A program made the position numbers and the translations under genes. From contig CAVQVT010000013.1 in the NCBI GenBank assembly GCA_963717255.1, positions 96,760 to 160,759 on the forward strand: a DNA stretch of 64,000 nucleotides, in the 5' to 3' direction. Source of the DNA: an uncultured Chloroflexia bacterium. GTDB lineage: Bacteria; Chloroflexota; Limnocylindria; Limnocylindrales; CSP1-4. How positions within the stretch are numbered: the first letter of the stretch is position 1; each line of letters opens with the position of its first letter. Of this stretch, positions 1 through 64,000 are shown piece by piece. Below the pieces are notes generated by a model. That model did not search any database. It was not told the DNA's origin and saw nothing but the letters and a program-made list of their open reading frames with translations.

Positions 1-930
1 GCCTCCGGCCTGCCGATCGCCGGGCCGCCGAAGGCCGCCCCGGCCTCCCCGGGCCGCCAGGTGGCAGGAGGAGGGCGGGCCTCCCGGGCCCGCAAGGCGC
101 CGGCACCGTCGGGGCTCCCGGGCGACGGCGTCCTGCACGTCCTCGACCACGAGCGGGCGAGCGAGGTGGTGGCGACGGCGACCCACGTCGGGGTCGGCAC
201 CTGCTACTGCCGCCACAAGGCCGGGCACGTCGGGAAGGCGTGCGCCGCGCCGATGGAGATCTGCATGACGTTCGGCGGGACCGCCGACGCGCTCATCAGG
301 CACGGATACGCCCGCCGGGTGGACGTGGCGGAGGGGATGGACCTCCTGGTCGAGGCGTACGGCAACGGCCTCGTCCAGTTCGGCGAGAACGTGCAGAAGG
401 ACGTGAACTTCATCTGCAACTGCTGCGGCTGCTGCTGCGAGGCGATGATCGCCCAGCGCCGTTTCGGCTCCATGCACCCGATCCACACGACGAGCTTCAT
501 CGCGGCGGTGGACGGCCCGCTGTGCAACGGCTGTGGGAAGTGCGTGGACGCCTGCCCGGTGGCGGCGATGACCCTGGTCTCGGCGAACGACCCGGCGAAG
601 CCACGGAAGCGACGCGCCGAGCTCGTGGACGACCTCTGCCTGGGCTGCGGCGTCTGCACGCGCGTCTGCCCGACGGACGGGCTCGCGCTCGCCGCCCGAC
701 CCGCCCGCGTGGTCACGCCCGTGGACACGCTCCACCGCACGGTCCTCATGGCGATCGAGCGCGGGAGGCTCCAGGACTGCATCTTCGACAACCGCGCTTT
801 GGCCAGCCACCGCGCCATGGCGGCGATCCTGGGCGTCATCCTCCGCCTGCCCCCGACGAAGCAGCTGCTCGCGACCGAGCAGATGCGGTCGCGCTACCTG
901 GTCTCGATCCTGCAGCACGTGAGCCCGTAG
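1..930 (+). CDS. 4Fe-4S dicluster (ferredoxin-domain) protein, 5'-truncated by the window edge
   Basis: Frame is open from base 1. Motifs CYCRH, EICM, ICNCCGCCC, CNGCGKCVDACP and CLGCGVCTRVCP. Confidence 0.85.
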   Translation, partial: ASGLPIAGPPKAAPASPGRQVAGGGRASRARKAPAPSGLPGDGVLHVLDHERASEVVATATHVGVGTCYCRHKAGHVGKACAAPMEICMTFGGTADALIRHGYARRVDVAEGMDLLVEAYGNGLVQFGENVQKDVNFICNCCGCCCEAMIAQRRFGSMHPIHTTSFIAAVDGPLCNGCGKCVDACPVAAMTLVSANDPAKPRKRRAELVDDLCLGCGVCTRVCPTDGLALAARPARVVTPVDTLHRTVLMAIERGRLQDCIFDNRALASHRAMAAILGVILRLPPTKQLLATEQMRSRYLVSILQHVSP

Positions 931-970
931 CAGGCCGGGCCTGAGGGCCGGGCGCCGGGGCCACCGCCCG

Positions 971-1040
971 GGGCCGGGTCTGGCCGACCCTCGCGGGCCG
1001 GGTCTGGCCGACCCTCGCGGGCCGGGTCTGGCCGACCCTC
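971..1040. repeat. 24-bp tandem repeat x3 with internal palindrome (GGGTC-N5-GACCC)
   Basis: gggccgggtctggccgaccctcgc at 971, 995 and 1019; no unique spacers. Confidence 0.9.
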
Positions 1041-1218
1041 ACGGGGCGCATCTGACTGCCACGCACGATTCCGGGGGTCTCACGGTCGCGGCCACGCCCC
1101 CGACACATGGCTTCGACCCTCGAGGAGGGTCCATCCGCCATCGAGGCGTCGGATCCTGGCGCTGGGGGCGGAGGAGCGACCGCGCGAGCCAGGATCCCAT
1201 GCCTGTCAGTCATGCGCA

Positions 1219-1279
1219 CACGCCCGGCCGACCGGCCCCACGCCCAGCCGACCGGCCCCACGCCCGGCCGACCGGCCCC
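1219..1279. repeat. 20-bp tandem repeat x3
   Basis: cacgccc(g/a)gccgaccggccc at 1219, 1239 and 1259. Confidence 0.9.
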
Positions 1280-1312
1280 GTCGACGGGGCCGCATCGGTC
1301 CGCCACGCGACG

Positions 1313-1331
1313 CACACATCTCCCACACATC
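1313..1331 (+). promoter_or_regulatory. Putative OmpR-family binding site (direct repeat CACACATC, 11-bp period)
   Basis: cacacatc at 1313 and 1324, about 70 bp upstream of the gene preceding the response regulator/kinase pair. Confidence 0.5.
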
Positions 1332-1399
1332 CCGGCCCGAGGCTGTGCTCCATCGGACAGAAGCCCGGACGATCCGGGCCCGTGATGGAGACACAGCAC

Positions 1400-1867
1400 A
1401 TGCTTCGCGGACTCTTCGGGGTCTTCCTCCTCGGCGCGACCGCCCTCGTCGGCGGCCTCATCGGGTACCAGGCCGGCGCCGCGTCGAGCGCCGCCGCGGC
1501 CGGCGCCACCGTCGTCGTGACGGGCGGCTTCCCGGGGCTCGGGTTCCTCTTCTTCCTCCTGTTCGTCGGGTTCGTCTTCTTCGCGATCGCGGGGATGCGC
1601 CGACGCGGTCCGTGGGGTCCCGGGGCGATGGCCCACGGCCACGGCGGCTCGGGTGCGGGCGGGCGCGGCCCGTGGCGCGGCCCGTGGGGCGGCCCCGGCG
1701 GCCCAGGCGGCCCTGATGGCACTGATGGCTCCGGCTCCTCCGACGACCCGCCCCGGCGGTGGGTCGCCGAGATGCACCGCCAGCTCCACGCCGAGGACGC
1801 GGCGGCCGGCCCGATGCCGAGCCCGGCGGCTCCCGCGGCCCCCGCCGGAGAGCCCGCGGCGAGCTGA
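1400..1867 (+). CDS. Small membrane protein with two hydrophobic segments and a Gly/Trp-rich tail
   Basis: GGAG at 1387 before ATG 1400; two TM-like segments; C-terminal WVAEMHRQLH. Confidence 0.75.
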   Translation: MLRGLFGVFLLGATALVGGLIGYQAGAASSAAAAGATVVVTGGFPGLGFLFFLLFVGFVFFAIAGMRRRGPWGPGAMAHGHGGSGAGGRGPWRGPWGGPGGPGGPDGTDGSGSSDDPPRRWVAEMHRQLHAEDAAAGPMPSPAAPAAPAGEPAAS

Positions 1868-2022
1868 CGGACGGACTGCGCGGCGCCCGGCCGACGGGGA
1901 CGGCCGCCGTCGGCGCCGCATCGGCCGCGGCCGCTCCCTCGCGGGCCCGGCCCGGCCACCCCCCTCCCCTCCGCGATGCCGGGCGAGTATCCTCGCCCGG
2001 CATCGCCACCAGATGGAGCCCC

Positions 2023-2709
2023 ATGCGCACCGTCCTCGTCGTGGAGGACGAGCCGCGGATCGCGTCGCTCGTCCGCGAGTACCTGGAGAACGCCGGGTTC
2101 GCCGTCCTCGTCGCCTCCGACGGCCGCGCCGGGCTCACGCTCGCGCGTGCGCGCCGACCCGACGCGGTCGTCCTGGACCTGGGCCTGCCGGGGATGGACG
2201 GCCTCGACGTGATCCGCGACCTGCGCCGCGACTCGACGGTCCCCGTCGTCGTACTCACCGCTCGCGGGGACGAGTCCGACCGGATCGCGGGGCTGGAGCT
2301 CGGCGCCGACGATTACGTGGTGAAGCCCTTCAGCCCGAAGGAGCTCGTCGCGCGCGTCCGTGCCGTCCTCCGCAGGTCGGAAGCCGCCGTCCGGCCGACC
2401 GACCGGGTGACGGTCGGAGACCTGGAGGTGGACGCCGCGCGGCACCGGGTCGCCGTCGCGGGCCGGGTCGTCGCCCTGACGCCGACCGAGTTCGAGATCC
2501 TCGCCACGCTCGCCCGCGAGCCGGGGCGCGTCTTCACGCGCGGCCAGCTTCTCGACGCCGTCCACGGGTTCAGCCTCGAGACGTACGAGCGGGCCATCGA
2601 CGGCCACGTGAAGAACCTGCGGCGGAAGATCGAGCCGGACCCGGGTGCCCCGACGTACGTCCTCACTGTCCACGGCGTGGGGTACGCCCTCGCCGAGCCG
2701 GCGCCGTGA
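2023..2709 (+). CDS. OmpR/PhoB-family response regulator
   Basis: VLVVEDE, VLDLGLPGMDG, GADDYVVKPF, winged-helix LTPTEFEIL...TVHGVGY; start inferred from GGAG RBS. Confidence 0.95.
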   Translation: MRTVLVVEDEPRIASLVREYLENAGFAVLVASDGRAGLTLARARRPDAVVLDLGLPGMDGLDVIRDLRRDSTVPVVVLTARGDESDRIAGLELGADDYVVKPFSPKELVARVRAVLRRSEAAVRPTDRVTVGDLEVDAARHRVAVAGRVVALTPTEFEILATLAREPGRVFTRGQLLDAVHGFSLETYERAIDGHVKNLRRKIEPDPGAPTYVLTVHGVGYALAEPAP

Positions 2710-3830
2710 GGGGGCCCGGCGGACCGGGTGCGCGCCCGCCGGTCGGGGGAGCAGGCGCACCCACGGTCGGCCACGGTCGCCGGCGTCGCCGCGGCGGTGG
2801 TGCGTGGCGCGGGCCGCGCCACTTCGCCGGGTTCCTCGGGTGTGCGCTCCTGGGCCTCGTCCTGTTCGTCGCGTTCGTCACCGTGGTCGCGTCCTGGGTC
2901 GCCGCCACCGTGCTCGGGGTCGTCGCGCCCGGCACCGGAGCATCCGCCCCGACCGCGCTCGCGGTCGTCGTGGTCCTCCTCGTCGCGGTCGCCGTCGTCG
3001 GCGCCATGCTGGGCCGTGCCGTCCGCCCCCTGGCGTCGATCGCAGGAGCCGCCGAGCGCCTGGCCGACGGGGACCCGGGCGTGCGTGTCGAGGTCGAAGG
3101 GCCCGGGGCCGTCCGCAGGCTTGCCGTCTCGTTCAACGGGATGGCGGAGCGCCTCGACCGCTCGCGGGCCGACCGACAGGCGCTCCTCGCCGACGTCACC
3201 CACGAGCTGCGCACGCCCCTCCAGGTCATCGCCGGCAGCACCGAGGCGATGCTCGACGGCGTCCATCCGCGGGATGACGCCCACCTCGCCCCGATCCTCG
3301 CCGAGACGCGGGTCATGGACCGACTGCTCGACGACCTCCGGACGCTCTCGCTCGCGGAGGCCGGCGCGCTGCCTCTCCACAAGGAGGAGACGGACCTGCG
3401 ACGGCTGGTCGCCGACGTCGCCGCATCCCATGCCGCCGCGGCACGCGAGGCGGGCCTGACGGTCGCAGCCGATGAGGGCGTGCCGGTCCCGGCGTCGGTC
3501 GACCCGGTCCGGATCCGCGAGGTCGTGGGCAACCTCGTGGTCAACGCGCTCCGTCACACGCCGGGCGGAGGGCGCGTGCGACTGTCGGCGCGGGCGGACG
3601 GTCCGTGGGCCGAGATCGTCGTCGCCGACACCGGCGAGGGGATCGCGCCCGCCGACCTGGACCGCGTCTTCGACCAATTCCAGCGGCGCGCGGACGGCGG
3701 CGGCAGCGGCCTGGGCCTGACGATCGCGCGGGATCTCGTCGCCGCGCACGGGGGGACGATCCGCGCGGAGAGCGACGGCGTGCCGGGGCACGGGACGACC
3801 GTCCGAGTCCGGCTGCCGCGCGGGATCTAG
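2706..3830 (+). CDS. HAMP-domain sensor histidine kinase (BaeS-like)
   Basis: GTGA overlap with the regulator; two TMs, HAMP, ADVTHELRTPL H-box, NLVVNALRH N-box, DTGEGI and GSGLGL G-boxes. Confidence 0.93.
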   Translation: MRGPGGPGARPPVGGAGAPTVGHGRRRRRGGGAWRGPRHFAGFLGCALLGLVLFVAFVTVVASWVAATVLGVVAPGTGASAPTALAVVVVLLVAVAVVGAMLGRAVRPLASIAGAAERLADGDPGVRVEVEGPGAVRRLAVSFNGMAERLDRSRADRQALLADVTHELRTPLQVIAGSTEAMLDGVHPRDDAHLAPILAETRVMDRLLDDLRTLSLAEAGALPLHKEETDLRRLVADVAASHAAAAREAGLTVAADEGVPVPASVDPVRIREVVGNLVVNALRHTPGGGRVRLSARADGPWAEIVVADTGEGIAPADLDRVFDQFQRRADGGGSGLGLTIARDLVAAHGGTIRAESDGVPGHGTTVRVRLPRGI

Positions 3831-3944
3831 GCCGCGGCCACCGGTCGGTGCCGGCCGGCCACCCGCTCCGGTCCGACGCGACGCGCGAACGGCACGACAC
3901 CCGGCCCTGTGCGGACGCGCCGTGCGCGCCCATCCTCCTGTCGC

Positions 3945-4016
3945 ACGGGAGGCGTCGACGCGCGGCCCCCGAAGCGGCCGCCCGGACCGCGCGAGCCACT
4001 GGCGAGACCGACCCGC
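3945..4016 (+). ncRNA. c-di-GMP-II-like riboswitch (GAG-type pocket), copy 1
   Basis: GGA-GGC-GUC-GA-[GCGCGG...CCGCGC]-GA-GCC-ACU-GGCGA-GACCGACC; kink-turn GA/GA; CGCC/GGCG pseudoknot; ends just upstream of the 4039 start; 24-nt identity with 26498-26521. Confidence 0.72.
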
Positions 4017-4038
4017 GCGGGACCCAGAGGATCCGGTC

Positions 4039-4842
4039 ATGGCGCTGCGCAGGCTTCGCGATCGGGGGCCGGTCGTCGCGGTCCTCGCCTGGATGCTCGG
4101 TCTCCTGGCGGCGGGCTGCGTCGCCGGCGCGACCTTCACGCCCCCACCCACGGTGGCACCGTCGAGCGTCGCGGTCGCCTCCAGCGTACCCGCCGACGGC
4201 CCGCCGTCGCTGTCCACCGCGGCCCCGACGACGTCGACCCCGACACCGCTCGAGCCGACTCCTGTGCCGCAGCCCTCGTGCTGGTGCCCGTGCGCCAGCG
4301 CGTCGGCCGCCTACCCGGGGGTCGACATCGCGCGTGTCACGCTTGAGGGCGGCCCGTTCTTCACCCGCGCGACGAACGACCTCGACATCCGTCGGGGCAG
4401 GGGCCTCGTCAGCCCGGCAGAGTCGGTCGTCGACGGCGTCTTCCTCGACCGCTTCCAGCAGTGGGACGAGGGGGCCGTGTGGTGGGAGACGGCACCCGGC
4501 GCGCCCGTCGATTCGCAGTGGATCCGCATCGCGCTCGACGGTGCCTGGACGCTCGAAGGGGCGATCGTGCAGGCCGACGACAACGACACGTACCGGCTCG
4601 CCTACCGGGACATGGCCACGGGAGACTGGATGACGCTCATCACCGTCCAGCCGGAGTACAGCTTCGGGATGGTCACGCGGCCGGACCAGTACGACGACAC
4701 GGCTCGCCTGGACTTCTATCGCACGGTGACGACCGATGCCCTGCAGTTCGAGGCCTATGAGGGGGATGGGATGTACGCGGTCTCGGAGATCCAGGTCTTC
4801 GGGACGCGCGCGGAGGCGAGCACGCCATCGCCCGCGCCGTGA
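4039..4842 (+). CDS. Lipoprotein with Pro/Thr linker and discoidin/F5-8C-like beta-sandwich domain
   Basis: Lipobox LAAGC; QWIRIALDG, QADDND and YAVSEIQVFG resemble discoidin-type carbohydrate-binding folds. Confidence 0.7.
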   Translation: MALRRLRDRGPVVAVLAWMLGLLAAGCVAGATFTPPPTVAPSSVAVASSVPADGPPSLSTAAPTTSTPTPLEPTPVPQPSCWCPCASASAAYPGVDIARVTLEGGPFFTRATNDLDIRRGRGLVSPAESVVDGVFLDRFQQWDEGAVWWETAPGAPVDSQWIRIALDGAWTLEGAIVQADDNDTYRLAYRDMATGDWMTLITVQPEYSFGMVTRPDQYDDTARLDFYRTVTTDALQFEAYEGDGMYAVSEIQVFGTRAEASTPSPAP

Positions 4843-4887
4843 CCGTCGGGCAGCGGGGCGCAGTCGAAGGCATGAAGGGAGGCTGCG

Positions 4888-5388
4888 ATGAAGGCCTGGG
4901 TGATCGTCGTCGCGCTGATCGTCCTGGGCGTGATCGGCGCACTGGCCGGCTACTGGATCGGACACGCCGTCGGGTGGACGACCGACGCGGAGTTCCCACT
5001 GCGGATCGGCGGCGGTGAGCGCGCGATCGGGCTGTCGATCCTCCTGTCGATCGGGGCCGTCATGGCCGGCGCCGGCTGGCTGGTCGCCCGCCCGCTCAGA
5101 CGGACGCGGCACCTGATCGCCGAGGGCGTCGAGGGTCACGCGACCGTGCTGCGCTTCTGGCGGACGGGCCTCACGGCATCCGGTGCGGACGGGAAGCGCC
5201 ACCAGGTCGCGTTCGACCTGGAGATGCACACGGGCGACGGCGTCGACTACCCCGCGAAGGCGCTCGGGATGCTCGACGAGGCCGCCGAGGCGGGCCTGGC
5301 GCCCGGCGGCGAGGTGGTCGTCCGGTACGATCCAGGACATCCGCGATCGGTGGCGGTCGTCGGACCCACAGCACCCGCGGCGCGATAG
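4888..5388 (+). CDS. Membrane protein with OB-like C-terminal domain (DUF3592-like)
   Basis: GGAGG RBS; two TMs; G..G.ATV...V.VRYDP..P motif. Confidence 0.7.
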   Translation: MKAWVIVVALIVLGVIGALAGYWIGHAVGWTTDAEFPLRIGGGERAIGLSILLSIGAVMAGAGWLVARPLRRTRHLIAEGVEGHATVLRFWRTGLTASGADGKRHQVAFDLEMHTGDGVDYPAKALGMLDEAAEAGLAPGGEVVVRYDPGHPRSVAVVGPTAPAAR

Positions 5389-5561
5389 GCGGGCATCGCC
5401 TCACCGACCGACCGGCCCCCGGCCACGCCGTGCGGGCTCACGGGCGGGACGACCCTCCGAGTCCGGCTCCCGCGCGGGGTCCAGGGCGCGCAGGCTCGGG
5501 AGCCCGCCGGCTCGCCGGGCGCCAGCCGGCTCGCCGGGCGCCAGCCGGCGCGCGGTCGCGA

Positions 5562-6215
5562 TCAGGGGGCTGGGAAGGTCATCACCTCGACCATCTTGAG
5601 GACGAGCTCCTCGAGCGCCGCCTCCTCGCCCGGGGCCCCGTACGCGATCACGTCGGCGAACATGTCGTCCCGCGCCTTCACGGTGACGGCGATCAGCTGG
5701 AGCCTGTCGTTCGAGGCACTCATCTTCGCGGCGGGCTTCCCGACGACCGTGATCGCCACGGGCGTCCCGGCAGTCATCGCCTGGCCCTCGATGAGCATCT
5801 TCATGTTGTCGGACAGGTGCACCGCCGGGTCGGTCGTGCCGCCGGGCAGGATCGAGTTCTGGCCGAACTGAACGTACGACTCGCCCGGCCCGACGGTCCC
5901 GCTCAGGACGAGCGAGTCCGCCGTCTTCGCGTTCGTGGCCACGTAGACGATGCCCATGTCCTCCTTGGTCCACCAGCCGGGCGGGTGGACGATGACGCGG
6001 CCATCCGCCGTGGTCAGCTTCTCGGTGGGCTCGGCGACGCCGCCCGCGGGCGCGGCGGAGGAGGCCGGCGCCTTGCTCACGGCAGCCGCCGGGGTGGTGG
6101 CGCTGGGCGCGGCCGCCGTCGTCGCGGCAGAGGACGAGCTCCCGCCGCATCCGGCGAGCGACAGGGCGAACAGGATGGTGGTGGCAACGGCGGCCGGTCG
6201 GCCCGCGAGGTGCAT
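5562..6215 (-). CDS. Hypothetical lipoprotein
   Basis: AGGAGG RBS before ATG 6215; lipobox LAGC; Ala/Ser linker; HPPGW motif. Confidence 0.75.
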   Translation of the reverse strand: MHLAGRPAAVATTILFALSLAGCGGSSSSAATTAAAPSATTPAAAVSKAPASSAAPAGGVAEPTEKLTTADGRVIVHPPGWWTKEDMGIVYVATNAKTADSLVLSGTVGPGESYVQFGQNSILPGGTTDPAVHLSDNMKMLIEGQAMTAGTPVAITVVGKPAAKMSASNDRLQLIAVTVKARDDMFADVIAYGAPGEEAALEELVLKMVEVMTFPAP

Positions 6216-6433
6216 GGCGTCCCTCCTGACGGGGTGGCTCGTCTGGCGCCACGGTACGGGGCGATCCGTCGCGCCCGCCCGCCCGGAACCGCCCGACGGA
6301 CCGTTCCGGGGTGGCATGTCCGAGGCGACCTCCGGCACTTGCGGCACTTCCGTGGACCACGGCCGGGGGTGCATCCTTGTCGCGTCGGCCGGCTGGCCGG
6401 CCGCCGGTGAGCATCGGACCCCGGAGGGCGGAG

Positions 6434-7813
6434 ATGACGGCCCCGAAGCCTTCCGAACCTGACTCCACGACCCGTCTCGGCCCGCTCCGCGTCGGGTTCG
6501 TCTCGACTCGCTTCGCGGGCACCGACGGGGTCTCGCTCGAGACGGCCAAGTGGGCGACGGTTCTCGAGCGGCTCGGCCACACCTGCTTCTACTTCGCCGG
6601 GGAGTGCGATCGACCGGCCGACCGGAGCCACGTCGTGCCCGAGGCGTTCTACCGGCACCCGGAGATCGACGCGGTCAACCGCCTCGCGTTCTCCGCCGGC
6701 CCGCACGAAGAGGTCGCGGCCCGGCCGGCGCGCGACGACCTCGCCCGCTCCCGGCGATGGCCGAACGCTCGTCCGCCCGGCCTCACCGATCGGATCCACG
6801 CGCTTCGGGCGTACCTGAAGGCCGAGCTCGAGACCTTCGTCGGGCGGTATGTCATCGACCTGCTGATCGTCGAGAACGCCAGCTCGATCCCCGTCAACCT
6901 GCCGCTCGGGCTCGCGATCTCCGAGTTCATCGCGGAGACGGGGATCCCGACGATCGCGCACCACCACGACTTCCACTGGGAGCGCCAGCGCTTCTTCGTC
7001 AACTCCGTCCCGGACGTGCTCGCCGCGGCGTTCCCGCCGGCCCATCGGTCGATCCGGCACGTCGTCATCAACTCGCTCCAGGCGGGCGCGCTGGCATGGC
7101 GCCATGGCCTCACGGCCCGCGTCATCCCGAACGTGATGGAGTTCGAGCGAGTGCCCGGGCCGCCGACGACATCGCCCATGGAGCTCCGGCGCGATCTCGC
7201 GATCCCGTCGGGCCACCTCCTCGTCCTGCAGCCGACGCGCGTCATCCCACGCAAAGGGATCGAGCACGCCGTCGAGTTCACGCGCCGCCTTGGCCGGCCC
7301 GCCGTGCTCGTCATCTCCCACGCCGCCGACGACGAAGGGCCGGAGTACGTCGAGCGTGTCCGCGAGTACGCCGCGCTCCTCGGGGTGGATGTCCGGTTCG
7401 AGGACGCGGTGATCGGCGACCGGCCCGGGATGCTGCCCGACGGGCGCCGCGTCCACACGCTCGCGGACGTCTACCCGGCCGCGGACTTCGTGACGTACCC
7501 GTCCGTCTTCGAGGGCTTCGGCAACGCGTTCCTCGAGGCCGTCTACCACCGGCGACCGATCCTCGTGAACAACTACTCGACCTACGAGGTCGACATCCGC
7601 CCCCGCGGGTTCCGCGCCGTCTGGTTCGACGGGTTTATCAGCGAGGCGACGATGGCGCAGGCGCGCCGACTCATCGACGACCCCGCGGAGGCGCGGGCGT
7701 GGGCCGAGCGCAACTACGCGCTCTCGTCCCGCCACTTCTCGTTCACGGTGCTGCAGCGGCATCTCGAAGGCCTGTTGCTCGAGTGCTTCGGCGTGGAAGC
7801 GGCAGCTCCGTGA
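6434..7813 (+). CDS. GT4 glycosyltransferase, mannosylglucosylglycerate synthase (MggS)-like
   Basis: GTDGVSLETAKW, HHHDFHWER, QPTRVIPRKGIE, YPSVFEGFGNAFLEA. Confidence 0.85.
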   Translation: MTAPKPSEPDSTTRLGPLRVGFVSTRFAGTDGVSLETAKWATVLERLGHTCFYFAGECDRPADRSHVVPEAFYRHPEIDAVNRLAFSAGPHEEVAARPARDDLARSRRWPNARPPGLTDRIHALRAYLKAELETFVGRYVIDLLIVENASSIPVNLPLGLAISEFIAETGIPTIAHHHDFHWERQRFFVNSVPDVLAAAFPPAHRSIRHVVINSLQAGALAWRHGLTARVIPNVMEFERVPGPPTTSPMELRRDLAIPSGHLLVLQPTRVIPRKGIEHAVEFTRRLGRPAVLVISHAADDEGPEYVERVREYAALLGVDVRFEDAVIGDRPGMLPDGRRVHTLADVYPAADFVTYPSVFEGFGNAFLEAVYHRRPILVNNYSTYEVDIRPRGFRAVWFDGFISEATMAQARRLIDDPAEARAWAERNYALSSRHFSFTVLQRHLEGLLLECFGVEAAAP

Positions 7814-9075
7814 CGCTGTCGGTCGGCCTGCTCCACTTCACGGCGCCGCCCGTCACGGGCGGCGTCGAGACCGTTCTCGGCCACCACGCCCGCCTGCTGG
7901 CGGACGCCGGCCATCACGTGAGGGTGATCGTGGGCCGAGGGGGCTCGGTCGACCCCCGCGCCGACCTGGTCCGCATCCCGACAGCCGACACCCGGAACGC
8001 GGCGATCTCCGTAATGCAGCGGGCGATCGACCGGGGGCGCGTGCCGCCGGGCTTCGATGCCCTGGTCGCCGCCCTCGCCGGCGACCTGCGACGGGCGACG
8101 GACGACCTCGACGTGGTCATCGCCCACAACGTCTGCAGCATCAACCTGAACGTAGCGCTCACCGCCGCCGTGCAGCGTCTCGCCGACGCCGGCACGGGAC
8201 CGACGTTCGTCGCGTGGAACCACGACGTCGCGGCCGTCTCCGCCCGACTCGGCCCGCGCCTCCACCCGGGGTACCCGTGGGACCTCTTCCGCCGGCCCTG
8301 GCCGGGCGTGGTGCCGGTCGTCGTCTCGGAGGCGCGGCGCGTGGAGCTGGCCGCGGCGACGGGCACGCCGCTGGACGCGATCCGGGTCGTGCCCAACGGC
8401 ATCGACCGTGCGGCGTTCCTCGGGCTGGGCCCGGCGACGCGCCGGCTCATCGACGCGCTCGGTCTCGCGGAGGCGGGTCCGATCCTCCTCGCCCCGGCGC
8501 GGGTGACCCCACGCAAGAACCTCGAGCTCGCGATCGCCGTCGTAGCCGAGATGCGACGCGCCGGCGACGACGCGCGCCTCATCATCACCGGGGCGACGGA
8601 CCCGCACGACCCGGACGGCGCGACGTACCTCGCGGCCCTGCGCCGGCTGATCGCCGCCGAGGGCGTCGCGGACGGTGTCCACCTTCTCGTCGACGGGCCC
8701 GCGGGCTGGCGCTCCGCTCGCGTCGTGGCGGAGCTCTTCCGCGTCGCGGACGCACTCTTCTACCCGAGCCGCGACGAGGGGTTCGGGCTCCCCGTCCTCG
8801 AAGCCGCCGTGTGCCGCCTCCCGGTCGTCTGCGCGGACGTGCCGTCTCTCCGCGAGGTCGGCGGCCCCGACGCGGCCTACCTGGGTGGGGACGGGGACCC
8901 GGCGCGGATCGCCGCCGTCGTCGGGGCGCGCCTGTCCGGGGATCCCGCGTACCGACTCAACGCCCGGGTGCGCGCGACGTACGGATGGTCCGCGGTCTAC
9001 GCGACGCACATCGAGCCGCTGCTCCGCGACGCGGTCGCCGAGAGGATCCGGCCGAGGGCTTCGGACGCCACCTGA
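7810..9075 (+). CDS. GT4 glycosyltransferase (second, translationally coupled)
   Basis: GTGA overlap; PPVTGGVE, WNHD, PARVTPRKNLE, PSRDEGFGLPVLEA. Confidence 0.88.
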   Translation: MTLSVGLLHFTAPPVTGGVETVLGHHARLLADAGHHVRVIVGRGGSVDPRADLVRIPTADTRNAAISVMQRAIDRGRVPPGFDALVAALAGDLRRATDDLDVVIAHNVCSINLNVALTAAVQRLADAGTGPTFVAWNHDVAAVSARLGPRLHPGYPWDLFRRPWPGVVPVVVSEARRVELAAATGTPLDAIRVVPNGIDRAAFLGLGPATRRLIDALGLAEAGPILLAPARVTPRKNLELAIAVVAEMRRAGDDARLIITGATDPHDPDGATYLAALRRLIAAEGVADGVHLLVDGPAGWRSARVVAELFRVADALFYPSRDEGFGLPVLEAAVCRLPVVCADVPSLREVGGPDAAYLGGDGDPARIAAVVGARLSGDPAYRLNARVRATYGWSAVYATHIEPLLRDAVAERIRPRASDAT

Positions 9076-9137
9076 CGGACGGGCGAGGTCGGCGCCGCCC
9101 ACGGGGGCGCGGCCTCTCCCGCACCCCCGGCCGGTTC

Positions 9138-11693
9138 TCAGGCGGTCGCGAGCGGCGACTCGATCCGGATCCGCGCGTCCAGCACGACCGCGCCCGTCGG
9201 GAGCACGATCACGGGGTTGCAGTCCATCTCCACGATCTCGGGGTGCGCCTCCACCATCGCGCCGACGCGAAGGAGCACGTCCTCGAGCGATGCCACGTCC
9301 ACCGGCGGGGCACCCCGGTACCCGTCGAGGAGCGGGAACACCGCGAGCGACCGGACGAGCTCCGAGGCGTCCCGGTCCGTGAGCGGCGTGATGCGCACGG
9401 CGACGTCCTTCATGAGCTCCGGCTCGGTCCCGCCGCCGGCGCAGGCGATGACGGGACCGAAGAGCCGGTCGTGCACGACGCCGACCAGCATCTCGACGCC
9501 CCCGGCCACCGTCCGCCGGTCGGCCGTCGCGATCCCGTAGCAGTCGAGGAGGGCGGCGACCTCGTCGGGCCGCAGCCACCCGGACCGGCCGTCCTCGGCG
9601 CCGACGGCGCCGACCGGGAGGGACGATCCGGCCGCCGTCCCGCCCGCGGGGGACTGCGCCTCGTCGGCGCGCGCGAGCGCCGCCGCGATGACCGCGGTGG
9701 CTTCGTCCCCGCGCACGTCCGTGAAGGCCGGGACGGTCCCGGGCGGCGCCGCGCGCCACTCCGCGTATGCCGACGCGTGCGCGAGCGCGCGAACCGCTTC
9801 CTCCGGGTAGCTGAAGACGGGGACGCGCACGCGATCGCCCTGGAGGGCCGCGGGGCCGTCATCCGCGGACATGAACACCGCCAGCACCGGGATCGGCCGC
9901 GGCAGGTCGGCCGCGGCGTCGTGGATCGCCGCCGCCACGTCCTCGGCCCGCGTGCCGAGCGGCGGGACGAAGAGGACGACGAGCGCGTCGATGCCGTCCC
10001 AGGCGGCGAGGGTCTCGATCGCACGGCGGAATGACGCGGGGTCCGCGTCGATCGTGTCCACGGGATTCGTCGTCGCCGCGTCGGCGGGCAGGAAGGCCGC
10101 GAGTGCCGCCCGGACGTCCCCGGGGATCGGGGGCACGGACAGGCCGTCCGCCTCACATGCGTCCGCCGCCAGGATCCCGGGACCGCCCCCGTTCGTCAGG
10201 ATGGCGACGCGCCGCCCTGTCGGCAGGGGCTGGTTCGCGAGGAGGGCCGCCGCGTCGAAGAACTCGCCCAGCGTGTCCGTCCGGACGACCCCAGCCTGGT
10301 GGAAGAGCGCATCCACGGTCAGGTCGGAGGCGCCGATCAGGGCGCCGGTGTGCGATGAGGTCGCCCGTGCGCCGGCCGCCGACCGGCCGCTCTTCACGGC
10401 GATGACCGGCTTCGACCGCCCGACCCGCCGCGCGATGCGGGCGAACTTCCGCGGGTTGCCGAGCGACTCGAGGTAGAGCGCGATCACCGAGCAGGCCGGG
10501 TCGTCCTCCCAGTACTGGAGGAAGTCGTTGCCCGACAGGTCCGCCTTGTTCCCGATCGAGATGAAGCTCGCGAGGCCGAGGCCCAGCCGGTTCGCGTGCT
10601 CGATGATCGCGAGGCCCAGCGCGCCGCTCTGCGAGAGGAAGCCGACCCGCCCCGCGATCGGGAGGGTGGGGGAGAAGGTGGCGTTGAGCCGGACGTCGGG
10701 CTCGAGGTTGATGACGCCCATGCAGTTCGGCCCGACGAGGCGCATCCCCGCCTGGCGGCAGACGGCCACGAGCTCGCGCTGGCGCGCTGCGCCCTCGGCA
10801 CCCACCTCGGCGAACCCGCGCGAGACGACGACGATCGTCCGGACACCCTTCTCCGCGCATGCCCGTGCCGCGTGGATCGTCGCGTCGGCCGGAAGGACGA
10901 CGACCGCGAGGTCCACCGGACCCGGCACGTCGACGACCGAACGGTACGCGGCCACCGACTGCACGACGTCCGCGTTCGGGTTCACCGGGTACACGGGCCC
11001 GGTGAAGCCGCTCATGAGCAGGTTGTGGAAGAGCTCGCCGCCCAGGGTGCCCCGGCGGCGGGACGCGCCGATCACCGCGACCGACGCCGGGTGGAGGAGC
11101 GCGTGGACGGCCGCAGCGGCCGCCGTCTGCTCCCTGCGCTCGAACCGCTCGCGTGCCGGGCCCGTCAGCTCGGTGGGGAACTCCACGATCATCGCGCCCG
11201 GCTCGGCGCGGACGCGGAGCGGGAAGCCACTCGCGCGGAAGACATCGAGCATCCGCACGTTCTCGAGGAGGATCTCGGCGACGAACGTCTCGATCCCGTC
11301 TTCCTGCGCGCGGCGCGCGAGCTCCTCCAGGAGGAGCGTGGCGACGCCGCGACCCTGCCAGTCGTCCGCGACGACGAACGCCACCTCGGCCGAGTCCGGG
11401 CCGAGGCGGTCGTAGCTGCCGTTCGCGACGATCCGGCCGTCCGCCCCCACCTCCGCCACGAGCGAGCAGGACTCCTCCTCGTCGGGTGCGGCCCAGTGGT
11501 GGGCGGGGGCGGTGAAGTCGGTGGAGAGACCGGCGAAGCGCATGCGCCGCGACTCGATGGCGAGCCCCTGGAGGAACGTGACGAGCCCCGCCTCGTCGGA
11601 CGGGCGAGCCGGCCGGATGCGGATCGGCGAGCCGTCACGCAGGATCGTGTCCCGCGCGCGGTCCTGCGACGTGGCGCTCTCCGCTGGCTGCAC
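9138..11693 (-). CDS. pat: Pat-type protein lysine acetyltransferase (N-terminal GNAT + NDP-forming acyl-CoA synthetase domain; shortened ATP-grasp)
   Basis: AEVAFVVADDWQGRGVAT (GNAT), VAVIGAS, RLVGPNCMG, SQSGALG, SIGNKAD, SHTGAL, EMDCNP; GTG start after CAGGAGG. Confidence 0.85.
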   Translation of the reverse strand: MQPAESATSQDRARDTILRDGSPIRIRPARPSDEAGLVTFLQGLAIESRRMRFAGLSTDFTAPAHHWAAPDEEESCSLVAEVGADGRIVANGSYDRLGPDSAEVAFVVADDWQGRGVATLLLEELARRAQEDGIETFVAEILLENVRMLDVFRASGFPLRVRAEPGAMIVEFPTELTGPARERFERREQTAAAAAVHALLHPASVAVIGASRRRGTLGGELFHNLLMSGFTGPVYPVNPNADVVQSVAAYRSVVDVPGPVDLAVVVLPADATIHAARACAEKGVRTIVVVSRGFAEVGAEGAARQRELVAVCRQAGMRLVGPNCMGVINLEPDVRLNATFSPTLPIAGRVGFLSQSGALGLAIIEHANRLGLGLASFISIGNKADLSGNDFLQYWEDDPACSVIALYLESLGNPRKFARIARRVGRSKPVIAVKSGRSAAGARATSSHTGALIGASDLTVDALFHQAGVVRTDTLGEFFDAAALLANQPLPTGRRVAILTNGGGPGILAADACEADGLSVPPIPGDVRAALAAFLPADAATTNPVDTIDADPASFRRAIETLAAWDGIDALVVLFVPPLGTRAEDVAAAIHDAAADLPRPIPVLAVFMSADDGPAALQGDRVRVPVFSYPEEAVRALAHASAYAEWRAAPPGTVPAFTDVRGDEATAVIAAALARADEAQSPAGGTAAGSSLPVGAVGAEDGRSGWLRPDEVAALLDCYGIATADRRTVAGGVEMLVGVVHDRLFGPVIACAGGGTEPELMKDVAVRITPLTDRDASELVRSLAVFPLLDGYRGAPPVDVASLEDVLLRVGAMVEAHPEIVEMDCNPVIVLPTGAVVLDARIRIESPLATA

Positions 11694-11758
11694 GCCGACC
11701 TCCTGCCGGCCCCGGGCCGCGAACCGCGGCCCCCGTCCGGCCATACTGTCACACCACC

Positions 11759-12958
11759 GTGCCTCCGTCCGCTTCGCCCCAGCAGCCGCCGCCCTCGGCC
11801 GCCGATCAGCCGCTCGTCGTCCATGGCCCGGCGTCGCTCGACTACGACTTCGGCCACGACCACCCCTTCACGCCGCGCCGCTTCGGCCCTGGGATCGACA
11901 TGCTCCGGTCCCTCGGGGCGACCGAGTTCGTCGCACCGCGCGAGGCATCCGACGGGGAACTCCGGCGCGTCCACGACCCCGCGTACGTCGCCCTGGTCCG
12001 GATGCTCTCCGACTACCCGGAGGCGGCGGCCCACACCGGCGGCTTCGACGGCCCCGACACGCCGCCGTTCTACGGCATGCACGACGCGGCGGCGACGGTG
12101 GCGGGGGGCTCGCTCGACGCGATGGACCGGATCATCGCGGGCGAGGTGGCGCACGCCTTCCACCCGGGCGGCGGGCTCCATCATGCGATGCGTGCCGCCG
12201 CGAGCGGCTTCTGCATCTACAACGACACGGCGCTCGCGATCGCCCGGGCACGCGACGCCGGCCACCGGGTCCTCTACGTGGACCTCGACGTCCACCACGG
12301 GGACGGCGTCGAGTCCATCTTCTGGGACGACCCGCACGTCCTCACGATCTCGATCCACGAGTCCGGCCTGCACCTGTTCCCCGGGACCGGGTTCGTCGAG
12401 GATCGGGGCGGCCATGGGGCCCCCGGCACGGCGGTCAACATCCCCCTCGACCCCGACACGTCGGACGTCTCCTGGCTGGCGGTCGTGGAGGCCGTCGTCC
12501 CGCCGCTGGCCGAGGCCTTCGAGCCGACCGTGCTGGTGACGCAGAACGGATGCGACAGCCACGTCTTCGACCCACTGGCGCACCTCGGCGTCACGACGGC
12601 GGCGATGTCCCGGGCGGCCCGTCTCCTCGACGGGATCGCGCACGCCCACGCGTCCGGACGCTGGCTCGCCACGGGCGGCGGCGGCTACGACGTCTACCGC
12701 GTCGTCCCCCGGGCGTGGGGGCTCGTCTGGCTGGCCCAGGCGCATCGCGATGTCCCCGACGCGACGCCGGAGGCGTGGCGCGAGCGCTGGGCGGAGGACG
12801 CATCCCGCCGCGGGCGCGTGCCGCTCCCGGCGACGATGCTCGACCCGGCTTCGCTCGTGCGGCCCGAGCCGGCCGGCGTCCTCGAGCGCAACATGACCAC
12901 CGCCACGCGTGCGCTCGAGCACTCACGCGAGGTGCTCGCGGAGCGACGCGGCCGGTGA
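11759..12958 (+). CDS. acuC: Zn-dependent deacetylase, AcuC/HDAC family
   Basis: GGGLHHA, SGFCIYND, DLDVHHGDG, SIHE, GCDSH..DPL, GGGGY. Confidence 0.9.
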   Translation: MPPSASPQQPPPSAADQPLVVHGPASLDYDFGHDHPFTPRRFGPGIDMLRSLGATEFVAPREASDGELRRVHDPAYVALVRMLSDYPEAAAHTGGFDGPDTPPFYGMHDAAATVAGGSLDAMDRIIAGEVAHAFHPGGGLHHAMRAAASGFCIYNDTALAIARARDAGHRVLYVDLDVHHGDGVESIFWDDPHVLTISIHESGLHLFPGTGFVEDRGGHGAPGTAVNIPLDPDTSDVSWLAVVEAVVPPLAEAFEPTVLVTQNGCDSHVFDPLAHLGVTTAAMSRAARLLDGIAHAHASGRWLATGGGGYDVYRVVPRAWGLVWLAQAHRDVPDATPEAWRERWAEDASRRGRVPLPATMLDPASLVRPEPAGVLERNMTTATRALEHSREVLAERRGR

Positions 12959-13027
12959 CCCGCGGCGCAGGGGCGCCCCGACGGTGACGGCCCCGCGGCC
13001 ACCCTTCCACATCAAGGGAGACTCCCG

Positions 13028-13555
13028 ATGACCGACCTCGTCGCCCAGGCGCGGGCCCTGCTCGCGACGACGCCCGACCGGTGGCGCGGACTCGCGCAGG
13101 CCGCCGACGCGGACCTCCTCCGCCGGCCCCCGGCGCCCGGGGAATGGTCGGCCCTCGAATGCCTCCAGCACCTCCTCGAAACGGAGGACCACGTGTTCCC
13201 GGTTCGCGTCCGGTGCTTCCTCGCCGGCGAGGACTTCCCGGGCTTCGATCCCGACCAGGAGGGCACCCTCGTCGGCGCGGTGGTGGACGCGGAGGCGATG
13301 GTCGAGCGGTTCGCGCAGGCGCGCGCCGTGAGCCTCGACCTGATCGCGGGCCTCGTCGAGACCGACCTGGAGCGCACCGCGGTGCACGCCGACCTGGGGC
13401 AGGTGACGCTCGACGAGATGCTCCGCGAGTGGGTGGGCCACGACCTCGGGCACGTCGTCCAGGCGGAGCGCGCCCTCATGCAGCCGTTCATCGCGGGCAG
13501 CGGCCCGTGGCGCGCCTTCTTCGAGGACCACGACGTGGAGGCCAAGCAGGGCTGA
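13028..13555 (+). CDS. DinB/YfiT-like protein
   Basis: GEWSALECLQHL and WVGHDLGH motifs; GGGAG RBS. Confidence 0.85.
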   Translation: MTDLVAQARALLATTPDRWRGLAQAADADLLRRPPAPGEWSALECLQHLLETEDHVFPVRVRCFLAGEDFPGFDPDQEGTLVGAVVDAEAMVERFAQARAVSLDLIAGLVETDLERTAVHADLGQVTLDEMLREWVGHDLGHVVQAERALMQPFIAGSGPWRAFFEDHDVEAKQG

Positions 13556-13604
13556 CGACGGGGCGGTCGCGGGGCGGAGCGGTCCTCCCGGCCCCGGCCG
13601 CGTT

Positions 13605-13756
13605 CCAGATACCGCCCGGGGCGCTGCTATCCAACCTGAACGCGCCAGATAGCGCCCGGGGCGCTGGGTGGGCGGTCCTGCGTGGCCGGTCAGGAGGCGG
13701 ACGGCGCCCATGCTCGTGGTCGGTCCTGCATACCAGCGCCCGGGGCGCTATCTGAA
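13605..13756. repeat. Cluster of three REP-like palindromes (CAGATAGCGCCCGGGGCGCTG), two direct and one inverted
   Basis: Copies at 13605-13626, 13645-13667 and, inverted, 13733-13756, between convergent genes. Confidence 0.75.
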
Positions 13757-13895
13757 CGGCCCATCCCGGCCCCGGCCGCCGGCCCTCCCGGCCCCGGCCC
13801 CGGCCTGCGGCCCCCTCGCCCCGGCCCGGCCGATCCTCGCCCCGGCCCCGCGCCCGTCCCGCCCGCGCCCGTCCCGCCCGCGCCCGTTCCGCGTC

Positions 13896-14732
13896 CTACC
13901 CGGGCGTCGGGCCGGCGACGTCGTACGCGATCGAGCGGATCGTGAAATCCCCGTACGTGAACGGCCCCTCCGGGTACGCATAGACGGCGAGGCCGTGGCG
14001 GGCCAGGTGGCGCCGGTCCACGTCGCGGTAGTCGTCGATCGGCGTGCTCCACCGCATCGGGCGGAGGACGCCGGCACCGCCCTCCGGCCGGTCATCGGAC
14101 CAGAAGTCGACAAGCTCGTCGGCGTCGTTGAAGAGGAGCGTCGCCGAGACGCGATGCGGCCCGTTCGTGAAGTGCGCGACGGCCGTCCGGTCGTCCACCA
14201 CCTCCCACGCGACCCGCGGGTCCGCGAGGGCGCCGGGCGCGAAGAAGCACATGTCGTTGAGGACCGTCACGGTCTCCGCGCGGCTGATCCCGTCGCCCTC
14301 GAGGTCCACGACGTTCACGAGCGACGCGACGCGGACCTGGAACGTCGCCGACTCCTCCCGGTAGAGATGGAGGGCCCGTACCGGGAGCCCGTACATCCGT
14401 GCCTTCATCGTGAACAGACGGGCGGGGCGGTCGAAGAAGTTGTACTGGACGGACGACGCGCGCATCGGCTTCGCGCCGGGCTTGCTCCACATGAACGCGT
14501 CGAATGCCACGCGGGCGTTCCGGGGCCGCGGGCGGCCGACTGCGCCCGAGCGGACGACATACCGGCGGACGGGGGCCGGCAGGGCGGCGAGGTCGGCCTC
14601 CGTGAGGGGGACGGCCGGCCCGAGGGGCCGGGCGGCGAACTGCTCGGCCACGGCCCGATCGAACCGGGCCTGGAACGACGTGACGAACGGCATCGTGAGC
14701 CTCCGGCTCCGGGCGGCGGCGGTCGTGGTCAT
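13896..14732 (-). CDS. Conserved hypothetical protein (DUF6544-like)
   Basis: LTEADLAALPAPVRRY, QYNFFDRPARLF, ETVTVLNDMC, WSTP; ATGA overlap with the upstream gene. Confidence 0.8.
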   Translation of the reverse strand: MTTTAAARSRRLTMPFVTSFQARFDRAVAEQFAARPLGPAVPLTEADLAALPAPVRRYVVRSGAVGRPRPRNARVAFDAFMWSKPGAKPMRASSVQYNFFDRPARLFTMKARMYGLPVRALHLYREESATFQVRVASLVNVVDLEGDGISRAETVTVLNDMCFFAPGALADPRVAWEVVDDRTAVAHFTNGPHRVSATLLFNDADELVDFWSDDRPEGGAGVLRPMRWSTPIDDYRDVDRRHLARHGLAVYAYPEGPFTYGDFTIRSIAYDVAGPTPG

Positions 14733-15139
14733 CGGGCGGGCTCCGGCCCGGTGGGCCCGGCGTTGCGGGCGGGTCGGACGAGCGATGCCCACGCCACCAG
14801 GGCGAGGATGAGGGCGTTGACGACGATCCCGGCGACCGACTCCGGCAGGCCCAGCACGCAGAGGACGATCGACACGGCGCCCAGGACCGCGGCCAGCGGG
14901 AGTGCCCACGGCGCCCCGCGCCAGATGCCCAGCCCGGCCACGACGAACCCGACCGCGCACGCGAGCCAGGCGATGCCGACCGCCCGTGCGCCCGCATCCC
15001 CCAGCGCGATCGCCCCGCCCAGGGCCGTGGTCCGGTAGGGGAAGCCCTCGACCTGCGCGAGCCCCCACGGGACGACGAAGCCGATGAGGTGGATGAGCCC
15101 GTGGCCCGCGACGACGATCGCCGCGACGATCCGGATCAT
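14729..15139 (-). CDS. 4-TM membrane protein (HGLIH motif)
   Basis: GGAG RBS; ATGA overlap with the MarR gene; hydrophobic helices. Confidence 0.8.
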   Translation of the reverse strand: MIRIVAAIVVAGHGLIHLIGFVVPWGLAQVEGFPYRTTALGGAIALGDAGARAVGIAWLACAVGFVVAGLGIWRGAPWALPLAAVLGAVSIVLCVLGLPESVAGIVVNALILALVAWASLVRPARNAGPTGPEPAR

Positions 15140-15639
15140 GGGGTGACTCCTTTCATGTCCGGCCGGGTCGACGCGGTGACTCCCGCGAGCCATCGGAGGA
15201 CGAGGTCCCGGAGCGTCAACGTCTCCTCTGTGGTGAGGCCCGCGGTCGCCTCGGCCAGCATCGCCGTCGCCCGCGCGACCGCCTCCGGCCTGTCGAAGAC
15301 GCCGACCTTGTCCGTCAGCCGCAGGCGGGTCGCCCGGCCGTCCGCCGGGTCCGGGACCAGCCGCAGGAACCCGCGCGCCTCGAGCCCGAGCGCGATCTGC
15401 TTCACGTTCTGCCGCGAGCTGCCGTACCGCTCCGCCGCCTCGGTGAGCGAGGGTTCGCGGCCCGGGAACCACTTCGTGAGCACCGCGAGGAGGAGCCACT
15501 GGCGGGTCGTCAGGTCGATGTCCGCGAGCTCCGTGTCCGCTCGGCGCGCCAGGTGCTGCACCACGACGAAGATGCTGCCGAAGATCTCGGCCCTGGCCTG
15601 CACCAGCTCCTCGTCGCGCATAGCCGTCCGGTCCTTCAT
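15136..15639 (-). CDS. MarR-family transcriptional regulator
   Basis: LTTRQWLLL, SRQNVKQIA..LE..GF, D..DGRA..L.LT. Confidence 0.9.
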   Translation of the reverse strand: MKDRTAMRDEELVQARAEIFGSIFVVVQHLARRADTELADIDLTTRQWLLLAVLTKWFPGREPSLTEAAERYGSSRQNVKQIALGLEARGFLRLVPDPADGRATRLRLTDKVGVFDRPEAVARATAMLAEATAGLTTEETLTLRDLVLRWLAGVTASTRPDMKGVTP

Positions 15640-15642
15640 ATC

Positions 15643-15675
15643 CGTAATGTATTACGTATCGGTCCCTCGCGTCAA
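15643..15675 (-). promoter_or_regulatory. Promoter (TTGACG-N18-TACATT) with palindromic MarR operator CGTAAT-GT-ATTACG; probably leaderless mRNA
   Basis: AT-rich palindrome at 15643-15656 overlaps the -10 box, a few bases from the MarR ATG. Confidence 0.65.
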
Positions 15676-15735
15676 GACGGCCGGGCGGCGGGCCGTCCCG
15701 CTCGGCTCGGCCCCGGGCTTGCCCTCGCCCGATCG

Positions 15736-17368
15736 CTACGTCTCGTCGCCGAGCGACGACGCGTCCGCCTCCGCACCTGCCACGCCGCGCATCCGGCGCA
15801 GGCGCTCGATACGCGCACCGAGCGACGGGTGCGTGGCGAAGATGCCCGGCCCCCGGTCGGAGCCGGCCTTCACCGGGTTGCGGAACCACAGGTGCTGCGT
15901 CCCGCGGTTCGCCGCCGTCGAGCTCGTCCGTGTCGTCCGCGAGCGAGGCGAGCGCCCGCTCCAGACCGATCGGGTTGCGCGTCAGCTCCACGGAGGTCGC
16001 GTCGGCGAGGTACTCGCGCTCGCGGCTCACGGCCGCCTGGACCAGGAGGGAGAAGAGGGGAGCCACGATCCGGAGGACGAACGCGACGATGAGGAGGAAG
16101 AGCCCGACGAGGATCCCGCTCACGAAGGCCGCGATGGTCTCCTTCGCGTCGTCGCCCCCGGTCCAGATGAAGGCGCCGTGCCGCCACCCTTCGACGACCA
16201 GCCGGAGGAAGCCGTCGGTCACGAGCGCGACGAGGCCGACGAGGACGGCGACGTAGAGCGCATACCGCGTGTCGTAGTTGCGGATGTGCCCGACCTCGTG
16301 GCCGATGACGCCCTGGAGCTCCTCGCGGTCGAGCCGCGTCAGGAGGCCGCGCGTGACGGCGAGACTCGCGTGCGCCGGGTCCCTCCCCGTCGCGAAGGCG
16401 TTCATGCTGCCGTCGTCGATGACGTAGACGCGCGGCACCGGGACGCTCGCGGCGAGCGAAGCCTCGTCGACGACGTCGAGGAGCACACGGTGCTCGCGCG
16501 CGTCCGCGTGCTTCGCCCCGGCGGTCTCGAGGACGATGTCCGCGCCGAAGCGGTCCGCGCCGAGAGCCGCACCGAGCCCGACTGCCGCCGCGAACGCCGC
16601 TGCGATGAGCGCCGGTGTCGCGCTGAACGTGAGCGAGGCCGTGATGATCTCGGCCACCGCGGCCACGACGCCCACGAGCGTGACCAGCAGCAGGAGGCTG
16701 TTCCTGCGGTTCGCGGCCTGCTGGGCGCGGAAGTCCCTCCGTCCGGCCCGGCGGGCGTCGAGCGCGGCGATCGCGAACGTGACGACGGGGAGGACGACGA
16801 CGAGGGTCACCGCCCACCACGGGAGGTTCTGCGGGAGCGTCCCCTCCTGCACGGTCCGCAGCGCCCACGTGACGAACGTCGCCACGAGGACCAGCGAGAC
16901 GGCCGCGACGAGGATCGCGATGCTGAAGAGCACGGTCGCCGCGAGACGCCCGAGGGGCCCCGGGAGGCGCTCGTCGGTCACGTCGTCCGTCGTCACGGCG
17001 AGCGCGAGGAGCGAGCCCCCGATGATCGCCGCGAGGAGCACGGCGCCGACGAGGTACGCGTCGAGCCGGCCCTGGCCGGCGCGGATCACCGCGACCGCGA
17101 CGAGGAAGAGCAGCCAGAGGAGCGCGGCGCCCGCGAGGGCGCGCCGGATCGACAATGGCCGCGGGTCGATCGCGAGCGCGGCGCCGACGAGCACGAGGAC
17201 CACCGCCGGCACGAGAAGGACGAGCCGGACCTCGGCGGGCGTCTCCTGCGGCGCGGGGTCGACGACGGCGGCCAGGACCCAGCCGACGAGCACGATGCCG
17301 ACGAAGGCAAGAACGGCGGGGACGAGCCGGGTGCCCCACCCGACCGGTCGCCTGCCCAGACCTGACAC
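15736..17368 (-). CDS. htpX: HtpX/M48 zinc metalloprotease with an extra N-terminal membrane region; +1 frameshift near 15918
   Basis: NAFATG, HEVGH, SREREYLADA. The C-terminal ANRGTQHLWFRNP...FATHPSLGARIERL is in a different frame and ends at TAG 15736. Confidence 0.8.
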
Positions 17369-17484
17369 CGGCGCCACCCCCTGCTGAACGCTCGCCCACA
17401 GCCTACGCGACGGGACGAACGGTCTCCGCATCGACGGACGGTCCCCTGCGGGGCGACCCGCGACCGACGCTCTACCATGCCTGC

Positions 17485-20313
17485 ATGGCGCTCTTCGCCG
17501 GAACACCGGCGCTCATCGGCCGCGAGGCCGAGCACGCGGCGGTCGCGACGTTCCTCGACGCCATCGCGCAGGGCCCGGCGGCGCTTGTCCTCACGGGACC
17601 CGTCGGGATCGGCAAGACCACGCTCTGGCGGGCGTTGCTCGCCGACGCGCGCCGCCGCGGCTATCGCACGATGGAGACCCGAGCCGTCGAGGCCGAGGCG
17701 CAGCTGGCGTTCGGCGGCCTCGCCGACCTCCTGGACCCGTCCGTCGACGAGGTCCTGGACGGACTCCCCCCGGCGCAGCGCACCGCCCTCGAGGTCGCGC
17801 TCCAGCGGGTCCCGGTGGCGGACAACGCCCCACCACCGCTCGCCGTGTCCCTCGGCGCACTTGCCGCGATCCGGGCGCTTGCGGAGCGCGCGCCCGTGAT
17901 CGTCGCCGTCGACGACCTGGCATGGCTGGACGGACCATCCGCCCGTGTCCTGGAGTACGTCACGCGGCGCCTCGGCGAGGCACAGGTCGGCTTCGCCCCG
18001 ACGATCCGCGCCGATGCTCCGGACGCGGCGATGCCGGCGGCCGTGTCCGGCTTCGCCGGGCCCGTGGAGCGACTCCACGTCGGGCCGCTCGACCTCGGCG
18101 AGATCGACGCGCTCGTCCGACGTGAGCTCGGTCTCTCGCTGCGACGGCCGGCCCTCGCCTGGATCCTGTCCGGATCGGGCGGCAACCCGTTCCTCGCGCT
18201 CGAGATCGCACGGGCGGTCCAGCGGGGCGGGGTCCAACCCGGGCTCGAGGGCCTCTCGATCTCGACGGCCACGAGCGACCTCGTGCGCGAACGCCTTGAC
18301 GCGCTCCCGGGATCCGTCCGCTGGCCGCTCGCTGCCGTCGCCGCGCTCGGGAGCCCGACGATCGGGCTGGTGACGACAGCCGTCCCCGGCGCCGGCGACG
18401 TGCTCGGGGCCGTGCTGTCCGCCGGAGTGGTGGAGATCGATTCGGGCCGCGTGCGCTTCACGCACCCGCTGCTCGCGGCCGGCGCGTACGGCCGTCTCGA
18501 CCCGGTGGAGCGACGCGGCCTCCATGCCCGGCTGGCGGAGATCGTGGTCGAGCCGGAGCAGCACGCGCGACACCTCGCCCTGTCCGTGGACTCGGCGAGC
18601 GAGGCGGTGGCATCGGAGCTCGACAGGGCGGCGACATACGCGCGGGCGCGAGGCGGAACGGACGCGGCCGCCGAGCTCGAGCTCCAGGCGGCGAGACTCA
18701 CGCGCGTCGACGACCCGGACGCCCTGAAGCGCCGCACGATCGCCGCGGGCGTCTACTTCATCCAGGCCGGCGACCCGACCCGTGCTCGCGCCGTCCTTGA
18801 GGGATACGTCGCAGCGGCCGAGCGCGGAGCCCGGCGAGCGGATGCCCTGCTCGTGCTCGCCGATGCCCGGTCGAGCGACGACTGGCAGGCGAAGGTCGGC
18901 CTCCTGGAGGAGGCGCTCGACGAGGCGGAGGCGGATCATCGACTCCGGAGCCAGATCCTGCAGGCTCTTGCCCAGACGAAGTACCACACGGCTCGCGACG
19001 CGCGCGGCGGGGTGGCGCTCGCCCTCGCGGCGGTGGCCGAGGCGGAATCGCAGGCCGATCCCGCCGCACGATGCTCGGCCTACCTCGCGGCGGTCTTCGC
19101 CCGCCTCAACGCCGGTGAAGACCTCGACGTGGATCTGCTCGAACGCGCGATGGTGCTCGCGCCCCTGGTCGAGCACGAGCGCGTGTTCCTCTGGCCGGCC
19201 TACGCGAAGGCGCTCACGGACGCGTCCTGTGACCGCCTCGACGAGGCGATCACGAGCCTCCTGGACCTTCGTGGGCGTGCTGAGGTGGTCGGCGACTGGG
19301 ACTCGCTGCCGCTCATCTCCGGCAGCCTCGCGTCCGCGGCCTTCCGTGGCGGGGCATGGCGCGAGGCCCAGGGTCACGCGATCGACGCGGAGCGAGGCTC
19401 ACGCCAGAACGGCCAGGCCGAGGGCCTGTCGTTCGCGCTCAGCGTTCGGGCGCTGATCGAGGTCGGTCTCGGGAACGAGGATGCCGGGCGACTGGCGGCC
19501 GAGGAGGGCCTGGCCCTCGCCCGGGAGGTCCGAGGGCGCGCGACTGAGCTGGCCAATCGCGCTGCGCTCGGCTTCCTCGACCTGTCGAGGGGAGACCTCT
19601 CGGCCGCCGAGGCCGAGCTGCGCCTTGCGGTGGAACCGTGGCTCGAGGAAGGGTACCTGAGCCCATCCGTTCTCGAATGGCTCCCGGACTGGGCCGGGGC
19701 GCTCGTCGCCCTCGACCGCGTCGACGAGGCGAACGGACTGCTCGACGCGTTCGAGGAAGTGGCCCTGCGCCTCGATCTCCCGTCCGCCCTCGCCGCGAGC
19801 CTGCGGATCCGCGGGCTGGTGGCCGCGGCCGGCGGGGACGAGGAAGGTTCGATGCGTTCCTTCGTCCGGGCACTCAGCCACCACGATCGTGTCTCCGAGC
19901 CGTTCGAGCGAGGCCGCACGCTCCTTGCCCAGGGTGAGTCCCTCCGTCGCTTCCGACAGCGGGGCCGCGCACGGGAGGCGCTCGGTGCGGCCGCCGCGGT
20001 CTTCGAGCGTCTCGGCGCACGTCGCTGGCACGAACGCGCGACCGCGGAGCTGGCCCGGACCGGACATCGCGAGGTCGGGGCGTCGCTCACCGCGACCGAG
20101 CGACAGGTGGCTGAGCTCGTTGCGGCCGGCCGGACCAACCGCGAGGTCGCCGAGTCGCTGTTCATGAGCTCGCACACCGTCGAGGCGCACCTGACCCGCA
20201 TCTACCGAAGCCTGGGCGTCCGCGGTCGAACGGAGCTGGCCCGGGCGCTGTCCGCACCGGCGACCGACGGGGGAGGCGCCTCGGGCGCTGCACCGAACGA
20301 GGGGAACGGATAG
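17485..20313 (+). CDS. Large ATP-binding (STAND/AAA) LuxR-family regulator
   Basis: LIGREAE, Walker A GPVGIGKTT, VDDLAWLD, GGNPFLA, RFTHPLL, TPR-like middle, C-terminal LuxR HTH; TACCAT -10 just upstream. Confidence 0.92.
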   Translation: MALFAGTPALIGREAEHAAVATFLDAIAQGPAALVLTGPVGIGKTTLWRALLADARRRGYRTMETRAVEAEAQLAFGGLADLLDPSVDEVLDGLPPAQRTALEVALQRVPVADNAPPPLAVSLGALAAIRALAERAPVIVAVDDLAWLDGPSARVLEYVTRRLGEAQVGFAPTIRADAPDAAMPAAVSGFAGPVERLHVGPLDLGEIDALVRRELGLSLRRPALAWILSGSGGNPFLALEIARAVQRGGVQPGLEGLSISTATSDLVRERLDALPGSVRWPLAAVAALGSPTIGLVTTAVPGAGDVLGAVLSAGVVEIDSGRVRFTHPLLAAGAYGRLDPVERRGLHARLAEIVVEPEQHARHLALSVDSASEAVASELDRAATYARARGGTDAAAELELQAARLTRVDDPDALKRRTIAAGVYFIQAGDPTRARAVLEGYVAAAERGARRADALLVLADARSSDDWQAKVGLLEEALDEAEADHRLRSQILQALAQTKYHTARDARGGVALALAAVAEAESQADPAARCSAYLAAVFARLNAGEDLDVDLLERAMVLAPLVEHERVFLWPAYAKALTDASCDRLDEAITSLLDLRGRAEVVGDWDSLPLISGSLASAAFRGGAWREAQGHAIDAERGSRQNGQAEGLSFALSVRALIEVGLGNEDAGRLAAEEGLALAREVRGRATELANRAALGFLDLSRGDLSAAEAELRLAVEPWLEEGYLSPSVLEWLPDWAGALVALDRVDEANGLLDAFEEVALRLDLPSALAASLRIRGLVAAAGGDEEGSMRSFVRALSHHDRVSEPFERGRTLLAQGESLRRFRQRGRAREALGAAAAVFERLGARRWHERATAELARTGHREVGASLTATERQVAELVAAGRTNREVAESLFMSSHTVEAHLTRIYRSLGVRGRTELARALSAPATDGGGASGAAPNEGNG

Positions 20314-20403
20314 GGGTTCCCACGATATCGCCGCACAGCTCGCGATCCGATGATCGGTGACGTCGGAAGACCGACCTTCATGGATCGAACAGGAGCGTGC
20401 GAG

Positions 20404-20937
20404 ATGGACCAGATCAGCAGGATGCGCGACCGGCGGTCGAACCTGGTGCCGGTCGGAGTGGCCGGGATCGTCGTGGCGGGCGCACTCGTCGTGGGCGCGT
20501 TCGCCGCCGGCGCCGGCACGGCCGGGCGCGCTGCCGTGGCACCCGCGACCGCCGGGACCGCCGCGGCCGCTCCCGCAGCACCCGCGGCCGGCTCGGTCGC
20601 GTCGCGCCTCGACAGCGAGTACCTCCGGCGGATCGCGCAGGGCTGGACCGCGGCCGCTCCCGCTGCGGCCGCACCCGCGGCCGGCTCGGTCGCGTCCCGC
20701 CTCGACAGCGAGTACCTCCGGCGGATCGCGCAGGGCTGGACCGCCGGGACCGCTGCGGCCGCTCCCGCGGCACCCGCCGCCGGCTCGGTCGCGTCCCGCC
20801 TCGACAGCGAGTACCTCCGGCGGATCGCGCAGGGCTGGACCGCGGCCGCTCCCGCTGCGGCCGCACCCGCCGCCGGCTCGGTCGCGTCGCGCCTCGACAG
20901 CGAGTACCTCCGGGGGATCGCGCACGGCTGGAAGTAG
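20404..20937 (+). CDS. Secreted or membrane-anchored protein with four tandem GSVASRLDSEYLRRIAQGW cores
   Basis: AGGAG RBS; N-terminal basic + hydrophobic segment; cores start at 20590, 20683, 20782 and 20875, separated by Ala/Pro linkers. Confidence 0.8.
   Translation: MDQISRMRDRRSNLVPVGVAGIVVAGALVVGAFAAGAGTAGRAAVAPATAGTAAAAPAAPAAGSVASRLDSEYLRRIAQGWTAAAPAAAAPAAGSVASRLDSEYLRRIAQGWTAGTAAAAPAAPAAGSVASRLDSEYLRRIAQGWTAAAPAAAAPAAGSVASRLDSEYLRGIAHGWK
20549..20932 (+). repeat. In-frame coding tandem repeat (93/99-bp units forming a 192-bp higher-order duplication)
   Basis: Unit spacings of 93, 99 and 93 bp; few differences between units, mostly synonymous. Confidence 0.9.
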
Positions 20938-20952
20938 CCCGACACGGCCGGC

Positions 20953-20990
20953 GAAGGGTCGGCACCGCTCGTCCCCGGTGCCGACCCTTC
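20953..20990 (+). terminator. Stem-loop after the repeat-protein gene
   Basis: gaagggtcggcaccg-N8-cggtgccgacccttc, a perfect 15-bp stem. Confidence 0.7.
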
Positions 20991-20996
20991 ATCGCT

Positions 20997-21125
20997 GAAC
21001 CGGGCCTTCTGTGGGCGGTCCGCGGTGCCGGCGGCAGCATCGGCGTGGCGACCCGCTTCCCGGCCCGGGTCCACGACCTGCCGTCCATCTACGGCGGGAT
21101 GCTCGTCCTGCCGGGGACCCCCCGG
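20997..21125 (+). pseudogene. Fragment of an FAD-binding (VAO/BBE-family) oxidoreductase
   Basis: Translates as EPGLLWAVRGAGGSIGVATRFPARVHDLPSIYGGMLVLPGTP, like the family's LFWALRGGGGNFGVVTRF motif; no start codon or remaining gene. Confidence 0.65.
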
Positions 21126-21300
21126 ACATCCTCGCGGGCTCGTCGCGACCCTGGGTCGCGTGCCGCCCGTCTGACGGGCACGGGCCCGCGGACGTCAGGA
21201 GAAGCGGGGGGAACCGCGCGGGCGCGCCCACAGGGTCCGGCCGGTGCCCCGCGGCGTGTGCCCGTGCCGGCGTCGATCAGCACCCCCGGGAGCCGGCCGC

Positions 21301-21822
21301 TCAGCCCGGCGCGTGCTCGAGGAGGGTCTCCATCCGGCGCAGCCCGTCGGCCGGGACCTGGTGCGTCTCGAACGGATGATGCGGCGGCCCGGAGACCGTG
21401 AGCGGGGCCTGCTCGACGTCGGCGGGCGTGGACCAGCCGTGCAGCGTGACGGCGCCGTCGTCGAGCGCGCACCACACGATCGCGTCGGCCTTGCGCCGGA
21501 CCACGGGGATGTGGCCGGGTGTGACGCTCCGACCCAGCTCCGCCCAGCGGGCCGCATGCCACGTCATGACCTCGACCCGGACGCCGCCGACCACGAGGTC
21601 CTCGCGGGTCGCGAGCCGCAGGTCGCGAAACGGCGCTTCGACGTGGACGCCCAGGGTCCGGGCCCACTTCTCGACCGCGACCTCGCCGAGCTTCCGCTTC
21701 CGATGGCTGGGCCCGAGGTTGTTCGGGTAGCGGTGGTGCGTCCGGAACTCCGCGAACGCCAGGTCGCCGAGGTGGTGCGCCTCCGCGATCTCGGCTTCGG
21801 AGAGAGGGATGACGACGGACAC
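21301..21822 (-). CDS. PD-(D/E)XK-like nuclease-fold protein, probably degenerate
   Basis: KLGEVAVE...EDLVVGGVRVEVMT...V.LHGW pattern; the catalytic Lys position is Met. Confidence 0.5.
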   Translation of the reverse strand: MSVVIPLSEAEIAEAHHLGDLAFAEFRTHHRYPNNLGPSHRKRKLGEVAVEKWARTLGVHVEAPFRDLRLATREDLVVGGVRVEVMTWHAARWAELGRSVTPGHIPVVRRKADAIVWCALDDGAVTLHGWSTPADVEQAPLTVSGPPHHPFETHQVPADGLRRMETLLEHAPG

Positions 21823-22033
21823 TGGCAACCCCGTGGAGCGACGTCCCGGCACGACCGTCGGCCGGGCCCGCGCAGTCTAGGGCAGACGGCGCGACGAGGT
21901 CGTGCCCGCACCCGGCGCAGTCCACCGGTCGCCCTCGGTGGAGCCGTCGCCTTCGCCCGGGGGCGGCGGGCCTTCCTCAGCCGCGCGGCAACGCCGGCGA
22001 TGCGAGGCCCAGCGCCGTGTGTGCTCGTGCGAG

Positions 22034-22075
22034 TGGCTGAGGTGGAGCGATCCGAACACTCGACCTCCGACCCCG
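22034..22075 (-). other. Degenerate tRNA 3'-half (tRNA-Pro-like), possible att remnant
   Basis: Minus strand reads CGGGG TCGGA GGTC GAGTG TTCGGAT CGCTC CACCTCA G CCA: T-stem/loop, acceptor strand and CCA; no 5' half. Confidence 0.5.
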
Positions 22076-22124
22076 TTCGCCCCCTGACCACTCTCGCGGG
22101 CCGAGCTTCAGCGGGCAGGGCGCC

Positions 22125-22844
22125 TCATGCTTCGAACGGCTGCAGCTTCTCCTGCCCCGTGAAGAGCACGCGGTAGACGAGCCCGCCGATCACACCGCCG
22201 ACCAGCGGGGCGAGCCAGAACAGCCACAGCTGGGCGATGGCCCAGCTGCCCTGGAAGAGCGCGACGCCGGTGCTGCGCGCCGGGTTCACCGACGTGTTGG
22301 TGACCGGGATGCTGATGAGGTGGATCAGCGTGAGGGTGAGACCGATCGCGATCGGGGCGAAGCCGGCCGGCGCGCGGCGGTCGGTCGCGCCCATGATGGC
22401 GAGCACGAAGAAGGCGGTCAGCAGGACCTCGACGATCGCCGCCGACAGCAGCGAGTAGCCACCCGGCGAATGCTCGGCGAAGCCGTTCGACGCGAAGCCG
22501 GCGCTGGCATCGAAGCCGGGCTGGCCGCTGGCGACCACGTACAGCACGCCGCCGGCGGCGATCGCGGCGACCACCTGCACGACGATGTACGGGAGGAGGT
22601 CGCGCAGGTCGAACCGGCCCCCGGCCAGCAGGCCGAGCGACACCGCCGGATTGAAGTGGCCGCCAGAGATGTGTCCCACGGCGTACACCATCGTCAGCAC
22701 CGTGAGACCGAACGCGATCGAGACCCCGAGATACCCGATGCCGACATCGGGGATCCCCGCGGCCAGCACCGCGGCACCGCAGCCGCCGAACACCAGCCAG
22801 AACGTGCCGAGGAACTCGGCACCGAGTCGCTTGCTCATGGGCAT
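22125..22844 (-). CDS. aqpZ: Aquaporin Z
   Basis: [40 protein letters not shown]. Confidence 0.96.
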
Positions 22845-23055
22845 CGCGCTCTTCTCCCTCAGTGGCGTGAGACACGAAACGGTGCCAATCCTACCCTGTG
22901 GGGCGAGCCCGCCGGCGGCGGCGCCTGAGCACCATCCAGCCGGTGGCGGGGCACGCCTGCGCCATCCCCCGGAAGGGTCATAGCGGCCGTCCGTCCATCG
23001 GCCCTAGAATCCCGCGCACCGACGGCCACGTCGCATCCGGGAGGCGCCGCGGATC

Positions 23056-25257
23056 ATGTCCCTGCTCCGTCGCATGGAGAAGCTCCAGCAGGAGGCTGCC
23101 GCGCGCGCGGCCGATGCCAGCGCGGCCGAGACGCCGACTCTGCCGGCCGACACGCTGGCCGGCGATCCGGCGGCGGTCGCCGCTCCGGCGGCGCTGCCAG
23201 CCGACCCGGATGCTGCCGGGCCGGGCGAGTCGGATCCCGCCCCGCGCTCCGCTCTCGCTCCCGCAGCGGCGGATCCCGCACCCGCTCCGGCCGCGCCATC
23301 GCCCCCGAGCGCGGCCGCGGTCATCGCTGCAGCCGCGGCGGCGGCCACCGCCGCCGCGACGGGCGCGCCACCCCCCGCCCCTCCGACCTCTGCCGGGACC
23401 GCGCCGGGCACGCCCGCCGTCCTGCCCGCCGCACCCCAGGCCGCGCGGATGGCGGCCCGATCCGCGGTCCGCGAGGACATGCTCCGCGACGTCCGCATCC
23501 GCCTCCGGACGGAGGCGGCACGCTCGTCGGCATCCCTGGCGGCCGTCGCGGGACCGGACCTCCGCGGTCGCATCGAGGCGATGGTGGACCGGGTCATCGG
23601 CCTCAGCGGGTACGCGGTCACCCGCGACGAGCGGCTCCGCCTGATCGAGGACATGGTCGCCGGGATCCAGGGCTTCGGGCCCATCGAGACGTTCCTGAAG
23701 GACGAGACGGTCACCGAGGTCATGGTCAACGGCCCCGACCAGATCTACATCGAGCGGGCCGGGAAGATCCATCTGACGGACGCCGCCTTCCTCAGCGACG
23801 ACCACGTGCGGCAGATCATCGACCGGATCGTCAGCCCGATCGGCCGGCGGATCGACCAGTCGAGTCCCCGGGTGGACGCCCGCCTACCCGACGGCTCGCG
23901 CGTCAACGTCATCATCGAGCCGCTCTCCCTCGTCGGACCCGTCATCACCATCCGGAAGTTCTCCGCCCACCCGTACACCGTCGACGACCTCGTCCGGTTC
24001 GGGACCGCCACGGCTGAGATGTTCGACTTCCTGCGCGTCTGCGTGGAAGCCCAGTTGAATATCTTCGTGTCCGGCGGGACCGGGTCGGGGAAGACCACGA
24101 CCCTCAACGTGCTCTCATCCTTCATCCCGGAGGATGAGCGGATCGTCACCATCGAGGACGCGGCCGAGCTGCAGCTCCGACAGATGCACGTCGTCACGCT
24201 GGAGAGCCGCCCTCCCAACCTGGAGGGCCTCGGCGAGATCACGATCCGCGACCTCCTGCGCAACGCGCTCCACATGCGCCCGGACCGGATCATCGTGGGC
24301 GAGTGCCGGGCGGGCGAGGCGCTCGACATGATCCAGGCGATGACAGTCGGGCACGAGGGCTCCCTCTCGACCGGCCATGCGAACAGCCCGGCGGACATGC
24401 TCCGGCGCCTCGAGACCATGGTCCTCATGGCGGGGGTGGACCTCCCGCTCCGGTCCATCCGCGAGCAGATCGCCTCCGCGGTCGACGTGATCGTCCACAC
24501 CGCCCGCCTGAAGGACGGCTCCCGGAAGGTCGTCAACATCACCGAGGTGTACGGGATCGAGGACGATCGCATCCTCCTGCAGGACGTCTTCGCCTTCCAA
24601 CAGACCGGCATGCGGGACGGACGGGTCGAGGGCGCGCTCCTGCCGACCGGGATCCGGCCGACCTTCATGGGGAGGTTCAAGGCGAGCGGGATCCAGCTGC
24701 CGCCGGGCGAGTTCGGCATCCCCGCGTTCGACCCATCCCGCCCCGGCCAGGTCCGCGCCGGCAAGTCGCGCTGGGCGAGCGAGGCCGCCACGCAGGACGG
24801 GAAGCCCGCGCCGGTCACCGTCGGGCATGGACGGGTCGCGAAAGCCGGCGGCATGGTCTACGTCTCCGCGATGGGACCGGTCGACCCGGAGACCGGGCAG
24901 CTCGTCGGGGTCGGCGTCCGGGATCAGACCGTCCAGTGCATGCGCAACGTCCAGGCGCGCCTGGAGGCCGAAGGAAGCGGGCTCGACAGGATCGTCTGGG
25001 CGAGCTGGGCGCTGCGCGACCCGTCCGACTTCGACGCGTTCGACGAGGAGTGGGTGCGCTGGTTCCCGGGCGACGCACCCGTCGGCCAGGCGACGCTCAT
25101 GACGCCGGCGCATCGCCGCGCCGGCTTCCGGGTCTCCATCGGCGTCATCGCGCAGGCGGACGCTGATCCGGGCCCGCGGGCGGCCGGGGATCCGGCCCCC
25201 GGCGACGCGCCGGCCGCGAGGACGTCGCACTCGGGGACGCCGCGCCGGAAGCGGTGA
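23056..25257 (+). CDS. cpaF: TadA/CpaF-family secretion ATPase with Ala/Pro-rich N-terminus and C-terminal Rid (YjgF/UK114)-like domain
   Basis: EVMVNGP, VDARLPDGSR, GGTGSGKTT, TIEDAAEL, MRPDRIIVGE; tail MVYVSAMGPVDPETG..QTVQCMRNV..DFDAFDEEW..WF. Confidence 0.88.
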   Translation: MSLLRRMEKLQQEAAARAADASAAETPTLPADTLAGDPAAVAAPAALPADPDAAGPGESDPAPRSALAPAAADPAPAPAAPSPPSAAAVIAAAAAAATAAATGAPPPAPPTSAGTAPGTPAVLPAAPQAARMAARSAVREDMLRDVRIRLRTEAARSSASLAAVAGPDLRGRIEAMVDRVIGLSGYAVTRDERLRLIEDMVAGIQGFGPIETFLKDETVTEVMVNGPDQIYIERAGKIHLTDAAFLSDDHVRQIIDRIVSPIGRRIDQSSPRVDARLPDGSRVNVIIEPLSLVGPVITIRKFSAHPYTVDDLVRFGTATAEMFDFLRVCVEAQLNIFVSGGTGSGKTTTLNVLSSFIPEDERIVTIEDAAELQLRQMHVVTLESRPPNLEGLGEITIRDLLRNALHMRPDRIIVGECRAGEALDMIQAMTVGHEGSLSTGHANSPADMLRRLETMVLMAGVDLPLRSIREQIASAVDVIVHTARLKDGSRKVVNITEVYGIEDDRILLQDVFAFQQTGMRDGRVEGALLPTGIRPTFMGRFKASGIQLPPGEFGIPAFDPSRPGQVRAGKSRWASEAATQDGKPAPVTVGHGRVAKAGGMVYVSAMGPVDPETGQLVGVGVRDQTVQCMRNVQARLEAEGSGLDRIVWASWALRDPSDFDAFDEEWVRWFPGDAPVGQATLMTPAHRRAGFRVSIGVIAQADADPGPRAAGDPAPGDAPAARTSHSGTPRRKR

Positions 25258-25452
25258 CCGGCCCGCGGGCGCCTGTCGCGGCCGCGCCAGGGATCCGGCC
25301 GCCGGATCCCTGCACCGGGTCGCGCACCGTGGCGGCGCCGGACGGCGCGGTGCCGGGGTGGCCGGGGGCGTCGCTTCCCTCGCGCCGTAGAGTAGGGCGG
25401 GGACGGCTGGCGGCCGCTGTCTGCGGCTGCGCATACCTCGCTGGAGGGAGAG

Positions 25453-25857
25453 ATGAAGATCGAGGAGATCGAGGGCATCGGGCCCGTGTTCGCCGAGAAG
25501 CTCCAGACCGCCGGCATCGAGTCGGTCGAGGAGCTGCTCGAGAAGGGCGCGTCGCGCGCCGGCCGGGTGGCGATCGCCGACGCGACGGGCATCGAGGGCG
25601 GGAAGATCCTCGAGTGGGTCAACCACGCTGACCTCATGCGAATCAAGGGCGTCGGCTCCCAGTACTCCGACCTGCTGGAGGCCGCCGGCGTCGACTCGCC
25701 CGCCGAGCTGGCCCGGCGCAACGCGACGAATCTCGCCGACGCCTTCCAGTCCGTCGTCGCGGAGCGGCCGGGCATCGTGCGCCGCGTCCCGACGGAGGCC
25801 GAGATCGCCGGCTGGATCGCCGAGGCGAAGGACCTGCCGAAGGTCGTGGAGCACTGA
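25453..25857 (+). CDS. DUF4332 (HhH) protein
   Basis: IEEIEGIGP, ILEWVNHADLMRIKGVG, LLEAAGVD, ELARRN. Confidence 0.88.
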   Translation: MKIEEIEGIGPVFAEKLQTAGIESVEELLEKGASRAGRVAIADATGIEGGKILEWVNHADLMRIKGVGSQYSDLLEAAGVDSPAELARRNATNLADAFQSVVAERPGIVRRVPTEAEIAGWIAEAKDLPKVVEH

Positions 25858-25860
25858 TCC

Positions 25861-26265
25861 ATGGCCGCCAAGCCCAGCGCGGGGGGGTTCCGCGCCTTCC
25901 TGACCAAGACGAACGCCCTGGCTCTGGCCGTCGGCGTCATCATCGGCGCCGCCACGGGTGCGCTCGTCAACTCGCTGGTCAACAACATCATCATGCCGCC
26001 CATCGGCTGGGCCCTCGGCGGCATCGACTTCGCGGCCATGAAGATCGTCCTCGGCACGAACGCCAAGGGCGAGGAGGTCGCGATCGCCTACGGCCTCTTC
26101 ATCAACTCGCTCATCTCGTTCGTCATCCTCATGCTGGTGGTGTACCTCCTCGCGATGTGGTTCATCCGCGAGGAGCCTGCCGCCCCCAGCAAGGAGTGCC
26201 CCTTCTGCAAGGAGGCGAACGCCGAGACCGCGACGAAGTGCAAGTTCTGCGCGAGCGCGATCTGA
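25861..26265 (+). CDS. mscL: Large-conductance mechanosensitive channel with C-terminal zinc ribbon
   Basis: FRAFL..N..LAVGVIIG, SLV.NIIMP, YGLFIN; tail CPFC...ATKCKFC. Confidence 0.9.
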   Translation: MAAKPSAGGFRAFLTKTNALALAVGVIIGAATGALVNSLVNNIIMPPIGWALGGIDFAAMKIVLGTNAKGEEVAIAYGLFINSLISFVILMLVVYLLAMWFIREEPAAPSKECPFCKEANAETATKCKFCASAI

Positions 26266-26288
26266 CGGCCTGAGCGCCGGAACCACGA

Positions 26289-26331
26289 CCAGGAGAGGGG
26301 CCCGGCCGAGCTGGGCCCCTCTCCTGGGTTT
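26289..26331 (+). terminator. Intrinsic terminator-like hairpin
   Basis: ccaggagaggggccc...gggcccctctcctgg followed by gttt, just after mscL. Confidence 0.75.
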
Positions 26332-26446
26332 CGCCGGCCCGCTCTCCGGCCGACGCGAGCGGTGGGATCGCGGATCGAGTCCGACGCCGCCGACGTGACG
26401 GATGACACTTGGCGCGGCGCCGCCGACGAGCGCAGCGTGGGCCCGC

Positions 26447-26521
26447 ACGCGGGAGGCGAGGACGCGCGGGCCGGATCCAGGTCGCCGGGCCCGCGCCGAG
26501 CCACTGGCGAGACCGACCCGC
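26447..26521 (+). ncRNA. c-di-GMP-II-like riboswitch (GAG-type pocket), copy 2
   Basis: GGA-GGC-GAG-GA-[GCGCGGGCC...GGCCCGCGC]-C-GA-GCC-ACU-GGCGA-GACCGACC; loop UCGCC pairs with GGCGA; 40 nt upstream of ATG 26561. Confidence 0.8.
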
Positions 26522-26560
26522 CGTCGACGGGCCGCCCGATGATGGGGCGGAGGGGGAGCG

Positions 26561-26782
26561 ATGAACCGGCTGCGCGGCCTCGACCTCGGGGCCATCATCA
26601 TCGGCGTGCTGGTCCTCGGGGTGGGCGCCTACTACGTCCTGGTCAACACGTTCGGCGTGAACCTGCCCGACCTGGACTGGGACAAGATCTGGCCACTCGC
26701 GATCGTGGCCCTCGGCATCGCGATCCTCGCGGGCGCCTTGAGCCGGATGGGCCGCGGCGGACACGGGCCGCAGGGGGTCTGA
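26561..26782 (+). CDS. Small 2-TM membrane protein (LiaI/LiaF-TM-like)
   Basis: GGAG RBS; G.II...G.YY.L.N.FG...WDKIWPL.IV.LGI pattern. Confidence 0.75.
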   Translation: MNRLRGLDLGAIIIGVLVLGVGAYYVLVNTFGVNLPDLDWDKIWPLAIVALGIAILAGALSRMGRGGHGPQGV

Positions 26783-26995
26783 TCGAAGGCGCGTCGATCG
26801 GCCTCCCACCCGAAGCCCCGCCCGTGCCCCGGACGGGGCTTCACCCGATGCGGCCATCGGCCGCCCTGCCACGCCGCACCCTCCCTGCACCACCCCGCTC
26901 TGATGGTCCATCCTTGGGCGCGCCACGCCGCCTCGCGCCCGCCTCCGCGAGCGGGCCGCGCGGCAGCGCGGCCCCGACGTCACGAGGAGGAGCCC

Positions 26996-28399
26996 ATGCC
27001 GAAGGTGGAACGGATCGCCGACATCCTCGCGGGCCGGACGCCGGTCGGCGGGCGTGCCACGGTCCAGGGCTGGGTCCGGACACGCCGTGATTCGAAGGCC
27101 GGCCTCTCGTTCCTCCACGTCAACGACGGCTCCAGCCTGGACAACCTCCAGGTCGTCGCCCCCGAGACGCTCGGCAACTTCGAGGACGAGGTCCTGCACC
27201 TGACGGCCGGCTGCGCCGTCGGCGTCACCGGCACCGTCGCGGCCTCGCAGGGCAAGGGGCAGGCGGTCGAGCTGCTCGCCGAGTCGATCGACGTGGTCGG
27301 CTGGGTGGACGACCCGGAGACCTACCCGATCCAGGCGAAGCGCCACAGCTTCGAGTACCTGCGCGAGGTCGCCCACCTCCGGCCGCGGACGAACACCTTC
27401 GGTGCGGTCGCTCGGGTCCGCCACAGCCTCGCGATGGCGATCCACCGCTATTTCGACGAGCACGGCTTCTACTGGATCCACACCCCGATCCTCACGGCCA
27501 GCGACGCGGAGGGCGCCGGCGAGCTCTTCCGCGTCTCCACGCTCGACCTGGCGAACCTCCCGCGCACCCCCGACGGCGCGGTCGACTACGCGCAGGACTT
27601 CTTCGGGAAGCCCGCCTTCCTCACCGTGTCCGGCCAGCTGAACATCGAGGCGTACTGCCTTGCGCTCACGAACGTCTACACGTTCGGGCCCACCTTCCGG
27701 GCCGAGAACTCGAACACCAGCCGGCACCTCTCCGAGTTCTGGATGGTCGAGCCGGAGATCGCGTTCGCCGACATCCACGACAACGCCGACCTGGCCGAGG
27801 ACCTGCTGCGGCACAGCTTTCGGGCGATCCTGGACGAACGGCCCGAGGACATGGCGTTCTTCGCCGACCGGATCGATCCGGACGCGGTCTCGCGGCTCGA
27901 GGCGCTCACGTCCTCGACCTTCGCACGGATGACCTACACGGAGGCGATCGACGCGCTCGAGCGGGCCGGACGCTCGTGGGAGTTCCCGGTCTCGTGGGGC
28001 GTCGCCCTGCAGGCGGAGCACGAGCGGTACCTCTGCGAGGAGTACGCGAAGCGCCCGGTGGTGGTCGTGGACTACCCGAAGGAGATCAAGGCGTTCTACA
28101 TGCGCCTCAACGACGACGGACGCACCGTCGCCGCGATGGACGTGCTCGCCCCCGGCATCGGCGAGATCGTGGGCGGCAGCCAGCGCGAGGAGCGCCTGGA
28201 CGTGCTCGACGCGCGCATCCGCGAGACGGGCCTCGACCCGGACGTCTACTGGTGGTACCGCGACCTGCGCCGCTACGGCACCGTGCCGCACGCGGGGTTC
28301 GGGCTCGGATTCGACCGTTCGGTCGCGTACGCCACGGGCATGGCGAACATCCGTGACGTCATCCCGTTCCCGCGGACGCCCGCCAGTGCGGACTTCTAG
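26996..28399 (+). CDS. asnS: Asparagine--tRNA ligase
   Basis: [61 protein letters not shown]. Confidence 0.97.
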
Positions 28400-28462
28400 C
28401 GGGCTTGCGGCGGTCCGGACCGACGGCACCCGCACCGGGAGCGTGCGGCTGGCGGCCATCCG

Positions 28463-28692
28463 CGCCGCTCACTCCTCTCGCGGAGAGCCTCGGCGCTCGG
28501 CGCGGCTCCGTCTCGGACATCTTCCTGCCGGACGCCGTCGCCCGGACGATCCCGATCTGGTCGAGTGCGCTCGTCGCCCTCGGGATCGCGCTGCACGTCC
28601 GCGGGCTCGCGCGCGAGGGCGGGACGCGCCGGCGGCACGACGAGGGCGTGGTCGCGCCGCGCGAGGCGCGCGGCCGAGGGCCACGCGCGTGA
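28463..28692 (+). pseudogene. 3' remnant of a membrane-protein gene (CPLT...DIFLP type)
   Basis: APLTPLAESLGARRGSVSDIFLP..VARTIP followed by one TM; no plausible start or N-terminal helices. Confidence 0.45.
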
Positions 28693-28918
28693 ATGCGATC
28701 GTCCAGCGTCGATCCGGCCCGCCCGCCGCGCTCCGATCGTCTCGGGGAGCCCCTGCCGTCCGGCTCCCCGAGAGGCCGCGAAGGGGCACGCTCGACCGAC
28801 CGGAATGGCCCTGTCACCGTGAGCCGCGGTCCCCCTAGGATCGAGCGGATCGCCGTGCTCCTCGCGGGCCGGGTCACCGGACCGCACCTGGGAGCACGGC
28901 CTCCGTTTGGAGGCTTCG

Positions 28919-29452
28919 ATGACCACCGGCCTGGTGACGGCGTCGACGCGCGACGAGGATCGGGACCTGATCGACCGCGTCATCGGCGACCAGGCCGGGC
29001 GCCCCGGCGCGCTGCTCGGCATCCTGGAGAAGCTGCAGGAGCACCACCGCCACAAGTACCTCCCGATGGAGACGCTCGAGTACGTCGCCGCACGGACGGG
29101 CGTCCCCCAGTCGCAGGTCTACGGCGTGGCGACCTTCTACGCGCTCTTCAACCTGGACCCGCAGGGCACCCACACCGTGGCGATCTGCCGCGGCACCGCC
29201 TGTCACACCCGCGGATCGCGGGCACTGCTCGAGCGCGTGAAGCTGCAGCTCGGCCTGCAGGAGGTGGGCGAGGGTGCCGACAAGCTCACGCTCACCACGC
29301 CGGACCGTCGTTTCACCATCCGCACCGTCGCGTGCTTCGGCCAGTGCGCGCTGGCCCCGGTGGTCGAGGTGAACCACGCGATCCGCGGGCACGTGAAGGA
29401 GCAGGCGCTCATCCGCGAGGTCGAGACGCTGCGGAAGGATGGCGGACGATGA
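28919..29452 (+). CDS. hoxE: NuoE/HoxE-like [2Fe-2S] subunit
   Basis: VYGVATFY, CRGTAC, CFGQCALAP. Confidence 0.9.
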   Translation: MTTGLVTASTRDEDRDLIDRVIGDQAGRPGALLGILEKLQEHHRHKYLPMETLEYVAARTGVPQSQVYGVATFYALFNLDPQGTHTVAICRGTACHTRGSRALLERVKLQLGLQEVGEGADKLTLTTPDRRFTIRTVACFGQCALAPVVEVNHAIRGHVKEQALIREVETLRKDGGR

Positions 29453-32400
29453 GGATCCAGGACATCGCCGCCTTCGCCGCGGTTCGCGAAGCCGGCCTCG
29501 CGAAGATCGTCCCGAGCAAGCCCCGCATCGGCGTGGGCATGGGCACGTGCGGCTCCGGCAACGGCGCGGAGTCGGTCTTCCACGCATTCGCCTCCGAGAT
29601 CGACGCGCGGGGCCTCGCCATCCAGCTTGCGCCGGTCGGCTGCTTCGGCTACTGCGCCGAGGAGCCGCTCGTCAACGTCTGGGTCCCGGGCCGCCCACTG
29701 CTCATGCTGCGACAGGTCCAGCCGAACCACGTGGACGCGATCCTCGGCGCGATCGGCCGCGGCCAGATGCCGCCGGACGAGATCGTCCTCTGCAAGATCG
29801 AGGAGTGGGACCACCTCACTGGCCACGTCAAGTACGGCTACGGCTACCCGGAGGTCCCTCACTGGCACGAGCTGCCCTTCTTCTCCGGGCAGGTCAAGAC
29901 CGTCCTGCGCAACTGCGGGCTCATCAACCCGGACGACATCGAGGAATACGTCGCGATCGGCGGATACCAGGCCCTGTACAAGGTCCTGATCGACCAGAAC
30001 CCCGCCGGCGTGATCGAGCAGATCAAGGCCGCCAAGCTCCGCGGCCGCGGCGGGGCCGGGTATCTCACCGGGAACAAGTGGGAGTTCCTCCAGAAGGCCG
30101 TCGACCCGGTCAAGTACGTCATCTGCAACGCGGACGAGGGCGACCCCGGCGCGTACATGAACCGCAACGAGATCGAGTCCGACCCGCATGCGCTCCTCGA
30201 GGGGATGCTGATCGGCGGCTTCGTGACCGGCGCAACGCGCGGGATCGTCTACGTCCGCGCCGAGTATCCGCTCGCGGTCCTGCGCCTCGAGCGCGCGATC
30301 GACCAGGCGCGGGCCTACGGCGTCCTCGGCGAGAACGTCCTCGGCCGCGGCTTCTCGTTCGACATCGAGCTCGTGGAGGGCGCGGGCGCCTTCGTGTGCG
30401 GCGAGGAGACTGCCCTCATCGCGTCCCTGGAGGGCCACTCCGGGCGCCCCAGGACGCGTCCGCCGTTCCCGGCCCAGAAGGGCCTGTACGGCAAGCCGAC
30501 GAACATCAACAACGTCGAGACCTGGTACAACGTCGCGCCCATCGTGTCCAAGGGCCCGGCCTGGTTCACGGAGACCGGCAGCCCCAAGAGCCCGGGCACC
30601 AAGGTCTTCTCGCTGGTCGGCAAGGTGAAGAGCACCGGCCTCGTCGAGATGCCGCTCGGGACGCCCCTCGCCAAGTTCATCTACGACGTCGGCGAGGGCG
30701 GCACGAACGGCCGCGACATCAAGGCGGTCCAGACGGGCGGTCCGTCGGGCGGCTGCATCCCGGCCGAGATGTTCGACACCCCGGTCGACTACGAGACGCT
30801 CGCTCAGCTCGGCTCGATCATGGGCTCGGGCGGCATGGTCGTCATGGACGCCGACAACTGCATGGTCGACGTCGCCCGCTACTTCATCGAGTTCACCCAC
30901 TCGGAGAGCTGCGGGAAGTGCGTCCCGTGCCGCGTCGGCCTCGACAAGGCGCTGCGGATCCTCGACCGCTGCACGCTCGGCAAAGCGACCCACGAGGATC
31001 TCGCGGCGCTCGACGAGCTGTGCCGCATGGTCCGCGACACGTCGCTCTGCGGGCTCGGCCAGAGCGCCCCCAACCCGGTGCTCACCACGCTGCGCCACTT
31101 CCGCCACGAGTTCGAGGACCACATCGTCGCGAAACGCTGTCGCGCCGGCGTGTGCGAGGACCTTGCGCTCTCGCCCTGTGAGAACTCGTGCCCGCTGCAC
31201 ATGAACATCCCGCGCTTCCTGCAGCTGTACAAGGAGGGGCGCCTCGAGGATGCGTTCCTCTCGGTGATCTTCGACAACCCGCTGCCAGCCTCCACCGGAC
31301 GCGTGTGCCAGCACCCGTGCGACGACCGCTGCCGACGCGCCGCGGTGGACGAGGCGGTGAACATGCGCGACGTCCATCGGCTCATCGCGGACCAGGTGCT
31401 GCTCTCCGACCGGTTCGACGCGATGGTCGAGCGCGTGCGCGAGCGCCGGCTCGAGCCGACCGGGCGGGAGATCGCGATCGTGGGCGCAGGGCCCACGGGC
31501 CTCGCCTGCGCGTTCTACCTCGCGCTCCTGGGCCACAGCGTCGTCGTCTACGACTCGCGGCCGGCCGCCGGCGGGATGCTCCGCTACGCGCTTCCGGAGT
31601 ACCGCCTTCCCAAGACGGTGCTGGACAAGGAGATCGAGCTCATCGAGCGGATGGGCGTCCGCTTCCAGTTCAACGTGAACGTGGGCGAGGACATCACGCT
31701 CAACGACATCGCCCATCAGTACGACGCGGTCTTCCTCGCCATCGGGACGTGGAAGGAAGCGTGGGTCTACCTGCCCGGCACGGAGCTCACGGGGGTCATC
31801 CCCGCGCTGCCCTTCCTCGAGGCCGTCGCGCGCGACGAGCAGGTACCGGTCGGGAGGAGCGTGGTCGTGATCGGCGGCGGCAATGCCGCGATCGACTCGG
31901 CACGCACGGCGCGACGGCTCGGCGCCGAAGTCACCGTCGCCTATCGCCGCGAGCGCAAGGACATGCCCGCGATCCCCGAGGAGGTCGAGGCGGCCGAGCA
32001 CGAGGGCGTGAAGGTCGTCTACCTCGCCGCCCCGCATCGGATCGTCGGCGACAAGAACGGCCAGGTCCGCGCGATCGAGGCCGTCCGGACGAAGCTCGGC
32101 GAGTTCGACACCTCGGGCCGGCGCCGGCCGGTGTCCACCGACGAGGTCATCCGCTTCGAGTGCGACACGGTGGTGCTCGCGGTCGGCGAGAAGGTGGACC
32201 CTGACTTCCTGAAGGCCTCGGGCCTGAAGGCCAGGGAGGCCGGCACGATCGAGGTGGACCGCTACACGCTCGAGACGAGCCGCGAACGCTTCTACGCCGG
32301 CGGCGACCTGATCACCGGCGCCTCGAACGTCTCGAACGCGATGGGCTACGGCAAGAAGGCCGCCCGGAACATCGACAAGAAGCTGATGGGGCGGAAGCGC

Positions 32401-32604
32401 TTCGCCGGTCTCCTCCCCGAGTTCGAGTACGCGATGGAGCCACCCGAGACGCCGGTCGAGGACGGGCGCCACGTGCCCGCCGAGACGCCCGCCGCCCAGC
32501 GGGTGGGCTCCTACGCCGAGGTCTCGCTCGGCCTCACCCCCGTGGCGGCCGTCTCGGAGACGTCCCGCTGCCTGCGCTGCGACATCCGCAGCGCCGAGCG
32601 CTAG
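29449..32604 (+). CDS. hoxF: HoxF/NuoF diaphorase subunit fused to a GltD/NfnB-like FAD/NADP(H) oxidoreductase
   Basis: N-terminal thioredoxin-like 2Fe-2S domain; LRGRGGAG, CNADEGDPG, GAFVCGEET, ESCGKCVPCR; then PCENSCP, GRVC.HPC...C, GAGPTG, GGGNAAID, YRR, RCLRC. Confidence 0.9.
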   Translation: MRIQDIAAFAAVREAGLAKIVPSKPRIGVGMGTCGSGNGAESVFHAFASEIDARGLAIQLAPVGCFGYCAEEPLVNVWVPGRPLLMLRQVQPNHVDAILGAIGRGQMPPDEIVLCKIEEWDHLTGHVKYGYGYPEVPHWHELPFFSGQVKTVLRNCGLINPDDIEEYVAIGGYQALYKVLIDQNPAGVIEQIKAAKLRGRGGAGYLTGNKWEFLQKAVDPVKYVICNADEGDPGAYMNRNEIESDPHALLEGMLIGGFVTGATRGIVYVRAEYPLAVLRLERAIDQARAYGVLGENVLGRGFSFDIELVEGAGAFVCGEETALIASLEGHSGRPRTRPPFPAQKGLYGKPTNINNVETWYNVAPIVSKGPAWFTETGSPKSPGTKVFSLVGKVKSTGLVEMPLGTPLAKFIYDVGEGGTNGRDIKAVQTGGPSGGCIPAEMFDTPVDYETLAQLGSIMGSGGMVVMDADNCMVDVARYFIEFTHSESCGKCVPCRVGLDKALRILDRCTLGKATHEDLAALDELCRMVRDTSLCGLGQSAPNPVLTTLRHFRHEFEDHIVAKRCRAGVCEDLALSPCENSCPLHMNIPRFLQLYKEGRLEDAFLSVIFDNPLPASTGRVCQHPCDDRCRRAAVDEAVNMRDVHRLIADQVLLSDRFDAMVERVRERRLEPTGREIAIVGAGPTGLACAFYLALLGHSVVVYDSRPAAGGMLRYALPEYRLPKTVLDKEIELIERMGVRFQFNVNVGEDITLNDIAHQYDAVFLAIGTWKEAWVYLPGTELTGVIPALPFLEAVARDEQVPVGRSVVVIGGGNAAIDSARTARRLGAEVTVAYRRERKDMPAIPEEVEAAEHEGVKVVYLAAPHRIVGDKNGQVRAIEAVRTKLGEFDTSGRRRPVSTDEVIRFECDTVVLAVGEKVDPDFLKASGLKAREAGTIEVDRYTLETSRERFYAGGDLITGASNVSNAMGYGKKAARNIDKKLMGRKRFAGLLPEFEYAMEPPETPVEDGRHVPAETPAAQRVGSYAEVSLGLTPVAAVSETSRCLRCDIRSAER

Positions 32605-32616
32605 GGAGGCCCCGTC

Positions 32617-33324
32617 GTGTCCGAGAAGGTGAAGGTCCGCATCGACGGCGAGGTGATCGCAGCCACCGCCGGCCAGACGATCCTGGAGGTCGCGCGGGCG
32701 AACAACACGTACATCCCGGCTCTCTGCTACATGGAGGGCCTGAGCGCGGTCGGCGCCTGCCGGCTGTGCATGGTCGAGATCTCCGGCGTCGGCAAGCTCC
32801 AGCCAGCCTGCACCACCCCGGTGCAGGAGGGCCTGGCGGTCGTGACCACGTCGCCACAGCTCGAGGCCTACCGGAAGATCGCCCTCGAGCTGCTCTTCGC
32901 CGAGCGCAACCACGTCTGCGCGGTGTGCGTCTCGTCGGGACACTGCGAGCTGCAGACCCTCGCCCAGGACCACGGCGTGACGCACGTCCGCTATCCGTAC
33001 AGCTACCCGCGCCTGTCGGTGGACACCTCTCACCCGCGATACGTGCTCGACCACAACCGCTGCATCCTCTGCTCGCGCTGCGTCCGCGCCTGCGCCGAGA
33101 TCGAGGGAGCCCACGTCTGGGACTTCGCCGGTCGCGGCATCCAGTCGCTCCTCGTCTCGGAGCTGAAGCGGCCCTGGGGCGAGTCGTCGTCGTGCACGAG
33201 CTGCGGCAAGTGCGTCCAGGCGTGCCCCACCGGCGCGATGGCCGAGAAGGGCTGGGGCGTCGAGGAGATGACCAAGCAGAGGTCGGTCGTCAGCCGCCTC
33301 TCGTCCATGCGGGAGGGCGACTGA
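32617..33324 (+). CDS. hoxU: Bidirectional hydrogenase diaphorase subunit HoxU
   Basis: IPALC, GACRLC, ERNHVCAVC...CELQ, RCILCSRCVRAC, CTSCGKCVQACPTGA. Confidence 0.93.
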   Translation: MSEKVKVRIDGEVIAATAGQTILEVARANNTYIPALCYMEGLSAVGACRLCMVEISGVGKLQPACTTPVQEGLAVVTTSPQLEAYRKIALELLFAERNHVCAVCVSSGHCELQTLAQDHGVTHVRYPYSYPRLSVDTSHPRYVLDHNRCILCSRCVRACAEIEGAHVWDFAGRGIQSLLVSELKRPWGESSSCTSCGKCVQACPTGAMAEKGWGVEEMTKQRSVVSRLSSMREGD

Positions 33325-33854
33325 TGGACAGGCCCACGATCGGTACCTGCTGGCTCGACGGCTGCTCGGGCTGTCACATGTCGCTGCTCGACATCGACGA
33401 GGGCATCGTCGCCGTGCTCCGCAAGGCGGACATCGTGTTCGGCCCCCTGGTGGACGCGCAGGAGTGGCCCGAAGGAGTGGACGTCGCGGTCATCGAGGGC
33501 GCGATCAGCAGCCAGGACGATCTCAAGCTCGCCCAGACCGCCCGGGCGCGGAGCCAGGTCGTGGTCGCGCTCGGCGACTGTGCCGTGACCGGCAACGTCC
33601 CCGCCATGCGCAACGGGATCCCCACGCGACGGCTGCTCGAGCGGGTCTACGTGGAGGGTGCCACGGCGCAGCCACAGATCCCGAGCGACGGCGTGCCTGC
33701 GCTGCTCAAGCAGGCGCAGCCGCTGCACCAGTCGATCAGGGTGGACGTCCACGTCCCGGGCTGCCCGCCGAAGCCCAGCGCGATCCTGACGGTGCTCGGC
33801 GAGCTGCTCGATGGCCGGGTGCCGGATCTCGGCTCCAGGCTGCGGTTCGGGTGA
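33324..33854 (+). CDS. hoxY: [NiFe]-hydrogenase small subunit (group 3d)
   Basis: WLDGCSGCHMS, GDCAVTGNV, PGCPP. Confidence 0.92.
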   Translation: MDRPTIGTCWLDGCSGCHMSLLDIDEGIVAVLRKADIVFGPLVDAQEWPEGVDVAVIEGAISSQDDLKLAQTARARSQVVVALGDCAVTGNVPAMRNGIPTRRLLERVYVEGATAQPQIPSDGVPALLKQAQPLHQSIRVDVHVPGCPPKPSAILTVLGELLDGRVPDLGSRLRFG

Positions 33855-33979
33855 GGCCGGCCATGACGACCAGACGAGACGACGCCGGGAGCGCCGGCCG
33901 CGCACAGCGGGCCCGCAAGGGCGGCGCCAGGCCTGCGACGGTGCCCGCCCCGCAGCCGGCGGAGGCCGGGAGGCCAGCC

Positions 33980-35401
33980 ATGACCAAGATCACGATCGAC
34001 CACATCACGCGGATCGAGGGCCACGGCCGGATCACCATCCGGCTCGACGAGGCCGGGAAGGTCGCGGACGCCCGGTTCCACGTCACCCAGGTCCGCGGCT
34101 TCGAGAAGTTCACCGTCGGGCGGCCGTACTACGAGATGCCGTCGATCACGTCGCGCATCTGCGGCATCTGCCCGGTGAGCCATCTCCTCGCCTCCGCGAA
34201 GGCGTGCGATGACATCATGGCCGTGCGCGTCCCGCAGACCGCCGCGTTGCTGCGCGAGCTGCTCCATTGCGCCCAGGTCGTGCAGTCCCACGCGCTGTCG
34301 TTCTTCCACCTCTCGGCGCCGGACCTGCTCCTGGGCATGGACGCCGACCCTGCCCGACGCAACATCGCGGGCCTCCTCGAGGAGCATCCCGACGCGCTGC
34401 GTGACGGGATCGCCCTGCGCAAGTTCGGCCAGCAGGTCATCGAACGGCTCGCGCGTGAGCGCGTCCACCCGTCGTGGGTCGTGCCCGGTGGCGTGAACGC
34501 GCCGCTCGACCCGCAGGCGCGCGAGAAGACGCTCGCCGAGATCCCCGCCGCGGCGGCGATCGTGCAGCGCACCCTGGCACTCTGGAAGAGGACCGTCGCG
34601 GACTTCCCGGACGAGATCGAGGCGTTCAGCAACTTCCCCACCATGTACTGCGGCCTGGTGGGGCCGGACGGATCGCTGCGGCTCTACGACGGGAACCTGC
34701 GCTTCGTCGACGCTGCCGGGAACGTCGTCGCCGACCAGGTGCGGCCGGACGACTACGCGGCCCGCATCGGCGAGGCGACCCTGCCGGACTCGTATCTCAA
34801 GTCCCCGTACTACCTGCCCGCCGGCTACCCCGACGGCATCTACCGGGTCGGCCCGCTCGCGCGCCTCAACGTCGCGGACCGGTGCGGGACGCCGGAGGCC
34901 GACGCCGAGCTCGAGGAGTACCGGACGCGGTTCGGGCGCATCGTCCAGAGCGGCTTCCACTACCACTACGCGCGGCTCATCGAGGCCCTGTACGCGCTCG
35001 AGCGGATGCAGCAGCTGCTCGACGACCCGGCCATCCTCGGCACGAAGGTCCGTGCTCACGCCGGCGTGAACGCGTCCGAGGGCACGGGGATCATCGAGGC
35101 GCCTCGCGGGACTCTCATCCACCACTACAAGGTGGACGACAACGGCGCGATCACCTGGGCGAACCTGATCGTCGCCACCGGCCACAACAACCTGGCCATC
35201 GGGCGCGGCGTCCTCCAGGTCGCGCAGCGATTCGTGGACGGGACGAAGATCCAGGAGGGCGCGCTCAATCGCGTCTCGGCCCTGGTACGCGCGTACGACC
35301 CGTGCCTCAGCTGCTCCACGCACGCTCTGGGCATGGCGTCGGTGGTCCTCGAGCTGCGCGGCGCGGACGGCGCCCTGCTCGACGAGGCGGCGACGCCGTA
35401 G
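33980..35401 (+). CDS. hoxH: [NiFe]-hydrogenase large subunit (group 3d)
   Basis: TRIEGH, RGFEKF, RICGICPVSH (L1), EAPRGTL.HHY, DPCLSCSTH (L2) plus a cleavable C-terminal tail. Confidence 0.95.
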   Translation: MTKITIDHITRIEGHGRITIRLDEAGKVADARFHVTQVRGFEKFTVGRPYYEMPSITSRICGICPVSHLLASAKACDDIMAVRVPQTAALLRELLHCAQVVQSHALSFFHLSAPDLLLGMDADPARRNIAGLLEEHPDALRDGIALRKFGQQVIERLARERVHPSWVVPGGVNAPLDPQAREKTLAEIPAAAAIVQRTLALWKRTVADFPDEIEAFSNFPTMYCGLVGPDGSLRLYDGNLRFVDAAGNVVADQVRPDDYAARIGEATLPDSYLKSPYYLPAGYPDGIYRVGPLARLNVADRCGTPEADAELEEYRTRFGRIVQSGFHYHYARLIEALYALERMQQLLDDPAILGTKVRAHAGVNASEGTGIIEAPRGTLIHHYKVDDNGAITWANLIVATGHNNLAIGRGVLQVAQRFVDGTKIQEGALNRVSALVRAYDPCLSCSTHALGMASVVLELRGADGALLDEAATP

Positions 35402-35485
35402 GCTCCCGCGCGTGTCGTCCGGCCGTGCCGGCCTGACGCTCGTCCGGAGGAGCGGCAGCCGGCCGCGGCCGGGTCGGGCTCGGCG

Positions 35486-38458
35486 TCAGTCGGCCGCGTC
35501 GAGCCTCAGCGGGAGCCGGGTGATCCGGCGGCCTGTCGCGTGGGCGACGGCGTTCGCGATCGCGGGGGCGGCGACCATGTTCGAGCACTCGGCGACGCCC
35601 TTCGCCTGCTGTTCGGGCGACGCCCCGGGGTCGGCGACCAGGATCGTCGTCATCTCGGGGACGTCGCGTGTGCGCGGGATCCGGTACTCCCTGAAGCCGT
35701 GTGTCTCGCCGGGGACGAAGTCCTCGGTCAGGGCGAACCCCACGCCCATCGCGATCCCGCCCTCGATCTGGCCCGTGAGACCCTCGAGGAAGACGGGCCG
35801 TCCCACGTCGTGGGCCGCGACGACGCGGACGACGCGGACCGCGCCCGTGCGCGTGTCCACCTCGACCTCGGCCATCTGCGTTCCCGTCACGTACATGGCG
35901 TAGGGCTCACCGAGGCCCGATCGAGGGTCGAACCCGGGGAGGTCCACGTCGAAGAAGCCGTCGAACGAAGTCGCCCATCCTGCCTCGCGCCGGGCGCGCG
36001 CGATCTCGGCGAGCGAGACCGTGCCGACCGACGCGCCGAGGGCGCCGTCCCCGGCGCCCACGGGGTCGTCCTCGGCACCGCGGAATCCGCCCGCAGCACC
36101 GCCCGCATCCTCGCGCACCGCGACGTCGCCGTCGCGGATCTCGATCTCGCCGACCGGCCGGGCCAGCATGCCGGCCGCCGTCCCGAGGATCGCCTCCCGC
36201 AGGTCGGCGGCGGCGTTCCGCACCGCGTTGCCGACGAAGAACGTCACGCGGCTCCCCACCGTGGGGCCTGCGTCCGGACCCGTGCCGGTGTCGCCGAGGT
36301 GCGCGCTGACGCGATCGACCGGCACTCCGATCTCCTCGGCGGCGATCACGCGCACGACGGTGGCCGCGCCCTGGCCCAGGTCCATCGCGCCCGTCCGCAC
36401 GGCGATCGAGCCGTCGGGCAGGAGGTCGACCGCGGCCCGCCCGGGCCCGCGCCCCACCGTCGCGGCGGGGTCCATCCCGGGCATCGGGCCGCCGCCCCCG
36501 CCGCCGATCCCGTACCAGACCGAGGCGACGCCCACGCCCCGCCGGACCGCGGCGTCGCGCGTCGCGCCGGCATCCGCCTCGGCGGCCGCGTCCGAGGACG
36601 CCGCCGCGCCGGCGACGCCCGCGCCCGAGGACGCCGCCGCGCCGGCGACGCCCGCGCCCGCGCACCGTCCCAGCGCCTCGCGCCAGTGCGGCCGGATCGC
36701 CTCGATGGTGGCGGGATATGCGGGGTCTCGGTCGAGGACCTGGCCGGAGAGGAGGCGGTCGCCCTTGCGGAGGCGGTTCCGCTCGCGGAAGTCGAGCGGA
36801 TCCATCCCGATCCGCTCCGCGACCCGGTCCATGTGCGACTCGAGCGCATAGGCGGCCTGCGTGGTCCCGGGGCCGCGCATGGCGCCGCAGGTCGGGTTGT
36901 TCGTGAAGGCGACGCGGCCGTGCAGCTCCACGGCCGGCCAGCGGTATGGGCCGGCCGCCGACCCGAACGTCTTCACCATGATCCCCGGGCCGAACGAGGC
37001 GTACGCGCCCGTGTCGGCGAGCAGGTCGACCTCGAGTGCCGTGAGGTCGCCGTCGCGCGTCACGCCGGTGCGGACGCGGATCCGGAACGGGTGCCGCTTG
37101 GTGGACGAGACGAACGACTCCTGCCGGCCGTACACGATCCTCACCGGCCGGCCGGTGTGCCACGTCCCCAGGGCCGCGAGGCACTGGCACGTGATCTCCG
37201 TCTTCCCGCCGAACCCGCCGCCCACGACCGTGGTGGCGACGCGGACCCTCTCGACGGGCAGCCCGAGCGTCCGTGCGACCTCCGTCCGCTGGTAGTGGGC
37301 GTACTGGGTCGGCGTCCGCACGACGAGCGTGTCGCCCTCCCACGCGGCGAGCACCGCCTCCGGCTCCAGGTAGGCGTGCTCGTTCCACGTCGTCTCGTAC
37401 GTGCCTTCGACGACGACGTCGGCCCGAGCGAACCCGTCCGCGATGTCCCCGGCGCGGACACGGTTCTCCGCGACGAGGTTGCCGCCCGGGTGGATCGCCG
37501 GGGCCCCGTCGGCGAGCGCCTCCTCGGGATCGAAGAGGGCGCGGAGGGGGAGGTAGTCGACCTCGATCGCCCCCAGCGCCGCCTCGGCCTCCGCCCGCGA
37601 GGCCGCCACGACGAGCGCGACCGGGTCGCCCACCTTCCGGACGCGGGACTCCGCGAGGACCGGCTCGTCCTTGATCTTGCGGCCGTAGCTGTTGATGCCC
37701 GGGACGTCGGCCGCCGTGAGGACCGCCGCCACACCGGGCATCCCGCGCGCCCGTTCCGTGTCGATGCGCACGATGTCCGCGTGCGGGTGCGGGCTCCGCA
37801 GGATCGCGCCGTGGAGCATCCCCTCGGCGGTGAGGTCGGCGGCGTACATGGCGCGGCCGGTCGCCTTGTCCATCGCGTCGGCGCGGCGGACCCCGGGTGT
37901 TTCGGCGGGCGCCTCCCGGTCCAGGGACCCCACCTCGCCAGCAGGTACTGCTCCGCCCGCCGACGGCCACCGGCGCGGCGGGCCGTCGCGCCCGTCGGCC
38001 GCCCACTCGATCGCGTCCACGATCCCCTGGTAGCCCGTGCACCGGCACAGGTTGCTGCCGAGCCAGCGGGAGATCTCGTCGCGGGAGGGCCGGGGGTTCC
38101 TCTCCAGCAGCGCGGCCGCGGCCATGATCATCCCGGGCGTGCAGAAGCCGCATTGGACGGCGTCCGCCGCCACGAATGCCTCCTGGAGGCGGTGCGGCTG
38201 CTCGGTGGTCCCGAGCCCCTCGATCGTGAGGACCTCGCATCCCACCGCCTCGCCCGCGGTCATCCGGCACGCGCGGACCATCTTCCCGTCCACGGTGACG
38301 GTGCACGTCCCGCACGTCCCGTCATCACAGCCTTCCTTCGTCCCGGTCAGCGCCAGACCGTCGCGCAGGAGGTCCAGCAGTCGCCAGTGGGGAAGGACGT
38401 CGAGTCGGCGCGGGGCGCCGTTCACCACCAGGTCGACCGTCGCGGGCCGGGTCGTCAT
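35486..38458 (-). CDS. Xanthine-oxidase-family molybdoenzyme with fused 2x[2Fe-2S] domain (Mop/aldehyde oxidoreductase-like)
   Basis: GTKEGCDDGTCGTC, QCGFCTPG, NLCRCTGY, HAYLEPE, GGGFGGK, AMRGPG, GQIEGG, KGVAE. Confidence 0.9.
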   Translation of the reverse strand: MTTRPATVDLVVNGAPRRLDVLPHWRLLDLLRDGLALTGTKEGCDDGTCGTCTVTVDGKMVRACRMTAGEAVGCEVLTIEGLGTTEQPHRLQEAFVAADAVQCGFCTPGMIMAAAALLERNPRPSRDEISRWLGSNLCRCTGYQGIVDAIEWAADGRDGPPRRWPSAGGAVPAGEVGSLDREAPAETPGVRRADAMDKATGRAMYAADLTAEGMLHGAILRSPHPHADIVRIDTERARGMPGVAAVLTAADVPGINSYGRKIKDEPVLAESRVRKVGDPVALVVAASRAEAEAALGAIEVDYLPLRALFDPEEALADGAPAIHPGGNLVAENRVRAGDIADGFARADVVVEGTYETTWNEHAYLEPEAVLAAWEGDTLVVRTPTQYAHYQRTEVARTLGLPVERVRVATTVVGGGFGGKTEITCQCLAALGTWHTGRPVRIVYGRQESFVSSTKRHPFRIRVRTGVTRDGDLTALEVDLLADTGAYASFGPGIMVKTFGSAAGPYRWPAVELHGRVAFTNNPTCGAMRGPGTTQAAYALESHMDRVAERIGMDPLDFRERNRLRKGDRLLSGQVLDRDPAYPATIEAIRPHWREALGRCAGAGVAGAAASSGAGVAGAAASSDAAAEADAGATRDAAVRRGVGVASVWYGIGGGGGGPMPGMDPAATVGRGPGRAAVDLLPDGSIAVRTGAMDLGQGAATVVRVIAAEEIGVPVDRVSAHLGDTGTGPDAGPTVGSRVTFFVGNAVRNAAADLREAILGTAAGMLARPVGEIEIRDGDVAVREDAGGAAGGFRGAEDDPVGAGDGALGASVGTVSLAEIARARREAGWATSFDGFFDVDLPGFDPRSGLGEPYAMYVTGTQMAEVEVDTRTGAVRVVRVVAAHDVGRPVFLEGLTGQIEGGIAMGVGFALTEDFVPGETHGFREYRIPRTRDVPEMTTILVADPGASPEQQAKGVAECSNMVAAPAIANAVAHATGRRITRLPLRLDAAD

Positions 38459-38533
38459 GCCGCCCATTCTGAGGCGACCGGCGGGCCGGGTGCAGCGTCG
38501 CCCGCGCGTGCCGGGGCTCAGCCGTCGCCCGCG

Positions 38534-39445
38534 TCACGCCTCCGCGCCCGCGCCCTCCGTCACCTCGATGGCGGCCGCCTCCGCCTCCGGCGTCTCCGGC
38601 CGGCGGGTCGCCAGGGTCGAGCCCGCGATCGCCAGCGCGAAGCCGGCGAACATCGCCGGCGTCAGCGTCTCCGCCAGGACCACCACGCCGAGCACCGCCG
38701 CGACCGCGGGGTTCACGTACGTGATCACAGTCGCCCGCACGGGCCCGACCTCGTGGATGAGCGCCGCGAACAGCAGGAACGCGGCCGCAGTGCAGACGAC
38801 GGCGAGGATCCCGATCGACGCGAGCGCCTCCCGGCTCGGCGTCGTCGCGGGCCACCCCACGGCCGCGACCGGCGCGTACAGGAGCGCGGTCAGCGTGAGC
38901 GCGAGCGCCATGATCCCCAGCGACGACACGCCCACGAGCCGGCGCGAGAGGATGAACGGGCCGACGGCATAGCAGACGACGACGACCCCGACCTGGAGGA
39001 TCGCCACGGCGTTCTCCGCGGTGAAGTCGCCGCCCGCGATCGCCGCCACGCCCGCGAACCCGATGAGCAGGCCGACGAGCTGGCGCCGACCCACGCGATC
39101 CGGCCCGCCGACGATCGCCGCGATGGCGGCGCCCACAAGGGGGACACCGGCGATGAGGAGGCCGGCGAGCGAGCTGGACAGGCTCTGCTCGGCGGAACCG
39201 AGCAACACCCACGGGAGCGCGATCTCGATCAGCGCGAACGCGACCACCCACGGCCAGTGGCGAAGGACCGGTCGCAGGTCCACGCGGAGGAGCGCGACGG
39301 GCAGGAGGATCGCGGCCGCAAGACCGGTGCGCGCGAAGACGAGCACCGGCGGGCTGACCTCGGCGACGGCCACGCGGATCAGCAGGTAGGGGATGCCCCA
39401 CACGACGGACATGGCGGCGAAGAGCAGGAGCCCGCGGCGACTCAT
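38534..39445 (-). CDS. EamA/DMT-family transporter
   Basis: WGIPYLLIRVA, about 10 TMs, GPVRATVITYVNPAVA. Confidence 0.9.
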   Translation of the reverse strand: MSRRGLLLFAAMSVVWGIPYLLIRVAVAEVSPPVLVFARTGLAAAILLPVALLRVDLRPVLRHWPWVVAFALIEIALPWVLLGSAEQSLSSSLAGLLIAGVPLVGAAIAAIVGGPDRVGRRQLVGLLIGFAGVAAIAGGDFTAENAVAILQVGVVVVCYAVGPFILSRRLVGVSSLGIMALALTLTALLYAPVAAVGWPATTPSREALASIGILAVVCTAAAFLLFAALIHEVGPVRATVITYVNPAVAAVLGVVVLAETLTPAMFAGFALAIAGSTLATRRPETPEAEAAAIEVTEGAGAEA

Positions 39446-39639
39446 CCCCCCGGACTCGAGTGATGGCGCACCGCGGGATGATGGCAGACGGAGGTCCGGC
39501 CCGGCGCTCCGAGCACGGCGGAGCCTCGTCGGCGGCCGGTCCCGGCACGGCCGACGGGTCTCCCGCACGCTCGCGCCCGATCGCACGTACGCTTGTCATC
39601 TCGGCCCGATTGTCGGGACGACCCCCGGATAGAGGGACG

Positions 39640-39897
39640 ATGACGAAACACTCGAAGCACGAGCGTGAGCAGCGAGCCGCCGAGTCGGCGCGGGTCGCAG
39701 AGATCGAGCGAGCCTGGGAGGCGAGCATCCCGGCGCACGTCGCCGCCGAGTTCGCCCTCTCGGTCCAGCGGGCGCGGGAGCGCGGCCCCTGGGAGCGCCC
39801 GCCCGACATGGCCCCGGGCACCAGGCCCAACCCGCCGCGCCCCGGTCGCGAGCCGAAGGTGAAGAAGGACGACGCGGCTCCGCGTCGGCGGTACTAG
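39640..39897 (+). CDS. Small charged hypothetical protein
   Basis: GAGGG RBS before ATG; helical N-terminus; MAPGT.PNPPRPGREP motif. Confidence 0.65.
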   Translation: MTKHSKHEREQRAAESARVAEIERAWEASIPAHVAAEFALSVQRARERGPWERPPDMAPGTRPNPPRPGREPKVKKDDAAPRRRY

Positions 39898-39901
39898 GAC
39901 C

Positions 39902-40252
39902 GTGCGCAAGCGCAAGGTGACCTACCCGCCGCCGAAGACCGCCACGAAGGGGGCACCGCCCGCGCCCGGTGCCTTCGACCCACGGAACCCGCCCGGTCGC
40001 ACCGTGTCGATCAACCTCCTGGCCGCGACCGGTCGCGCTTCGATCGTGCCGGGGGTCCGCGTGCGCATCCTCAGCGGCCTGTACGCGGGCGAGATCGCGG
40101 TCGTCGAGTCGGTCGCGAGCGGCGTCATCCCGGCGGCCCAGGTCCGGACCGAGGCCGGCACCACTCGACGCTGCAGGACGATCGACCTCGAGCCGGTCCG
40201 GCAGGGGGACGGCGCCGACGGCCCGGCCGCGGGCGAGGTGCTCGGCGCCTGA
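39902..40252 (+). CDS. KOW/SH3-like small protein
   Basis: PGVRVRILSGLYAGEIAVV fits a KOW motif; basic N-terminus. Confidence 0.6.
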   Translation: MRKRKVTYPPPKTATKGAPPAPGAFDPRNPPGRTVSINLLAATGRASIVPGVRVRILSGLYAGEIAVVESVASGVIPAAQVRTEAGTTRRCRTIDLEPVRQGDGADGPAAGEVLGA

Positions 40253-40335
40253 CCTTCGGCGGCGGGCCGACGTCGGGTCGGCCCGCAGCGCCTCACCGAC
40301 GCCGGCGACCGGGTCGGGCGCGGCGGGCGACCGCC

Positions 40336-41595
40336 TCAGTCGAACCGGAGCCGGCGGCTGGCGAGCGCGAAGAAGGCCCCGGCGAACAGCAGCAGGATCC
40401 CGACCTGCGCGAGCACGGTCTGCGGCGTCCCCTCGCCGGACATGACCAGCCGGAACCCCTCCGCGGCGTGCATGTGCGGGAGGAACGTCCCGATCGTGCC
40501 GATGGCGCCGCCCGCCAGGTACGTGGGCTCGAAGCCGCCCATCGGGAAGATCCCGCTGATGAACGGCAGCACGAACGCCACCAGGGTGCCGACGATGTCG
40601 GCCTGCCTGCCCGTGCGGGTGACCACGCCCAGAAGCAGCCCGAACGTGGCGACCGCCAGGCCCAGCGCCAGCGACACGGCCAGCAGGCCCGCGAGCGAAT
40701 CGCCGAGCTCGAGCTTGAACAGGCCGGCACCGATCGCGAACAGGAACACGACCTGCAGCACGACGACGATCGTGTACGCGATCATCGGGCCGGCGACGAT
40801 CGACGCGTGGCTCAGCGGTGACGCCAGCAGCCGGCGGAACGTGCCCTCGTCGCGCTCCTTGTGGAACGTCTGGCCGATGTGGCCCGTGAGGAAGAACGCG
40901 AACATCACGGCGAACGCGGGCATGAACGAGTCCATGAGGTTGACCGGCTCCCCGGAGGTGGTCGGGCCCTCGGCGACCACCCGGATCGGCGGATCGTCCT
41001 GCATCTCCTGGAGCTGGGCCATGATCGCCCCGACCGTCTGCGCCTCCACCGCCGCCTTCACCTCGGGCGGCGCGCTCGCGAGGACACCCGCCTGCTCGAT
41101 GAAGCGCCTGGTCCCCTCGGCCAGCTCGCCCTGGGTGGAGGCCGGCGTGACGGCGAAGTTCGCGAGGCCCACGACCACGTCGGCGAGCGCCTGCTGGGCC
41201 GGATCGACGACGACGTCGAGATGCGTCGGCTGGTAGGCGTCGATCCCGGCGCTGAACCCGGCCGGGATGACGATCGCCGCCACCCGCTCGCCCCTGCCGA
41301 TCCGCTCATTCGCTTCCGCCGCCGATCCGAGCTCCTCGACGCGGAGGATCCCCATCTGCCGGAACGTCTCGGCGACCTGGGCGCCGTAGGGACCGTCGTC
41401 CTCGTCGACCAGGAACACCTCCACGGTGAGAGCGGTCGCCCCCGTCGCGAGGTCCGCGGCGCCCTGCTGGGAGAGGCTGAAGAGCGACGCGAAGACCAGG
41501 GGCAGCAGGAACAGGATCGCGAGCAGGCCGCGATCCCTGAACGTGACCTGGAGCTCCTTCCAGGTGATGGCGAGCGTCGGTCGGATCACGGACAT
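40336..41595 (-). CDS. ABC-2 exporter permease
   Basis: WKEL...RDR, VDEDDG, ERDEGTFRRLLASP, C-terminal TMs. Confidence 0.9.
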   Translation of the reverse strand: MSVIRPTLAITWKELQVTFRDRGLLAILFLLPLVFASLFSLSQQGAADLATGATALTVEVFLVDEDDGPYGAQVAETFRQMGILRVEELGSAAEANERIGRGERVAAIVIPAGFSAGIDAYQPTHLDVVVDPAQQALADVVVGLANFAVTPASTQGELAEGTRRFIEQAGVLASAPPEVKAAVEAQTVGAIMAQLQEMQDDPPIRVVAEGPTTSGEPVNLMDSFMPAFAVMFAFFLTGHIGQTFHKERDEGTFRRLLASPLSHASIVAGPMIAYTIVVVLQVVFLFAIGAGLFKLELGDSLAGLLAVSLALGLAVATFGLLLGVVTRTGRQADIVGTLVAFVLPFISGIFPMGGFEPTYLAGGAIGTIGTFLPHMHAAEGFRLVMSGEGTPQTVLAQVGILLLFAGAFFALASRRLRFD

Positions 41596-41608
41596 CGTCG
41601 GCGCTCCC

Positions 41609-42895
41609 TCAGTCGAACTCGAAGCGCCGGGCGCCGATGACGAAGAACACCACCGAGAACCCCAGCAGGACGGCGATCGAGTCGAGGACCGAAGCGAGTC
41701 CCTGGCCCCGGGTCAGCAGGTCGTAGAAGCCGGTCACCGCCCAGTAGTGGGGGGTGACCTGGCCGATCGTCGCCATGCTCTCGTTGATCAGGAACAGGGG
41801 GATGAAGCAGCCGCCGAGGAACGCGAGCACCCACAGCACGAGGCCGGCGATCCCCCCGATCTGGGCCTCGGTCCGCGCGATCGACGCGATCAGGATGCCC
41901 AGCGTCGTGCAGCAGAGGGCCACCGAGAGCACGAGGAGGACGAGCGCCGGGACGTCGTTCCCCAGCCTGAGCGCGTCGAGGCCCATGAGCGGAAGCAGGA
42001 ACATGCCGGCCGCGAAGAGGAACACCACCTGCAGCAGGACGATCACGAAGTTGGGGATCAGCTTCCCGATGAGCATCGACCGACGGCTCAGGGGCGACGC
42101 GAGCAGCCGGCGCAAGGTGCCCGTCTTCTTCTCGTCGAAGATCGACCGGGCCGTGACCTGGGCCGTGAGGAAGATGAACAGCACGGCGAACCCGGGGACT
42201 CCGAGCTGCACGCCGGAGATCTCCACCGGTTCGTTCTCGTCGGCGACGGCGGCGGGCTGCGTCTCGACGACCGTCACGAGGGGCCGTCCGCGCGACTCCT
42301 CGAACTGGCGACGGGCGATGGGGATCGCCAGCCGGGCAGAGGTCGCCGGGTCGAACGACGCGTTCGCGCGCTGCATCTCGGCCAGTCGCTCCAGGCTGGC
42401 CACGATCTGCCGCTCGAGGGACATGCTCCCGGTCACGCCCTGGACCGCCATCAGGACCGCCTGGCTCTGGCTGGGGTCGAGCGACGTGCTCAGGAGCCGC
42501 AGCGTCACCGGCCGGCCGGCGTCGAGGTCGGCGGTGAAGCCCGCCGGGACGATCAGCAGCCGCTGGACCTCCTTCGCGTCCAGCTTCGCCACGGCCTCGG
42601 CCTCGGAGTAGGCGCGACCGTCGGTGTCGCGGTAGACGGCAGCGTCGAGGCCGCCCTCCGCCGCGATGCCCGCGATGAGCGCCGTGGCGGCGGCGCCGTC
42701 CGCGTCGAGGTTCACGACCGCCAGGGGCACCCGCGCCGCGTCGCCGCCTCCGCCGCTGCCCCCGCCACCCCCGGTCGCGGCCCCGGCGACGCCCAGGTAC
42801 ACGACGATGAACACGATCGGCAGCAGGAACGCGCCGACCAGGGCGTTGCGATCCTTGGCCAGGATCAGCAGGTCCTTCCACGCGATGCTCAGCAT
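41609..42895 (-). CDS. ABC-2 exporter permease
   Basis: IAWKDL, EKKTGTLRRLLASP, TPHYWA. Confidence 0.9.
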   Translation of the reverse strand: MLSIAWKDLLILAKDRNALVGAFLLPIVFIVVYLGVAGAATGGGGGSGGGGDAARVPLAVVNLDADGAAATALIAGIAAEGGLDAAVYRDTDGRAYSEAEAVAKLDAKEVQRLLIVPAGFTADLDAGRPVTLRLLSTSLDPSQSQAVLMAVQGVTGSMSLERQIVASLERLAEMQRANASFDPATSARLAIPIARRQFEESRGRPLVTVVETQPAAVADENEPVEISGVQLGVPGFAVLFIFLTAQVTARSIFDEKKTGTLRRLLASPLSRRSMLIGKLIPNFVIVLLQVVFLFAAGMFLLPLMGLDALRLGNDVPALVLLVLSVALCCTTLGILIASIARTEAQIGGIAGLVLWVLAFLGGCFIPLFLINESMATIGQVTPHYWAVTGFYDLLTRGQGLASVLDSIAVLLGFSVVFFVIGARRFEFD

Positions 42896-42923
42896 GGCAG
42901 TCGTCCCGCCCGGTCCGCGCTCG

Positions 42924-43934
42924 CTACTCGCGCAGCTTCTTGCCCGTGAGGTGGAGGAAGACGCTCTCCAGGTTCGGCTCGAAGATCTCGATCGACGTGA
43001 AGCCGACGTCCCGCTCGTTGAGGTAGCTCATCACCTGGACCAGGGCGTCCTGGCTTCGCCTCGTCTCGATCTTGATCAGCATGCCCGCGGACCGGACCTC
43101 GCCCGGCGGGACGGACCCCTGGTCGTCGGGCTGGGCGCTCGCCGCTGCGGGGGGCGCCACCACGGTGACTCCGGTGACGGCGGGCAGGTCCCGGATGGCC
43201 GCCAGCATCGCGTCGTCGACCCGCTCGAGGCCGAGCTGGATCACGCCGCCGCCGAGCATGCCGATCAGGTTCCGGATCGTGTCGAGCGCGATGATCCGGC
43301 CCTCGTCGACGATGGCGACGCGGCTGCACAGAAGCTCGACCTCTTCCATGTAGTGGCTGGTGTAGATGATGCTCATCCGCCGCTCGCGGTTGAGCCGCAG
43401 GACGCTCTCGAAGATGTGGTTCCGGCTCTGCGGGTCCACGCCCACCGTGGGCTCGTCCAGGAAGAGGAGCCGCGGCTGGTGGACGAGCCCGGCCGCGATG
43501 TTCACGCGGCGCTTCATGCCGCCGGAGTACTTCTCGATCGGCTCGTTGGCCCGGTCGGTCAACGCGACGATCTCCAGCACGTCGTCCACACGATCCCGCA
43601 GCTCCCGGCCCTTGAGGCCGTAGATGCGCCCGAAGAACTGCAGGTTGGCCCGCGCGCTGAGCGTCGGGTACAGGGCGAGGTCCTGGGGGACCAGGCCCTC
43701 GAGCCGCTTCACCTCGGTCGGTTCCGTCAGCAGGTCGTGGCCGCCGATGCGCGCCGTGCCCGACGTCGGCTCGAGCACCCCGGTGAGCATCGAGATCGTC
43801 GTCGTCTTGCCGGCCCCGTTGGGTCCCAGCAGGCCGAAGATCTCGCCTTCCTCGACCTGGAAGCTGATGCCCCCGACGGCCACCTGCTCGCCGTACTTCT
43901 TGACCAGGTCGTCGGCTTCGAGGATCGCCGGCAT
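42924..43934 (-). CDS. ABC exporter ATP-binding protein
   Basis: GPNGAGKTT, YSGGMKRR, LDEPTVGVDPQSR, PNLESVFL.LTG. Confidence 0.95.
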   Translation of the reverse strand: MPAILEADDLVKKYGEQVAVGGISFQVEEGEIFGLLGPNGAGKTTTISMLTGVLEPTSGTARIGGHDLLTEPTEVKRLEGLVPQDLALYPTLSARANLQFFGRIYGLKGRELRDRVDDVLEIVALTDRANEPIEKYSGGMKRRVNIAAGLVHQPRLLFLDEPTVGVDPQSRNHIFESVLRLNRERRMSIIYTSHYMEEVELLCSRVAIVDEGRIIALDTIRNLIGMLGGGVIQLGLERVDDAMLAAIRDLPAVTGVTVVAPPAAASAQPDDQGSVPPGEVRSAGMLIKIETRRSQDALVQVMSYLNERDVGFTSIEIFEPNLESVFLHLTGKKLRE

Positions 43935-44007
43935 CGTCGTCCTCCCCGGGTCGATCGAGCCGCATCCGAGGTCGGTTCGAGCGACCTCTCGCCGGCGAGT
44001 CCCTCCG

Positions 44008-44035
44008 GTCACGGAGACGGCGCGGTCTCCGTGAC
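44008..44035. promoter_or_regulatory. Perfect 11-bp inverted repeat (operator or terminator) upstream of the ABC operon
   Basis: gtcacggagac-N6-gtctccgtgac. Confidence 0.5.
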
Positions 44036-44120
44036 GACCCGACCGGCGCCCGGCGCCCCCTGCGCCGTCTGTGCCGACGGTGTGCCGGACCGGGTCTCGG
44101 CGGTAGGGGCGTTTGTCACT

Positions 44121-45080
44121 TCAGACGCTCGACGGGCACCCGGACTCGTCGGGCAGGAGAGGGCGCGCCACGATCTGGTACAGGTGGTCTCCGACCCGCC
44201 ACCGCGTGTCCTGCGTGGCGGTGTCGAGACCGAGCGCCGCCACCTGGTCCGGCCCGGCGACCGCGCAGTACCAGGCTTCCCCGTGCGTGCCCACGGCCGC
44301 GCCGAAGGACTCCGGCCCGGCGTCGAGCGGCCAGTCCCGGACCTCCTGGTCGTCCCGCGGCTTGACAGGGGCGGGCGTCGCGCCGCCGACGGCCGTCGAC
44401 CAGTCGAGGAGCGGGGTCACGAAGACGCGGGTCTCGGCCGGCGCGTACGCCGAGTCGGTCCCGACCGCGCCGGCCGGCAGCCAGGCACGAAGGTCCACGA
44501 GCCGCCCGTAGAGAGCGTCGAGCTTCCTTCGCGCCTCCATCTCCCCGGGCGGCGCGAGGCTGACCTCGTCCTCGAAGCCGAGGGCGTAGGCGGCGACGCG
44601 GTGCGTGCTGCCGCCGGTGGTCGCCGTGAACCACACGGTCCAGAGGTCGTAGACGTCGGGCAACGCGTACCGCCGGTCCGGTCCCGGCCCCAGCACGCCC
44701 GCCTCGCGGGCGGTCTCGAGGATGTGGGCCATCCCGTCAGGGGTGACGCGTGTCTCGGTGAGTCCCGGCAGCAGCGGATCCTCGGGCCCGCCGCCGTGCG
44801 AGCCGAGCGTGACGACCCGCCCGTCGCCGTAGATCGACACGTTCGGCATCTCGGCGAGGCGCATGCTCTGCGGCAACAGGCCCCCGCCCGAGGTCGCCTG
44901 GAGCACGAGGTCCGTCGGGCCGGTCGCGTACGTGATCGGGCCTGTGTCCGCCGGGGTCGCCCCCGGGCCCGTGTCCGCGGGCGTCGCCCCCGGGCCGGGA
45001 CTCCCGCCGACGGTGCATCCCGCGAGCAGCATGACCAGCGCGACGACCGCGGTCGTCGTTGTGCCCCGCAGCCTTCTCAT
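44121..45080 (-). CDS. Hypothetical lipoprotein
   Basis: Lipobox LAGC; GPGATPADT x2; GGGL.P...P.VSIYGDGRV; RPLLPDE.GC. Confidence 0.8.
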   Translation of the reverse strand: MRRLRGTTTTAVVALVMLLAGCTVGGSPGPGATPADTGPGATPADTGPITYATGPTDLVLQATSGGGLLPQSMRLAEMPNVSIYGDGRVVTLGSHGGGPEDPLLPGLTETRVTPDGMAHILETAREAGVLGPGPDRRYALPDVYDLWTVWFTATTGGSTHRVAAYALGFEDEVSLAPPGEMEARRKLDALYGRLVDLRAWLPAGAVGTDSAYAPAETRVFVTPLLDWSTAVGGATPAPVKPRDDQEVRDWPLDAGPESFGAAVGTHGEAWYCAVAGPDQVAALGLDTATQDTRWRVGDHLYQIVARPLLPDESGCPSSV

Positions 45081-45297
45081 GGCAGGAAGACCGTATGTCG
45101 CAACCGTCGGCCCGGGTAGTGCCACGCTGCCCGATCCCGGCCCGCCGTGGGACGTGGACGCAGGGCCGCGGGCAGGGCCGCCGAGGCCTCCGTGCGCCAC
45201 GAGCCCACCCCGGGTCGCCGGAGGTGGGTAGACTCGAGACGCGGCGAACGCCACGGCGTCCCGGCGATGATCGCCACCTGGTCCGGAGGGAAGGCAC

Positions 45298-45594
45298 ATG
45301 CGGTCGGGACGCGTCATGGGTGTCGGAGTGGTCATCGCGGCGGTGCTGGTCGTCGGCTGCGGCGGAGGGAACGTCGAGGCAGCGAAGGTCGCCGCCTCGG
45401 TCAAGTCCGAGTTCGAGGCGCAGACGAAGAACGTCCTCGCCGAGATCACCTGCAACGACGGCGCGGCCGTGAGCGTCGGGTCGACGATCCAGTGCCAGGG
45501 GACGGGCGAGAACGGGCACGGGTACGCGTTCGAGGTCAAGCTCAAGGACGCGAACGGGGCCGTGGCCTGGTCGTCGACCGACCTCAATCCCTGA
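45298..45594 (+). CDS. Small lipoprotein (DUF4333-like)
   Basis: VVGC lipobox; ITC...VGSTIQC motif. Confidence 0.7.
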   Translation: MRSGRVMGVGVVIAAVLVVGCGGGNVEAAKVAASVKSEFEAQTKNVLAEITCNDGAAVSVGSTIQCQGTGENGHGYAFEVKLKDANGAVAWSSTDLNP

Positions 45595-45625
45595 GGCGGA
45601 CCCGTCGGACACACGAGGCGAACGC

Positions 45626-46678
45626 ATGGACGGCGAGGGCACATCCGGGCCCGGCACGACCCCCGGGCCCGGCCCCAGCTCGGCCCCCGGGCCCGCTCCC
45701 GCGACGCCGGCGGAGGTGAAGGCCGTCGAGGAGCAGTTCCTGGGCCACGTCGTCGACGCCCCGGAGGCGGGCGGGTTCAACCCCCATGGGGCGCAGCCGG
45801 GAGGCGCGGCGCCATCGTCGGCGACGCCACCGACGGTGGACGACGTCGCGGCCTATGTCGGCCTCCTGGAGTTGAGCCAGGCCGGTGCTCCCGTGCCCGC
45901 CGCCGGTCCGATCGGCAGCGTGCGGCGCCTGCGGACGTTGACAGTGGTGACGGCGGTGGTGGGGGGATGCGGCGCCATCCTCCTGATCCTTGCCCTCCTG
46001 GCGACTCGCCCCGGCGGCGGTGCTCCGGGCGGCGGGTCGGCGACGGGTGCGGGCGGTGCGGAAGCGCCCGCCCAGCAAGGCGATGCGGCACCGCCGGCCG
46101 TCGACGGGGCCCAGCCCGGAGCCGGGGGCGACGGGGGCGGCGCGGCGCAGCCCGTCGACGAGCAGCCTGCGGGCGCTGCGATCCCCGCGAGCTGCCTCGT
46201 GCCCCAGGGCGGGGCGCTGGATCTCGAGCTCACGGACGTCTCGTGGGTGGAGGAAGAGGATGGCCTCAGCGCTTCGTGGGACGTCCTCGTCCACAACCGC
46301 GACAGCGAGACGTTCACCGTCTTCCTCCACCGGAACGCCGACGCGAACGCGGCGACGCGGGCGAACAAGTGGGTGGGTCCCCCGGTCGACTGGGACGTCG
46401 AGGGCTACTACCTCGTCGCCCCCGACCCGGAGGCGCCGGCGATCAACAGCTGGTCCGGCGGCGTGCACACCTCGGTCGAGCCGGGGTTGCCCACTCTCTG
46501 CTCGTGGGAGGCCGTCGACCGACTGGTCGCGGTGTACGACCGACCGGAGTGCAGCGCCGACCTGTGGGCCCAGCTCACGGCCGCGCCCGATGCCGCCGGC
46601 CGGGAGGCGTTGATGCGTCCACTCGCGATCGACATGCCCGCACCGGAGCAGATGAAGTCGTTCGAGTGCCCCCAGTAG
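45626..46678 (+). CDS. Single-TM hypothetical protein with Cys-containing extracellular domain
   Basis: Pro/Gly-rich N-terminus, one TM, Gly/Ala linker, four Cys in the C-terminal domain. Confidence 0.65.
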   Translation: MDGEGTSGPGTTPGPGPSSAPGPAPATPAEVKAVEEQFLGHVVDAPEAGGFNPHGAQPGGAAPSSATPPTVDDVAAYVGLLELSQAGAPVPAAGPIGSVRRLRTLTVVTAVVGGCGAILLILALLATRPGGGAPGGGSATGAGGAEAPAQQGDAAPPAVDGAQPGAGGDGGGAAQPVDEQPAGAAIPASCLVPQGGALDLELTDVSWVEEEDGLSASWDVLVHNRDSETFTVFLHRNADANAATRANKWVGPPVDWDVEGYYLVAPDPEAPAINSWSGGVHTSVEPGLPTLCSWEAVDRLVAVYDRPECSADLWAQLTAAPDAAGREALMRPLAIDMPAPEQMKSFECPQ

Positions 46679-46695
46679 GTCGTCGGGGCGAGGTG

Positions 46696-48045
46696 ATGGC
46701 GATGGGATCGAGGTCCGCCCGCCGGCGCGCCGGCGCCTGCCTGCTCACGGTCACGCTCGTGACCTCGGGCTGCATCGGTGGCGAGACGACGCCGGCCCCC
46801 GTGGTCCCGACGCCGGTCGCCGTGGACGGCTTCACGGGCTCACCTGGGGGCGGCGGCGGGCTCGCCCCGGCCGCGGGACAGCTGACGACCGGGATGGCCG
46901 GCGACGGGTCCCTGGGACCGCCCGGCTGGGTGCAGCCGGGCATGCGGCTCACCTGGTACGGCGCCGCCGCATCGGTCGCCCAGAGCTCCTACACGTACGT
47001 CGAGGACGAGAACGGGACGTGGGAGGACCCCACCACCGGCAAGCGCTACCGACGGACAGACGAGTCGGGCGAGGACATGCCGACCGCCGCCGGCGAGGCG
47101 TACACCGAGACCGACGTCATCGCCGTCGAGGGCGGCGACGTCGTGCTCGTGAACACGATGTACAGCATCGACCTGCTCGCCCGGCAGCTCGTCCTCAACC
47201 CGCTCGGGGGCGGGCGGTCCCCCGGTGTCCTCGTGGACGGCGCGTGGGTGAACCCCGACCTGCTCGCATCGGTCGCGGCGACCGGGTACGAGGGCTACCA
47301 GATCCTCCGCGGGGACTACACGCTCGATGGCAGCACGTACGCCGCGGTCAGCTTCGTGAGCTCCGGCCCCGGCGCGTACCAGGCCTCCACCTTCGACACC
47401 GCGAGCGGCGTGCTCCTGCGGACGAACACGAGCACGGAGGGGGCGGCCTCCCCGGTCCGTGGGCCGCTCGACGATCCCCAGGGCAACGTCCAGCTCTCCA
47501 ACACGCGCCTGGTCGGAGCCCGGCAGCGATCGCTCCCGGGGATGACGGCACCGGTGCCCTGGTGGGTGGCGCCGGGCGGCCAGCTCGTCTACTCGGGCTC
47601 GTATACCGCCACCAACCCGCTCGACCCGTCCTCGGGCCCGTGGGTCTTCCCGATGGAGTCCACCGTGACCTTCCAGGACGTCGGGACCACGTGGGCGACG
47701 GTCGCGAGCCGCACGGTCACGGACCTCGGCGGGTCGCCCCAGGCCAGCGAGGGGACGAGCGCCACCGGCCCCACGGGGCTCTACTGGTACGACCCGGCGT
47801 CGCTCGCGGCGATGAGTCCCGGCGACCTGCTCGACGAGGACCCGGTCACCGGCGCCCGCACCTCCGTCGAGGCCGTCGGGCCGGGCGCGAGCGGGACCGT
47901 CGCGACGATCCTCACCGAGCTGAACGGCGTGACGATCCGGACCGGCTACGACGTGGGCACCGGCGTCCTCGTCTCGCTCGAGCTCGTCCAGGCCGTCACG
48001 GGCGGCACGGTCTCGCTCCAGCTCGCGTCCGGGCTGCCGGGGTAG
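46696..48045 (+). CDS. Hypothetical lipoprotein with two tandem homologous beta-rich domains
   Basis: TSGC lipobox; motifs occur twice (P.WV.PG..L.Y; W..P..LA; (F/Y)D..(S/T)GVL). Confidence 0.7.
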   Translation: MAMGSRSARRRAGACLLTVTLVTSGCIGGETTPAPVVPTPVAVDGFTGSPGGGGGLAPAAGQLTTGMAGDGSLGPPGWVQPGMRLTWYGAAASVAQSSYTYVEDENGTWEDPTTGKRYRRTDESGEDMPTAAGEAYTETDVIAVEGGDVVLVNTMYSIDLLARQLVLNPLGGGRSPGVLVDGAWVNPDLLASVAATGYEGYQILRGDYTLDGSTYAAVSFVSSGPGAYQASTFDTASGVLLRTNTSTEGAASPVRGPLDDPQGNVQLSNTRLVGARQRSLPGMTAPVPWWVAPGGQLVYSGSYTATNPLDPSSGPWVFPMESTVTFQDVGTTWATVASRTVTDLGGSPQASEGTSATGPTGLYWYDPASLAAMSPGDLLDEDPVTGARTSVEAVGPGASGTVATILTELNGVTIRTGYDVGTGVLVSLELVQAVTGGTVSLQLASGLPG

Positions 48046-48115
48046 GCGGCGCGGCGCCGGATCCGCGGGTCGCCCCGGCGGGACCGCCGAGCCGGGACGT
48101 GCCTCTGCGCCCGCC

Positions 48116-49678
48116 CTACCCCCGGTGGCGTCGCGCGTTGACCCGGCGGCCGCGGCCCGGACCCTCGCCGCTCGCACCGGCCGGGAACGCGCCGGGCAGG
48201 GCCTCGGCCGCCGGGTCGGGGGCGGGCGGCAGGACCGGCAGCTCCGTCTGCTCCTCGAGGCCGCCCAGGATGATGCGCCGCATCTCCGCCTCGACGGCCG
48301 GGTCGGTCTCGATGGGTCGATAGCGGGCGAGGCGGCGATCCACCTCGTCACAGGCCCGGGCGTACGTGTCCTTGCCGCCGGCCCTGAGCCAACCCTCGCG
48401 GTTGTCCCGCGTGACCACGGGCGACGGCAGGTGGAGCTCGGACGGCCAGTGGGTCGTCGTGTGGTCCGCCATGATCAGGTGCTGGTCCGCCATGAGGCGG
48501 TCGACCAGCGCCTGGACCGGGAGGTCGTCGGCGACCCTGATCTCGCGCACGAATCGGAGCGCCTGCCCGCACATCTCGTCGTCGAAGACGAGCTTGGGCA
48601 GGCTGAAGACCAACAGGAAGTCGAGCATCCCCGGGCCGCTGACGCTGTTCACGCCCGCAAGCGCCGCGATGAGCGCGCTCCCGAACGTCTCCGCGCCGGC
48701 CTGCGCGTCGAGGATCGGCGAATCGGAGAGCGCCATGTACGACTGGCACGGCAGGCCCAGCGCCTTGGCGACCGCGACGTAGGCGGCGTCGAGCTGGATC
48801 GCCTCGATGGCCGCCATCGGCGAGCTCGCCACCTTCATGTGGAAGGTCGCCGGCGCGCCGCCGAACAGGACCGGGGCGCCGGGGCGGATGACCTGGGCCA
48901 TGGTGATGCCGGCCAGGACGTCCACGGTGTGGAAGACGGTCGCTCCCACGGTCGTGACCGGCGCGACCAGGCCCATCAACGTGACGGGCACGATCTCGAC
49001 CGGGATCCCGGCCTCCACGCAGTCGATGAGGTTCTGGCACGAGTCCTCGGAGTAGCGGAAGTTGCCGGTCGCCGTGATCGTGAAGATGGACATCGGCCGT
49101 GCCAGGAGGTCGGCCCGGTCCGCCCGGAAGAGCTGCATCAGCTCCACCATCCGCGGCACGCCGTGCTCGGTGAACGCACCGGACACGACCGGCTTCTTCG
49201 AGTTGGTCAGGACCATGGAGAGGCGCCAGGCGTCGGAGACCTGCGCCTCGATGTCGGCGTTGGTCGAGAACGCCGTCGCCAGGTAGGCGATGTGGTCGAG
49301 GCCGTCGCCGAGGCGGACGTACTCCACGAAGTCGGTCGAGTCCGCCAGCCGGAGGGCTCCGGTCCGGTGGTCGAGCCACTTGAGGCCCGACGAGCCCGGC
49401 ACGAAGTGGACGCGGTCGCCGCCGAGGTCGGCGTGCGGATCGCCGTCGCGGTCGTACAGCGTGAACGACCGGGGGGCGGAGGAGATGGCCGCCTCGACGA
49501 CGTCGCGCGGGAAGAGGACCCGGTCGCCGTTCGCGCTCGTCGGCAGGCCCGCCTCGATCAGGCGCTGGCGCATCCCGGGACCGCGGATCTCCATCCCGGT
49601 CTCGGCCAGCACGCGCATGGCCTCGTCCAGGATCCGCCCGATGAGGTCGTCCGACAGGACGCGGATGGTGGGTCGCAT
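48116..49678 (-). CDS. MttB-superfamily (trimethylamine:corrinoid) methyltransferase, non-pyrrolysine
   Basis: [48 protein letters not shown]; no in-frame TAG. Confidence 0.85.
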
Positions 49679-49776
49679 CAGGCCGGAACCCTACCGCATC
49701 GGCGCCCCGCCGCGCCGCGGGCGTGCCGCGGTCCGTGCCGCACCGCGAGCGGGGCGCCGCCGACGCGGCCCCGCCG

Positions 49777-50833
49777 TCATGCCTCCGCCGCGAGGAGCTC
49801 GCCGCTCGCGGCCTCGAAGTCGGCCCGGAGGGCGGCCTTCCCGGAACGCGTCGAGCCAGGTCGATTCGATCCCGTCGATCGCCAGCCGTGCGAGCGACTC
49901 GACGGAGAACCCGCAGCCCTCCGCCACCGCCCGGTACTCGCCGCCGAGGTCGAGCTCCATCATCGCCGGGTCGTCCGTGTTGATGGTCACCAGGAGGCCG
50001 GCGTCGCGCATCGCCCGGAGCGGGTGCTCCGCCAGCGACGCGTACCGGTTGGCGATGACGACGTTGCTCGTCGGGCAGACGGTGAGCGGGATCCGCTCCG
50101 CCGCGACCCGGCTCACCAGGGCGGGGTCCTCCACGATCGCGATGCCGTGGTCGATCCGCTCGGCCCCGAGCACATCGATCGCCACCCGGATGTTCTCGGG
50201 CCCCACGCCCGCGGCCTCACCCGCATGGCAGGTCCGCCGCAGGCCGAGTCGACGCGCGGCCGCGAACGCCGGCGCGAAGGCCGCCAGGTCCACGCCGAGC
50301 TCCGTGGAATCAGCGCCCACGCCGATCACCCGGCGGGCACGCCCGCTCCGCAGCAGCTCGCCCATCCGCTCGACCAGGTCGAGGCCCGCCGCCGGCCCGT
50401 ACGCCTTGTCGATGCCGGCGATGAGCATGCAGCGCGCCTGCGTGACGGCTTCGGCCGCCTCGATCCCCTCGGTCAGTCCCGCGACGATCTCCCCGAGGTC
50501 CTGCCCTCCGACGAGGTGGCGCGCGGGCGTGAAGAACATCTCGCGGTAGCGGAGCCCGTGCGCCGCGGCGTCGACGATCGACTCGTAGGCGATCCTCGCC
50601 CAGTCCTCCCGGGAGACGAGGGTCTCCTGGACCAGCCAGAAGATCGCCAGGAAGGAGTCGAGCGAGTCGTACCGATAGAGCTGGCGCGGGTCGTCGACTG
50701 GGAGCGGGCGGCCGGCCTTCCGGGCGAGCTCGACGACGGTCTCGGGACGGACAGTACCCTCGACATGGCAGTGCAGCTCGACCTTAGGGATCCTGTCGTA
50801 GATGTCGTCGATGTCGAGTCGGTCCCCGGCCAC
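49777..50833 (-). CDS. add: Adenosine/adenine deaminase family; apparent +1 frameshift near 49845
   Basis: PKVELHCHVEG, HAGE, ERIDHG, CPTSN, NTDDP. Removing one base gives the tail KAALRADFEAA..* ending at 49777; otherwise the ORF runs to 49691. Confidence 0.85.
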
Positions 50834-50900
50834 CGCGTTCCCCTCCCATTCCGGCCAGCATGCGCCCGTGCCGACATTCTGCCGCTCCATCCTGCGGGAC

Positions 50901-50948
50901 GTGGAGGCGCGACGCCGCGACCGGGTGGAGGCGCGACGCCGCGACCGG
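50901..50948. repeat. 24-bp tandem duplication
   Basis: gtggaggcgcgacgccgcgaccgg x2. Confidence 0.85.
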
Positions 50949-50980
50949 GCGGAGGAGGCGCCGAGGCCTGAGCGTCCCTC

Positions 50981-51445
50981 TCAGGCGTGGATCGCGTCGA
51001 GCGTGATCCGGCGGGGAGTGATGCGGCAGATCACCCGCGTGTCGAGCGTCTCCTGCTCCGCCGGGTAGATGAACCCGTAGTAGCGCGGGTGGTCCGTGTA
51101 CCGCCGGGTGAGCATGTCGCAATGCTCGACGGCGCCGTCGGTGACGAGCTCGGCGTCGCCGCGGATCTGGATGAACCGCCCCGTGTTCTCCGGGTCCACC
51201 ACGAGCAGACTGCATCGCGGATCGCGCAGGAGGTCGCGGCCCTTCCGGCGCTGGAGGGTCGTGTTCACTCGGGCAGACGCGCCGTCGTGGTCGACCCAGA
51301 CGAGGCTCGATCGAGGCCGACCGTCCGGTCCGAGGGTCGTGAGGACGCCGCAGATCGGCCGGGTGAGGAGGTCGCGGTGGGACTCCGGGAGCGCGACGGG
51401 CCCGGAGGCGGGAAGGGGGGCCGACCCGGCGACGGTGGCGCTCAT
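50981..51445 (-). CDS. PPOX-class (putatively F420-dependent) oxidoreductase
   Basis: LTTLGPDGRP.SSLVW, VNT...R.K....RDPR, RVI.RITP. Confidence 0.85.
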   Translation of the reverse strand: MSATVAGSAPLPASGPVALPESHRDLLTRPICGVLTTLGPDGRPRSSLVWVDHDGASARVNTTLQRRKGRDLLRDPRCSLLVVDPENTGRFIQIRGDAELVTDGAVEHCDMLTRRYTDHPRYYGFIYPAEQETLDTRVICRITPRRITLDAIHA

Positions 51446-51915
51446 CGTCCATCCTCAGACCCCGCGGCCTCGAGCGCCACGACGTGGTCCGGCCGGATCC
51501 GACACAGGACGGGCGTCTCTGTCGCGGCGAACTCGGCGGAGATGCAGTCGCCGAAGTACCGCGCCGGACGGCCCATGTACGCCGAGGCGAGGCCGTCGAG
51601 GTGCTCGGCTGCGCCGTCCTCGGTCATCTCCACGACCGTCCCCTCGACCTCGAGGTAGCGCAGCGGCCGGCGCGGGTCGTAGCACAGGAGCGTGACGCGC
51701 GGGTCGCGCCGCATGTTCTTCTCCTTCGCGAACCCGCGCATCGTGTTCACGCGGACGAACTCGCCATCGAAGTCGCACCACACGACCGACGTCTGCGGCG
51801 CGCCGTCCTTCATGAGCGTCGTCAGGGCCGCGACCGGCGGGTACTGGACCAGGTCCCGGTGGGACAGCGGGATCTCGCCGTCAGCGAGGCCGTGCAGCAA
51901 GCCGATGGTCGGCAT
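51442..51915 (-). CDS. PPOX-class (putatively F420-dependent) oxidoreductase, paralog
   Basis: LTTLMKDGAPQTSVVW, KEKNMRRDPRV, RYLEVEG. Confidence 0.85.
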   Translation of the reverse strand: MPTIGLLHGLADGEIPLSHRDLVQYPPVAALTTLMKDGAPQTSVVWCDFDGEFVRVNTMRGFAKEKNMRRDPRVTLLCYDPRRPLRYLEVEGTVVEMTEDGAAEHLDGLASAYMGRPARYFGDCISAEFAATETPVLCRIRPDHVVALEAAGSEDGR

Positions 51916-52750
51916 CGGTCGCCTCCTCCGTCGCCTCGCGCCGCATCCGCTCCAAGGCGTCGGGCCACGGCCGCTCGCGAGGCAGCTCCGCAGGGAGCGC
52001 CTGCCCGGTGAGCCAGGCCTCGACCATCGCCACATGGAGGTCCGTCCGGCGCGCCAGCCACCCGTGCCCCAGGCCCGGCGCATAGCGCGCCTCGGCGTGG
52101 GGCATGAGCGCTGCCTGTGCCGCGTTCGACGGGCGGATCGCCGCCTCCTTCTCGCCAGCGGTCAGCAGGGTGGGGGACGGCACGCTCAGCTCGACGCGCG
52201 ACACGCCTCCCTTGAAGCCCTCGACGAAGGCGCGGCGGAAGGCGCGCGGCGACGCGGCCCGGAGGTCGGCCCGTCCGGCCTCGTCCATCCCGATGATCCG
52301 GCTGAAGAGAGCCACCACGGGACGCGTGTGCAGGAACGGGGAGACGAGCACGATCCCCAGCAGGAAGAGAGAGCCGCCCCGCGATGTGAGCACGCCGGCG
52401 CAGTCGATGACCGCGCGGTCCACGAGGTCGGGATCGCGGGCCAGGAGCCGGTGGGCCACGCCGCCGCCCCAGGAGAGACCGACGACGCTGGCGCGTCCGG
52501 CGGGGACACGCGACCGGATGAGGTCCGCGACGAGGTCCGCGGTCTGCTCGACGGTCAGCGGGTCGAGGCCGACGCTCCGACCGAAGCCCGGGAGGTCGGG
52601 CGCCAGGCAATGGAAGCGGTCCTGCAGGCGGGCCATGTGGGCGCGCCACATGAGGCCGCTCGCGCCGGCGCCGTGGAGGAAGACGACGGCCGGGGCGCCC
52701 GGAGTGCCGGCCTCGTGGATGTACATCTCGGTGGCGTGCAGCGCGGGCAT
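51881..52750 (-). CDS. Alpha/beta hydrolase
   Basis: VFLHGAG, APDLPGFG, nucleophile elbow GLSWG, GEKE, GLGHGW. Confidence 0.88.
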   Translation of the reverse strand: MPALHATEMYIHEAGTPGAPAVVFLHGAGASGLMWRAHMARLQDRFHCLAPDLPGFGRSVGLDPLTVEQTADLVADLIRSRVPAGRASVVGLSWGGGVAHRLLARDPDLVDRAVIDCAGVLTSRGGSLFLLGIVLVSPFLHTRPVVALFSRIIGMDEAGRADLRAASPRAFRRAFVEGFKGGVSRVELSVPSPTLLTAGEKEAAIRPSNAAQAALMPHAEARYAPGLGHGWLARRTDLHVAMVEAWLTGQALPAELPRERPWPDALERMRREATEEATDADHRLAARPR

Positions 52751-53220
52751 CACCGGCCTCCCATCGCGAGCCAGGTCATGGTGGTCGGTTCGGGCTCGGG
52801 CGTCACGGGCCGTCCGGCCTCGGGACCGCGAGCCGTGCGGCGAAGGACGAGCCGTGCGGGGCGCCAGCGTCCGACGACCACGGCCCAGAGGAGGACCACG
52901 TCGATCAGGAGGCCGGGCACGGTCCACGGCGTGGCGAAGATGACGAGGAGGATCGCGGAGGCGACGGACCCGACGACGACGAGCGGCCGCCAGAGGCGCG
53001 CCGGCAGCGGGCCGACCGCGGCGACCGCAGCGAAGAGGAACGCGAGGAATGCCACGAGCACGAGGGCGGCACCGTCGTCCCGGGCGCTGCCGGAGGCGAG
53101 GCCGAGCAGGGTGATCGGCCACGGATCGCCCTCCTGGAAGGGCCAGCTGGGGCCGCAGACGTAGCCGATGTGGATCGAGCCGTGGACGACGAGGAAGGCG
53201 GCGACGAGGAGGACCATCAC
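52750..53220 (-). CDS. 4-TM membrane protein (HGSIH motif)
   Basis: Coupled start/stop overlaps; same HGxIH pattern as 14729-15139. Confidence 0.75.
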   Translation of the reverse strand: MMVLLVAAFLVVHGSIHIGYVCGPSWPFQEGDPWPITLLGLASGSARDDGAALVLVAFLAFLFAAVAAVGPLPARLWRPLVVVGSVASAILLVIFATPWTVPGLLIDVVLLWAVVVGRWRPARLVLRRTARGPEAGRPVTPEPEPTTMTWLAMGGR

Positions 53221-53465
53221 GAGACTCCCGGGCGGGACGCGGAGTGGGGAAGGGCGAAGGTCTCGATGGAGACGAGCGACAGCCCGAGGTCGCGGACCGC
53301 CACGATCAGCCCGTGGAGGGCCGCCTGGTCGGTGAGCTCGCCGGTCAGGTCCGTGGTGCCGTCGGCCTGCGGCGCGACGGCGAGGCCGCCGAGGACCGCC
53401 GACCAGCCGGGGGCCAGCTCGCCCTCGACGCGGACGCGGACCGTGTAGCGGGTCGCCCGATCCAT
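53217..53465 (-). CDS. Small conserved hypothetical protein (ACT-like)
   Basis: Y.VRVEG.L...WS...T.L.G.L.DQAALHGL...VRDLGL.LVS; GGAGG RBS. Confidence 0.8.
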   Translation of the reverse strand: MDRATRYTVRVRVEGELAPGWSAVLGGLAVAPQADGTTDLTGELTDQAALHGLIVAVRDLGLSLVSIETFALPHSASRPGVS

Positions 53466-53511
53466 CTCGATCCTCCGCCTGCTCCGGCACGCTCGCCGGA
53501 GACCTGCGGTC

Positions 53512-53546
53512 AGCCTGCGGGTCAACCCCCTCCGCCCGCATCCATC
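53512..53546 (-). promoter_or_regulatory. Putative LuxR/MalT-activated promoter (GATGGATG-N21-CAGGCT)
   Basis: Same architecture as 55922-55956. Confidence 0.55.
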
Positions 53547-53699
53547 GGCGGATGGAAAGTGCTGGGTGGATCCGGCGTGGCAGCGCTGCGGTGCGGATCC
53601 CGGGTGGCGCTCCCGTCGAACGGCACTGGTCCGCCGCGTCCGCCGTGCCACACTGCCTGGTGCGGCCCACCCCGCAGCTCCTGGAGGCCCGCGATCGCG

Positions 53700-55862
53700 A
53701 TGCCGCTGCCCGAGCGCGACGCCCTGCTCGCGGCGAAGCTCGATGCCCGCGCCCCGGGCGCCAGGACGGTCGATCGCGCGCGCCTCCGCGCACTCTTCGA
53801 TGGTGCACCCGACGCGCGGCTCATCCTCGTCGCCGCGCCGGCCGGCTTCGGGAAGACCACGGCACTCGCCGCGTGGCTCGGCTCGTCGGGGCTCCGCTCC
53901 GCGTGGCTCGCGCTCGACCCCCGGGACGACGACCCTGTCCGGTTCGCCCGCGTCCTCGCGGCGGCGGCCGCCCGCGCGGCCGGCGACTCGACTGAGCCAA
54001 CGCGCGTCGATCCATCGCGCCCGTTCGACTCCGAGCTCGCCGTCGGCGCCGTCCTCGACCGGCTCGCCGTCGCCCCGGATCGCGGGGCCGGCCCGCGCGT
54101 CGTGCTCGTCCTCGACGACTACCACGTCATCGGCGACGCTGCGATCCATGGGCTGGTCTCGGAGCTCATCGATCGGCTGCCTCGCGGAGCGATCCTCGCG
54201 ATCGCGACCCGCTCAGACCCGCCCATCCCGCTCGCCCGCCTGCGCGCGCGCGCACAGCTGCTCGAGGTGCGTGCCGAGGATCTCCGCTTCACGGCCGCCG
54301 AGGCGGGTCAGCTGCTGCGGTCCGCGGTCGTGGACCTCGACCCGGGCGAGGTCGCGACGCTGACCGAGCGGACGGAGGGCTGGGCCGCCGTCCTTCGCCT
54401 GGCCGCCATCTCGCTCCGCGGCCGGCGCGACCACGCGGAGCTCGTCGGCAGGTTCGGCGCGACGCACCGCTTCGTCCTCGACTACGTCGTGGAGGAGGTC
54501 CTCGCCGGCCTCCCGCCCGAGACCGAGGAGTTCCTCCTCCGCACGTCGATCCTCGACCGTCTCACGGCGCCGCTGTGCGACGCCGTCACCGGGCTCGCCG
54601 ACGGGCAGGAGCGGCTCGAGGAGCTCGAGCGCGCGAACCTCCTCATCGTCCCGCTCGACGACGAGCGGCGCTGGTACCGATATCACGCGCTCTTCGCCGG
54701 GGTCCTTCGCGCCCGGCTCGGGATGCACCGTTCCAGCGAGGTCGCGGCGCTCCACGGCCGTGCGGCCGCCTGGCACGCGGCGCACGGCGACGACGAGGAG
54801 GCGATCGGCCACGCGTTGGCCGCGGGGGACCTCCCGGCCGTGGTCCGGATGGTCGGCGACGCCTCTCTCCGCCACCTCAACGCCGGTGAGCTGAGCACGG
54901 TCCGGCGCTGGCTCGACGCCCTTCCGGGTGTGGCCGTGAGGCGGGACGCACAGCTCAGCGCCTCGTATGCCTGGTGCATCGTGCTGCCCGGGGAGGTGGC
55001 CGGGGTCGCCGCCCGCGTCGAGGACGCCGAGCGCGCCCTGGCGGAGGGTCCGACGATCGACCCGCCGACCGACGCCGCGATCCGCACCCAGCTCGCGCTC
55101 ATCCGCTCCAGGCTCGCCGACCTCGAGGGGGATCCGGCCGAGGCGATCGCCCAGGCGCGCCTCGCGCGCGACCTGCTGCCGGCCGGGTTGCCGCCCGAGG
55201 CCGAGACGACGCTCCGCGGCGACGCGACCGTCCTGCTCGCACGGGCCCTCGTCGCGGCCGGCGACGCGGATGGCGCCGCGGAGGCCTACGCGGCCTCGCT
55301 GCCCGACCTTCGCGCCGGCGGCAACCTCTTCGCCACCGGCCGTGCCATCGCCGACCTCGCCCGCATCGCGATCGACCGGGGCGACCCGGCGGCGGCCGTG
55401 CGGCTGTGCGAGGGCGAGATCGCCCTCCCGCCCGGGCGGTCGTCGGCGGATGCGAGCGGCGCGGTCTGGATCGCCCTGGCGCGGGCGCGCGCCGAACTCG
55501 GCCAGATCGGGCTGGCCGAGCTCGCGGCGGAGCGCGGGATCGAGGTCGGCGCGCGCGCGGGCGACGCCCAGGTCGTGCGGTCCGCCCGGGCGACCCGCGA
55601 GCGGATCCGCGAGCTCACCGGGGCTGCCGGGCGCCCGCGCGTGTTCGCCGGGCCGGACGGTCCGTTCGAGACGCTGTCGCCGCGGGAGCTGGAGGTCCTC
55701 CGGCTCGTGGCGCTCGGCCGATCGAACGCGGCCATCGCGCGCGAGCTCTTCGTCACCGTCGGGACGGTGAAGTCCCACGTCCACGCCATCTCGGGGAAGC
55801 TCGGCGCCGCCAACCGGGTCGAAGCCGTCGCCCGCGGGCGGGCCCTCGGGATCATCGACTGA
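53700..55862 (+). CDS. MalT-like ATP-dependent LuxR regulator
   Basis: APAGFGKTT, AWLALD..DDDP.RF, VLDDYH, LRF, TEGW, WYRYH.LF, LS.RELEVL HTH. Confidence 0.92.
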   Translation: MPLPERDALLAAKLDARAPGARTVDRARLRALFDGAPDARLILVAAPAGFGKTTALAAWLGSSGLRSAWLALDPRDDDPVRFARVLAAAAARAAGDSTEPTRVDPSRPFDSELAVGAVLDRLAVAPDRGAGPRVVLVLDDYHVIGDAAIHGLVSELIDRLPRGAILAIATRSDPPIPLARLRARAQLLEVRAEDLRFTAAEAGQLLRSAVVDLDPGEVATLTERTEGWAAVLRLAAISLRGRRDHAELVGRFGATHRFVLDYVVEEVLAGLPPETEEFLLRTSILDRLTAPLCDAVTGLADGQERLEELERANLLIVPLDDERRWYRYHALFAGVLRARLGMHRSSEVAALHGRAAAWHAAHGDDEEAIGHALAAGDLPAVVRMVGDASLRHLNAGELSTVRRWLDALPGVAVRRDAQLSASYAWCIVLPGEVAGVAARVEDAERALAEGPTIDPPTDAAIRTQLALIRSRLADLEGDPAEAIAQARLARDLLPAGLPPEAETTLRGDATVLLARALVAAGDADGAAEAYAASLPDLRAGGNLFATGRAIADLARIAIDRGDPAAAVRLCEGEIALPPGRSSADASGAVWIALARARAELGQIGLAELAAERGIEVGARAGDAQVVRSARATRERIRELTGAAGRPRVFAGPDGPFETLSPRELEVLRLVALGRSNAAIARELFVTVGTVKSHVHAISGKLGAANRVEAVARGRALGIID

Positions 55863-55921
55863 TGGCATCCGCCGCGGGTCGCCCGCTCCCTGGACGGGAA
55901 CCAACCCCCGGTCGGTCCTCG

Positions 55922-55956
55922 GATGGATGCGCCGGCCGACGGACCCGGCGCATCGT
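55922..55956 (+). promoter_or_regulatory. Putative LuxR/MalT-activated promoter (GATGGATG-N21-CATCGT)
   Basis: Mirror of 53512-53546; upstream of the serine hydrolase gene. Confidence 0.55.
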
Positions 55957-56013
55957 GACGACGGTCGGCATGAGCCGCAGCGACCGACACCGACCCCGAC
56001 CGGAGAACCGACG

Positions 56014-57204
56014 ATGACCGCCACGATGACCATCCGCACCGGGATCCACGGGACCGTCGCGCCAGGCTACGAGCCGGTGCGCGACGCGTTCGAGGAGAAC
56101 TTCCGCACCCGCGGCGAGCTCGGCGGCGCGTGCGCCGTCTACAGGGGCGGCGAGCGCGTCGTCGACCTGTGGGGCGGCACCCGGGACGCCAGGACGGGTG
56201 CTCCCTGGGAAGAGGACACGATGGTCCTCGTGTACTCGGCCACGAAGGGCATGGCCGCCATGACCCTGGCGCTGGCGCACTCGCGCGGGTGGCTCGAATA
56301 CGACGAGCGGGTCGCCGCCTACTGGCCGGAGTTCGCGCAGGCCGGCAAGGAGCGCATCACCGTCCGCCAGCTCCTCGCGCACCAGGCCGGCCTGTTCGGC
56401 TTCGACGAGAAGGTGGACCGCACCGCGATCGCGGACCCGGACCGCCTCGCCGGGATCATGGCCCGGCAGCGCCCGGAGTGGGAGGCCGGCGATCGGCAGG
56501 CCTACCACGCGATCAGCCTGGGGTTCTACGAGGGGGAGATCGTCCGACGGGTCGACCCCCGGCACCGGACGCTCGGCCGGGTCTTCGCCGACGAGATCGC
56601 CGCTCCCCTCGGCGAGGAGTTCTACATCCGCCTCCCGGAGTCGATCCCGGATTCGCGCCTCGCGCCCCTCGTCCAGCAGAGCGCCGTCCGGGCGATCCTG
56701 GGCCTGCCGCTGCCGATGCTGATCGACGCGCTCAACCCCCGATCCGTCCTCTTCCGGTCGCTCATCTCGAACCCGGGCACGCAGGTCGCGCTCGATCGCG
56801 AGCGCGTCTTCGCGCGCGAGCTCGAGGTCCCCTCGGGCGGCGGCGTGGGGACGGCCCGGGCCATCGCGAAGGCGTACGGCGTCTTCGCCGGCGACGGCCA
56901 CGAGCTCGGTCTCCGAGCCGAGACGCTCGCGGCGCTCCGCGCGTCCGCGATCCCTTCGCGGCACGGGTTCGACGACGCTTGCTTCCATGGCGAGGTCCAG
57001 TTCTCCCTCGGCTTCATGAAGCCCACGCCGAACTGGTCGTTCGGCCACGCGGGGGCGTTCGGCTCCCCCGGAGCGGGCGGCTCGCTCGGATACGCCGACC
57101 CGGCGACCGGCATCGGCTACGCGTACGTGACGAACCGGATGGGGACGTTCGACGGCGACCCCCGCGACGTCGCGCTGCGGCGGGCGCTCGAGCGCGTGGG
57201 CTGA
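56014..57204 (+). CDS. Serine hydrolase, beta-lactamase-like (family VIII esterase)
   Basis: SxxK (SATK), LLAHQAGL, YHA, FG.PGAGGS.GYADP. Confidence 0.9.
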   Translation: MTATMTIRTGIHGTVAPGYEPVRDAFEENFRTRGELGGACAVYRGGERVVDLWGGTRDARTGAPWEEDTMVLVYSATKGMAAMTLALAHSRGWLEYDERVAAYWPEFAQAGKERITVRQLLAHQAGLFGFDEKVDRTAIADPDRLAGIMARQRPEWEAGDRQAYHAISLGFYEGEIVRRVDPRHRTLGRVFADEIAAPLGEEFYIRLPESIPDSRLAPLVQQSAVRAILGLPLPMLIDALNPRSVLFRSLISNPGTQVALDRERVFARELEVPSGGGVGTARAIAKAYGVFAGDGHELGLRAETLAALRASAIPSRHGFDDACFHGEVQFSLGFMKPTPNWSFGHAGAFGSPGAGGSLGYADPATGIGYAYVTNRMGTFDGDPRDVALRRALERVG

Positions 57205-57210
57205 CGGAGG

Positions 57211-57251
57211 CGGCGAGGCCGGCACGGGTCCGCCCCGTGCCGGCCTCGCCG
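57211..57251. terminator. Long hairpin between convergent genes
   Basis: cggcgaggccggcacggg-N5-cccgtgccggcctcgccg. Confidence 0.7.
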
Positions 57252-57265
57252 GCGGGCGCCCGACG

Positions 57266-57613
57266 TCAGGCCGGGCGCGGGAGGAACATGAGCAGGTTCC
57301 AGCCCGCCAGCCCGCCGACCACCACGAGGCGCGCGACCGTCGGCCAGCTCGTCCGCCAGATCCACGCGCCGGCCAGGACGGGGAGGAAGAGGAGCCAGGC
57401 GACGGCCTGGACCACCAGAGGCAGTGATCGCACGCGGCGCCAGGCTGTGTCGATCCGCGCCGGGTCGCGCACGAGCGCGGCCGCGAACGCGAGCCACAGC
57501 CCGCCGAAGACGAGCAGCAGGATCCCGCTGGAGGCGAGAAGCGGGATCGGCGCGGTGACGGCTCCGACGAGCGCGGCGAGCCCGTCGGCCAGGGCGGTGA
57601 CGATGGCGTTCAT
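57266..57613 (-). CDS. Small membrane protein (paralog of 57647-58033)
   Basis: AAGGAG RBS; D.AW..V..LPL.VQAV.WLLFLP...G.W.W.T.WP. Confidence 0.8.
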   Translation of the reverse strand: MNAIVTALADGLAALVGAVTAPIPLLASSGILLLVFGGLWLAFAAALVRDPARIDTAWRRVRSLPLVVQAVAWLLFLPVLAGAWIWRTSWPTVARLVVVGGLAGWNLLMFLPRPA

Positions 57614-57646
57614 CAGCGTGCTCCTTGTCGGTCGCGGCAAAGACGA

Positions 57647-58033
57647 TCACTCGGTGACGGCGGGCGCGGCAGCCTCGCGCCGGGGCAGGAACACGACGAG
57701 ATTCCAGCCGGCGATCCCCACGATGAGGACGAGCCGGACGACGAGCGGCCAGTCGGTCTGCCAGACCCAGAGACCGGCCGTCAGGGGCAGGAAGAGCAGC
57801 CAGACGACCGCCTGGACGGCGAGCGGAAGGCCGGCGATGGCCTGCCAGGCGCGGTCGAGGGCCGCCGGGTCGAGCACGAGCGCGGCGAAGAAGCCCGCCC
57901 AGAGCACGGCGAACCCGACGAACAGGAGCCCCGTGCGGACGAGCACGGGGACGATCCCGGTGACCGGGAGGATGACCCAGCGGACGAGGCGGTCGATGCC
58001 CCGCTCGAACCGGTTCCCTGCGACGACCGTCAT
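57647..58033 (-). CDS. Small membrane protein
   Basis: Same motif as its neighbour; divergent from the TetR gene. Confidence 0.8.
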   Translation of the reverse strand: MTVVAGNRFERGIDRLVRWVILPVTGIVPVLVRTGLLFVGFAVLWAGFFAALVLDPAALDRAWQAIAGLPLAVQAVVWLLFLPLTAGLWVWQTDWPLVVRLVLIVGIAGWNLVVFLPRREAAAPAVTE

Positions 58034-58112
58034 CGCACACCTTCCTCACTGTCGGGCCCGGAGCGGCGACGACGCGGCCGGGCGAATAGGCCGCCGTGGC
58101 GGTGATAGACTG

Positions 58113-58139
58113 TACGGTGTATGATTACCATACAGCGTA
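58113..58139. promoter_or_regulatory. TetR operator-like inverted repeat (two TAC-N3-GTA boxes)
   Basis: tacggtgtatg-N5-catacagcgta (1 mismatch) in the AT-rich divergent intergenic region. Confidence 0.65.
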
Positions 58140-58176
58140 GAGGAATGCAAGTGGTGTCAACGGCGAGGTCGGTGCG

Positions 58177-58962
58177 ATGAAGGAACGCGATGAGGCCGAG
58201 GGGATCCCGGGACCGGCGGACGCGGTCCCGCCTCCGACATGGAGCACCGACGAGGACGCCGCCCCGCCGACCCCGCCCTGGCGTGCCGACTTCCGGCGCC
58301 GCGCGCGGCGCGGCCCGAGTCCCCAGCTCGACCGGGAGCGGATCGTCGCCGCGGCGCTGCGGATCGTGGACGAGGACGGGATCGCCGCCCTCTCACTCCG
58401 GCGCCTCGCCGGCGACCTCCACGTCACCCCGATGTCGATCTACTGGCATGTCACGGACAAGGCCGAGCTGCTCGAGCTCGTCGGCCACGCGGTGCTCGCG
58501 GGGATCGAGCTGCCCGAGCGGACGGGGGACTGGATGGACCAGCTCCGCGAGGTCCATCGGGCGATGCTCGTGGCCTTCCTGCGACACCCGAACACGACCG
58601 ACCTCCTCGTCGGGCGGGCGCGCTTCGGGCCCGGCGGGATCGCGACGTTCGAGCGCATCCTCGCGATCCTCCTCGACGCGGGCTTCACGCCCGAGGGAGC
58701 ATTCGACGCCTACCAGTCGCTCTACCTGTTCACCCTGGGGTTCATGGCGACGTCCACCCGGAGCCCCGAGTTCGTCGCGGTCCAGCGCGCAGGTGCGGCA
58801 TACATGGCCTCGCTGCCAGTCGAGCGCTTTCCCGCGATCCGCGCCGTAACGCCCATCATCGGGCGGCGGTCGCTCGACGAGCAGTTCGAGGTCGGCCTCG
58901 ACACCGTCATCCGGGGCTTGGCCGCGCGACGCGAGCGGGAGCAGGCGGCGGGACGCGCGTGA
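58177..58962 (+). CDS. TetR/AcrR-family regulator (TetR_C type)
   Basis: LDRERIVAAAL, LSLRRLA..L.V.PMSIYWHV.DK, FE.GL..VI.GL. Confidence 0.92.
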   Translation: MKERDEAEGIPGPADAVPPPTWSTDEDAAPPTPPWRADFRRRARRGPSPQLDRERIVAAALRIVDEDGIAALSLRRLAGDLHVTPMSIYWHVTDKAELLELVGHAVLAGIELPERTGDWMDQLREVHRAMLVAFLRHPNTTDLLVGRARFGPGGIATFERILAILLDAGFTPEGAFDAYQSLYLFTLGFMATSTRSPEFVAVQRAGAAYMASLPVERFPAIRAVTPIIGRRSLDEQFEVGLDTVIRGLAARREREQAAGRA

Positions 58963-59925
58963 TGCCACGTCCGCGGATCCGCTCTCGCTCCGGCCGCCCT
59001 CGCACGTGCGCTCGCGCGCCCGGAGCCGTTCGCGCCGCACGACGCGCCCTTCTGGGATGACCCGTGGATCGCCCGCGGGATGCTCGCCGCCCACCTCGAC
59101 CCCGACACCGACGTCGCCAGCCGGCGCCCGGAGACGATCGACGCGACGGTGGACCACCTCGCGCGCGTCCTCCCGCTGGGCCCCGGCGACCGGCTGGTCG
59201 ACCTCGGATGCGGTCCCGGCCTGTACGCCCAGCGGTTCGCGGCACGCGGGGTCTCGGTGACGGGCATCGACCTCTCGGCAGGCTCCATCGCCCACGCGGT
59301 CGAGGCGGCCGGCGCCGCGGGGCTCGAGATCGACTACCGGGTGGGCGACTACACGGCCGACACCCTCGGCGGACCGTACGACGCGGCCACGCTCATCTAC
59401 CTCGACTTCGGCGTGCTGCCCGATGCCCCGCGCGACCGGCTCCTCGGCGCCGTGCGATCCGCGCTGCGCCCGGGGGGTGCCTTCGTCCTCGACGTGCACG
59501 CACCGCCCCGCTGGCGGCCGCCCGACGCGGGGATCCACGTCGAGCGGTCGGACGGCGGCTTCTGGCGCCCCGGCCCGCACGTCGTCGTCGAGACCACCTA
59601 TCGGTTCGGCGACGACGTGGACCTCGCCCAGTACGCCGTGATCGAGGCCGACGCGGTCACGACCTACCGTGTCTGGGACCACGCCTACTCCGCGGCCGCC
59701 CTGCGCGCACTCCTGCGGCGCCACGGCCTCGCCGTCGAGCACGGCTGGGAGGACCTGACCGGGACCTCGCGCCGGCGCTCGTCACCCACGCTCGGCGTCG
59801 TCGCGAGGCGCCTTGGGCGATCCCGCGGCCTCACTGGTCGAGAGGGCCGGCGGGGCGCATACTCGCGGTCCCCGCACCAGGTCGGCGTCCCAGCCGGTCC
59901 GGGGATCACCAGGGAGACGGCATGA
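58962..59925 (+). CDS. Class I SAM-dependent methyltransferase (5' end frame problem)
   Basis: LVDLGCGPGLY, GIDLS, YLDFG. FWDDP lies upstream of the first in-frame ATG (59080); the coupled ATG 58962 is out of frame. Confidence 0.75.
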
Positions 59926-60281
59926 ACCTCAACAGCGTCCTGATCGGATCCGAGGACCCGCAGCGCCTGACCGACTACTTCACGAGGCTCTTCGGCGAGC
60001 CCGGCTGGCACGAGGGCGGATTCAACGGCTGGCAGCTCGGCGGCGGCTTCGTCACGGTGGGGCCGCACGACGAGGTGAAGGGCGCGAACGCGCAGCCCGG
60101 CCGGCTGATCTGGAACATCGAGAGCGCCGATGTGAAGGCCGACTTCGAGCGGCTCACGGCCGCCGGCGCGACGGTCGTCCAGGAGCCCTACCACCCGGGC
60201 GAGTCGCCCGATGCGTGGATCGCCACGTTCAGCGATCCGGACGGCAACTACTTCCAGCTCATGAGCCAGATGTCGATGTAG
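59922..60281 (+). CDS. VOC/glyoxalase-family protein
   Basis: S.DP.RL..Y, DV.A.FERL...GA.VV.EP, ATF.DPDGN.FQL. Confidence 0.88.
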   Translation: MNLNSVLIGSEDPQRLTDYFTRLFGEPGWHEGGFNGWQLGGGFVTVGPHDEVKGANAQPGRLIWNIESADVKADFERLTAAGATVVQEPYHPGESPDAWIATFSDPDGNYFQLMSQMSM

Positions 60282-60338
60282 CCCGCTCCTCGGGCCGGGA
60301 GCGGAGGGGCGAGTGCGGCGTGGCGATCGCCGGCCGCC

Positions 60339-60836
60339 TCACCCCTCCGCCACGGCGAGGATCGCGTCGGTCTGCCCGAGCGCGAGGCGCATGCCCTCCT
60401 CCGCTCCCATCGCGAGCACCTGGTCCATCGTCTCGCGCGACGGGAACGTGGACACCAGGACCATCCGTGTCCCGCCACCCTCGCGTGCCTCGATGCTCAC
60501 GCGCGCGAGCGTCACCGGCAGGCCCGGGTCGGGAGCGCCCGTCTCGTCGCCGAACCCGTCCTCGAAGACCAGTGACGACGGGGGCTCGACCGAGACGATC
60601 CTCCACCACCCCCAGTGGCGATCGCCCTCCGGGCCGGTCATGTAGTACGTCACGGTCCCGTCCTGCGTGAGGTCGTGCGCGACGACGGTCGCCGGGTACA
60701 CGGGCGGGCCCCACCAGCGCTCGAGCTTGCGGGGGTCCGCCCAGAGCTCCCAGACCCGTTCCGGTGCGGCGTCGTACTCCGCGACGAGGGTGAGGGTCAG
60801 GGCGTCGACGTCCCTGCGGACGTGGGTGACGGTCAC
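60339..60836 (-). CDS. SRPBCC (AHSA1-like) domain protein
   Basis: A.PERVW..W.DP..LERWWGP, Y.MTGPEG, MG.EEG; GTGA overlap. Confidence 0.9.
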   Translation of the reverse strand: MTVTHVRRDVDALTLTLVAEYDAAPERVWELWADPRKLERWWGPPVYPATVVAHDLTQDGTVTYYMTGPEGDRHWGWWRIVSVEPPSSLVFEDGFGDETGAPDPGLPVTLARVSIEAREGGGTRMVLVSTFPSRETMDQVLAMGAEEGMRLALGQTDAILAVAEG

Positions 60837-61183
60837 CGGATGGGTCCTCCTGTGGGCTCGGCGAGGACGTCCGCGAAGCGCTCGAGACGGTCCCGCCAGA
60901 TCGTCTCGAGCCGATCGAGCATGCGCGCGGCGTCGCGAACGGCCTGGATCTCCGCCGTCACCAGCTGTTCCCGGCCGCGGCGCCGCTTGCGCACCAGGCC
61001 GGCGCGTTCGAGCACGGCGACGTGCTTCTGCACCGCGGTGAGGCTGATCGGGTAGCGCCGGCCGAGCGCCGACACCGACGACTCGCTCCCCATCACCTCC
61101 TCGACGATGTCGCGGCGCGTGGGATCGGCGAGGGCATGGAACACCAGGTCGGCGCGGTCGCGGTGCGGGTGAGATACAACCAT
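60833..61183 (-). CDS. ArsR/SmtB-family regulator
   Basis: VFHALADPTRRDI, AVQKHVAVLERAGLV, RGRE. Confidence 0.92.
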   Translation of the reverse strand: MVVSHPHRDRADLVFHALADPTRRDIVEEVMGSESSVSALGRRYPISLTAVQKHVAVLERAGLVRKRRRGREQLVTAEIQAVRDAARMLDRLETIWRDRLERFADVLAEPTGGPIR

Positions 61184-61192
61184 CAGGTTGTA
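61175..61192. promoter_or_regulatory. Palindromic ArsR operator overlapping the start codon
   Basis: tacaacc-atca-ggttgta. Confidence 0.7.
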
Positions 61193-61343
61193 GGTTATCC
61201 GCCACGCGCCGGGACGGCAAGCCCCCGCCACGCGATCGACCCGGTCGCGCCGACTCCATCGCCGCGCTTCGGCCGGTGCCGGTCAGCCGGCCCCGGCGCC
61301 CCGGCAGGCAACCGTCCGGGCGCTTCGCCTTCCCCTCCGCGAG

Positions 61344-61904
61344 TCAGGGGGTCTTCTCGATCGAGCCGATGACGCCGTAGGTGAAGGGGTCGGTGCCGGT
61401 CAGGGAGTGCACGTAGGCGGTGAGGCCGACGTAGCCGCCACGCCCCAGGCATACCTGGTCACCCCAGCCGACCTTGCTCTCGCTGGCCCCGCCCCACGCC
61501 GCCTCGCATTCCCACGAGCCCCCGTCGTTCGTGAGGGTCCCGGAGCCGACCGCCATCTCCTGGGGCTGATCCCCGCTCACCGAGGTGATCGAGCCGACGA
61601 CGGGCCCGTTGATCCGCGGATCGTTCGTGGTCCGGTCGCACGACCAGAGGGTGGTGGTGGCCGGGTCGGTGCCCGACGGCGCCGGCCCGGCACGGCAGTG
61701 GTCGGTGCCGGTGAAGATGTCGGGCGCGGCCGCGGGTCCCGTCGAAGCCGCGGCGACCGGGGCCGCGTCCGTGGCGGCGACCGGAGCCGCGTCCGTGGCG
61801 ACGGCCGGGGCGCCCGTCTCCACGGCGCTCGCGTTCGTGCAGGCCGCCAGCAGCGCCGTCAGCACGGAGGCCATCGCGAGGCCGGCCCATCTGGTCCGCT
61901 TCAT
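61344..61904 (-). CDS. Lipoprotein with 'C....DPR..G' beta-rich domain
   Basis: GGGGAG RBS; lipobox LAAC; APVAATDA-like repeats; WSC...NDPRING, GGSWEC, G.GGY.GL. Confidence 0.78.
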   Translation of the reverse strand: MKRTRWAGLAMASVLTALLAACTNASAVETGAPAVATDAAPVAATDAAPVAAASTGPAAAPDIFTGTDHCRAGPAPSGTDPATTTLWSCDRTTNDPRINGPVVGSITSVSGDQPQEMAVGSGTLTNDGGSWECEAAWGGASESKVGWGDQVCLGRGGYVGLTAYVHSLTGTDPFTYGVIGSIEKTP

Positions 61905-61940
61905 CGTCGTCTCCCCATCGCACGTCATCGTGGTCACCAG

Positions 61941-61970
61941 AGAGAGACCCGTCCGCGGTCGAAGTGATTC
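61941..61970 (-). promoter_or_regulatory. ECF-type promoter GAAT-N16-GGGTCT upstream of the lipoprotein
   Basis: Same motif and spacing as 63187-63216. Confidence 0.7.
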
Positions 61971-62013
61971 GGTGATCCGTCGGGCGGAGTGGGGCGGCCG
62001 CCGCCGATCGTCG

Positions 62014-62646
62014 TCATCTCGTCGCCTCCGACGTCGTGGCCAGCACACCCCACGCGAGGCCGTCGGTGCTGAGGAGGTGCAGGTGCAGGACGACCCCGTC
62101 GGCCGTCCCGTCGCCCTCGAGGACGGCGTCGCCGATCGCCAGGCCGTTCGGTGCCGTCGTCACCTGGAGGCCTCCCGTCCAGGTCGCGCCGCCCGCGCGC
62201 AGCTCCATCGCCCCGGGCCTGATGACGCCGGTGCCGGCCTGCGGCAGCTCATCCACGCTGATCCGGACGGTGCCGGCGAGTCGCGGATCCGCCAGCTCGC
62301 TCCGACAGTCCAGCTGGAGCCCGCCCACGTCCGATGTCGTCCACGGAGTGCCCTCGCAGACGATCCGGCCGCGGAGCTGCGCCTCGAAGGGCGACTGCAC
62401 CAGCCGCGGCGCGAGCACGAGCAGGCCGAGGGCGAGGGCGAGGAGCGCCGCCAGGACGATCGCGAGCTGCAGCGCCGGCACCAGCCGGAGGCCGCGCAGC
62501 CCCGGCCACCACGGCAGCCAGCCGAGGCGCTCGGCGGCGGCGACGGTGGCCGCGACCCGCGCGGGATCGACGTCCGTCGGCACGTCGTCGGCGAGCCGTG
62601 CCAGGGAGGCGGCGAGGCGGGCTTCGAACCGGTCGGGCTCAGCCAT
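62014..62646 (-). CDS. Putative anti-sigma factor (single TM, extracytoplasmic 'DPR' domain)
   Basis: Overlaps the sigma gene; N-terminal FE.RL...L..LA helix, TM, then DC...DPRLAG...W.G. Confidence 0.7.
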   Translation of the reverse strand: MAEPDRFEARLAASLARLADDVPTDVDPARVAATVAAAERLGWLPWWPGLRGLRLVPALQLAIVLAALLALALGLLVLAPRLVQSPFEAQLRGRIVCEGTPWTTSDVGGLQLDCRSELADPRLAGTVRISVDELPQAGTGVIRPGAMELRAGGATWTGGLQVTTAPNGLAIGDAVLEGDGTADGVVLHLHLLSTDGLAWGVLATTSEATR

Positions 62647-63178
62647 GGTCCAGGTCCCTGCGCAGGCGCTCGAGCAGCCGGGCCAGCCGGGCCCGGGTCC
62701 CCGATGGTGACATCCCCAGGCGCTCTCCCAGCTCGGTCGAGTCGAGCCCCGCGACATACCGGAGCGCCAGCAGCGCCCGGTCCTCCGGCTTGAGGCGCGC
62801 GAGGGCATTGACGAGGTCCACGCTGTCGATCAGGCCGGCTGGGTCGTGGCCTCCGGGGTCACCCGTGTCGGGTCTGAGCTCCACCACCCGCCCGGGGTGC
62901 TGGCGTCGGATCATCCGGCGGGCCTCGTTGGCTGCGACCGCGACGAGCCAGCCCTTCACGTGATCCGGATCGCGGACCGAGTCGAGCTTCCGCCATGCGA
63001 TCGTCCACGCGGCCTGCACCGCGTCCTGGGCGAGGTCCGGGTCCCCGCACGTGACGTACGCCACGCGCACCATGTCCGCGTGGTACGTGGCCACGAGGCG
63101 CGCGAAGGCGGTCTCGTCGCCCTGCGCTGCCCGCTCGACGACGGTGGACGCGAAGTCGGCCCGGAGGGTCATCACCAC
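62639..63178 (-). CDS. ECF RNA polymerase sigma factor
   Basis: GDE.AF..LV, LAQDAVQ, WL..VA.NEAR, L.PEDR.LL.LRY..GL...E, TR.RL.R. Confidence 0.92.
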   Translation of the reverse strand: MVMTLRADFASTVVERAAQGDETAFARLVATYHADMVRVAYVTCGDPDLAQDAVQAAWTIAWRKLDSVRDPDHVKGWLVAVAANEARRMIRRQHPGRVVELRPDTGDPGGHDPAGLIDSVDLVNALARLKPEDRALLALRYVAGLDSTELGERLGMSPSGTRARLARLLERLRRDLDHG

Positions 63179-63186
63179 TTCGCACT

Positions 63187-63216
63187 AGAGAGACCCATCA
63201 CCCGGCGAAGCAATTC
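63187..63216 (-). promoter_or_regulatory. ECF-type autoregulatory promoter GAAT-N16-GGGTCT
   Basis: Minus strand tgaattgcttcgccgggtgatgggtctctct, directly before the sigma gene. Confidence 0.7.
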
Positions 63217-63479
63217 ACGCCTTCCCGGGGATCGCATCGTGCGCCCGGGTGCGCCCCGCGGCCAGAGGCATCGGTCACGGCGGGCGGCGCGCTCACCGCG
63301 ACGACGCCGGCGACCGGCACCTGGCGCGCCCGGAGTGGATTCGGGCCCGCGCGAACCACTGCGTGACGGTCACTCCAGCTCGGGGTCCACGGGAGGCTTG
63401 CCTGTTCCTGTGGGTAGTGGGCGTGAGCCCTGCGGCCGTGTGAGGGGCGCGGGTGGATGCGACCCGGCGGCCGAGGGCC

Positions 63480-63986
63480 TCAGGCCCAGAGATCGACCTG
63501 GGGGAGGCCGGCGGCCCCAAGCGCCTCGTTCAGCTCGGCGGAGTGGTAGACGTCGTGGCTGAAGACGCGCTGGATCACCCAGCCGCGCGTGTGGACCCAG
63601 TCCGGGCCGTAGTCCTCGCGGCGGATCTCCTCGGCGAGCACGTCGACCGTCCATCGGTCGAGGACGCCCTCGACGATGCGGAAGGTCGCGTCGAGCGCCT
63701 CGACAAGGTCGGCCGCGCTGAGCGGATGGTCGAGGTCCTCGTCCCCCGGGCACACGTGCGCGGCGTCCGTGAACGGCGTGGTCGCCGCCCCGGGCTCGCC
63801 TGCGAAGTCGCAGAGCCAGAAGACCCGCTGGCAGGCGAGGTGGCCCACGGTCGCCCAGATCGGCCAGCGCTCCGGCGACGGGCGGATCGCGAGCTGCTCG
63901 TCGGACATCGTCGCGACGACCTCGCGCAGGCGCCGGTCATACGTCGACCATACGCTGAAGGCGGGACGGATCGTGGTGTCGCTCAT
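63480..63986 (-). CDS. DinB-family protein
   Basis: WPIWATVGHLA, HDVYHSAEL. Confidence 0.85.
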   Translation of the reverse strand: MSDTTIRPAFSVWSTYDRRLREVVATMSDEQLAIRPSPERWPIWATVGHLACQRVFWLCDFAGEPGAATTPFTDAAHVCPGDEDLDHPLSAADLVEALDATFRIVEGVLDRWTVDVLAEEIRREDYGPDWVHTRGWVIQRVFSHDVYHSAELNEALGAAGLPQVDLWA

Positions 63987-64000
63987 GGCGTCCACGGTAC

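Follow-up and report, generated by a model that had tools for sequence, protein, structure and literature searches.

Two probable c-di-GMP-II-GAG riboswitch aptamers in a Chloroflexota genome, one of them in the leader of a putative discoidin-like lipoprotein gene

Positions 3939..4022 (+) of the 64,000-nt stretch of Chloroflexia DNA that we analysed, hereafter the window, very probably form a c-di-GMP-II-GAG riboswitch aptamer in the mRNA leader of a putative discoidin/CBM32-type surface lipoprotein, and positions 26443..26527 (+) form a second copy before a LiaI/LiaF-like protein. Using cmscan, the Rfam model RF03169 (c-di-GMP-II-GAG) matched the first leader with 62.4 bits (E 5e-10) and the second with 63.7 bits (E 2.4e-10), in both cases over model positions 1-86 of 86 and against a gathering cut-off of 40 bits. 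An Rfam scan of the whole window at gathering threshold yielded two matches in total, both to RF03169. The canonical c-di-GMP-II model, RF01786, gave 30.9 bits on copy 1 and 31.9 bits on copy 2, which is below its cut-off of 53.5 bits, and the core of both copies reads GACCG rather than AACCG. The model for the related GCG variant, RF03170 (c-di-GMP-II-GCG), scored 57.3 and 59.4 bits, above its cut-off of 47.9 bits but below the scores of the GAG model. An earlier sequence-only reading of this DNA had named both the family and its GAG variant, and the covariance-model check that it had proposed bore this out, with RF03169 matching and RF01786 staying below its cut-off. It had also stated that AACCG is changed to GACCG, which is exact according to the Rfam consensus lines: the canonical family has GUGCAACCG and the GAG family GGCGAGACCG, and both window copies carry GGCGAGACCG. 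The GAG triplet replaces the canonical GCA ahead of ACCG, and the base preceding GACCG differs too (C to A). That reading had set the element and its gene at 3945-4842, an interval that holds the whole gene, on the forward strand, and most of the aptamer, though the covariance-model match begins earlier, at 3939.

Placed against the catalogued RNAs, the window copies are the same as RF03169 (clan CL00127) in their helices, kink-turn, pseudoknot, GAGACCG core and full-length match, and they likewise occupy a 5′-leader position before genes for exported proteins. There is no family-defining difference; the particulars here are the high copy number per genome, a shared promoter box, and a host genome in which no WhiB domain was found and which is therefore probably not actinobacterial. 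With RF01786, for which the structure 3Q3Z is available, the copies share the architecture, most conserved nucleotides, and the equivalents of G73 and A70, but they differ in having the core GCGAGACCG in place of GUGCAACCG, such that G replaces the A69-equivalent. RF03170 belongs to the same clan and has the same architecture, and the core triplet in the window is GAG, not GCG. Weinberg et al. (PNAS, 2017) reportedly presented the c-di-GMP-II-GAG RNA as one of a group of riboswitch variants. Both leaders are further instances of an already catalogued RNA family, and their novelty is low.

Fold and conservation of the two leaders

Copy 1 comprises P1, P2, a kink-turn, P3, a CGCC/GGCG pseudoknot and the GAGACCG core. 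The two leaders have in common the 24-mer GAGCCACTGGCGAGACCGACCCGC, located at 3993-4016 and 26498-26521, both on the forward strand. These are the only two occurrences in the window, with no further site at up to 2 mismatches, and no chance match was expected at that tolerance in 100 shuffles. The 24 identical nucleotides that the sequence-only reading had reported in leaders 22.5 kb apart were therefore recovered at both sites, and so was the common 5′ end, as CGGGAGGCG is present in both leaders. The structural details proposed from the letters were likewise borne out in both leaders. The middle differs yet still pairs, as a GCGCGG/CCGCGC helix around unlike loops; a GA pair flanks a 3-nt bulge, giving the GA/GA kink-turn; and the loop CGCC faces GGCG in the proposed pseudoknot.

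Base pairs were counted in an alignment of 39 aptamers, made up of the 17 full-length copies of this genome and 22 copies found in relatives. The named structure paired 83.2% of cells, compared with 31-45% when the 3′ partners were slid by 1-3 columns. The aligned aptamers are closely related and their pseudoknot is invariant; the count confirms agreement with the structure but does not prove it independently. The paired fraction was 98% in P2, 89% in P3, and 98% in the CGCC/GGCG pseudoknot, whose pairs never covary, so that the pseudoknot count shows conservation only. The inner five P1 pairs were standard in 34 to 39 of the 39 sequences, and the kink-turn GA dinucleotides were invariant or nearly so. 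Double-sided changes were found in 11 pairs, a number equalled by 2 of 500 shuffles, and the variable positions of P3 and P1 covary. Relative to the model, copy 1 lacks a single base at each of two places and contains three non-standard pairs, two in P1 and one in P3. Both window copies retain every invariant column of the 39-sequence alignment. Minimum-free-energy folds of the two leaders were not more stable than those of shuffled sequences (z +1.1 and +1.3), a comparison that is uninformative at 73-81% G+C.

Genes behind the two copies

Copy 1 ends 16 nt, and copy 2 33 nt, before start codons on the same strand, with Shine-Dalgarno (SD)-like sequences present. Behind copy 1, the SD-like AGAGGA at 4026..4031 (+), as read from the sequence, lies 4 nt past the aptamer end and 7 nt before the ATG at 4039 that opens the gene for P0003, a putative lipoprotein of 267 aa (4039..4842, +). 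The gene for P0001, a 166-aa membrane protein (4888..5388, +), starts 45 nt past the lipoprotein gene, and from this spacing the two genes may be co-transcribed. P0001 gave a weak DUF3592 match (E 0.0099), below the cut-off. Copy 2 precedes the gene for P0004, a 73-aa membrane protein of the LiaI-LiaF-like_TM1 type (26561..26782, +), with GGAGG 7 nt before its ATG. P0004 matched PF18917 with 31.1 bits (cut-off 27; E 2.4e-7), its frame has a GC3 of 0.97, and its gene lies between those for MscL and a class II aminoacyl-tRNA synthetase.

On inspection of its sequence, the N-terminus of P0003, MALRRLRDRGPVVAVLAWMLGLLAAGC, has a basic start followed by the lipobox LAAGC with Cys27, and residues 7-25 form a hydrophobic helix in the AlphaFold model; P0003 is a putative lipoprotein with a probable signal peptide and lipobox. 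Between the lipobox and the globular domain lies a Pro/Thr/Ser-rich linker. P0003 itself matched no Pfam family at E ≤ 0.01, PF00754 included. A search of the protein collection with P0003 returned 35 proteins, query included. Among the 34 aligned homologues, 16 had PF00754 (F5/8 type C) matches at E ≤ 0.01, the best at 5e-7, and 10 carried a PEP-CTERM motif. The AlphaFold model of P0003, made with the homologue alignment, reached a pLDDT of 94-98 over residues about 91-260. Its best PDB matches in Foldseek were the CBM32/discoidin modules 2jda, 4lks, 2w1q, and 5y4m (E 2e-6 to 1e-5, probability 1.0), with TM-scores normalised to the target of up to 0.67. Residues about 91-260 share their fold with CBM32/F5/8 type C modules, and identity to solved modules is 10-19%. 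The model thus supports a discoidin/CBM32 fold for this domain, at fold level and with no sugar specificity readable from it. The term "discoidin-like", chosen from the letters alone, is in this way upheld one step removed, by 16 of the 34 homologues and by the matches between the AlphaFold model and the PDB, not by the Pfam scan of P0003 itself.

We also looked at the pairing of switch and gene in relatives. Searching 60 genomes of the family with P0003 as query gave no orthologue. The closest orthologue of the P0003 gene, at 80% identity, is in a metagenome locus (L065) with the same leader, interrupted by the contig end, and this leader has U where the kink-turn A stands in 39 of 39 aligned aptamers. 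At a second locus (L076), a GAG aptamer lies directly upstream of a 43%-identical P0003 homologue. This was the single locus with a GAG aptamer at gathering threshold among 80 metagenome loci with a P0003-type domain, which suggests that the link between switch and gene is recent and local. In L059, a Chloroflexia MAG and the single genome-contig relative of P0003, an aptamer of the GCG variant lies 1.5 kb off on the other strand and not before the homologue. Within the host genome, the discoidin-like domain of P0003 and the C-terminus of a Kelch-propeller protein share 47% identity, and by this resemblance two switches in the genome would control the same domain.

The GAG set and its promoter-type box

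The host genome comprises 2.90 Mb in 16 contigs, is 81% complete, and has about 73% G+C. Searching it with RF03169 gave 22 matches at E ≤ 0.001, 19 of them above the cut-off and 17 full length. Truncated or degenerate copies were found at C13:53497 (model positions 10-77), C6:280351 (13-67), C6:188682 (13-61; 30.6 bits), and C1:179... (25.9 bits). RF03169 also had matches in 30 of 36 other genomes of the same bacterial family, with up to 36 in one genome, though at least two single weak "GAG" matches in related genomes (L054 and L058) are actually the canonical copy. No RF03169 match was found in 24 small genomes of the sister family.

Start codons behind the GAG copies were picked by third-position G+C and an SD-like sequence, and are our own choice rather than annotation; measured to these, the distance from aptamer to start is 14-44 nt in 16 of the 17 full-length copies and 108 nt in the remaining one. 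The products encoded behind the GAG copies include putative lipoproteins with no Pfam family, small membrane proteins and an ABC ATPase. Also encoded are two class I methyltransferases with membrane anchors, a third, weaker one, an alpha/beta hydrolase, and proteins of the ATC_hydrolase, Kelch-propeller, DUF6923 and SCO4226-like types. The set numbers about 19 switches, most of which precede genes for exported, lipid-anchored or membrane proteins, and so resembles a regulon of the cell envelope.

A conserved box, GCGACGACNTCCGGCNCTG, precedes most GAG copies, with its last base 30-31 nt before the aptamer. It is followed by a variable spacer of about 21 nt and then by NANNNT, the T of which lies 2-7 nt before the model start in all 17 full-length copies. 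Over the 17 specified positions of the box, mismatches number 3 or fewer in 11 of 17 copies (null 0.0004 per site at these offsets) and 5 or fewer in 14 of 17 (null 0.008). The test is partly circular, the consensus having been built from the very copies it is applied to, although the spacer between box and hexamer is not conserved. Copy 1 has the box GGCACGACACCCGGCCCTG at 3891..3909 (+), which ends 30 nt before the aptamer, carries 3 mismatches to GCGACGACNTCCGGCNCTG over the 17 positions, and was weakly found by the box profile (E 0.34). The −10-like hexamer CATCCT at 3931..3936 (+) matches NANNNT and predicts a start at the outer P1 edge. The box of copy 2 has 9 mismatches, which is chance level.

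Across the genome, the box profile found 15 sites at E ≤ 0.01, and 11 of these sit 27-41 nt before a match to the GAG model. The other 4 are all intergenic, and one precedes a degenerate GAG-like RNA (25.9 bits). The remaining three precede aptamer-less leaders, including one within the window at 6315-6343, where the gene start is at 6434. By sequence and position, the box resembles a site for a promoter or regulator, and its occurrences overlap with the riboswitch set. A scan for the sigma-70 consensus found nothing near either copy. The promoter, with its conserved upstream box, would place the transcription start at the outer P1 edge. Such a transcript would include the aptamer, the predicted start being the opposite of a transcription start site downstream of the element.

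Genes for an OmpR-type response regulator, at about 2030-2706 of the window, and its kinase were observed directly upstream of copy 1; proximity is the sole link of this pair to the box.

Ligand and mode of control

A single canonical c-di-GMP-II aptamer is also present in the genome, scoring 55.9 bits at C7:242025-242094 (cut-off 53.5). About 270 nt past it lies a membrane protein gene with an HD_5 domain reading HHEWFNGSGYP, an HD-GYP-type phosphodiesterase. Exactly one canonical match above the cut-off was present in 13 of the 23 family genomes searched, this genome included, and in 10 of the 13 canonical loci both HD-GYP motifs were found 1117-1347 nt downstream. As for the remaining three, in one only the first HD-GYP motif fits before the DNA ends, and in two the DNA available downstream was just 71 and 1170 nt. 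The first A of AACCG is A in 13 of 13 canonical copies (11 with GUGCAACCG, 2 with GUGCACCCG) and G in 39 of 39 GAG aptamers. In 3Q3Z, the solved structure of the canonical class, A69 recognises G-alpha of c-di-GMP via three hydrogen bonds, A70 intercalates between both ligand bases, and G73 reads G-beta (PMC13715770). The A-A-N-N-G spacing fits AACCG, so that AACCG would correspond to A69-G73, and the GAG variant would swap the reader of G-alpha and keep the other two. A changed specificity with one guanine still recognised is plausible on this reading of the core. In our main reading, the GAG RNA would bind a guanine-containing cyclic dinucleotide.

Signalling domains in the genome comprise 9 GGDEF, 2 EAL, and 1 DAC matches in addition to the HD-GYP gene, so that the organism likely signals through both c-di-GMP and c-di-AMP. 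A precedent for a c-di-GMP aptamer class changing its ligand is GEMM-I, which is a different structural class and in which the change arises through few changes in the binding pocket. For the GAG variant, we lean towards c-di-GMP itself as the ligand, regard another cyclic dinucleotide such as 3′,3′-cGAMP as a serious but lesser possibility, and think something else quite improbable. No report of a GAG-variant ligand was found in the literature searched, which included passages of PMC5737381, PMC10043782, PMC9481103, PMC5473149, PMC9943018, and PMC12452182.

It is possible, though we do not favour it, that an RNA of the same family and placement answers to a ligand other than c-di-GMP, with two separate circuits in the cell: the canonical aptamer on HD-GYP and the GAG aptamers on envelope genes. 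The G in 39 of 39 GAG aptamers, set against the A that 13 of 13 canonical aptamers within this bacterial family carry, speaks for such a division, as does the fact that the replaced adenine is the one equivalent to the G-alpha reader, whereas the equivalents of the G-beta reader and the intercalating adenine are kept. Canonical and variant copies moreover coexist, and the canonical copy has a different kind of target gene; the abstract of the 2017 PNAS article by Weinberg et al. is also said to raise the prospect of c-di-GMP-I and -II variants that respond to other signalling compounds. The fixed G, however, could be inherited from one founder copy that was then multiplied, and surface and envelope genes are the kind usually controlled by c-di-GMP. 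Nor was a dedicated synthase for another dinucleotide identified, the two divergent GGDEF paralogues being a lead only. A tie between the divergent GGDEF and the GAG variant was considered and rejected, as its domain matches occur in 36 of 36 family genomes (E ≤ 1e-20), GAG-less ones included, a count that may take in other GGDEF paralogues. A fuller version of the two-circuit scheme, which we consider rather unlikely as a whole, holds that the two class II aptamers are kept for different signals. In it, the canonical aptamer would feed back on HD-GYP, and the GAG aptamer would sense another dinucleotide, for example an adenine-containing one, and gate translation of an envelope regulon of ~19 genes that share a promoter box read by one dedicated factor.

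In the mechanism that we propose, ligand binding would lock P1 and the pseudoknot, altering ribosome access to the SD sequence 4 nt past P1. No terminator-like site was found in 3700-5500 or after copy 2, and this, together with the short distance to the SD sequence, indicates control of translation initiation. As to direction, the class II switches known ahead of genes for surface proteins reportedly activate expression, and for that reason we judge activation by the ligand to be the likelier outcome by a small margin. The computations gave no sign of a direction. Comparing the whole leader with the tail alone, SD accessibility showed no consistent shift over 17 copies. Duplex energies of the 3′ tail with five aptamer segments were no better than those of shuffled tails (mean z 0.04 to 0.59, 39 copies). 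A GCGUCCC tail acting as an anti-P3 strand was discarded as a candidate: GTCC occurs at most 35 nt past the core in 20 of 41 copies, and it is absent from both window copies.

Given that no consistent pairing that sequesters the SD sequence was found, the aptamer might instead act on transcription, by Rho-dependent termination or through RNA stability, rather than on ribosome binding. Intrinsic U-tract terminators are rare in very GC-rich genomes, so that finding none does not exclude termination. We nevertheless think such control unlikely, as the SD sequence 4 nt past copy 1 and the starts 14-44 nt away in 16 of 17 copies leave little room for a separate expression platform. A reading in which the copies are what is left of a repeated leader in decay, with all ligand binding lost, is scarcely credible. 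The genome does contain truncated and degenerate GAG copies, but the two in the window match the model over its full length with more than 20 bits to spare over the cut-off, no invariant column is altered in either, and the variable P3 and P1 positions covary.

The shared box suggests that one set of genes is controlled jointly at the levels of transcription and translation. At 84-85 nt, the RNAs are compact and convenient for binding assays. A single cell here offers a natural contrast, with one canonical copy on a phosphodiesterase, many variants on envelope genes, and a fixed A-to-G change at the ligand-reading base. The finding matters as material for the question of what the GAG variant binds.

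Box sequence ahead of the GAG aptamers

In the window's own genome, a conserved 19-nt box, GCGACGACNTCCGGCNCTG, has its last base 30–31 nt 5′ of most c-di-GMP-II-GAG (GAG) riboswitch aptamers, and is followed by a variable spacer of ~21 nt and then by a NANNNT hexamer. Three or fewer mismatches to the box were found in 11 of 17 copies, against a null of 0.0004 per site. At copy 1, the box occupies window positions 3891–3909, and further examples, chosen from a larger number of sites in this genome, lie on contigs C9 (20686–20704, 21727–21745, and 26218–26236), C6 (278658–278676), and C14 (37126–37144). The box is also found where no aptamer follows. A third copy in the window (6315–6343, + strand, profile E 0.0039) is followed by CATCCT and then by a leader of ~50 nt without any aptamer; the gene behind it starts at 6434, has an open reading frame to 7813, and encodes a product with the N-terminus MTAPKPSEPD, with glycosyltransferase family 4/1 domains in the reading frame next downstream. 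Contig C1 carries three more box sites lacking a gathering-level aptamer. The box looks like a promoter or regulator site common to the riboswitch gene set.

Degenerate and orthologous leaders

Three truncated GAG-type aptamers were detected in the same genome, at C13:53497–53564 (model positions 10–77), C6:280351–280404 (13–67), and C6:188682–188729 (13–61), along with a degenerate one at C1:179532–179615 (locus L156:232–315), which is a full-length match but scores only 25.9 bits. The box is still present at some of these. The copies may be switches that are decaying or have been remodelled. For the P0003 gene, the lipoprotein gene behind copy 1, an orthologue of 80% identity lies on a metagenome contig, its leader (L065:1–96) cut by the contig end. 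This leader has U at the kink-turn position where all 39 aligned aptamers have A, and one of its P3 pairs is broken by an A, reflecting either a weakened switch or sequence error.

Genes behind and around the leaders

A domain 47% identical to the discoidin-like domain of P0003 is encoded at C6:350382–350900 (locus L064), where it lies at the C-terminal end of a Kelch-repeat protein of 599 aa, and a GAG aptamer lies ahead of that gene also (C6:349002–349084). The products of four riboswitch-controlled genes (C3:280739, C14:37014, C7:194760, and C6:282222; loci L004, L016, L017, and L014, respectively) resemble one another in their N-terminal membrane anchor (MRR.T.LALVAGGA...), which is joined to different enzymes: two methyltransferases, one alpha/beta hydrolase, and one ATC_hydrolase-type protein, as if leader and anchor were reused as one module.

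Copy 1 is immediately preceded, on its own strand, by genes for an OmpR/PhoB-type response regulator (Response_reg and Trans_reg_C; window ~2030–2706, +) and a HAMP/HisKA/HATPase sensor kinase (~2790–3830, +), both with approximate coordinates. Elsewhere in the window, a 733-aa open frame (23056–25254, +) encodes both a T2SSE domain (type II/IV secretion ATPase) and an L-PSP endoribonuclease-type domain, and may represent either a true fusion or two genes read through in the ORF listing.

GGDEF-domain paralogues and the canonical aptamer

Two paralogous proteins of ~1000 aa (L025, C5:207259–207726; L026, C4:43897–44364) contain divergent GGDEF domains. The GGDEF motif is kept, and N-S-x-Y-L-Y-Q-G-G-N stands in place of the N-D-x-x-G-H-x-x-G-D of this genome's canonical domains, which puts Asn at the base-specifying Asp. 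Ser at that position is the mark of cGAMP-making Hypr GGDEFs. As matches to this domain were found in all 36 family genomes searched, nothing ties it to the GAG variant.

The canonical c-di-GMP-II aptamer (locus L020, C7:242025–242094, − strand) occurs once per genome, ahead of a gene for a membrane HD-GYP phosphodiesterase, in 13 of 23 family genomes (relatives' loci L054, L058, and L145–L154); in 11 of these 13 loci, HD-GYP motifs lie downstream. Aptamer and gene together look like a conserved c-di-GMP feedback circuit, apart from the GAG set.

Follow-up and report, generated by a model that had tools for sequence, protein, structure and literature searches.

Background

To our knowledge, STAND/LAL regulators are common and few of them have a known ligand, and AfsR-AfsS is the only well-studied case in which a STAND regulator lies next to a gene for a small repeat protein. 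Multi-core peptide precursors are represented by the yeast alpha-factor and the cyanobactin precursor PatE. Each of these exported precursors carries several copies of one core, and the copy number varies.

In the sections of PMC10832544 that deal with the pair, afsS lies directly downstream of afsR, encodes 2-5 repeats and is activated by AfsR; AfsS binds AfsR more strongly when it has more repeats. The RRNPP cassettes (Rap-Phr, PlcR-PapR and AimR-AimP) combine a cytoplasmic regulator with an adjacent gene for a small Sec-type exported peptide. According to the part of PMC10075063 on propeptides, intragenic duplications are frequent in the propeptide genes, the active part lies at the propeptide C-terminus, and receptor and peptide diversify together. 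A limited literature search for a described pair of STAND-LuxR regulator and secreted peptide returned nothing relevant beyond the RRNPP work. Here we compare with these systems a locus in a window of 64,000 nt (the whole stretch of DNA analysed) from an uncultured Chloroflexia bacterium.

Results

Gene organization of the locus

The regulator presented an N-terminal P-loop NTPase (AAA_16, PF13191; E 5.9e-16, 59.9 bits versus a cut-off of 32.6) and a C-terminal GerE domain (PF00196, E 1.2e-15), the latter being its only domain that matched solved structures. No Pfam family matched the middle of ~690 aa (residues 176-862) up to E 5, and neither a TPR nor another peptide-binding domain was found there. 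SARP/Trans_reg_C gave no Pfam match in the regulator, whose DNA-binding domain is GerE. A weak match to MalT (residues 735-917; E 1.9e-6, 26 bits) was far below its cut-off of 537. The AAA_16-type P-loop, long middle, C-terminal GerE, size and weak MalT match are those of LAL/STAND-LuxR regulators (~900-950 aa); unlike these, the regulator has no adjacent small-molecule pathway or biosynthetic cluster, and one small protein, with predicted export, is all that it is proposed to control.

The small gene is part of an ORF in the ORF list (20350..20937, positive strand). Translated from its ATG at 20404, it encodes 177 aa, in which a basic N-tail is followed by a hydrophobic segment (~residues 14-41; AFA occupies 32-34), Ala/Pro linkers and four cores. 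In the structure prediction residues 15-41 formed a helix and the linkers were disordered (pTM 0.24).

Table 1 Features of the locus in window coordinates
Feature	Position	Strand	Description
STAND/LAL regulator, 942 aa	17485..20313	+	Pfam AAA_16 (residues 10-164) and LuxR/GerE helix-turn-helix (867-920)
Conserved ~20-nt box, proposed operator	20311..20332	+	TAGGG-N2-TTCC-N2-GAT-W-TC type; alignment of 5 regulator-linked loci
Second conserved block, small palindrome	20347..20357	+	CCGA-N3-TCGG; alignment of regulator-linked loci
Conserved leader and ribosome-binding site	20382..20403	+	GGAG at 20392-20395, 8 nt before ATG
Small exported or N-anchored repeat protein (predicted)	20404..20937	+	177 aa plus stop; ORF list, translation
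Core 1	20590..20649	+	GSVASRLDSEYLRRIAQGWT
Core 2	20683..20742	+	residues as core 1; 1 synonymous nt difference
Core 3	20782..20841	+	DNA as core 2
Core 4	20875..20934	+	GSVASRLDSEYLRGIAHGWK; C-terminal, most diverged copy
Perfect 15-bp GC-rich hairpin	20953..20990	+	stem 20953-20967 / 20976-20990; without U tract

The core starts are spaced 93, 99 and 93 nt apart, and Tandem Repeats Finder described positions 20547-20932 both as 3.9 copies of a 93-nt period (90% matches, score 594) and as 2.0 copies of a 192-nt period (95%, score 716), confirming an initial reading of the DNA letters (the sequence-only reading) that four near-identical cores arose by 93/99-nt and 192-nt duplications. Between the two 192-nt halves there are 8 nucleotide differences, of which 6 are synonymous and the 2 non-synonymous ones both fall in the last core; thus the copies have diverged with the coding frame kept. 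The count of four rests on the assembly: the short-read contigs of three public runs stop partway through the array, and not one bridges it. Contig pieces with 100% identity to the window extend over the junction of cores 1 and 2 and fit nowhere else, and 0 reads were placed in the ~12% examined of one raw-read run. The suggestion that the core is an amphipathic helix was borne out by a hydrophobic moment of 0.66, a value reached by 63 of 2000 shuffles.

Downstream of the gene, the hairpin seen in the sequence-only reading is a likely transcript end or stabiliser: its 76-nt fold had a dG of -48.8 kcal/mol (z -6.5), 0/200 shuffles folded as well, and strong hairpins also lie 3' of the homologous genes in genomes G002, G335, G326 and G143.

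A conserved box and a spacer of fixed length

The box opens with the TAG stop of the regulator and contains the candidate site GGGGTTCCCACGAT (20313-20326), whose first G doubles as the final base of that stop. As read from the sequences, the same box occurs at, or within ~100 nt after, the stop codon in ~20 of 30 related regulator loci. A matrix of 11 sites scored 30.1 bits here and 15.5 at the next best site; by this measure the box occurs once in this genome, which is 81% complete and in which weak sites could be missed. The candidate site proposed at the stop codon has therefore gained weight: it forms the first half of a box that orthologous and paralogous loci share and that is unique in the genome. 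PAS-LuxR regulators use a similar GGGA..TCCC box at the -35 region of target promoters. Their operator CTVGGGAWWTCCCBAG, bound by a LuxR-type helix-turn-helix at -35 of activated promoters, has the same GGG(A/G)..T(T)CCC core (PMC9774167, in its part on the operator), whereas the putative box of the window is one base shorter, is followed by a conserved GAT-W-TC and admits a second reading, as a pair of direct 9-nt repeats.

The spacer between the two genes was exactly 90 nt in 5/5 of the closest loci and contained three conserved blocks. The second, CCGA-N3-TCGG, is a possible -10-like element ~30 nt after the box, a promoter role suggested by sequence conservation; similar TCGAGGAT-type blocks occur in paralogous loci, and a sigma-70 consensus scan found no match. 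The third, GGATCGA..GGAG..GTGCGAG-ATG, is kept in 6/6 loci, including a copy in G326 without regulator, and includes the ribosome-binding site that had been assigned to the small gene as its own.

Linkage of regulator and small gene

Regulator orthologs with 50-75% identity were present in six other genomes. In G335, G002, G326 and G143 (60-74% identity by tblastn) the small gene follows them directly, and in G121 and G220 regulators of 55% and 50% identity are followed by family members. In a quick treekit tree the seven regulators, window included, formed one clade (SH-aLRT 100), and 7/7 have a family member just downstream. The tight linkage first noticed at this single locus thus holds for the whole orthologous clade; the regulator and the gene for the small, predicted exported protein are a conserved, undescribed two-gene module. 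This is adjacency of the AfsR-AfsS type in 7/7 clade members, with activation suggested by the conserved box, and the 90-nt spacer gives the adjacency expected of RRNPP cassettes in 5/5 loci.

When 45 ORFs around five of the loci were scanned with Pfam, no other neighbour was common to the loci and no RiPP-like modifying enzyme or recognition element appeared, in agreement with the sequence-only reading, which had seen no adjacent RiPP enzyme. That reading had also offered an M48 protease (HtpX) as a speculative processing partner; we rejected this role, as the protease was found at 0/4 orthologous loci (tblastn) and its gene is frameshifted in the window. Envelope-stress-type neighbours occurred at 2/5 loci (HtpX here; an HtrA-like protease, an ECF sigma factor and VanW in G326). 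The genome encodes at least five full-length Opp/Dpp-type binding proteins (PF00496).

Clade-1 regulators pair with SEYLR..W proteins, and a separate regulator clade pairs with QEWEARYRQMYP-type proteins in 5/7 rows, one row having a third repeat type. Related regulator clades that have the same box precede small anchored proteins with repeats of other classes, and some paralogous regulators with this box precede larger secreted proteins, a lipoprotein or enzymes.

A family of small proteins with Trp-ending helices

Profile searches, made with an alignment of less repetitive members, revealed ~50 clusters of small unnamed proteins with one to four copies of SEYLRxIAxxW, a conserved family that includes the product of the small gene and supports this gene as real. 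A word search with the whole window protein gave no match, the Ala/Pro spacers having probably flooded the candidates. Trp is the exact C-terminal end in 51/69 family proteins; in the terminal cores of 39 proteins conservation reaches 100% for S, Y and W, 97% for L and 92% for E. Typical members have 100-112 aa versus 177 aa here; two copies are usual, and the four of the window's gene represent a recent expansion. The repeat number, which the sequence-only reading had named as a feature to check for variation, runs from 1 to 4 and differs (1 versus 2) even between the near-identical P0062 and P0004. In single-core homologs (e.g., that of G121 and the proteins P0039, P0063 and P0069) an unstructured linker leads to the core, which forms the very end of the protein and lies outside any larger fold; a single core within a folded domain was absent.

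The stretch between cores, WYVTAPRTDRAAIL, is also conserved in most members; AlphaFold models of the two-repeat form showed helix-kink-helix units (pLDDT 85-89), and in some members (P0003, P0047 and P0048) Cys pairs flank a core. These features would be equally compatible with a small extracellular protein that folds and with a precursor that is processed. Of the genomic family genes, 2/9 had no adjacent regulator: the second copy in G326 and a paralogue on contig 3 of the window genome, which has a lipobox (VLAAC) and extra repeat types.

Other searches added no relatives. The motif was missing from the weak matches (E above 1e-3) of an initial genome search, and genome matches at E up to 1 (139/401) were mostly chance, the clearest being CheW proteins with ADSEYLRGIAKLG. 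Foldseek found nothing in the PDB at E 0.001 or better, the best ESM Atlas score (0.84) was under the useful range, and a related-locus search from P0001 returned its own locus only. The sole NCBIfam hit of the small proteins, PigA (E 9e-4), was taken as chance, and DUF6158 (PF19655) was rejected at 18.1 bits versus a gathering threshold of 26.8 over 14 residues only.

Predicted export and topology

A basic tail, a hydrophobic segment and an AxA motif are present, compatible with Sec export, but the length of the hydrophobic run would also suit a membrane anchor (the uncharged run around it has a family median of 27 residues). Mean K+R counts were 2.03 in the N-flank versus 0.66 in the C-flank, N exceeding C in 54/65 family proteins, a positive-inside bias that favours a predicted N-in orientation. 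Insertion as N-in/C-out by the basic tail and hydrophobic segment would place the helices outside the cytoplasm, and the protein would either be cut at the AxA site or stay anchored. One to four amphipathic helices (four here), with an invariant S-E-Y-L...W face, would then sit outside on flexible linkers, the last mostly ending at a free C-terminal Trp.

Discussion

We tentatively prefer an AfsR/AfsS-like module (probability about 0.4), by analogy, in which the small gene is turned on by the regulator and supplies, through its repeats, the regulator's ligand, here by way of export. The regulator would bind the box overlapping its own stop codon and activate a promoter inside the fixed 90-nt spacer, the small gene being its only recognisable target in this genome; comparison of loci supports this putative step well. 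The Trp-ending helices would be the specific ligand of this regulator clade, as the AfsR-AfsS analogy suggests, and the loop would pass through the cell exterior: released helix units would activate the regulator after uptake or surface sensing, and a higher copy number would raise the ligand yield of each transcript. Since the repeats are predicted to lie outside and the regulator is cytoplasmic, an extra uptake or relay step is needed. We counted for the feedback the linkage, the conservation of spacer and box, the signs of export, the co-variation with regulator class, the AfsS and RRNPP precedents and core conservation, the kept S, Y, W, L and E probably being a sign of specific recognition; the PF00496 proteins were counted as import capacity. 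Against it we counted the regulator's middle, without a detectable peptide-binding domain, and the regulator-less family genes.

As in the AfsR-AfsS pair (PMC10832544, in its description of the two proteins), a large NOD/STAND activator precedes a small gene, which it is proposed to activate likewise, and the small protein is little beyond short repeats of variable number, poorly conserved elsewhere. The systems differ in that AfsR binds DNA by an N-terminal SARP domain, and here this would be done by the C-terminal LuxR/GerE domain; AfsS is cytoplasmic without an export or anchor segment, whereas these repeats are predicted outside; the repeat motifs are unrelated; and AfsR has several targets versus one box found here. 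The RRNPP cassettes also resemble the module in the cytoplasmic regulator beside an exported small protein (export here predicted), the C-terminal position of the presumed active part, the duplications and the joint diversification of the two partners (PMC10075063, in its general account). However, the putative receptor has 942 aa versus 250-500 aa, with a P-loop NTPase and no TPR family detected by Pfam; the conserved unit is a 13-20-aa helix versus a 5-10-aa peptide; the small proteins, of 100-177 aa, exceed the 10-100 aa given for RRNPP propeptides in that account; and the lineage is not Bacillota. Compared with alpha-factor and PatE, the family lacks a processing-site motif and a linked protease or modifying enzyme, and in most members the spacers are conserved.

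The main rival, a real possibility although we would not bet on it, is a plain exported effector: an unrelated cytoplasmic cue would act through the regulator on one gene, whose whole product, anchored or secreted, would bind a conserved surface molecule or partner protein as a multivalent envelope binder via its Trp/Tyr helices, without feedback. With a single box in the genome the small protein would be the sole output; were it truly the only target, a pure signal would have no output, which favours the effector. The larger proteins behind the same box speak for it as well, and the arrangement may reflect no more than a regulator lying beside its target. So do the conserved inter-core segments and two-repeat models, the Cys-pair subgroup, the contig 3 paralogue and the envelope-stress-type neighbours, although these last are common to just 2/5 loci. 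Against an effector, the freely varying repeat number, even among near-identical proteins, is unusual for a fold, the linkers of the window protein were modelled as disordered, the PDB holds no structural match, and no binding target for it suggests itself.

A further extension of the AfsR/AfsS-like reading seems rather unlikely to us: that the STAND/LAL regulator is the receptor in peptide cell-to-cell (or self) signalling outside Bacillota, Trp-terminated helices released from exported precursors of one to four copies being sensed back by the adjacent regulator, and several regulator clades of one bacterial family each having its own peptide class (SEYLR..W, QEWEARYRQMYP, AWLDTLDRFQ...).

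MalK gates MalT, and the small protein could gate the regulator likewise as a membrane-tethered co-sensor, its cytoplasmic N-tail and membrane helix contacting the regulator and its outside helices sensing an external ligand. The tail M-T/A-Q-L-x-x-T-x-x-R-P is conserved at protein level in 42/73 family proteins, its residues are kept though codons differ, a similar tail occurs in class-3 proteins of another regulator clade, and the long uncharged run fits an uncleaved anchor. Nevertheless, we regard this role as improbable: the tail has just ~12-14 residues, that of the window (MDQISRMRDRR) departs from the consensus, and AxA-type motifs ending the hydrophobic segment suggest cleavage.

Still less probable is a multi-core antimicrobial or surfactant precursor whose freed helices kill competitors or alter surfaces. 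The sequence-only reading had considered an antimicrobial role, which the amphipathic helix, the multiple copies per precursor and the predicted export would suit, but the cores are near neutral and non-cationic, genes for immunity, ABC export or modification are adjacent in 0/5 loci, and the strictly conserved polar residues S, E and R point to specific recognition rather than lipid activity. That the array is an assembly artefact or non-coding repeat is barely credible: no independent contig spans it and the window's exact protein was absent from the hits of both protein searches, but the copies differ mainly at synonymous positions, identical contig pieces cross the core 1-2 junction, and orthologs in six other genomes and ~50 database clusters have the same architecture.

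Whatever its function, the module consists of a fixed-geometry promoter box and a tiny, predictedly exported repeat protein with an invariant recognition face, and distinct classes go with distinct regulator clades. It offers a compact testable system of one regulator, one box and one synthetic 13-20-aa peptide. If the small protein is a plain effector, it would represent an unnamed envelope protein family under unusually dedicated control. If the signalling reading is true, each clade would have a private 'language', an exported version of the AfsR-AfsS principle. The module thereby opens the questions of genetically encoded peptides as ligands of STAND transcription factors and of peptide signalling in this lineage of uncultured bacteria from sediments and wetlands.

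The repeat gene in the window

The start of the 177-aa repeat protein was placed at the ATG given in the table because a GGAG lies 8 nt upstream, within a leader block conserved across six loci. Tandem Repeats Finder reported periods of 93 (3.9 copies, 90%) and 192 (2.0 copies, 95%), and the cores are spaced as expected if a 93/99-nt duplication came first and a 192-nt duplication second. Between the two 192-nt halves there are 8 nucleotide differences, six of them synonymous and two of them replacements, both in the last core. A perfect 15-bp hairpin (dG -48.8 kcal/mol, z -6.5), devoid of a U tract, lies 3' of the stop codon. The sequence-only reading had described the ORF, its four cores, the order of the duplications and the hairpin in the same way. 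Short-read contigs from three public runs end within the array, the pieces identical to the window spanning 20236-20534, 20622-20744 and 20905-21100, and the copy number of four is that of the assembly; a 461-nt contig from another study matches 20113-20573 with 8 differences.

Features of the window and related loci, with positions in the window unless a contig or locus is named
Feature	Position	Strand	Remarks
GNAT + CoA-ligase (Pat-like protein acetyltransferase) gene and divergent histone-deacetylase-family gene	9141-12955		
HtpX-type M48 metalloprotease gene	15700-17506	-	divergent from regulator; long multi-helix N-terminal extension
STAND-LuxR regulator gene	17485-20313	+	
Box, candidate operator	20311-20332		
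ORF of the small repeat gene	20350-20937	+	ATG at 20404, 177-aa protein
Tandem repeats	20547-20932		
Four cores (starts)	20590, 20683, 20782, 20875	+	spacings 93, 99 and 93 nt
733-aa ORF	23056-25254	+	T2SSE (type II/IV secretion ATPase) at residues 206-484, RidA/L-PSP at residues 593-699
Paralogue of the repeat protein, window's genome (G000)	contig 3, 190316-191065 (locus L012:1207-1956)		no regulator nearby
Second, four-core family gene, G326	L033:13515-14003	-	about 5 kb from the regulator-linked copy
Three-core homolog, G335	L034:6918-7344		frameshifted between core 2 and core 3
QEWEARYRQMYP-type class	L059, L060, L064, L067, L071 (G035, G239, G227, G300, G109)		same box at the paralogous regulator

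A family of SEYLR..W proteins

The window protein alone, used as query against a word-indexed protein database, had no match. Genome searches gave a paralogue on contig 3 of the window's genome and a two-core homolog in the same-genus genome G002, and a 20-position core profile compared with 401 genomes of the taxonomic family matched clearly only in G000, G002, G335, G326 (two genes) and G143. In a 401-genome sample of the class, matches with E of at most 0.001 came from G000 and G143 only, and from none of the 263 genomes of the four other families. Many weaker matches to this profile were rejected as chance, e.g., a nine-residue match in CheW; the CheW proteins of this bacterial family at L018, L020 and L021 (genomes G321, G370 and G199) owe their weak scores to ADSEYLRGIAKLG. 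With the less repetitive members aligned as the query, 39 proteins were recovered from a collection of 5.8 billion; an HMMER profile run exhaustively against 1.84 billion cluster representatives recovered 52 at E 0.001 or better, three of which were excluded as unrelated Cys/Leu-rich repeats. All family matches are 29-239 aa long; those of the word search lack a Pfam domain and are named "hypothetical", except for one evident misannotation.

After the N-terminus M-T/A-Q-L-x-x-T-x-x-R-P, present in 42 of 73 family proteins, come a hydrophobic segment, a linker that varies and then units with the pattern (T)DRAAI(L/V)..L.SEYLR.IA..W(Y). Counted with a strict pattern, 37 proteins have two cores, 18 one, eight four, six three and four none. 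Trp is the C-terminal residue in 51 of 69 proteins (after removal of three rows judged spurious and of four that were duplicates or fragments), and the terminal core of 39 proteins with two or more cores is conserved at S, Y and W (100%), L (97%) and E (92%). Database protein P0062 is nearly identical to the G002 homolog, yet it has one core instead of two; therefore, copy number is polymorphic between close relatives. The SEYLR..W proteins are a family and the window gene is no singleton; a search for core homologs and variable repeat number had been proposed with the sequence-only reading. The window gene is a recently expanded, atypical member: the four cores of its product are nearly identical, the spacers are of Ala/Pro and the last residue is Lys. 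Its core reads RLDSEYLRRIAQGW, the family form being ...SEYLREIARDW-COOH.

In 65 family proteins, Lys+Arg averaged 2.03 in the 15 residues before the hydrophobic segment versus 0.66 in the 15 after it (higher on the N side in 54, equal in nine, lower in two). This distribution favours an N-in/C-out topology, which would place the cores outside the cytoplasm. An AxA-type motif closes the hydrophobic segment (AFA at residues 32-34 in the window protein) and the uncharged run around it is long, with a median of 27 residues; both signal-peptide cleavage and membrane anchoring are possible with such sequences. In an AlphaFold model of the window protein, made with a 35-row family alignment, residues 15-41 form a membrane helix, each core forms a helix of its own and the linkers are disordered (mean pLDDT 68.8, pTM 0.24). 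The amphipathic character proposed earlier for the core helix was borne out, with a moment of 0.66 reached by 63 of 2000 shuffles.

Linkage to the STAND-LuxR regulator

The regulator gene upstream encodes 942 aa with AAA_16 and GerE domains. By tblastn, orthologs of 60-74% identity were located directly 5' of the small gene in G335, G002, G326 and G143; the window's M48 ORF, MarR, 183-aa ORF and aquaporin had no tblastn match in these four loci. When the regulator was compared with 401 genomes, further orthologs appeared in G121 (55%) and G220 (50%), also followed by family members, one single-core ending in ...YSEYLKDMAHGW and one two-core ending in ...YSDYLRELSADW. In a quick maximum-likelihood tree built from 30 regulators, these six orthologs and the window's regulator group together as one clade (SH-aLRT 100). 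The tree and the box list include G217 and G224 ("other" rows, genomes flagged unpublished), and no conclusion rests on either. Among 45 ORFs neighbouring the pair in five loci, Pfam scans found no third shared gene and, in agreement with the sequence-only reading, no RiPP-modifying enzyme. Since regulator and small gene are linked in all seven loci and no third neighbour is shared in the five scanned, the conserved unit is the pair.

The M48 protease, suggested earlier as a processing candidate, received no support: its gene is not syntenic and is frameshifted in this assembly, the HtpX match ending at about position 256 of 298 in the profile and the conserved C-terminal HLWF..IFATHPSLGARIERLR segment lying in another frame, due to either an assembly error or a pseudogene. 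Farther away, the 733-aa ORF represents a fusion or else a reading frame that runs on in GC-rich DNA, and the Pat-like and histone-deacetylase-family genes may constitute an acetylation/deacetylation pair.

A conserved box at the regulator stop codon

In the five closest loci, the regulator stop and the small-gene ATG are separated by exactly 90 nt, in frame. Three blocks are conserved in these loci: the box, starting at the TAG stop, a small CCGA-N3-TCGG palindrome and the leader with the ribosome-binding site. The box contains GGGGTTCCCACGAT, previously singled out as a candidate site, and is present again, by eye, at the stop codon or a short way past it in roughly 20 of the 30 loci of related regulators, also after paralogs of only 38-45% identity. 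With a matrix built from 11 sites, the window site scored 30.1 bits and the rest of the 2.9-Mb, 81%-complete genome 15.5 or less; the same scan found no box site above 15.5 bits upstream of the regulator or of the contig-3 paralogue. In sequence, the box is similar to CTVGGGAWWTCCCBAG, the operator of PAS-LuxR regulators, which the cited account locates at the -35 region of the promoters that are activated (PMC9774167). Phylogenetic footprinting suggests that the regulator would bind the box and activate a promoter inside the spacer. A sigma-70 consensus scan found no promoter.

Paralogous regulators and unlinked family copies

Seven other regulators form a second clade in the same tree (SH-aLRT 100), and five of them precede small N-anchored proteins ending in one to three copies of ...QEWEARYRQMYP; these resemble the SEYLR family in N-terminus and hydrophobic segment and differ in the C-terminal motif. 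A third class is represented in G036 (locus L052) by an anchored small protein with two copies of AWLDTLDRFQADPG.FFAAGGFG, whose upstream regulator is 45% identical to that of the window and lies near the SEYLR-linked clade. The genes that follow the remaining paralogous regulators encode larger secreted proteins, a lipoprotein, small proteins of the cytoplasm or enzymes.

The contig-3 paralogue has a lipobox (VLAAC) and two canonical cores, only 2-7 of 60 nt apart from the window cores, plus three to four copies of a different, SEAQSLAAFRAAERA-like repeat, found as FRAGER in database proteins P0046 and P0070; a fasciclin-like ORF (judged by eye) lies downstream. Upstream of the second G326 copy there is neither box nor regulator, and its leader/RBS block is that of the linked copies. 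The two G326 copies are separated by genes for an HtrA-like protease (Trypsin_2+PDZ), a GyrI-like protein and an AMP-binding enzyme. P0008, the database gene call of the frameshifted G335 homolog, continues in the wrong frame.

Possible function of the pair

The closest system among those described in the sources consulted is AfsR-AfsS, as presented in PMC10832544: the small gene afsS directly follows afsR, which encodes a STAND regulator, and AfsR activates afsS, whose product is a small protein of two to five repeats, with low identity between species, that bind AfsR more strongly when more copies are present. Gene order, a repeat-only small protein and variable copy number are common to both systems, and a dedicated activation like that of afsS is suggested here by the box. 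In contrast with AfsR-AfsS as described there, the present DNA-binding domain is LuxR instead of SARP, the repeat motif is unrelated to the AfsS repeats, and the small protein is predicted to be routed out of the cytoplasm. This export routing brings the module close to the RRNPP receptor-propeptide cassettes, whose propeptides, in the cited account, carry the active peptide at the C-terminus and whose genes often have intragenic duplications (PMC10075063); the module departs from the RRNPP description in three of five criteria, namely the sizes of propeptide and receptor and the presence of detectable TPRs. Literature searches of open-access text found no described pair of a STAND-LuxR regulator and an exported peptide.

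The main rival, possible and second in our ranking, is that the small protein is the one exported effector of the regulator. The points for it are serious: a single box implies a single output, other paralogous regulators would drive ordinary secreted proteins, most family members conserve the segments between the cores, models of the two-core form reach pLDDT 85-89, and some members have Cys pairs. Less likely than either the effector or an AfsS-like ligand are an improbable co-sensor role of the conserved N-tail, a quite improbable antimicrobial or surfactant role and, least credible, an artefact. By analogy, we tentatively favour, at a probability of about 0.4, an AfsR/AfsS-like regulator-ligand module in which the ligand would pass through export.

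Follow-up and report, generated by a model that had tools for sequence, protein, structure and literature searches.

The ORF at positions 23056..25257 (+ strand) of the window, which is the whole stretch of 64,000 nucleotides that was analysed, codes for a CpaF-type ATPase that continues in frame into a C-terminal Rid-fold domain, and this architecture is conserved among related bacteria. The explanation that we tentatively prefer, with a rough probability of 0.45, is that the product is an accessory CpaF paralogue carrying a non-enzymatic Rid cap, which may modulate the Tad machine in one orientation only.

The fused gene and its product

The ORF encodes 733 aa followed by a stop codon, and its product contains two Pfam domains: T2SSE (PF00437) at residues 206-484 (E 1.4e-63, 215.3 bits, cut-off 24.9) and Ribonuc_L-PSP (PF01042) at residues 593-699, corresponding to nt 24832-25152 (E 2.2e-13, 50.7 bits, cut-off 27.3). 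The GC content at codon position 3 is at least 0.88 in each 120-nt window throughout 23386-25186, and since it stays high, a single coding frame runs across the ATPase-Rid junction. The Pfam domains and the frame-true codon-position GC thus bear out the in-frame fusion of CpaF/TadA to a Rid domain that had been proposed in a first-pass annotation of this DNA, and the span given there for the Rid domain (24815-25155) agrees with that of Pfam. The product scored 309.6 bits, under the cut-off of 373.15, against NCBIfam TIGR03819 (TadA-family ATPase, helicase/secretion neighbourhoods), and membership in that family was ruled out on this basis. The features of the region are the following:

23039..23044, + strand: Shine-Dalgarno-like GGGAGG, with the ATG 11 nt downstream (sequence reading)
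23056..25257, + strand: whole ORF, CpaF-type ATPase and Rid domain (translation, Pfam, codon-position GC)
23056..23112, + strand: N-terminal MSLLRRMEKLQQEA... segment, in agreement with the family consensus N-terminus MSLLQRVERAQQ (alignment)
23113..23469, + strand: Ala/Pro-rich, probably disordered region, residues ~20-138 (mean entropy 1.95)
23470..23682, + strand: three-helix-bundle region, residues ~139-209 (approximate boundaries, from Caulobacter numbering)
23683..24042, + strand: N-terminal domain, residues ~210-329, with helix alpha5 and loop 8 at 248-271 (Caulobacter comparison)
24043..24720, + strand: C-terminal ATPase domain and C-terminal motif, residues ~330-555 (Pfam, alignment)
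24073..24096, + strand: Walker A GGTGSGKT, residues 340-347 (K346 corresponds to Caulobacter K287)
24271..24273, + strand: His406, at the site of the inter-chain arginine finger, Caulobacter R347 (alignment)
24391..24393, + strand: Ala446, at the site of the retraction-face Arg, Caulobacter R387 (alignment)
24721..24825, + strand: linker, residues 556-590, ~35 residues, variable and of low model confidence
24826..25158, + strand: Rid-fold domain, residues 591-701 (Pfam, alignment, model)
25159..25254, + strand: 32-aa Pro/Ala/Arg-rich tail past the Rid domain

The long N-terminal Ala/Pro stretch, which had also been noticed at first pass, is indeed present (residues ~20-125); from residue ~20 this region is far longer than in the relatives, most of which lack such a stretch and have a total length of ~600 aa. 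The 32-aa C-terminal tail is likewise rare, its columns being gaps in 110-118 of 121 sequences, while the linker contains a conserved G-K-G-R-W motif (residues 569-573). The AlphaFold2 model of residues 128-705 is of low quality (pLDDT 66.6, pTM 0.47). Scans for promoters and terminators, which are ill-suited to this high-GC lineage, gave 0 consensus sites of either kind in 22700-25600, and the Rfam search was negative for RNA elements upstream of the fused gene.

Conservation of the fusion

The combination of PF00437 and PF01042 is found in 117 of the 120 best database matches listed (protein clusters), and the Rid tail is present at 73 of 80 related genome loci (species-level genomes). In addition, an independent metagenome contig covers 24535-25156; the junction, which the first-pass annotation had left to be confirmed, is crossed by this contig without gaps, and 16 of the 19 listed differences, as counted from the table, fall at codon position 3. 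The same annotation had considered that the fusion might prove unique, or its tail not a Rid fold; these counts exclude the former, and the structural model and the Foldseek comparison described below exclude the latter. The source is a metagenome-assembled genome, 81% complete; however, no positive support for an artefact was found, and an assembly or annotation error, or a stop codon lately lost, is rejected with near certainty because the architecture is conserved and the independent contig gap-free, besides the codon-position GC remaining in frame over the junction and the linker and tail being conserved at the protein level.

The ATPase domain

The ATPase part matches the structures of Caulobacter CpaF with an E value of about 1e-112 over ~376 residues, which take in the N-domain, the ATPase domain and some of the three-helix bundle. 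Residues were counted in 115 fused proteins and in 118 canonical CpaF proteins. All four boxes named at first pass, Walker A, Walker B, the Asp box and the His box, were found, and the family shows no variation at their key residues: K346, T347, E371 and E416, which include the Walker A Lys, the Asp-box Glu and the Walker B Glu, occur in 115/115 fused proteins, and the His box reads GHEGSLSTGHAN. The N-domain arginine fingers (Caulobacter R217 and R223) and D215 are also kept, as R276, R282 and D274, invariant in 115/115. The same holds for the contacts of the extension face with the platform, which are named for CpaF in passages of Yen et al. 2025: G263, R264, R265, D267 and G393 are found in 115/115 fused proteins and E390 in 113/115.

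The view of an intact alternative motor therefore stands as far as the four boxes are concerned, but it does not extend to three other elements. The site of the inter-chain arginine finger (Caulobacter R347) is occupied by His in 115/115 fused proteins, and in all 62 fused ORFs from genome loci, versus Arg in 118/118 canonical proteins; the site of the retraction-face Arg (R387), which is Arg in 118/118 canonical proteins, is unconstrained in the fused ones (Pro in 45, Ala in 21 and Arg in 19 of 115); and variability is high in the three-helix bundle, whose entropy is 1.36 versus 0.07 in the canonical proteins. According to passages of Yen et al. 2025, every type IV filament ATPase has a conserved inter-chain arginine finger, which acts in trans on the adjacent chain, and according to a preprint by Whitfield et al. 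2026 (bioRxiv 10.64898/2026.02.24.707734) the R387A substitution abolishes visible retraction in Caulobacter.

As the arginine finger has become an invariant His, the ATP cycle is probably changed. His406 might still support catalysis, and the missing finger could be compensated by Arg272, a clade-specific residue (Caulobacter position 213) which is Arg in 115/115 fused and Met in 116/118 canonical proteins. The variability of the three-helix bundle could mean that a contact with the pilus machine was lost. Two elements of the retraction face, the beta13-beta14 turn KDGSRK and the C-terminal motif TGIRPTFM, stay strongly conserved in the fused clade, indicating that the C-face is not simply decaying; in the pore loop of the clade, the differences are fixed and not random.

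The Rid domain

The model of the Rid domain has a pLDDT of 86 overall and above 92 across the domain. In Foldseek its top matches are all Rid proteins, with TM 0.74-0.89 to RidA structures; it superposes on 5hp7 with an rmsd of 1.4 A over 109 columns, and the nearest solved structure is that of T. thermophilus TTHA0137 (PDB 2csl, E 5.9e-17). The PF01042 score above cut-off, together with the predicted chorismate-mutase-like Rid fold, assigns the domain to the Rid superfamily.

In passages of Niehaus 2015, Arg105 of RidA is described as binding the substrate carboxylate and as required for activity. Arg105, Tyr17 and Glu120 are all replaced in the fused protein. The Arg105 site is G677, with Gly in 119/121 sequences; the Glu120 site is S694, with Ser in 114/121; the Tyr17 site is H591, at a position that is unconstrained in the family (Tyr in 49, His in 25, Gln in 15 and Leu in 7 of 121). 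When the domain is aligned with T. thermophilus RidA 2csl and with stand-alone relatives, the earlier reading of PAR as PVG and of VEI(E) as VSIG proves correct, and among the fused proteins PIGQ variants occur besides PVGQ. The domain is thus without residues for imine hydrolysis (Arg105 to Gly, Glu120 to Ser), as the first-pass annotation had recognized and, judged on these residues, it is not an imine deaminase. The Rid4-7 subfamilies are also devoid of the Arg, as is the fused Rid domain. A canonical RidA with Tyr, PAR and VEIE is encoded elsewhere in the genome (contig C6), and for this reason the fused domain was rejected as the housekeeping RidA of the genome.

Despite the loss of these residues, 49 of the 111 Rid columns are at least 95% conserved, and the conservation of the domain equals that of the ATPase N-domain. 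Since the catalytic residues are gone and yet purifying selection is strong, it is reasonable to assume that the domain acts in binding or organising and not as an enzyme. The fused domain has new invariant residues (G592, R593, Q678, R687 and R692) and a two-residue insertion with a QRRAGF motif, and Arg, Gly and Ser occur at 593, 677 and 694, respectively, in 108/115 fused proteins. Its nearest stand-alone relatives, of ~127 aa and with the pattern ...NEEW.RWFP.DPPARQG...VSI..IAEA, are 29-39% identical to it; they keep the cleft Arg (PARQ) and have Gln at position 593. As these relatives likewise read VSI, the Glu120 change predates the fusion.

A fully competent alternative Tad motor, in which the Rid cap would bind a metabolite and switch the motor, coupling metabolism to piliation, agrees with the invariance of the Walker A Lys, the Walker B Glu, the Asp-box Glu, both N-domain arginine fingers and the platform contacts, and with the strong conservation of the Rid domain, whose new invariants could shape an altered cleft. 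Indeed, since the stand-alone relatives have the cleft Arg and Gln at 593, the combined change of Q to R593 and of R to G677 looks like a relocated guanidinium group and not like plain decay. However, the universally conserved finger described by Yen et al. is His throughout the fused clade, and the RidA residues for ligand and catalysis are either changed (Arg105, Glu120) or unconstrained (Tyr17 site), and any Rid ligand would be hypothetical; this explanation is, on balance, rather unlikely. To tune the pilus machine is a more likely function of the fused protein than to drive it as an ordinary motor.

Paralogy, distribution and gene context

The main tad locus, which the first-pass annotation had proposed to locate, is complete and lies on another contig (C7); it contains a canonical cpaF, whose 469-aa product has 67% identity to the fused protein over 435 aa. 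The fused proteins form one clade, on one side of a branch (30/30, SH-aLRT 100), which is sister to the canonical proteins, has a long stem (0.69) and is confined to one GTDB family of Limnocylindria (Chloroflexota). Among the 13 family genomes covered by both searches, at least two T2SSE matches were found in 7/7 tail-bearing genomes and one in 5/6 tail-less genomes. T2SSF is present in 44/44 family genomes and in the source genome, in which the only two T2SSF matches are both located on a contig other than that of the fused gene. The fused gene is an additional paralogue, and not a replacement, of the canonical cpaF. Its evolution is several-fold faster than that of the canonical copy (0.663 versus 0.213 in mean column entropy), and at 20 positions the two paralogue groups differ although each is conserved to at least 90%.

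A possible consequence of this paralogy is that the two proteins form mixed hexamers, in which the missing trans finger would silence the adjacent site and the Rid domain would mark or cross-link the ring, making the fused chain a dose-dependent poison or a governor subunit. The identity to canonical CpaF, which extends along the whole ATPase, the trans action of the finger reported by Yen et al. 2025 and the constant presence of a canonical copy alongside the fused one in the compared genomes are in line with such an arrangement; the 20 fixed differences and the long stem favour instead separate, self-consistent assemblies, and no instance was found in the available passages on CpaF-type ATPases. 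Mixed rings are thus improbable.

The fused gene is flanked by genes for an aquaporin, a DUF4332 protein, MscL and a tRNA synthetase and does not belong to a tad locus with tadB/tadC, cpaB, cpaE/tadZ and flp; as noticed at first pass, no tad gene is near the ORF, none being found within 11.7-39.6 kb of the window. TadB/C were found near the gene at 4 of 80 related loci, and all four are canonical cpaF loci. No conserved neighbour emerged from these 80 loci, where the neighbours seen in the window recur in 0-2 cases (MIP 0, DUF4332 2, MscL 1, LiaI-like 0); the commonest cluster within four genes was that of a generic GAF-histidine kinase, at 12 of the 48 loci recognised by the motif filter. As there is no conserved neighbour and the gene is never found with tad genes, its link to the pilus comes only from paralogy and co-occurrence. 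This isolation, together with the three-helix bundle and N-terminus being free to evolve and with the faster evolution of the fused copy, would also suit a paralogue that departed from the pilus system, namely a Tad-independent ATP-driven machine or switch with the Rid domain as its business end. However, no variation is seen at the predicted contacts with the TadB/C homologues, the pore-loop differences are fixed, tadB/C occur in every family genome sampled and the gene context yields no other partner, and the chances of such a departure appear slim.

A proposed role in pilus dynamics

The preferred explanation, an accessory paralogue that modulates the Tad machine in one orientation, combines what was observed on the architecture, conservation, distribution and residue patterns of the fused family with an analogy to Caulobacter CpaF, on which platform docking, blocked retraction, altered turnover and any ligand depend. 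Accordingly to a single-origin scheme, the cpaF of the tad locus would have been duplicated in one Limnocylindria family, and one copy would then have gained a C-terminal Rid-fold domain. The fused protein would dock on the single TadB/TadC platform via the N-terminal face, used in extension, where the contact residues do not vary. The C-terminal (retraction) face would be unusable, since this is where the Rid domains are attached and since the Arg critical for retraction has lost its conservation. The outcome may be a one-orientation modulation of pilus dynamics, either by holding or slow extension of the pili or by competition with the bidirectional canonical CpaF, and the Rid domain may provide a structural cap, a means of oligomerisation or a site for a ligand. 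As a counterpoint to blocked retraction, 19/115 fused proteins retain Arg at the R387 position; moreover, the ~35-residue linker may let the Rid domains swing off the C-face, and the retraction model of Whitfield et al. 2026, a preprint, is based largely on AlphaFold3 models.

A more specific form of this proposal is a ligand-gated clutch: a CpaF ring working through the extension face only would carry two Rid trimers capping the retraction face, and its turnover, throttled by the finger His, would be freed or locked by a small molecule bound in the remodelled Rid cleft, where the Arg moved from 677 to 593. So detailed a mechanism is a long shot.

Comparison with known systems

The closest known protein, the bifunctional CpaF of Caulobacter crescentus (PDB 8rkd, 8rjf, 9e24; Tad/Flp, type IVc), is like the fused protein in the boxes, in the N-domain Arg fingers and in the loop-8 and pore-loop contacts; unlike it, the fused protein has a C-terminal Rid domain, His at R347, an unconserved R387 and a variable three-helix bundle, and its gene is outside any tad locus and extra to the canonical cpaF. 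In the passages of Yen 2025, only three CpaF architecture classes are described, all distinguished at the N-terminus; class II orthologues have an N-terminal disordered region, as has the fused protein, and no entry from Limnocylindria is listed in the supplementary table of that study. The literature on CpaF and RidA/L-PSP, and on Limnocylindria pili, yielded no description of such a fusion.

An engineered counterpart is the Caulobacter CpaF-mCherry (Whitfield et al., bioRxiv 10.64898/2026.02.24.707734), in which the CpaF C-terminus likewise bears a folded domain, on the face that in the proposed model engages the platform for retraction, and for which the preprint reports no retraction events. 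The Chloroflexota fusion differs in being natural and conserved and in having a changed arginine finger and a Rid fold, which normally forms homotrimers with clefts between the subunits. With RidA/YjgF/UK114 the fused Rid domain shares PF01042 and the predicted fold, but it has Gly for Arg105, Ser for Glu120, the QRRAGF insertion and Arg593, and it is covalently attached to an ATPase. Finally, in the PilB/PilT pairs of type IVa pili, as described in the Whitfield preprint, two paralogous hexameric ATPases could likewise share one platform and differ in the face presented; the Limnocylindria pair differs, as both members are CpaF-type and the canonical copy keeps the residues for both orientations, while the extra copy, by its residues, looks extension-only with a weakened active site.

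Significance

Tad pili have a single ATPase for both extension and retraction. In the model set out by Whitfield et al. 2026 (bioRxiv 10.64898/2026.02.24.707734), the ring flips to reverse, and retraction stops when the C-terminal face is blocked. A Limnocylindria lineage appears to have run this C-face-blocking experiment itself, having a normal cpaF and a second copy with a capped C-face. If the fusion were a mere tolerated appendage, it would be a domain-architecture curiosity. If instead the behaviour proposed here is true, the fused protein would be a natural one-way or braking motor, comparable with the engineered mCherry fusion; it would represent a fourth, C-terminal, class of CpaF architecture, and the widespread Rid fold would be found in non-enzymatic use. 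The ligand-gated clutch, if true, would further amount to an independent test, made by evolution, of motor inversion as the model for Tad pilus retraction, and would be the first instance of a molecular motor regulated through a Rid fold. The organisms concerned are abundant, yet uncultured, Chloroflexota of soil and freshwater.

The fused gene and the reality of the fusion

The window has a G+C content of 73% and contains no N, and GGGAGG is found 11 nt upstream of the ATG of the fused gene. The gene and other features of the window are:

3939-4022, + strand, c-di-GMP-II-GAG riboswitch variant (RF03169; 62.4 bits, gathering score 40)
22125-22844, - strand, divergent aquaporin
23056-25257, + strand, fused ATPase-Rid ORF, 733 aa
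25453-25857, DUF4332
25861-26265, MscL
26443-26527, + strand, c-di-GMP-II-GAG riboswitch variant (RF03169; 63.7 bits, gathering score 40)
26543-26782, LiaI/LiaF-like small membrane ORF
28693-35401, + strand, region with a 1303-aa ORF, in which Nuo51-type FMN and 4Fe-4S domains are joined to a GltD-like pyridine-nucleotide-disulphide oxidoreductase

Pfam places T2SSE (E 1.4e-63) on residues 206-484 and Ribonuc_L-PSP (E 2.2e-13; 50.7 bits, cut-off 27.3) on residues 593-699, and the translation contains all four motor motifs named in the first-pass annotation; together with the alignment to 2csl, the RidA of T. thermophilus, this bears out its description of the ORF, motifs and domains. TIGR03819, the best NCBIfam model, was rejected, its 309.6 bits being under the cut-off of 373.15. 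Codon position 3 G+C is 0.88 or higher in all 120-nt windows from 23386 to 25186, indicating that a single coding frame runs through the ATPase-Rid junction. After the Rid domain, residues 702-733 (25159-25254) form a Pro/Ala/Arg-rich tail of 32 residues, which is found only in a few close relatives, its columns being gaps in 110-118 of 121 sequences.

The in-frame continuation from ATPase to Rid, already read from the window, is found in 117 of the 120 best protein database matches, which have the PF00437+PF01042 architecture at 70-93% identity; most are about 600 aa long and come from many separate contigs. A scan of species-representative genomes gave 80 loci, all in Chloroflexota MAGs and many titled Candidatus Limnocylindria or Limnocylindrales, with the Rid tail detected by tblastn in 73; of the seven tail-less loci, four are canonical cpaF genes (468-498 aa) inside tad loci, and three appear cut by contig ends. 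Furthermore, a contig assembled in a separate metagenome study spans 24535-25156 with 20 substitutions and no gaps, 16 of its 19 listed differences falling at codon position 3 and three at position 1 by our own count, and no insertion, deletion or joint was reported in any run. The protein database, the species genomes and the independent assembly thus establish that the fusion is real, and its recurrence, with the gapless contig, rules out a lost stop or indel unique to the window.

Distribution and paralogy

In a class-level search of 151 genomes, strong tail matches (E <1e-45 in frames of 545-1111 aa) are confined to one GTDB family of Limnocylindria, f1, in 33/44 genomes plus the window genome; other families gave weak matches only, in short frames representing stand-alone Rid proteins. 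At the phylum level (251 Chloroflexota genomes, E 1e-30 or better), the tail is present in 7/11 f1 genomes and the window genome and in 0/239 genomes of the other families; within the phylum searched, the fusion is therefore limited to one family. T2SSF is found in all 44 genomes of f1, with few exceptions as a single pair, a count free of the seven unpublished genomes included in the tallies of families f3 and f4. Thirteen f1 genomes are common to the tail and T2SSE searches: the seven with the tail all have at least two T2SSE matches, while five of the six without it have one, the sixth having a second, weaker and different ATPase. This co-occurrence indicates that the fused gene is an addition to the canonical motor and not a substitute for it. 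Two separate fused-type loci are present in a single MAG in four assemblies (L017/L021, L013/L049, L030/L052 and L011/L084), so that the fused paralogue may be duplicated in some genomes; with the pair L056/L057, a single region may have been assembled two times.

T2SSE is matched exactly twice in the window genome (16 contigs totalling 2.9 Mb, 81% complete): by the fused gene and, on contig C7, by a CpaF of 469 aa, which the genome's only two T2SSF matches adjoin. The main tad locus, whose location the first-pass annotation had left to be found, is on C7, where it is complete:

Three tandem Flp-like pilin genes, 9767-10979 of locus L085 (G000:C7:212001-228000), - strand
CpaB, with SAF and RcpC domains
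Receiver-ParA protein of the CpaE/TadZ kind
CpaF, TadB and TadC
Flanks: two HisKA_3 kinases and a LuxR-type response regulator

The C7 CpaF has 67% identity with the fused protein over 435 residues and stops two residues past LPPGLFGF, exactly where the fused protein continues. A quick maximum-likelihood tree was built from 63 rows. One branch (SH-aLRT 100, stem 0.69) separates its 30 fused sequences from all others, with the canonical CpaF sequences as their sister (support 92) and three long-branched non-fused proteins outside both. A single origin of the fusion is likely but not proven, as the rooting depends on these long branches. End branches are about 0.1-0.3 in the fused group versus 0.01-0.09 in the canonical one.

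Gene neighbourhood

The orphan status of the gene holds across its relatives, since TadB/C homologues lie nearby only in the four canonical cpaF loci of the 80. The neighbours in the window, which also include a class II tRNA synthetase and redox enzymes, are found again in just 0-2 of the 80 related loci, among which no consistent neighbour gene cluster was found. The riboswitch at 26443-26527 is just upstream of the small membrane ORF and about 1.2 kb downstream of the fused gene. Next after the 1303-aa ORF come a 2Fe-2S/4Fe-4S protein and a homologue of the NiFe-hydrogenase large subunit, a set that suggests a module resembling a soluble bidirectional hydrogenase.

The Rid domain

A structure model from 63 aligned tails has pLDDT >92 over the Rid domain and <50 over the linker ahead of it; its top Foldseek matches are all Rid-family structures (TM 0.74-0.89), Arabidopsis RidA 5hp7 superposing with an rmsd of 1.4 A across 109 columns, which confirms the Rid fold. 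The proposed catalytic degeneracy is borne out at the level of residues: in the match to 2csl (E 5.9e-17), H591, G677 and S694 align with Tyr17, Arg105 and Glu120, respectively. Arg105 binds the substrate carboxylate, and its replacement almost abolishes imine hydrolysis, as reported by Niehaus et al. (2015). The nearest stand-alone relatives among 1.84 billion representatives (about 127 aa, 41-45% identity over matched stretches) read ...YSQAV...NEEW.RWFP.DPPARQG...VSI..IAEA; their VSI implies that the Glu120 change is older than the fusion, while their PARQ makes Arg105-to-Gly specific to the fused clade. This change goes together with Gln-to-Arg at 593, which sets a clade-specific Arg beside the lost one, and R/G/S at 593/677/694 is found in 108 of 115 fused proteins. 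From these residues, a RidA-type enzyme is very unlikely. Even so, the domain is kept under selection: over the 115 proteins its conservation matches that of the ATPase N-domain (mean entropy per column 0.59 vs 0.50), with one residue in at least 95% of sequences at 49 of its 111 columns.

Elsewhere, the window genome has three further Rid-family genes, on contigs C6 and C4 (L086, L087, L089): the first encodes a canonical RidA whose catalytic residues are all present (GPYSHA, PYPARS, VEIEAIA), another reads RPAAT and so lacks Arg at position 105, and the third is a weak match that reads HARS. Many proteins of about 370-460 aa (P0140, P0145, P0147, P0152 and others) match the Rid tail in three stretches and are tandem triple-Rid proteins of the 3x-RidA kind, described as covalent trimers (Niehaus 2015). 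The linker, otherwise variable and modelled at low confidence, carries a conserved basic motif, G-K-G-R-W (24760-24774, residues 569-573), with K570 in 119/121 and R572 in 118/121 sequences.

Motor residues

Caulobacter CpaF structures match the fused protein at E ~1e-112, and Caulobacter numbers (window residue minus 59) are used here for comparing 115 fused with 118 canonical Limnocylindria CpaF proteins. K287, T288, E357, D215, R217 and R223 are invariant in both groups, and E312 in the fused one (117/118 canonical). The platform contacts given by Yen et al. (2025), G204, R205, R206 and D208 in loop 8 and E331 and G334 in the pore loop, are kept in both, apart from E331 in 113/115 fused and G204 in 117/118 canonical proteins. 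Pore-loop positions 335 and 337 are fixed in each paralogue, as E and T in the fused and A and P in the canonical.

The motor was described as intact, which is true of the four named motifs but not of R347, the inter-chain arginine finger on the ATP gamma-phosphate, which Yen et al. (2025) report to be conserved throughout the type IV filament ATPases. All 115 fused proteins have His here and all 118 canonical ones Arg (62/62 and 4/4, respectively, in the genome loci); beside it, at position 213 (window Arg272), the fused group has Arg in 115/115 and the canonical group Met in 116/118. The invariant His at the trans finger suggests a slowed or altered ATP turnover. At position 387 all 118 canonical proteins have Arg, whereas the fused ones have P45, A21, R19, K7 and L5 among 115, with invariant neighbouring residues. 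The three-helix bundle has a mean entropy of 1.36 in the fused versus 0.07 in the canonical group, domain limits being approximate, and over 463 shared columns the means are 0.663 and 0.213: the fused clade evolves faster overall than canonical CpaF.

Relation to known CpaF proteins and proposed function

The three classes that Yen et al. (2025) report among 292 CpaF orthologues differ only at the N-terminus, unlike the fused protein with its C-terminal Rid domain; their supplementary table has a Chloroflexota row, Chloroflexus aurantiacus (465 aa), and no Limnocylindria entry. No description of a CpaF-Rid fusion was found in the literature searched.

Whitfield et al. (bioRxiv 2026) propose that CpaF docks by its N-face for extension and flips to the C-face for retraction, and report no visible retraction with R387A or a C-terminal mCherry fusion; like CpaF-mCherry, the fused paralogue has a folded domain on its C-terminus, in this case a natural one. 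With this domain, an unconstrained R387 and every N-face contact kept, the ring would dock only in the extension orientation. Against this, the face that bears R387 also has the beta13-beta14 turn and the C-terminal motif, both highly conserved in the fused proteins; 19/115 of these proteins keep the Arg, and the linker might give the Rid domains room to move out of the way.

The slowed or altered turnover suggested by the His would favour a modulator over a second ordinary motor. Also against this reading, His with Arg272 might still support catalysis, and the variable bundle could reflect a lost machine contact. The fused protein as a competent ligand-gated motor, with its catalytic residues largely kept and its arginine finger replaced, is considered unlikely. 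Mixed rings with canonical CpaF, to which it is 67% identical while differing at fixed positions, seem slightly less likely still. A pilus-independent role, which the orphan locus might recall, is the least probable in a protein that keeps its platform contacts.

The first-pass annotation, which saw an alternative motor with a metabolite-sensing cap, is hence confirmed in its observation and only partly supported in its interpretation. Certain in its identity, the fused protein belongs to a known motor family, of which it is a new variant in both architecture and catalysis; as the likeliest reading, though at less than even confidence, its ring may act as an accessory one-orientation modulator, which would hold pili, extend them slowly or compete with the canonical ring.

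Follow-up and report, generated by a model that had tools for sequence, protein, structure and literature searches.

A c-di-GMP-II-GAG leader ahead of a 73-aa membrane protein gene is one of about 20 such leaders in a Chloroflexota genome

Background

In a stretch of 64,000 nucleotides from an uncultured Chloroflexia bacterium (hereafter the window, whose positions are used throughout unless a contig is named), the sequence ahead of an open reading frame (ORF) for a 73-aa protein resembles a riboswitch. This raises the question of which RNA it is, what it would sense and how it would act on the gene that follows. The assembly of the organism itself (the own genome; positions in it carry the prefix G000) comprises 2.9 Mb in 16 contigs at a G+C content of 73% and is 81% complete. 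The answer that we favour, with moderate confidence, is that the element is an RF03169 leader of a short transcript for the 73-aa protein: a small-molecule aptamer that would act on translation, that probably binds something other than plain c-di-GMP, and that is one of about 20 such leaders of envelope genes.

Results and discussion

Identity and structure of the aptamer

A search of the window against Rfam (cmscan) yields two matches, each of which covers the whole RF03169 (c-di-GMP-II-GAG) model. The copy under study occupies positions 26443-26527 of the forward strand (63.7 bits, E 2.4e-10, model positions 1-86 of 86; the gathering score of the family is 40 bits) and the other lies on the same strand at 3939-4022 (62.4 bits). 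The element is a genuine member of an already catalogued Rfam family, and an earlier note on this DNA, made from the letters alone, had assigned it correctly. On the other models of clan CL00127 the same stretch scores 59.4 bits (RF03170, c-di-GMP-II-GCG) and 31.9 bits (RF01786, the canonical c-di-GMP-II class), which leaves RF03169 as the best model with a small margin of 4.3 bits over RF03170. The locus shares with RF03169 the helices, the kink-turn motif, the pseudoknot, the G-A-G triplet and the position in a 5' leader, and nothing excludes membership; its local feature is a promoter that abuts the aptamer.

All elements can be read from the sequence, and the P2, bulge, GA/GA kink-turn, 9-bp P3, 5-bp pseudoknot and tail of the earlier description are found where they had been placed. 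Inner P1 is formed by GCGGG (26449-53) and CCCGC (26517-21) and P2 by GGC (26455-57) and GCC (26500-02). A GAG bulge (26458-60) follows, and then a kink-turn-like motif, judged from the sequence only, with GA (26461-62) opposite GA (26498-99). P3 pairs GCGCGGGCC (26464-72) with GGCCCGCGC (26488-96) over 9 bp, the pseudoknot pairs UCGCC (26482-86) with GGCGA (26506-10) over 5 bp, and the junction triplet G-A-G (26509-11) runs into the tail GACCGACCC (26511-19).

The helices are borne out by comparison with other copies. In the 17 copies of the own genome the named structure pairs in 90.6% of the cells, against 30-41% when the partners are slid by 1-3 columns, and two-sided changes occur in four pairs. 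The alignment used for covariation contains 97 copies (these 17 plus 80 from relatives). Here the P1 column pair 6/89 reads GC in 68 copies, AU in 10 and GU in 4, and the P3 pair 21/64 reads GC in 63, GU in 8 and AU in 7.

C.A oppositions recur inside the helices at two places, and both hold standard pairs in other copies: P3 pair 28/58 (C.A 43, UA 32, CG 8, UG 4, GC 3 and GU 2 of the 97) and the end of the pseudoknot, where G at position 68 faces C in 14 of 14 copies, a loop U faces A68 in 13 of 13 and the other 68 are C.A. The copy at 26443-26527 has G-C at the former and U-A at the latter, and because it carries the paired form at both it had looked the cleaner of the two copies in the window. 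This description holds for P3 and the pseudoknot, but not for the poor outer P1, in which 4 of 11 pairs of the model are non-standard. Folding of single sequences is uninformative at the 81% G+C of this region: neither the aptamer alone (z +0.43) nor the whole leader (z -0.12) folds better than shuffled sequences.

Ligand pocket and signalling enzymes

In the canonical pocket of 3Q3Z, G-alpha is recognized by A69 through three hydrogen bonds and G-beta by G73 together with the ribose of A70; A61 forms the ceiling, with the A14-U60 pair to the side (PMC13715770). We mapped the 3Q3Z numbering by spacing onto the Rfam consensus lines, and it fits at all anchors. Under this map, A69 would correspond to the G at 26511: the adenine is absent from the position that reads G-alpha, and the junction reads G-A-G (26509-11) where the canonical copy of the own genome has G67-C68-A69. 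The "GAG" of the family name would then be the triplet that reads G-C-A in the canonical class. Among the 97 copies the triplet is GAG in 79, GGG in 13, GAA in 4 and CGG in 1, which by the same spacing map gives G at position 69 in 93 of them, and the equivalents of A61, A70 and G73 are present in 96, 87 and 92. Compared with RF01786 (3Q3Z; PMC13715770), the fold is therefore the same and these three residues are kept, whereas C68-A69 has become A68-G69 and the sequence of the pseudoknot has changed with compensation. The change of A69 to G is, again by spacing, common to RF03169 and RF03170, which differ at the middle position of the triplet (A here rather than C, and G in 13 of the 97 copies).

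The own genome also contains a single canonical c-di-GMP-II riboswitch, outside the window at G000:C7:242018-242101 on the reverse strand (locus L020, 1100-1700; 55.9 bits on RF01786 for 242025-242094, the gathering score being 53.5 bits). It has a near-consensus promoter (TTGACC-N17-TATAGT). Behind it come a terminator-like hairpin, which overlaps with the 3' strand of the aptamer, a 29-aa ORF and a gene for a 410-aa membrane protein that combines an HD_5 domain (125 bits) with a GYP motif. Riboswitch and HD-GYP phosphodiesterase gene plausibly form a c-di-GMP feedback loop. The two kinds of leader are thus arranged differently: the canonical copy is joined to its HD-GYP gene through a terminator-like hairpin, whereas the GAG copy adjoins the ribosome-binding site.

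The c-di-GMP-II-GAG family was reportedly defined by Weinberg et al. in PNAS in 2017 and is not known to have a validated ligand. A ligand for the natural GAG variant was not found in the literature searched, where the family name was met only in lists of models. Because the A69 equivalent is a G, and because a canonical copy is kept in the same genome, the ligand of the GAG variant is probably something other than plain c-di-GMP; the changed G-alpha reader next to a coexisting canonical copy suggests, as far as can be read from the sequences, that the ligand or at least the response is not the same. The cyclic-dinucleotide signal supposed in the earlier note is a candidate at most, as the copy scores 31.9 bits on the canonical model and differs from it at a position that reads the ligand.

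As to the enzymes that could supply a signal, we found 9 GGDEF, 2 EAL and 1 DAC domains in the own genome, and neither a SMODS cyclase nor a ydaO-type c-di-AMP riboswitch in this 81% complete assembly. Ser/Thr at one GGDEF position, which we take to be the Hypr signature, occurs in none of the 9 GGDEF domains, two paralogues having Asn there. Two near-identical GGDEF domains (G000:C5:207259-207726 and G000:C4:43897-44364) keep the GGDEF motif intact and deviate in the residues of the substrate site, which reads VNS..LYQGGN against ND..GH..GD in the other seven.

An adenine-containing messenger such as c-di-AMP or 3',3'-cGAMP is chemically plausible for the GAG switches, since G73 is kept, a DAC domain is present and no ydaO-type riboswitch was found. 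A precedent for c-di-GMP aptamers with a changed pocket is given by the c-AMP-GMP (3',3'-cGAMP) riboswitches. According to PMC7266159, these are variants of the c-di-GMP-I class in which a small pocket change alters the cyclic dinucleotide that is sensed, and they control other genes. They belong to a different aptamer class (GEMM-I), and in contrast to those systems no cGAMP synthase signature was found in the 81% complete genome studied here.

The best surviving alternative, to which we assign a clearly lower yet appreciable probability, is that the same RNA in the same placement still senses c-di-GMP, with another affinity or other kinetics, such that envelope and HD-GYP genes respond at different levels. 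Conservation of the fold and of most pocket positions (the A61, A70 and G73 equivalents above) speaks for it, but G replaces A69 in 93 of 97 copies, and in the canonical pocket it is A69 that binds G-alpha through three hydrogen bonds (PMC13715770). The presence of 9 GGDEF and 2 EAL domains and the failure to find a SMODS cyclase or Ser/Thr at the presumed Hypr position also speak for it; against this, the stretch fails the canonical model (31.9 against 53.5 bits) and a canonical copy is retained alongside it. There is also a coincidence at the level of families: GGDEF domains are found in all 24 genomes of the same family, 20 of which have the aptamer, and both are missing from all 16 genomes of the sister family. 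Such co-occurrence is weak evidence, as the sister-family genomes measure 1.0-1.4 Mb and may lack many things. Within the family, GGDEF co-occurrence fails as a discriminator, four aptamer-free genomes having 9-18 GGDEF matches. On balance we prefer a ligand other than plain c-di-GMP.

Promoter, linker and mode of control

Upstream of the aptamer lie a gene with a DUF4332 domain and mscL (PF01741, 102 bits), and downstream of the 73-aa ORF follows an asparaginyl-tRNA-synthetase-type gene. The MscL ORF (25861-26265, forward strand) ends in CPFCKEANAETATKCKFC, a C-terminal tail resembling a small zinc ribbon. Further upstream, a 733-aa ORF (23056-25257, forward strand) combines a T2SSE type II/IV secretion ATPase domain (215 bits) with a C-terminal Ribonuc_L-PSP domain (RidA-like, 50.7 bits). 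Behind mscL, a terminator-like hairpin at 26289-26333 of the forward strand has an 18-bp stem (26289-26306 with 26310-26327) followed by GUUUCG. It is very stable (-43.4 kcal/mol for 26289-26327, z -7.0, none of 200 shuffles as good). A pattern scan calls no terminator anywhere in 26150-27050, and this hairpin escapes it because its U tail is too short. The earlier view that the leader is insulated by the mscL terminator is borne out as regards mscL and the strong hairpin; the insulation itself would depend on a hairpin with a weak U tail.

A promoter-like pair is seen at 26409-26438 on the forward strand (TTGGCG at 26409-14, an 18-nt spacer and CAGCGT at 26433-38) and ends 10 nt before inner P1. 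The -10-like hexamers that had been pointed out ahead of the two copies, CAGCGT here and CATCCT at 3931-36, are both confirmed. A strict sigma-70 scan of the locus (26150-27050) finds nothing. With a looser pattern (a TTG/TGG/CTGG-type hexamer, N16-19 and [C/T/G]AnnnT), 50 of 96 copies have such a pair with its end 7-12 nt ahead of inner P1, where shuffled upstream sequence would give 1.8. This placement suggests a transcription start near 26445-47, in which case the outer half of the P1 of the RF03169 model would probably not be part of the RNA.

A conserved block, GTCCGCGACGAC..TCCGGCnCTGG, stands about 45-70 nt upstream of many copies in the genus, immediately ahead of the first promoter-like hexamer and overlapping it. 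Examples are found at G000:C9:20688, C9:21729, C9:26220 and C6:278674, and a degenerate form at 26385-26414 of the window. The spacer between the block and the second hexamer is not conserved. A loose version of the pattern has 68 matches in the own genome, 8 of which precede aptamers; in its tight form one other match without an aptamer was seen by eye (G000:C10:93696, own genome). The block may be the site of a common transcription factor.

The linker between aptamer and start codon measures 33 nt (26528-26560, forward strand). It contains a hairpin (CCGCCC 26532-37 with GGGCGG 26545-50) that in the centroid fold is no better than shuffles (z 0.02), and a purine-rich ribosome-binding site, GGAGGGGGAG, at 26549-58. 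When the aptamer is enforced in constraint folding, the ribosome-binding region is opened in 5 of 15 own-genome copies, closed in none and unchanged in 10; two of the 17 copies had to be dropped because gaps unbalanced the constraint. Duplexes between aptamer and ribosome-binding region (RNAduplex) are no stronger than those of shuffled sequences (-18.4 against -19.0 kcal/mol, sd 3.9, n 80). The search thus yielded no convincing pairing that hides the ribosome-binding site: the duplexes equal the shuffles and constraint folding shows a weak trend.

Linkers are enriched in 5-mers complementary to parts of the aptamer when compared with shuffles that kept the mononucleotide content only: 18 of 80 contain a complement of GGGAC, at the top of the 3' strand of P3 (1.9 expected), and 14 of 80 a complement of GACGC (2.7 expected). 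This excess is due to a motif, GCGUCCC, that occurs in about 40% of the linkers and is absent from the copy at 26443-26527. In the form GCGUCCC(R)GG it stands directly before the ribosome-binding site (for example at G000:C3:280739 and C6:282222) and is complementary to CCGGGAC at the top of the 3' strand of P3, where it could possibly form a helix that competes with the aptamer. We do not claim a switching mechanism from it, as copies in which GGGAC is changed show no clear compensation and the copy studied here lacks the motif.

That no convincing pairing was found which hides the ribosome-binding site would suit a conserved structured leader that works without a small-molecule ligand, by binding a protein or through RNA stability. 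The lack, to our knowledge, of a ligand for the GAG variant and the block GTCCGCGACGAC..TCCGGCnCTGG upstream of many copies, which would imply that transcriptional control is common to the genes too, fit such a leader as well. We nevertheless consider it improbable, since conservation in the RNA is highest at the junction nucleotides, which form the lining of the ligand pocket in the parent class, and its architecture is that of a solved ligand-binding aptamer.

With a small-molecule aptamer retained as the preferred reading, the question becomes which step it controls. No intrinsic terminator lies between aptamer and start codon, given the 33-nt linker and a linker hairpin without a U tract. 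The earlier remark that no terminator follows the aptamer agrees with the scan of 26150-27050, in which none was called, and fits translational control. As the linker offers neither room nor a signal for a terminator, control is probably translational. Regulation of transcription elongation instead, by attenuation or Rho, could appeal to the canonical copy of the own genome, whose terminator-like hairpin competes with the 3' strand of the aptamer, and to the 6-bp GC hairpin in the linker (26532-50). It appears even less likely than a leader that binds a protein, considering that the linker hairpin lacks a U tract, that no terminator was called and that in 83 of 89 copies at most 44 nt separate the aptamer from the start codon, so that a terminator would hardly fit in. 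As for the direction of translational control, there are modest odds on an "on" rather than an "off" switch, by analogy with the canonical copy, where the 3' strand of the aptamer competes with the terminator-like hairpin, and from the constraint folding, in which the ribosome-binding region was opened in 5 of 15 copies and closed in none.

Genome-wide distribution and the genes served

The two copies in the window belong to a much larger set. In the own genome, RF03169 has at least 22 matches at E<=0.001 and at least 19 over its cut-off, among the 150 of about 6,300 first-look candidates that were scored. A profile built from 17 copies (nhmmer) gives 23 own-genome matches at E<1e-5, including three partial ones that are additional to the covariance-model set. 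Some own-genome copies are truncated or orphan. One, at G000:C13:53497-53564 (reverse strand, model positions 10-77), is without outer P1; downstream of it there is no nearby gene, and it points towards the 3' end of a convergent one. Two more, at G000:C6:280351-280412 and G000:C6:188682-188737 (both reverse strand; 280351-280404 and 188682-188729 in the RF03169 search), are without the 3' junction and P1 strand, and each is followed by an ORF with a ribosome-binding site.

All 17 full-length own copies are followed, 7-108 nt downstream, by an ORF on the same strand with a GC3 of at least 0.84. When copies from relatives are included, a ribosome-binding site with an open frame follows on the same strand in 89 of 97, at a median distance of 19 nt. 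The earlier note had proposed a genome-wide RNA regulon of small envelope proteins and had added that copies lying regardless of gene orientation would point to a mobile repeat. A regulon is supported by the matches over the cut-off and by the same-strand gene behind each of the 17 copies, and the repeat is contradicted by the same 17 of 17 and 89 of 97. A dispersed repeat without regulatory role, which the many copies and the few truncated or orphan ones (G000:C13:53497-53564 and the two C6 copies without a 3' part) might suggest, is hardly credible in view of the fixed orientation and distance to the start codon, the covarying helices and the lack of conservation in the spacers between conserved blocks, and is refuted by placement and covariation as far as sequence can do so.

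The proteins are mostly envelope proteins, as had been supposed: 65 of the 84 downstream products long enough to judge (own and related copies) start with a hydrophobic segment and 10 of the 84 have a lipobox-like motif. That they are small does not hold in general, sizes in the own genome ranging from 73 to 599 aa. Of 19 own-genome products scanned against Pfam, two are clear membrane-anchored SAM methyltransferases and one gives a borderline methyltransferase match; others are an alpha/beta hydrolase, an ATC_hydrolase-domain protein, an ABC ATPase and an SCO4226-like protein, and several are lipoprotein-like without a family. The latter description fits the 267-aa ORF (4039-4842, forward strand) that starts 16 nt after the first copy in the window: it has a lipoprotein-type signal (LLAAGC) and matches no family in Pfam or NCBIfam.

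The 73-aa ORF (26561-26782, forward strand; GC3 0.97) starts directly behind the 33-nt linker and encodes a LiaI/LiaF-like protein with two membrane helices. Its description as a membrane microprotein is confirmed by a match of residues 12-56 to PF18917 (LiaI-LiaF-like_TM1, 31.1 bits against a cut-off of 27); NCBIfam gives no match. Homologues occur in 12 of the 15 related genomes searched, among them two close orthologues, with 70% and 69% identity, each from a different genome within the genus. The aptamer is found upstream of the 70% orthologue only and is absent from the 69% orthologue and from the more distant homologues scanned. A stable association between aptamer and 73-aa gene was accordingly rejected as not general among orthologues, and the presence of the aptamer before only one of two close orthologues suggests that leaders are gained and lost gene by gene. 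The 70% orthologue, in a genome of the same genus (locus L024, 1374-1805), is preceded by its aptamer at a distance of 42 nt, and 2 nt behind its stop codon another aptamer begins, each of the consecutive genes there having its own leader.

Among relatives, RF03169 matches occur in 20 of 24 genomes of the same family, with up to 36 per genome, and in none of 16 genomes of the sister family (1.0-1.4 Mb). An exact core 24-mer is found mostly in assemblies labelled Chloroflexota or Ca. Limnocylindria. Within the family RF03169, this lineage is thus characterized by some 20 copies per genome and up to 36 in a relative.

Conclusions

The c-di-GMP-II-GAG leaders of this genome, about 20 in number, precede genes for membrane and exported proteins, and the idea of a regulon is right in outline. 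In the mechanism that we propose for the copy at 26443-26527, a promoter directly before the aptamer would start the RNA at about 26445-47, with the aptamer at its very 5' end, and the aptamer would fold into P1, P2, the kink-turn, P3 and the pseudoknot, as indicated by the fit to the model and by covariation. As the family suggests, the junction would bind a small molecule, which is probably a second messenger of nucleotide type but not plain c-di-GMP. Binding would fix P1 and the 3' strand of the junction and so alter the accessibility of the ribosome-binding site, which lies 22-31 nt downstream; this would control translation and, on weaker grounds, may switch the gene on rather than off. 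Some 20 such leaders would jointly govern membrane-anchored and exported proteins.

Taken alone, the element at 26443-26527 adds a further member to an RNA family that is already catalogued. The genome around it offers a clean natural comparison, with one canonical copy beside about 20 variant copies, and the genes behind the variants form a large and coherent set, which encodes methyltransferases and hydrolases anchored in the membrane, lipoproteins and, beside mscL, a LiaI-like protein. Candidate ligands could be chosen with the help of this set, and it could furnish short, well-behaved RNAs for binding tests. We tentatively suggest, as a possibility somewhat short of an even chance, that the lineage reads two RNA-sensed signals on one scaffold, with one canonical switch for an HD-GYP gene and, per genome, 20-36 GAG switches that would sense another nucleotide messenger for envelope make-up. 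If this is true, a second nucleotide signal, sensed by the GAG switches, would set the make-up of the cell envelope.
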